DNA from: Chlamydiota bacterium
GTDB taxonomy: Bacteria; Auribacterota; Tritonobacteria; UBA1439
DNA: 13,884 bases
Assembly: GCA_037133055.1 (NCBI GenBank)
Contig: JBAXOY010000085.1
Span: 1-13,884, forward strand
Direction of reading: 5' to 3'
The position numbers and the translations under genes were made by a program. Below, piece after piece: positions 1 through 13,884 of the stretch. The notes beneath the pieces were generated by a model. The model was given only the letters and a program-made list of their open reading frames with translations, was not told the origin of the DNA and searched no databases. Position 1 is the stretch's first letter, and every line of letters begins with the position of its first letter.

Positions 1-2
1 GG

Positions 3-1157
3 GTCGCCCACGTCGGGCCGCCGCCCTCGTCAAAGAGGACAACCTTCCCTCCGGCCAACACGGACAAGATCGCCGAGTACATCGCCGAGTGCGCCCGGAT
101 GGAAATCAAGATACTCCCGCCCGACGTCAACGAAAGCTTCGCGCGGTTTACCGTCGTGGGCGACGCGATCCGCTTCGGCCTCGCCGCGGTGAAGAACGTC
201 GGCGGCGGGGCGGTGGACTCGATCATCGCCGCCCGGCAGAAGGGCGGAAGGTTCACGAGCATCTACGACTTCGGCTGCCGCGTGGATTCGCGGCTCGTCA
301 ACAAGAAGGTCTTCGAGAGCCTCGTCTGCGGCGGCGCCTTCGACAGCCTCGGCTTCAGGCGCGCCCAGCTCATGGCCTGCGTCGAGAGGGTCATCGACCG
401 GGCCGCGGAGGCCCAGCGCGACCGGAGGCACGGCCAGGGGTCGTTCTTCGATGTCCTGGAAAACAACGGCGGCGGGAGCGCGTCCGGCGAGGCGATGCCC
501 GACATCCCGGAGTGGCCCGAGAACCAGCTCCTCGCGCAGGAGAAGGCGCTCCTCGGATTCTACGTGAGCGGCCACCCGCTCGCCCGTTTCGGGGGGGAGA
601 TCAGGAAGTTCGCCACCGCGAGCACCGCGACCCTCGCGGGTTTGAAAGATGGGACGACGGTGAAGCTCGGCGGCATCATCGCGAAGGTCCGGATCACCTA
701 CACGCACAAGAAGAACGAGAAGATGGCGGTGGCGGTGCTCGAGGACCTCGAGGGGACGGTGGAGGTCCTGCTCTATCCGCGGGTCTACGAGAAGGCGGCC
801 CCCCACATCGTGGAGGAGACTGCGCTCCTCGTCACCGGGCGGGTGGAGATCGAGGGGGAAAATCCGAAGGTCATCGCCTCCGAGGTCATGCCGCTCAAGG
901 AGGCGCAGCAGCGGTGCACCGCCGCGATGTACGTGACGGTCTACCTGTCCGATATCGAGCACGGGAAGCTGGACGGGCTGAAGAAGCTTCTTGAGTCGTC
1001 CCCCGGCCAGTGCCCCGTCTTCCTCGATTTCGCCTCCCCGACGGGGGAGCGGGTGCTCATGAAAGCGGGGAAGCAGTTCCGGGTTGCCCCCTCGCCCGAG
1101 CTGGTGCAGAGCGTCGAGGTGATGCTGGGCGAGTCGAGCGTGAGGCTCACTGCATGA
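3..1157 (+). CDS. dnaE: DNA polymerase III subunit alpha, 3' part (5'-partial)
   Basis: Frame is open from position 3. DnaE motifs: NTDKIAEYIAEC..M.I.ILPPDVNES, IRFGLAAVKNVG, GAFDS, QGSFF clamp-binding-like motif, EKALLGFYVSGHPL, an OB-fold segment (KMAVAVLEDLEGTVEV) and the C-terminal domain. The first ~18 codons do not look like DnaE. Confidence 0.96.
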   Translation, partial: VAHVGPPPSSKRTTFPPANTDKIAEYIAECARMEIKILPPDVNESFARFTVVGDAIRFGLAAVKNVGGGAVDSIIAARQKGGRFTSIYDFGCRVDSRLVNKKVFESLVCGGAFDSLGFRRAQLMACVERVIDRAAEAQRDRRHGQGSFFDVLENNGGGSASGEAMPDIPEWPENQLLAQEKALLGFYVSGHPLARFGGEIRKFATASTATLAGLKDGTTVKLGGIIAKVRITYTHKKNEKMAVAVLEDLEGTVEVLLYPRVYEKAAPHIVEETALLVTGRVEIEGENPKVIASEVMPLKEAQQRCTAAMYVTVYLSDIEHGKLDGLKKLLESSPGQCPVFLDFASPTGERVLMKAGKQFRVAPSPELVQSVEVMLGESSVRLTA

Positions 1158-1245
1158 AGACGGGAGCCGGGGAACCGGGGAGCCGGGGAAACATGGAAGC
1201 TTATACGTCCCCCCTTCCCCGGTTCTCCCCCTCCCCGGCTCTTCT
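1158..1245. repeat. Imperfect inverted repeat with 8-bp periodic arms (RCCGGGGA x3 / TCCCCGGY x2)
   Basis: GCCGGGGA, ACCGGGGA and GCCGGGGA at 1166-1189; TCCCCGGT at 1216-1223 and TCCCCGGC at 1231-1238. Lies between dnaE and plsC. Confidence 0.75.
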
Positions 1246-1267
1246 TTCTCCTGAGTGGGGGTGACGC

Positions 1268-1912
1268 GTGGCACTGAGCCAGGGGTTTTACGATCGCGCC
1301 TACACGGTCTTCTGGAAGATCTACCGGGGCCTCTTCAAGGCGCTCTTCCGCTGGCAGATCACGGGGCTCGAGCATGTCCCCCGTAAGGGCGGGGCCATCC
1401 TCGCGGTAAACCACTCGAGCCTGCTCGACCCGCCGCTCGGCGGCGTCGGCCTCCCGCGCAAGATCTGGTTCCTCGGGCGATCGAGCCTCATCAAAAACAG
1501 GTTCGTGGGCTTTATCATGAAATGCCAGCATATGATCCCGATCACGCGCGGGGAGGCGGACCTCGGGGCGATGAAGAGGATCATCGCCCTCATCAAATCG
1601 GGGGAGATCGTCCTGATGTTTCCCGAGGGGACCCGGAGCGCGGACGGCTCGCTCGGCCCAGGGAAGGAGGGGATCGGGGTGTTCGTCACCCACGCGAAGG
1701 CGGACGTGATCCCGTGCTATATTTCCGGGGCGGGGCGCGCCATGCCCAAGGGGGCGGTGCTCCCGAGGCCGCGGAAGATCCTGATCGCCTACGGGCCGCT
1801 GATCCGGCATGAGGAGTTCAAGGACTGCCCGAAGGGCAGGGCGGGGTTCAGGATGATCAGCGAGAAGATCATGGGGCGCATCGCCGAACTGAAGAAGCAG
1901 TTGGAAGGATAA
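1268..1912 (+). CDS. plsC: 1-acyl-sn-glycerol-3-phosphate (lysophospholipid) acyltransferase
   Basis: NHSSLLDP (HX4D) motif, FPEGTRS motif and VIPCYI segment; GTG start; 214 aa. Confidence 0.92.
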   Translation: MALSQGFYDRAYTVFWKIYRGLFKALFRWQITGLEHVPRKGGAILAVNHSSLLDPPLGGVGLPRKIWFLGRSSLIKNRFVGFIMKCQHMIPITRGEADLGAMKRIIALIKSGEIVLMFPEGTRSADGSLGPGKEGIGVFVTHAKADVIPCYISGAGRAMPKGAVLPRPRKILIAYGPLIRHEEFKDCPKGRAGFRMISEKIMGRIAELKKQLEG

Positions 1913-1914
1913 GG

Positions 1915-2054
1915 AAAGACTTTGGACGCGGATCGCCGCGGATGAACGCGGATTACGGCTTGAACAACTGTTTGTCACCACGGAGAACACGGAGGACACG
2001 GAGAAAAGACTTGGATGCGGATCGCCGCGGATAAACGCGGATTACGGCTTGAAC
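1915..2054 (+). repeat. Two ~50-bp direct repeats (10-bp periodic CGCGGAT) separated by 3x 9-bp CACGGAG(A/G)A
   Basis: Copy 1 (1915-1965) and copy 2 (2005-2054) differ at 3 positions. The 9-mers lie at 1979-2005. Confidence 0.9.
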
Positions 2055-2072
2055 CGCTTGAACAAAAGTTTC

Positions 2073-4256
2073 TCACCCCAGTTGTTTCAGTATGTTCGCG
2101 GCGATCTGAGGCCCGATCGCCGGCACCGTAGCGAGTTTCTTCTCGGACGCCTTCCGCACCATCTCCAGGGTCTTGTATCCCTCCCGGAACAGGTTGCGCG
2201 CGCGCACCCGCCCGATTCCCTTGAGGCTCACGAGCTCGAGCAGCTCATCCCTGATTCCGTACAGGACGCGCTGCCGAAGATCCCGGAGCGCCGGCTGGAC
2301 CCCGGCGATCTGGAGGACCGAGGCGAGCCGGCCCGCGGAATAGATCAGCCAGTCGGCGCTGTCGACGAATCTCCGCACGTCGCCCGGGCCGACCCCGTAA
2401 CGCTCGCAGATATTCTCTTCCCGCTCCTCAGAGATCCATTCCCCCAGCATGTTCGCGGTGCGCATCGACTTCAGGAACCGCTCGTGCTCCGCCTGGCCCC
2501 CCTCCCGCGGGGGCGGGATGAGGAACTTGCTCCCCTCGACGTACGCCTCCTCCTCGAGCTCCGCGTACGCCGCCTTGGTCAGGCCGAGGAGCGGCATGTC
2601 GGGGCAGCAGCAGGCGAGGTGGAGCAGCGCCTCGGTGGAGGGGGAACCGGCGGCGGAGAGCCCGCGTTTCAGCATGAGCCCCGAGCGCGGGTCGAGATAG
2701 AGCCGCGAGACGACCGAACCGAAGCCGGTGGCGTGCAATTCTTCGGCGGGCAAGAGCCGGAACCCCGGGGTGCCGCATCCCCGGCACAGTATCAGCCCCT
2801 CCTCGAGGAGGAAGCCGAGGATCCGCTCCGCCTCTATCGAGAGCGTCCGGACGTCCTCCTGCATCGCGAAGAAGGTGAGCGCGAGGAAATCCATGATTCC
2901 GGACATGGAGGTCGCGTAGCCCGCGGCGATCGAGGCGAGTATGTGGGAGGGGAGCGCGCCGCCCTCCCCGAGGCGGGACCGGAGCGGCTCGGTGGCGGCG
3001 CGGATGTAGTGCTCGAAAAGCATGTCCCGGTCGCCCTCCTTCTTGGCGATAAGGATCGCCTCTCCCTCCTTGTCGTAGCCGGGGCGCCCGGCCCTCCCCG
3101 CGAACTGCTTGTACTCGAAGACCGGGATCGGGCGCTGGCCGACCCCCGCCTCGTACCGCCCCCAGTCCCGGATCACGACCCTCCGGGCGGGGAGGTTCAC
3201 GCCCGCGGCGAGCGTCGGGGTCGCGCAGATCGCCTTGATGAGGCCGCCGCGGAACGCCCCCTCGACGAGGTGCCGCTGCTCCGGGTGCAGGCCCGCGTGG
3301 TGGAACGCGATCCCGCACCGGATCGTCTCCGCGAGCTCGCCGCAGAGGCGGGTCGGCTCCTGAAGCACGGTCCCGGCGGAATGGGCGATGTCCTTCAGCG
3401 CCGCGCGCGCCTTCGGGGAGAGCCGCCCCTTCAGGTGCGGGGCGAGCGCCCGCGCCGCCGCCTGCGTGGAGCGCCGCGAGTTGACGAAGACGAGCGCCTG
3501 TCCCCCCGCGTCCACGGTGTCGGTGACGAGCGACTGGGCCGGGTTAGCCTTCGCGGCGACGAGCGAGCGGGTGGTGTAGTCCGCGTAGTAGATGGTGTCC
3601 CCCGCGTAGACCCCCTCGAGGAGCGGGACGGGCCGCCAGTCGCTCGAGACGAGCGCCGCGTCGAGCCACGAGGCGAGCTCGCGGGCGTTCCGGACGGTGG
3701 CGCTCAGGGCGAGGATCTGGAGCTTCGGGTTCACCTGTCGCAGGCGGGCGATGACGAACTCGAGCGTGGGCCCGCGGCCGGGATCGTGGATGTAGTGGAC
3801 CTCGTCCATCACGGCCACCGTGAGCGATTCGCCGAGCCATGGCGCGCGCATGCGCAGCAGCGAATCCACCTTCTCCGAGGTGGCGACGAGAATCTGATAT
3901 TTCGAGAGGCGCGCGCCGGGGGAGTCGTATTCGCCGGTCGCCACGCCGACCGAGATCCCGAGCGGCGAGTATTTCTTCTTGAACTCCTCGTACTTCTCGG
4001 CGGCGAGCGCGCGCAGGGGGACGACGTAGAGGCATCGCCCGCCCTGTTCGAGGATGCTTTTCACCATGCATATTTCGGCGACGAGCGTTTTCCCCGCGGC
4101 GGTAGGCACCGCCATGAGTAGATTTATTCCTTCGAGGACGCCCGACCGGATCGCCTCGGCCTGGGGCGGATAGAGGGATGTATAGCCCGCGGTGAGGAGG
4201 CTCTCCACGAGGGGGCGCGGCACTTTGTGCGTGGACTCAAGTTCTGCGATCTTCAT
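2073..4256 (-). CDS. hel308: Hel308/Hjm (Ski2-like) superfamily 2 DNA helicase, archaeal type
   Basis: LYPPQ Q-motif, PTAAGKT, PLRALA, TSEK.DSLLR, DEVH, RGPTLE, LSAT, WRPVPL, FHHAGL, TPTLAAGVNLPA, QFAGRAGRP, C-terminal GIGRVRAR and HhH motifs. Start moved to ATG 4256 (MKIAEL..., 727 aa), which resembles archaeal Hel308 N-termini. Confidence 0.92.
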   Translation of the reverse strand: MKIAELESTHKVPRPLVESLLTAGYTSLYPPQAEAIRSGVLEGINLLMAVPTAAGKTLVAEICMVKSILEQGGRCLYVVPLRALAAEKYEEFKKKYSPLGISVGVATGEYDSPGARLSKYQILVATSEKVDSLLRMRAPWLGESLTVAVMDEVHYIHDPGRGPTLEFVIARLRQVNPKLQILALSATVRNARELASWLDAALVSSDWRPVPLLEGVYAGDTIYYADYTTRSLVAAKANPAQSLVTDTVDAGGQALVFVNSRRSTQAAARALAPHLKGRLSPKARAALKDIAHSAGTVLQEPTRLCGELAETIRCGIAFHHAGLHPEQRHLVEGAFRGGLIKAICATPTLAAGVNLPARRVVIRDWGRYEAGVGQRPIPVFEYKQFAGRAGRPGYDKEGEAILIAKKEGDRDMLFEHYIRAATEPLRSRLGEGGALPSHILASIAAGYATSMSGIMDFLALTFFAMQEDVRTLSIEAERILGFLLEEGLILCRGCGTPGFRLLPAEELHATGFGSVVSRLYLDPRSGLMLKRGLSAAGSPSTEALLHLACCCPDMPLLGLTKAAYAELEEEAYVEGSKFLIPPPREGGQAEHERFLKSMRTANMLGEWISEEREENICERYGVGPGDVRRFVDSADWLIYSAGRLASVLQIAGVQPALRDLRQRVLYGIRDELLELVSLKGIGRVRARNLFREGYKTLEMVRKASEKKLATVPAIGPQIAANILKQLG

Positions 4257-4635
4257 GTGCGGTATGCCTATGTCGCGCGGGCGTCCCGGGCGGAGTCGTC
4301 GGTCGATAGGATGCGCCATGCTATCACATGCCGCCGGATTTTGGGGTTTGGGATTTGTCCCGCGGGGGAGGACCCGCGCCGTTTCACGCTCCCGACCCCC
4401 CGTGAAAGAGGGCACGCGTACGCGCGCTCTTCGCCCGTGGATATCCTCCGACCTCGTGGAGAATGCTCCGTTACGGCGCGGCGCGGTGCCACCAAATAGC
4501 GCAGTGGGGGCGCATTTTAAAGACGTGCGCGGAGTGGAAAAATTCATGGCCCGGATCATAGCTCCTAATCCCATCGCAATGAATATGATAAGACTTCGAA
4601 TCAGGCGGGTGCAAATCTTCCGATGCACTTCCATC

Positions 4636-4651
4636 TGGCATGATGTATGCT
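4636..4651 (+). promoter_or_regulatory. Putative sigma54 (-24/-12) promoter
   Basis: TGGCATGATGTATGCT has GG-N10-GC spacing and lies ~110 bp upstream of the GTG at 4759. Confidence 0.55.
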
Positions 4652-4758
4652 TATTACCTAACTATTCAGGGATGTGTACGGGTGAGTTTGCGTATAACGG
4701 CTGAACACACATACCTGCGGGGGGAGCTCAAGCCCCCTCATCCAAAGGAGGGAACACC

Positions 4759-5115
4759 GTGAAGAGGATTGCCGTGGCGGTTCTGGCGGTCGCGGTCCTC
4801 GCGATGGCGGTATCGGGCGCGTGGGCCGGGGACAAGGTCAAGGTTAAGAGCGAGTATTACACCCCGTACGGGAAGGTCAAGGTGAAGGAGTACTATTACC
4901 CCGGTGCGTATCCGTATTACGGGTATCAGCCCGCGTATAATCCCTACTATTATAATCCGGGGTACAACGCCCCGCCTCCCGCCTATTACCCGCCCAATTG
5001 CCCGTACAACCAGGTTCCGTACTACAACCAGTCCCCGTACGGGAATCAGGCCCCGTACGGGAACCAGGCCCCGTACGGGTACGGAGTGCCCTACAAGGTC
5101 AAGATAGACGACTGA
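4759..5115 (+). CDS. Secreted Pro/Tyr-rich low-complexity hypothetical protein
   Basis: RBS AAGGAGG and GTG start. Signal peptide MKRIAVAVLAVAVLAMAVSGAWA, repeated KVKVK.EYY.P units and NQxPY(Y/G) repeats. Confidence 0.85.
   Translation: MKRIAVAVLAVAVLAMAVSGAWAGDKVKVKSEYYTPYGKVKVKEYYYPGAYPYYGYQPAYNPYYYNPGYNAPPPAYYPPNCPYNQVPYYNQSPYGNQAPYGNQAPYGYGVPYKVKIDD
5008..5079 (+). repeat. 4 x 18-bp in-frame tandem repeat (NQVPYY NQSPYG NQAPYG NQAPYG)
   Basis: Units start at 5008, 5026, 5044 and 5062. Confidence 0.85.
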
Positions 5116-5141
5116 ATGGCGCCGTGTCTGAGAGGTGCTGT

Positions 5142-5169
5142 CGCAGGGGGGGCCTAATGCCCCCCTGCG
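5142..5169. terminator. Hairpin between convergent genes (putative terminator)
   Basis: 10-bp stem CGCAGGGGGG/CCCCCCTGCG with an 8-nt loop; no U-tract. Confidence 0.55.
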
Positions 5170-5173
5170 CATC

Positions 5174-5680
5174 TCAGGTCAGGCGGCTGAACACGAGAAT
5201 GAAGTCCGCGAGCCCGCGGATGTCCCCGGGGGAGAAACAGGGAACGCGGAATCCCGATCCCTTCCCGCCAACCGCGGCGATGACATCGCGGGCGCGCGGC
5301 GCGCGCGAGGCGGGGCGCGTGACGATCACCTTCGGGAGTCCGGCGCCCTTCCACCCCTCGACGAGGACGATGTTCGCGCCGGGGAAAAATGCCGCCGCAG
5401 CGCGCCCGGGTGAAAAACCGCGCGGGGCGTCCGCGACGAGACCGATCGAGCGGGGCGAGACGAGAAGCACCGTCCCGGCGCCCGCCTTCCTGAAGCGGTC
5501 GCTGTCCTTCCCCTCGATGTCGAGCGTGAAGTCGCGGCGGCTGTGCTTGACCGCGCCCACGCGCAGTCCCCGTCGGGAGAGTTCGGCGATGAGTTTCACC
5601 AGGAGGGCGGTCTTGCCCGAGCCCGATGCCCCGATGAAGGAGATCATCGCAGGGCCCTCGGCGCGGCGCTTATCCTTCAT
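5174..5680 (-). CDS. mobB: Molybdopterin-guanine dinucleotide biosynthesis protein B
   Basis: ISFIGASGSGKT P-loop, VGAVKH, D.EGKDS.RF..AGA and VLVEGWK. Confidence 0.9.
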   Translation of the reverse strand: MKDKRRAEGPAMISFIGASGSGKTALLVKLIAELSRRGLRVGAVKHSRRDFTLDIEGKDSDRFRKAGAGTVLLVSPRSIGLVADAPRGFSPGRAAAAFFPGANIVLVEGWKGAGLPKVIVTRPASRAPRARDVIAAVGGKGSGFRVPCFSPGDIRGLADFILVFSRLT

Positions 5681-5684
5681 AGAG

Positions 5685-5868
5685 GTAACTACTCAGGTAG
5701 TCAGAAGCCAGGAGCCAGAATCCAGAATGGGTCGCGGATACGCTTCCCGCAGCGTACTGAATCCAGCCCGGAATCATCGCCATACCCCAAGTTCGCAACT
5801 ATCGCCGACGGCGTCCTCACTACAACTCCTGGCTTCTGACTTCTGAATTCTGGCTCCTGAGTAGTTAC
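5685..5868. mobile_element. 184-bp non-autonomous MITE with IS66-like GTAA ends and 8-bp target-site duplication
   Basis: Perfect 13-bp TIR GTAACTACTCAGG (5685-5697) / CCTGAGTAGTTAC (5856-5868). TCATAGAG is directly repeated at 5677-5684 and 5869-5876. Internal 16-bp IR at 5699-5714 / 5826-5841. Confidence 0.85.
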
Positions 5869-6254
5869 TCATAGAGCTCACCGGAAGGATCCCTGGAGCA
5901 GCCGCCCGCTCCGCCTTCATCCCCGATATCTTCGGGGCTCTCCCCCGACTCCATGCGGTCGACCATCTCGTTCAGGTCCCCGGGCATATCCTCGCCCAGC
6001 TCGCCGCCCATCTTTTTCATCCAGCGCGCGATGGACTTAGGGTCGTTCTCGTCGATCCCGGAGAGCGCCGACGGGTCGGCGAGTTTCTCGATGCGGGATT
6101 CGTCGCTCCGTCCGACCCGGAACGCCGAGATGGCGCGCGCCATCCCCGCCTTCCCGCACTTCGGGCATTTCGGCGCCCTGTGGGAGGCGGTGTTCCGCAC
6201 CAGGAAACTGAAAATCTTCCTGCAGCGCGCGCAGGCGTACTCGTATATCGGCAT
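5865..6254 (-). CDS. FmdB-family zinc-ribbon protein
   Basis: MPIYEYAC..C...F...V.......P.CP.CG start, typical of the FmdB/CxxC_CxxC_SSSS family, followed by DENDPKSIARWMKKMG and an acidic tail. Start reassigned to ATG 6254 (129 aa). Confidence 0.9.
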   Translation of the reverse strand: MPIYEYACARCRKIFSFLVRNTASHRAPKCPKCGKAGMARAISAFRVGRSDESRIEKLADPSALSGIDENDPKSIARWMKKMGGELGEDMPGDLNEMVDRMESGESPEDIGDEGGAGGCSRDPSGELYE

Positions 6255-6260
6255 ATACGA

Positions 6261-6269
6261 AGTGTAGCA
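6261..6269 (-). promoter_or_regulatory. Extended -10 element, probable leaderless promoter of the zinc-ribbon gene
   Basis: TG-C-TACACT ends 6 nt before ATG 6254, and there is no SD sequence in between. Confidence 0.5.
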
Positions 6270-6394
6270 CATCGGCCGGGGCTCATCCATCCCGGCGGCC
6301 CCGGCGCCCGGCGCACTATCCCACACCCGACGGCCCGGCACCCGGCACAAATTCCCGGGTAAGGGGACACTCTTTGGGGGTGCAACTCCTGTTT

Positions 6395-6444
6395 TGTCAT
6401 CCCGGCCCATGCTTTCGCAGGGGTAAACTGTAGCCGGGATCCAG
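6395..6444 (+). repeat. REP-like palindrome (GTCAT...GGATCCA type) with enlarged loop
   Basis: TGTCATCCCGGC-N26-GCCGGGATCCAG. Confidence 0.6.
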
Positions 6445-6783
6445 CTTTGAAGTAGCCCGCAGATGAACGCAGATCGTCAGGATAGACAGGATACAAAAGG
6501 GGGACACAAGCGGCGGGATACCCACATCGGACGCGGATTTCGCAGATGAACGCAGATAAAGAAACCGCACATGATCTTCAAGAATGAATGAAACGCGGAG
6601 CTTTCTTCACGTTCCCCTTTTCCCCTTGAACCTTCATCCCTGAACCGTTGTGGTATCTGCGTGCTCTGCGTTCATCTGCGTCCCGAATGCCGTTTCCCTT
6701 TATGCCTTCACGCCATGGTCTTATCCGCGTCCATCCTGACGATCTGCGTTCATCTGCGTCCTGACGTTGAAGCGTGTAACGCC

Positions 6784-6809
6784 GGATTCCCGCTTTCGCG
6801 GGAATGACA
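6784..6809 (-). repeat. REP-like palindrome TGTCATTCCCGCGAAAGCGGGAATCC
   Basis: ATTCCCGC-TTTC-GCGGGAAT stem with a GTCA end; oriented opposite to the 6395 element. Confidence 0.75.
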
Positions 6810-6884
6810 TCCGGAAGAAGGTGCCCTCCATAAGTGTCCCTGTACATTCCCGGCACAATTTCACTGCTCCCGGCCGGGCACGGA

Positions 6885-6893
6885 TGGTATACT
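6885..6893 (+). promoter_or_regulatory. Extended -10 element (TG-G-TATACT) upstream of the methyltransferase
   Basis: TGGTATACT lies 23 nt before the proposed GTG at 6917, with GAGAGGG in between. Confidence 0.5.
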
Positions 6894-6916
6894 GCTTCCA
6901 CGAGAGGGCGGGACCC

Positions 6917-7576
6917 GTGCGAAAGGCGATCAGGGAATTCGTATCGATTGTTGCCGCTTCGCTGCCGGTCCCCGACCCGATTTACGAGTTCGGATCCCTG
7001 CTCCTCCCGGGGCAGGGCGAGATTGCGGATTTACGGCTGTTGTTTCCCGGACGGGCCTACGTGGGAGTCGATATGCGCAAGGGCCCGGGCGTGGACAGGG
7101 TATTGGATCTGCATGACATCGCGCTGCCCGGCGAGTCCGTGGGGACCGCGCTGTGCCTCGATACGCTCGAGCACGTCGAATTTCCCCACCGCGCAATGGC
7201 GGAGATCTGCCGCGTCGTGGCGCCCGGGGGGATCGCGGTGATCAGCAGCGCCATGTATTTTCCCATACACGACTTTCCCCGCGACTATTGGCGCTTCACC
7301 CCGGAGGGGTTCAGATCGCTGCTCGGGCCGTTCCCCGATGCATTCGTCGGACATTACGGGGCCATGGACTTTCCCAACGGGGTGCTGGGAATAGGGTTCA
7401 AAGGGCCCGCCCCGCCGCTGGATGGGTTCATCGCGAAATATGAGGAATGGCGATCTCGTTATGAGGTTGTCGGCGGGGAGTCCGGGTTCAAGCGGATGGT
7501 GAAACTCATCACGCCCCCCGTGCTGTATCCGATCTTCGCCCCGATATACCGGACGTTAAAACCGGGACGCACCTGA
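6917..7576 (+). CDS. Class I SAM-dependent methyltransferase (glycan-locus type)
   Basis: IYEFGS, YVGVDM..GPGVD.V.D, C.DTLEHV..P, RVVAPGG and H.FP.DYWRFTPEG. Start placed at GTG 6917, because the longer ORF extension runs through the repeat region. Confidence 0.85.
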   Translation: MRKAIREFVSIVAASLPVPDPIYEFGSLLLPGQGEIADLRLLFPGRAYVGVDMRKGPGVDRVLDLHDIALPGESVGTALCLDTLEHVEFPHRAMAEICRVVAPGGIAVISSAMYFPIHDFPRDYWRFTPEGFRSLLGPFPDAFVGHYGAMDFPNGVLGIGFKGPAPPLDGFIAKYEEWRSRYEVVGGESGFKRMVKLITPPVLYPIFAPIYRTLKPGRT

Positions 7577-7595
7577 TGTCCCGAGCCCCCCGCAT

Positions 7596-9146
7596 ATGAC
7601 CGAACTCAAGGAAAAGATCAGCAGAAACACCGCCTTCACCTTCCTCTCCCACTTCCTGAAGATCGCGGTCGGCTTTGTCCTCCTCCCCTATATCGTCTCG
7701 ACGATCGGAAGGGAGCGGTTCGGCCTCTGGGTGATCGTGGCCGTGATCACCCAGTACTTCGGCCTCGCCGATCTGGGGATAGCCCACCCGCTCTCGAAGT
7801 ACATCGCGGAGTACTACGCCAAGCGGGACTTCGCGCGGCTCAACCAGGTGGTGTCGACCGGCTTCGCCTTCTATGCCGCCTTCGGGGCCGTCATCCTCGC
7901 CCTCGTCTACTCGATGAGCGGCCTCTTCCTCCGGATGTTCACGTTCTCCCCCGACCTGTATCCGGACGCCCTCTTCGCCCTCAGGATCGGCGTGTTGATC
8001 TTCGTGCTCGAACTCATCGCGAGCTGCATCACCTCCGTACTGCGGGGGCTCCAGAGGATAGACGTGACGCGCAAGGTGCAGATGCTCTACGTGGTCATCA
8101 ACGCGCTCGGGACCGTGTTCGTCCTCAGGCGGGGGTACGGCCTCCGCGGCCTCTTCGTGAACGACCTCGCCAGCTTCCTCATCACCTCCTCCATCGAGAT
8201 AGGGATCTCCTTCGCCGCGCTCCCGCAGCTCAGGATCGCCCGGAGATTCCTCTCCGCGGCGATGTTCAAACGGCTCTTCAGCTTCGGCATCCGCGTGCAG
8301 GCGAGCCGGTTTTCCACGCTGATCGGGTTCCAGCTCGACAAGGTGCTGATAGGCTACTTCCTGTCCGTGGGCCTGGTGACCTTCTACGAGATCGGCGCGA
8401 AGGTCTCCTTCGGCCTCCGCCAGCTCTCGCTCCTCGTCTTCCCGATCCTCGTCCCCGCGTTCTCGGAGATGGGCGTGCACCGGTCCAGGGGCGAGGTCTA
8501 CGCCTTCGCCGTGCGTCTGACCAAGATCCTCTCCTTCGCCGCGGTCCCGTGCACCGCGTTCATGATTTTCGCCGCGCCGCGGTTCATCACGGCGTGGATG
8601 GGCCCCGGCTACGGGCTCGCCGCCGGGGTCACCCAACTGCTCTCGATCGGCTACCTCACGGACATCCTTCCCCTGATCCTTTACGCCGTCATGCAGGGGA
8701 TGGAGCGGCCGCACTTCCAGATGTGGACCTCGTTCATCTTTTCCGCCAGCAACCTCGTCCTCAGCATCGTCCTGATCCGCTGGATCGGCTTCATGGGCGC
8801 CCCCCTCGGGACCTGCATCTCCATGATCATCGCCCCCGCCTATTTCGTCTGGGCCGTGCACCGCCTCTACTTTCACGCGCCGCTCATGCCGGCCCTCCGG
8901 AGCACGCTTCTCAAGCCCTGCGCCGCGAGCGTGCTCGGGCTGATCCCGGTAGTCGCCTGCAACCACGCGCCGTCGCTCCTCCAGTCCGCTCCCTCCCGCC
9001 TCATGAACCTCGCCGTGCTCTCGCTCCAGGGGATTTTCTTCTTCGCGGCGTACCTCCTCCTCGCCCGGATCCTCCGCTACTTCTCGCGCGACGAGAAGGC
9101 GGTGATCGGGCAGTACGTGACGTGCGCGCGCCTCCTGATCGGGTAG
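7596..9146 (+). CDS. Wzx/MOP-superfamily polysaccharide flippase
   Basis: 516 aa with many hydrophobic helices; KISRNT, P.I...IG.ERFGLW, DLGI, DKVLIGYFL...V.FY.IG and GF.GA.LG motifs. Confidence 0.9.
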   Translation: MTELKEKISRNTAFTFLSHFLKIAVGFVLLPYIVSTIGRERFGLWVIVAVITQYFGLADLGIAHPLSKYIAEYYAKRDFARLNQVVSTGFAFYAAFGAVILALVYSMSGLFLRMFTFSPDLYPDALFALRIGVLIFVLELIASCITSVLRGLQRIDVTRKVQMLYVVINALGTVFVLRRGYGLRGLFVNDLASFLITSSIEIGISFAALPQLRIARRFLSAAMFKRLFSFGIRVQASRFSTLIGFQLDKVLIGYFLSVGLVTFYEIGAKVSFGLRQLSLLVFPILVPAFSEMGVHRSRGEVYAFAVRLTKILSFAAVPCTAFMIFAAPRFITAWMGPGYGLAAGVTQLLSIGYLTDILPLILYAVMQGMERPHFQMWTSFIFSASNLVLSIVLIRWIGFMGAPLGTCISMIIAPAYFVWAVHRLYFHAPLMPALRSTLLKPCAASVLGLIPVVACNHAPSLLQSAPSRLMNLAVLSLQGIFFFAAYLLLARILRYFSRDEKAVIGQYVTCARLLIG

Positions 9147-9165
9147 CGCCGGTTACACGCCCGGA

Positions 9166-9189
9166 GGGGGTGTTCGGAGCAACACTCCC
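9166..9189 (+). terminator. Hairpin downstream of the flippase
   Basis: 9-bp stem GGGGGTGTT/AACACTCCC (one G-U pair) with a 6-nt loop; no U-tract. Confidence 0.4.
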
Positions 9190-9382
9190 GGCATAGGTTC
9201 ACCCCGGCACACCCGGCACAATTTCGCTCCTCTCGGTGCTCCCCTGATGCGCATATATCGATTCAAACGCCAATTTGAATTTGATATGTTAGATGCGATA
9301 TGGATGGCTATACTATATATTTGGAGACAATATAAACCATAGTTGGAATGGAAAAACGCTGACACAAAAGGAGGAACTACCT

Positions 9383-10024
9383 ATGAATTCCATGAAACAA
9401 CATATCCCCCCAGAATGTTTTAATGAATCCGCCGTTGCTATATATATTATTACCCCTGACCATAAAGTGATTTTCTGGAATAAAGCATGTGAAGTATTGA
9501 CAGGTATAACTTCACCTGAAATATTGAATACTACAAATCATTGGCAGCCATTTTATAAAGAACATCGCCCATGCCTCGTTGATATAGTAATTGATGGAAC
9601 GTATTCTTATTTACCTGAATTGTACGTAAAATATGGAAAATCAAAGCTCTCTCCCGAAGGGATAAACGCGGAGAGATGGTATGAAAGATTAGGAGGCAAA
9701 AAACGTTACATGATTTTTGACGCCGTCCCGGTATTCAACTCCTCAGGGGAGCTATTGGCTGCCATTGAAACTCTTCATGACCAGACCGAATCAAAGCACA
9801 TTGATCGTGAGAAAGAAAATATAATTTCCGAACTCAACAGTACTATTTCGAAGAATACTTCACTAAAAGGTTTTGTTAGTGTGTGCGCATATTGCAAGGA
9901 CATACGAAACAAAGATGGTGTCTGGATGGCCCTTGAAAAATACTTTAAGGATAAAAGCGATCTGCAATTTAGTCACGGTATTTGTCCAAAATGCACGCAG
10001 AAGCTTTTTCCTGTTTTTTATTGA
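9383..10024 (+). CDS. PAS-domain protein with C-terminal CxxC...HGICxxC metal-binding-like domain
   Basis: RBS AAGGAGG before ATG 9383. PAS motifs (VIFWNKACEVLTG, FDAVPVFNSSGELLAAIETLHD). C-terminus LKGFVSVCAYCKDIR...W...E.YF......FSHGICPKC. Visibly AT-rich. Confidence 0.88.
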   Translation: MNSMKQHIPPECFNESAVAIYIITPDHKVIFWNKACEVLTGITSPEILNTTNHWQPFYKEHRPCLVDIVIDGTYSYLPELYVKYGKSKLSPEGINAERWYERLGGKKRYMIFDAVPVFNSSGELLAAIETLHDQTESKHIDREKENIISELNSTISKNTSLKGFVSVCAYCKDIRNKDGVWMALEKYFKDKSDLQFSHGICPKCTQKLFPVFY

Positions 10025-10248
10025 TACAACGGGATTAAAATGTCATTCAAGCAAATGGTTCAAAGCGGACGTGGCAGCAAGAATAGAGTCCGTGCCCTAC
10101 GTTCATTCTCTGGAAACGTTATTGTGTGAGTCTCTGCTGTATGGAAATACGGTGGTAGCGCAGGTTACCGTACGTTTATCGGAACGCAGGGTCCGAAGAG
10201 CGGGCGAATCGGACTCTGCGACTCGCAGAGAGAAAGGAGGGAGCCGGC

Positions 10249-10386
10249 ATGAGAAAAATAACCGTACTGGCGCTGCTTCTGGTCGTCGCACTGACGGCCG
10301 GGTGCAGAATGATCAAGGGAGCGGGGCAGGATATAGAAGCGGGAAGCGACGCAACCAGGGATAAGGTTCACGACATAACCCACTAG
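10249..10386 (+). CDS. Entericidin EcnA/B-like small lipoprotein (45 aa; not in the ORF track)
   Basis: RBS AAGGAGG. Translation MRKITVLALLLVVALTAGCRMIKGAGQDIEAGSDATRDKVHDITH, with lipobox TAGC followed by GAGQDI. Confidence 0.85.
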   Translation: MRKITVLALLLVVALTAGCRMIKGAGQDIEAGSDATRDKVHDITH

Positions 10387-10471
10387 GCGCGCGGCGCACA
10401 CACGGGGTGTGTCGGGCCGGGGGGCCTGCGATCCGGTTCGTCGCCGGGGTGCGGCAGAAGGAGAAACAACA

Positions 10472-10621
10472 ATGCTGGAAACACTGATCGTCCTCTTGAT
10501 CCTCCTCTGGCTTGTCGGGTTGCTTTCCTCGTACACGGCGGGCGGGTTGCTTCACCTGCTGCTGGTCATCGCGGTCGTGGTGATAGTGATCCGTGTCCTT
10601 CAAGGTCGAAAGGTCTTATAA
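10472..10621 (+). CDS. lmo0937-like small membrane protein (49 aa)
   Basis: RBS AAGGAGA. Translation MLETLIVLLILLWLVGLLSSYTAGGLLHLLLVIAVVVIVIRVLQGRKVL matches the LW..G....GG..H.LL pattern. Confidence 0.85.
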   Translation: MLETLIVLLILLWLVGLLSSYTAGGLLHLLLVIAVVVIVIRVLQGRKVL

Positions 10622-10643
10622 GCGGCTCCCGCATAAGAGCCGC
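10622..10643 (+). terminator. Intercistronic hairpin
   Basis: 7-bp stem GCGGCTC/GAGCCGC directly after the stop codon. Confidence 0.4.
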
Positions 10644-10750
10644 AGCGTGATGCGATCGTTCAACCCCGGCGGTTCCAGCGAAAGGAGGCCATAAGGTTTA
10701 TTGCGTGAGATCGTGCATGAGTATACGTGACACAGACAAGGAGGATAGCG

Positions 10751-10942
10751 ATGGATTTAGTATCATTGGTGGTAACCCTGATCGTCGTCGGCGTGTTGCT
10801 GTGGCTGGTCAACACGTATATACCGATGGACGCAAAGATCAAGCAGATTTTGAACATTGTAGTCGTCATTGCGGTGGTTCTCTGGCTGCTGCGCGTGTTC
10901 GGCGTGCTGGGCGACGTTCACACCATCCACGTCGGGAGATAA
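10751..10942 (+). CDS. Thivi_2564-like small two-helix membrane protein (63 aa)
   Basis: RBS AAGGAGG. Sequence LIVVGVLLWLVNTYIPMDAKIKQILNIVVVIAVVLWLL. Confidence 0.85.
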   Translation: MDLVSLVVTLIVVGVLLWLVNTYIPMDAKIKQILNIVVVIAVVLWLLRVFGVLGDVHTIHVGR

Positions 10943-10945
10943 GCG

Positions 10946-10970
10946 CCTCCCCGTCGTTCTCTCGGGGAGG
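10946..10970 (+). terminator. Intercistronic hairpin
   Basis: 8-bp stem CCTCCCCG/CGGGGAGG just after the stop codon. Confidence 0.4.
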
Positions 10971-11047
10971 AGTGGGGTGGTAAGCCGCCTCACAACGGAT
11001 CGGAGCGGACGCGCGCGGTCAACCCACATCAAACAAAGGAGGCGTGT

Positions 11048-11350
11048 ATGGCATCACGTATGGTCATTGCATTGGTGCTGGCCCTCGCTATCGCCATGTG
11101 GTGTTTCCCGGGGCCAACGCCCGTTCGGGCGCAGGGGGCTCAATACGGGCAGGATCTCAAAGAGGCGGGGAAGGACCTGGGCGAGGCGAACAAGGAGGCA
11201 TTCAAACCCAGCGACGGCAAGGATCGCAACATCGCCGAAAAGGTGGGGCACGCCGGGAAAGAGTCCGGCAAGGGGACCGGCCGCTTCTTCAAGGGTTTCG
11301 GCAGAGCGACAAGGGACTTTTTTAAAGGTATCTTCGGCGGGAAAAAGTGA
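11048..11350 (+). CDS. Small secreted hypothetical protein with LEA/CsbD-like amphipathic composition
   Basis: RBS AAGGAGG, signal peptide ending VRA, and a G/K/E/A-rich helical body ending FFKGFG..T.DFFKGIFG. Confidence 0.8.
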   Translation: MASRMVIALVLALAIAMWCFPGPTPVRAQGAQYGQDLKEAGKDLGEANKEAFKPSDGKDRNIAEKVGHAGKESGKGTGRFFKGFGRATRDFFKGIFGGKK

Positions 11351-11391
11351 GCGGAAAACGGTTTGTATCTGCGCATGCACGCGCGAGTACG

Positions 11392-11422
11392 AGGGGGGAT
11401 ATACATCCCCCCTTCTTTATTG
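11392..11422 (+). terminator. Rho-independent terminator
   Basis: AGGGGGGAT-ATAC-ATCCCCCCT stem followed by TCTTTATT, between convergent genes. Confidence 0.7.
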
Positions 11423-13480
11423 AAGATAGCGCGATTGATCCGGGGCTGTCGGTGCATGCGAGGAGCCTGTCCGAGTAATGGGCGCCGGCGCGCCTCCCGT
11501 GTCGATCCGGACAAAGCTGATGCAGCCGGGATGCACCGCGCAGGCGAGCGGCGCCTTCTCTCCTCCGGGCAGGCTCACCTGAATGCGCACCGTGCCCTCG
11601 ATCTCCTTTCCCTGCGAAGGACCCGCCGTGCCGGCCGCCTTCCCCCATCCGAAGGATCTCCCCGCCCCGCGTACCAGCGGCACGGGGTTCAGCAGTTGTG
11701 TCCGCTCCCGAAGTCCGGTCATCATATCGAGACTCTCGGGGTTCCCACCACGCTCAAACAGCCGGTTTATCCCGGGGATCACCCTGGTAATATCAAGCAA
11801 GCGCGCGCGCTCCCTCACTCCTTCACGGAAGCCGAATTCCTTGAAGTACCCTATCCAGACAATCGTCCCGTTCTCGCTGTTATAATAGCGTCCCGTGACC
11901 GTGACATTGTCCGATTGCCCCATCCTGTATGCGCTGAGCCTGTCCATCTTTGCGCCCGGGTCGGCGAATGATAGTTCGATCATAAACTGTGTGAGCGTGC
12001 CGGTATCCCGCGCCAGGTCGCGCGTAATCGCCTTCCAATCGCGCGCGATAAAATTCAGGATGTACGGGTACGCGGGATTCCCCTTGACCATATACGCCGC
12101 GCCGTACTTCCTCCCTCCGAGCCCCCATACCCTCTTCTCTGGAAAGTGCATGACTTTGAGCGGCACCACCACGCGCTTCGGCAATGTCCGGCGCTCCACC
12201 TCTTCAAGGCGCGGGTGACCGCCGCCGGCATCTTGTACCCTCACACGCGTGTAGGAGTGCCCGCTGAGGTGCGCGGATGGCTGATCCACGATCCCGTCGT
12301 CGGCCACGCCGTTTGCGCCCACGATGAAGATCGTCTGTAACGGCGGGAAGGCTTAGCCTTGCTCCGCGTATTCACGGGCGAGCGTTTCGATTCTCTCCAG
12401 CTGCTGGGTTGTTCCCACCTCGTTCTGCTGAATCTGGTGGTATTCCCTTCCGACGATAAAGCGCCTCACGAACGGCATCCACTTCATGAGATTTATGGCG
12501 TCGTTCGCATCCGGTGAGCCGAACAGAGAGGCGGCGGTCGCGATGAAATACGGCTCCACGTCCAGCAGGTCGCGGTACTGCGCGTAGGTGATGTAGAACT
12601 GCTTCTCCTTCTCTTTCTCCGCTTTCGACATTACTATGCGCGAGGCTGCATACTCCCGCAATTTCTCGTACCGTTTCGGATAGTACAGGCTTTCGATCCC
12701 CTCGAATTTCTTCATGCCCGGGTACCCGCTCGACGGGTCGACGAGGTACCGCAGGAGCTTGTCCATCTGCGTGTCGAGTTCCTTCTCCATGCGCTCATAG
12801 AAGCGCTTGATCGGAGGGCTTGTTTTGAAAGGCTCCTCGTTTTCCACCCTGATGGTCTTTAGTGCAATGAAGTTATCGAGGGCGTTTATCCAATCCTGGA
12901 ACTCCGGATCCTTCTGGAGCGCGCCCCACTCGGCGCCGAACTCCTTCACTCTGGCTTCATACTCTTTCTTGAAGTCGATAAAAATGCGTCTCGATATCTG
13001 TCTCATGACGACGCCGCCCTGACTGAAACCGATAAGGACTAGCCTTTTTACCGGGGGGGCGCCATGCGCGGTGCGCCGGTCATTTTCGGCCTCGAGCTCG
13101 CGGACGATCGCAGGGCCGACGCGTGTCGATGCGATTGAGAGTTCGGGGGAATAGAGCGCGGCCTTCATGGAAACCGGGTCTTCCGGGGTGTCATAGGTAA
13201 TGATGCGGCAGGGAATCCCTTCGGCGGCGAGCATCTCCACCAGGCGGCCGAAATGCTGCTGCTGGGTAATGCGTACGCCCGAGAGGGCCAACCCGGGGAT
13301 GGCGAGAACGAGCGGAGCATCAGGCGCTGGCTGCGCGGGATAGATGCCATCCTGCGGCGGCATCTTCTGAAGATCGATGGTCGTACATCCCGCGAAAAAG
13401 GCAAAACACACGACCATGCACGCGCGCAGCATCTCGCGTGGTGCAGGCGCCATCAATCTTTCGGGAGATCCGTGTGCCAT
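11417..13480 (-). pseudogene. Alpha/beta-hydrolase (lipase-like) lipoprotein gene interrupted by an in-frame TAA at 12353-12355
   Basis: ORFs 12353..13495 and 11417..12322 are in the same frame, joined by the open codons AFPPLQTIFI. Lipobox FAGC, IPGL and GFSQGG lie in part 1; DDGIV and a candidate His (MHFP) lie in part 2. Start uncertain (13480, 13453 or 13432). Confidence 0.75.
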
Positions 13481-13613
13481 AGAGAAACAGTCCAACGAAT
13501 ATAATGCCGCAATTGTTACTCGTTGGCCTCACGGATGCGGATTGAGCGGTGCGCCGCCCGACCGTTTATGCCGGGGTGAGAGACATAACTTCAGCGCCAC
13601 GCTGCACACAGCG

Positions 13614-13694
13614 TCACTTCGAAAATAACTTGATGCACCCGGACGCAATTACCGCCGTGAGGACAACCATGATGCTCCAAATGACTTTCCTCAT
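13614..13694 (-). CDS. 26-aa ORF with lipoprotein signal (micro-lipoprotein or gene remnant)
   Basis: Strong SD GGAGGTG. Translation MRKVIWSIMVVLTAVIASGCIKLFSK*. Confidence 0.45.
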   Translation of the reverse strand: MRKVIWSIMVVLTAVIASGCIKLFSK

Positions 13695-13744
13695 CACTCA
13701 CCTCCCCTTATCTCCTTCATGCACTTCCTTCAAGTCATTCTCTC

Positions 13745-13764
13745 AAAAAAGGCACGTCCGTGCC
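13745..13764 (-). terminator. Putative intrinsic terminator
   Basis: Minus strand reads GGCAC-GGAC-GTGCC-TTTTTT; the stem is short (5 bp). Confidence 0.45.
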
Positions 13765-13884
13765 ATGGCGATTTCCTCTTTTCTTGACGGTCTTCCACCT
13801 TGCCAATTCCCATGAACCGGACCGTGCCTGGTGACGTAAACTCTTTTATGCAAATTCAAGATAGGGGCTCCTGTGGAGTGAGGC

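Follow-up and report, generated by a model that had tools for sequence, protein, structure and literature searches.

A complete gene for the helicase Hel308 belongs to the stable chromosomal gene set of a whole family of uncultured freshwater bacteria, outside the archaeal and metazoan range given in the papers that we searched. We analysed one representative in a window of 13,884 nucleotides, by which we mean the whole stretch of DNA examined. The gene is intact, keeps its functional residues, is under purifying selection and occurs family-wide in genomes in which UvrD, PcrA, Rep and RecD2 were not found and UvrB, UvrC, MutL, RecG, RuvB and PriA were; this description we regard as practically certain. 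Our overall reading is that Hel308 would serve these bacteria as a repair helicase that unwinds forks and D-loops, and that its presence likely relaxed the need for UvrD. We give this reading an even chance of being right.

The hel308 gene and its locus

The reverse strand of positions 2073-4256 translates into 727 amino acids and a stop codon, with zero internal stops. The reading frame stays open upstream as far as position 4634, and the ATG at 4256 is the likely start because homologues align from residues 1-3. A promoter and terminator scan of positions 1850-4800 gave no match. The features of the window that are needed below are the following.

3..1157, plus strand: 3' part of a bacterial dnaE (PRK06826, E 1e-90), used as a host marker only
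1268..1912, plus strand: plsC-like acyltransferase gene (profiles, Pfam), context outside the proposed mechanism
1916..2060, no strand: intergenic repeat between the convergent plsC and hel308, which breaks short-read contigs
2073..4256, minus strand: hel308, 727 amino acids, with RecA1, RecA2, winged-helix, ratchet and HhH domains (translation, profiles, fold)
4083..4106, minus strand: Walker A, residues 51-58, with K56 invariant in 82 aligned sequences (alignment)
3795..3806, minus strand: Walker B, DEVH, residues 151-154 (translation, alignment)
3759..3776, minus strand: RGPTLE motif, residues 161-166 (translation, alignment)
3621..3638, minus strand: WRPVPL motif, residues 207-212 (translation, alignment)
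3288..3305, minus strand: motif IVa, FHHAGL, residues 318-323 (alignment; 7/7, 20/20 and 16/16 rows)
3123..3170, minus strand: predicted beta-hairpin of RecA2, about residues 363-378 (alignment; model strands 366-369 and 373-376)
3081..3107, minus strand: motif VI with the arginine finger, residues 384-392 (alignment)
2316..2387, minus strand: ratchet helix of domain 4, residues 624-647 (PDB alignment, model; available text of PMC2636818)
2196..2204, minus strand: RAR motif of the HhH domain 5, residues 685-687 (translation, alignment; available text of PMC4671958)

The initial annotation had described a complete Hel308 motif set, including RGPTLE, WRPVPL and the C-terminal RAR/HhH region, and we recovered each of these at the residues listed. 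SF2 motifs Q, I, Ia, Ib, II (DExH), III, IV, V and VI are intact over the two RecA domains. The top profile model was PRK02362, with 845.8 bits across residues 1-727 (below its cut-off of 887), and the Hel308 profile NF040935 gave 546.5 bits (below its cut-off of 1200); both NCBIfam cut-offs appear to have been set for particular archaeal lineages. Pfam searches found DEAD, Helicase_C, HTH_61, PF21280 (archaeal helicase domain 4) and HHH_5, and PF20470, PF21280 and PF14520 scored above their cut-offs, so that domains 3-5 stand in a single 727-residue chain. A PDB search returned Hjm/Hel308 entries with E values of 5e-147 to 1.5e-127, and the AlphaFold model (82 aligned sequences, pLDDT 93.6) matched Hjm/Hel308 structures with TM scores of 0.87-0.89 (0.89 for Pyrococcus Hjm). 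The protein thus shares its length and five-domain fold with archaeal Hel308/Hjm (P. furiosus 2zj2/2zj8, A. fulgidus 2p6r, S. solfataricus 2va8; COG1204, PRK02362), along with all helicase motifs, motif IVa, the RAR motif and the R/W pair of the ratchet (R629 and W636, whose counterparts in the A. fulgidus protein are R592 and W599), whereas its host is bacterial and its scores fall under the curated NCBIfam cut-offs. The RecA2 beta-hairpin is presumably the strand-separating element, a role known from the A. fulgidus structure. Motif IVa is described as an unwinding/annealing switch of archaeal Hel308 in the available text of PMC10484726. In the alignment, the rows of the host family carry an insertion of ~10 residues in the wing of the winged helix and a Phe in motif VI where archaeal Hel308 has Met. 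While P. furiosus Hjm has a PCNA-binding box (PMC2636818, available part), the chain here ends directly past the last HhH helix and therefore has no tail for such a box; nor was a clamp-binding tail seen in the C-termini shown.

Other Ski2-like and repair helicases are more distant. Bacterial HelY-type proteins share the Ski2-like core, but at ~30% identity over the core only and with DSHCT in place of the ratchet and HhH domains; Pfam found no DSHCT domain in the 727-residue protein. The ASH-Ski2 group is defined by an N-terminal four-cysteine extension and by the lack of domain 5 (PMC10946056, available part), while the present protein has no such extension and does have domain 5. Metazoan HELQ and the helicase domain of Pol theta belong to the same fold family (TM 0.77-0.80) and share the RAR motif (available text of PMC4671958), but identity is 27-28% and their N-terminal extension or polymerase fusion is absent here. 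Profile searches gave no match in the protein to the UvrD-type SF1A fold and its 1B/2B domains (PF00580, PF13361).

The contig encodes bacterial DnaE, PlsC and MobB. The initial annotation had pointed to the bacterial dnaE neighbour and to a GC-rich composition like that of the surrounding genes, and both observations hold: dnaE is identified by its PRK06826 match, and hel308 has a GC content of 68.7% and a GC3 of 0.91 (dnaE, 0.93). The codon-bias distance of hel308 lies at the 40th percentile among 376 genes of similar length in the genome, and the tetranucleotide correlation of the contig with the genome is 0.98 (rank 97 of 191). The host genome is 92% complete with 0.7% contamination; a tmRNA is present in it. 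hel308 and plsC lie tail to tail in 8/8 family loci, with dnaE upstream of plsC in seven of the eight (the eighth contig ends first). A functional tie to dnaE or recO through adjacency was rejected because hel308 lies on the opposite strand and its neighbours differ from lineage to lineage; the dnaE neighbourhood is an insertion site only.

An archaeal fragment could also have been mis-assembled or mis-binned into a bacterial MAG. Such errors do occur, as in three matches from gut 'bacterial' MAGs discussed below, and the junction of plsC and hel308 was bridged by zero single Logan contigs. Those contigs break, however, at the intergenic repeat, which has 133 matches over 52 contigs, and the gene order is identical across the eight independently assembled genomes. 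Moreover, read data from four runs of four studies cover the dnaE, plsC and hel308 pieces at similar depth and with zero alternative letters, and the tetranucleotide and contamination values given above point the same way. Among the sequencing runs listed with the gene, none was an RNA run. The probability of such an artefact is therefore negligible, and chimerism of the contig, which the initial annotation had raised as a concern, was rejected by composition, synteny and read depth.

Distribution and origin of bacterial Hel308

Full-length Hel308 is present in all 8 genomes of the host family, which span 4 genera, with 62-82% identity, and in 0 of the 71 other genomes of the phylum (E<=1e-60). 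Its close homologues carry Ca. Aureabacteria/Auribacterota labels, on which our name for the phylum is based, and one cluster member is labelled Chlamydiota. HelY-type Ski2-like helicases do exist in other families of the host phylum (DSHCT was found in L009 and L012). Within the family, the identity of Hel308 tracks that of the dnaE fragment (66-83%), and the dN/dS of hel308 (~0.2-0.3) resembles that of dnaE and uvrB. The gene is under purifying selection similar to that on housekeeping genes. Since its codon use is ordinary and its divergence and dN/dS are housekeeping-like, hel308 is old in the host family. One copy (G005) contains an in-frame TAG; the dnaE of that genome does likewise, which suggests consensus errors. 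All genomes compared here are incomplete MAGs.

Protein searches and a scan over the contigs of genomes returned mostly archaea, with Hadarchaeota closest, and also Omnitrophota. When this bacterial phylum was searched directly, 60 of its 401 genomes proved to carry Hel308 (15% of those sampled). The best matches beyond the family were Hadarchaeales proteins (56% identity; 51-56% for Hadarchaeota proteins), followed by Omnitrophota (44-55%). In all five trees the family joins the main Omnitrophota group in a single clade next to Hadarchaeota, with support of 99 and 0.993 in FastTree (322 and 360 rows) and 97, 96 and 99/96 in IQ-TREE. With the C20 model and 78 rows, the bacterial clade received 97 SH-aLRT and its union with Hadarchaeota 100; with 34 rows the values were 99/96 and 100/99. 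The IQ-TREE sets were hand-chosen subsets of the 360 rows, many of which carry no taxon label; the trees are rooted on an archaeal Hel308 and contain no non-Hel308 outgroup. On the strength of these trees, a single bacterial Hel308 clade next to Hadarchaeota is highly probable. Its position likely reflects a single transfer from archaea into bacteria, followed by one among bacteria: a Hadarchaeota-related archaeon would have given the gene to one bacterial lineage, from which it would have passed between Omnitrophota and the host family. The passage from Omnitrophota to the host family is the favoured direction, with a probability somewhat above even. The careful tree places the family within Omnitrophota (95/87); a monophyly of Omnitrophota excluding the family was not rejected (p-AU 0.114).

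The gene also behaves as an inherited one in Omnitrophota. Trees of Hel308 and UvrB from 53 Omnitrophota genomes agree (Mantel r 0.91, 20 shared strong splits, 0 conflicting), and in one UvrB clade of Omnitrophota 48 of the 51 sampled genomes carry Hel308. As in the host family, Omnitrophota Hel308 belongs to the same clade, is single-copy and vertically inherited, and sits in a housekeeping cluster with the opposite orientation. It differs in phylum, in its 44-55% identity, in that many of its hosts keep UvrD, and in its sites, most of which are flanked by dtd/tatD on one side and recO/ybeY on the other, while a MATE gene precedes others.

Alternatively, the host family may have received hel308 separately and directly from a Hadarchaeota archaeon, in which case its grouping with Omnitrophota would be an artefact, or would mean that one archaeal donor group, unsampled or extinct, passed the gene on twice. 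This would fit the higher identity to Hadarchaeales than to Omnitrophota, the long stem branch of the family (0.41-0.57) and the behaviour of the unlabelled sequence P0072, which moves between the family/Omnitrophota and Hadarchaeota clades across trees. A clade of the family and Hadarchaeota that excludes Omnitrophota was rejected only marginally (p-AU 0.047). Against it, the bacterial clade is supported by all five trees, and a Cys-rich stretch ahead of the PDM motif is common to the family and Omnitrophota rows shown and absent from the Hadarchaeota rows shown. We consider direct transfer improbable, and the route through a bacterial lineage bears on the claim of the initial annotation that this is an old, ameliorated archaea-to-bacteria transfer. 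The age and the archaeal ancestry stand, with another bacterium as the more likely immediate donor. The annotation had set against its own view a vertically inherited bacterial clade as the home of the protein. We do find one, together with Omnitrophota, but the clade still lies among archaeal Hel308 proteins, and thus the archaeal origin stands.

There are signs of two additional, separate entries of Hel308 into bacteria, because two Omnitrophota genomes (G284 and G309) carry a Hel308 of another branch and a cluster of 31 sequences, including four with Bipolaricaulota/Acetothermia labels, forms a separate third branch. Three matches from gut 'bacterial' MAGs (L035, L037, L038) group with Methanomethylophilaceae, and the one of them that was scanned has an archaeal LonB above cut-off; these were rejected as further transfers and are likely mis-binned methanogen contigs.

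UvrD and other repair genes in Hel308-bearing genomes

UvrD/PcrA is a near-universal bacterial repair helicase. In the host family, UvrD/PcrA (TIGR01073, E<1e-100) was found in 0/8 genomes versus 63/71 others of the phylum, a count that includes an EndoQ-type fusion (G082). The sole UvrD-fold protein of the host genome is a RecB/AddA-like helicase; Rep was not found in the host family, and RecD2 was found in 0/8 of its genomes. Yet the family keeps UvrB (5/5 genomes), UvrC (7/8) and MutL (5/5), and RecO is present in the host genome. The initial annotation had inferred an unusual fork-repair route and suggested a survey of recG, recQ and ruvAB in the host lineage. RecG, RuvB and PriA are each present in 5/5 family genomes and RecQ in 3/5, so that Hel308 fills no gap among the fork-remodelling enzymes and a replacement of RecG, RuvB, PriA or RecQ was rejected; the gap lies instead at UvrD/PcrA, which the annotation did not name. 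The PcrA-binding TGE motif of UvrB is degenerate in the family (13 rows viewed) but is uninformative, because it is also degenerate in genomes with canonical PcrA. The class has a single further genome, in which UvrD is present and Hel308 absent, and in the host phylum the gain of Hel308 and the loss of UvrD amount to one event on one branch.

Because the host family lacks UvrD, Hel308 may cover part of UvrD's job. The other reading of the same gene history is that Hel308 is an accessory, RecQ-like helicase for fork and cross-link repair beside RecG, RuvAB and PriA, and that UvrD was lost for other reasons, such as RecF loss, a life as small, slow-growing anaerobic cells, or completion of excision repair by Mfd and polymerase I. 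This is a serious competitor, to which we assign a probability clearly short of one half. It gains from f6, another family of the host phylum with 6 genomes of 87-96% completeness, which has lost housekeeping UvrD without having Hel308 and keeps UvrB (4/4 tested) and RecF; such bacteria can therefore do without both helicases. No UvrD match was found in three further genomes (G034, G066 and G038; 94, 81 and 77% complete). RecF scored above its cut-off in 0/8 family genomes, and 79 of the 80 Omnitrophota in which we looked for it lack it, which also suits the accessory role. For RecF loss as the cause of UvrD loss the Omnitrophota figure is uninformative, with RecF in 1/80 and the 20 negatives selected for having UvrD. 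RecF loss by itself could have eased UvrD loss in the family, but as a sole cause it is not supported: outside the family, a UvrD match persists in every one of the 46 RecF-negative genomes (lists crossed by hand).

Omnitrophota offer a comparison within one phylum. There, a UvrD match at E<=1e-100 was found in 26/60 Hel308-bearing versus 299/341 Hel308-less genomes (two candidates were scored per genome, and 76 negatives were re-searched in full), and a match was absent even at 1e-25 in 14/60 genomes with Hel308 versus 11/341 without. UvrD is thus missing 4-7 times more often with Hel308 (34/60 versus 42/341 at 1e-100; 14/60 versus 11/341 at 1e-25), which argues against a purely accessory role. 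All 14 Hel308-bearing genomes without any UvrD match keep uvrB. Many Hel308-bearing Omnitrophota retain no UvrD other than a separate paralogue associated with a TIGR00375 (EndoQ-like) gene, a paralogue that elsewhere coexists with housekeeping UvrD. With these EndoQ-linked paralogues set aside, housekeeping-type UvrD is missing in 34 of the 60; of 20 paralogues, all in Hel308-positive genomes, 16 were typed on a tree and 4 by length. Moreover, the lack of UvrD is clade-wide in Hel308-bearing subclades of 15, 11 and 3 genomes, and outside those subclades it is close to the rate at which uvrB is missing (8/142 genomes searched), our gauge of assembly drop-out. Both points again weigh against the accessory role.

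On the other side, up to 26 of the 60 Hel308-bearing Omnitrophota retain a stand-alone UvrD (4 of these typed on the tree). Hel308 and UvrD can therefore coexist for long, as the accessory role would have it, and strict mutual exclusion of the two was rejected on this count. A Fisher test gave p 5e-13 for the Hel308/UvrD association in Omnitrophota but ignores kinship and is not to be relied on. A test on independent pairs, in a sample that took in all 14 UvrD-lacking Hel308-negative genomes and 68 of the other 327 searched for uvrB, yielded just 5 pairs and p = 1; with so few pairs it has no power, and its lack of significance likewise favours the accessory role.

Possible role of Hel308 and its significance

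Judging from the archaeal homologues, Hel308 would very probably translocate 3'-5' on DNA at the expense of ATP, remove D-loops and the lagging arm at stalled forks, and be braked by domain 5. The available text of PMC10484726 reports that Hel308 takes D-loops apart and keeps recombination down in Haloferax, and that it has 3'-5' polarity, the same as UvrD; that of PMC2636818 and PMC7437997 describes archaeal Hel308/Hjm acting on stalled forks of E. coli. In that bacterium Hjm can stand in for recQ (PMC2636818, available part), and RecQ is missing in 2/5 family genomes, both in keeping with the accessory role. PcrA/UvrD for its part acts in NER, MMR and RecA removal, and loss of PcrA in B. subtilis, or of UvrD and Rep in E. 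coli, is lethal unless RecFOR is inactivated (available parts of PMC8318588 and PMC4466434); recF loss rescues the pcrA lethality in B. subtilis (PMC4466434).

The activity of Hel308 may therefore overlap that of UvrD/PcrA/Rep (superfamily 1A) in polarity and in its repair and anti-recombination roles, and would cover part of this work. From gene content, an overlap sufficient for UvrD loss, aided by RecF loss, seems plausible, with a probability a little below even. Taken alone, the link to UvrD is a tentative but testable substitution hypothesis. The two helicases differ in superfamily and fold, and Hel308 has neither the Tudor C-terminal domain nor the 2B domain through which UvrD contacts UvrB, RNA polymerase and MutL. 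These missing domains count against a replacement of UvrD, as does the lack of any new tail. Stripping of RecA is not an evident skill of Hel308, because HELQ is poor at stripping RAD51 filaments and gains no stimulation from RecA (PMC13623763, available part). The weakest step of the proposed mechanism is the post-incision step of UvrABC repair, which Hel308 might perform; we think this unlikely. That an archaeal SF2 helicase displaced UvrD/PcrA more than once, in the host family and in several Omnitrophota subclades, and works there with UvrABC, MutSL and RecA, is doubtful too, though less so.

The available text of an older paper calls Hjm unique to archaea (PMC2636818), and the parts of a 2024 family survey (PMC10946056) and a 2026 review (PMC13623763) that were available name no bacterial Hel308. 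Our literature search, with subscription papers outside its scope, returned no paper on bacterial Hel308. New as well is the observation that the host family keeps UvrB, UvrC and MutL yet lacks UvrD/PcrA, and that UvrD is also missing from whole Hel308-bearing subclades of Omnitrophota. To our knowledge, lasting cross-domain transfers of DNA-repair motors are uncommon. If the link to UvrD is false, what remains is a well-supported yet ordinary old gene transfer. If it is true, a Ski2-like helicase can do the work of UvrD although it lacks the domains by which UvrD binds its partners, and the cellular role of Hel308 could be tested by simple complementation. If UvrD was indeed displaced, this would be a cross-domain and cross-superfamily replacement at the core of DNA repair, and it would provide a bacterial genetic handle on Hel308/HELQ.

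Features of the window outside hel308

Three intergenic stretches of the window (1916-2060, about 5620-5870 and about 6320-6790) consisted of repeats without genes. The repeat at 1916-2060, between the convergent plsC and hel308 genes, gave 133 blastn matches across 52 contigs of the same genome, and all three repeats had a high read depth, drawn from other contigs. The window also carries the following ORFs, none of which had a match in Pfam or NCBIfam:

4759-5115, + strand: 118-aa ORF with a signal-peptide-like N-terminal start and short Tyr/Pro/Gly/Asn-rich repeats
11417-12322, - strand: 301-aa ORF
12353-13495, - strand: 380-aa ORF

Judged by eye from its sequence, the 380-aa product looks like a lipoprotein with a GxSxG hydrolase motif. 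At 9250-10050, where a PAS-domain gene is located, the GC content falls to 37-39%, compared to 61-68% in the surrounding sequence, and this patch looks like a recent acquisition.

Further Hel308 and Ski2-like helicases

Two Omnitrophota genomes carried a Hel308 from another branch, with 40-41% identity (L182:3913-6039 and L184:915-3059), in a context that was bacterial-looking in both cases. This points to a second entry of Hel308 into bacteria, separate from the main Omnitrophota branch. A further protein cluster (P0140) contained 31 Hel308 members, four of them labelled Bipolaricaulota/Acetothermia, the putative hosts; at two loci of this cluster (L207:6001-8187 and L210:6001-8181) the neighbours were ABC-transporter and OTCase genes. 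Hel308 was also present on contigs of three gut GTDB genomes classified as bacterial (L139, L140 and L141). Because these proteins grouped with Methanomethylophilaceae and the one contig of the three that was scanned encoded an archaeal LonB, the contigs are likely mis-binned. Within the host phylum, Ca. Auribacterota, HelY-type (DSHCT) Ski2-like helicases were present in five other families (L009-L014).

UvrD paralogues and RecF in Omnitrophota and Auribacterota

Many Omnitrophota and one Auribacterota genome had a separate UvrD paralogue immediately after, or fused to, a TIGR00375 (EndoQ-like) gene, an assignment that rests on a score under the cut-off (L188:2870-5714, L189, L190, L191, L195, L196, L358, L365, L366 and L372). 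These paralogues, often shortened to about 500 aa, formed a clade of their own.

A second family of the host phylum (f6; genomes G012, G021, G029, G037, G082 and G083, loci L198 and L372) encoded UvrB and RecF, and searches of its six genomes for a housekeeping UvrD/PcrA, RecD2 and Hel308 found none of them. RecF itself was not found over the cut-off in 79 of the 80 Omnitrophota genomes searched, nor in most Auribacterota families; 54 of the 79 genomes from the host phylum had no such match. Despite this, recO was retained at the loci viewed.
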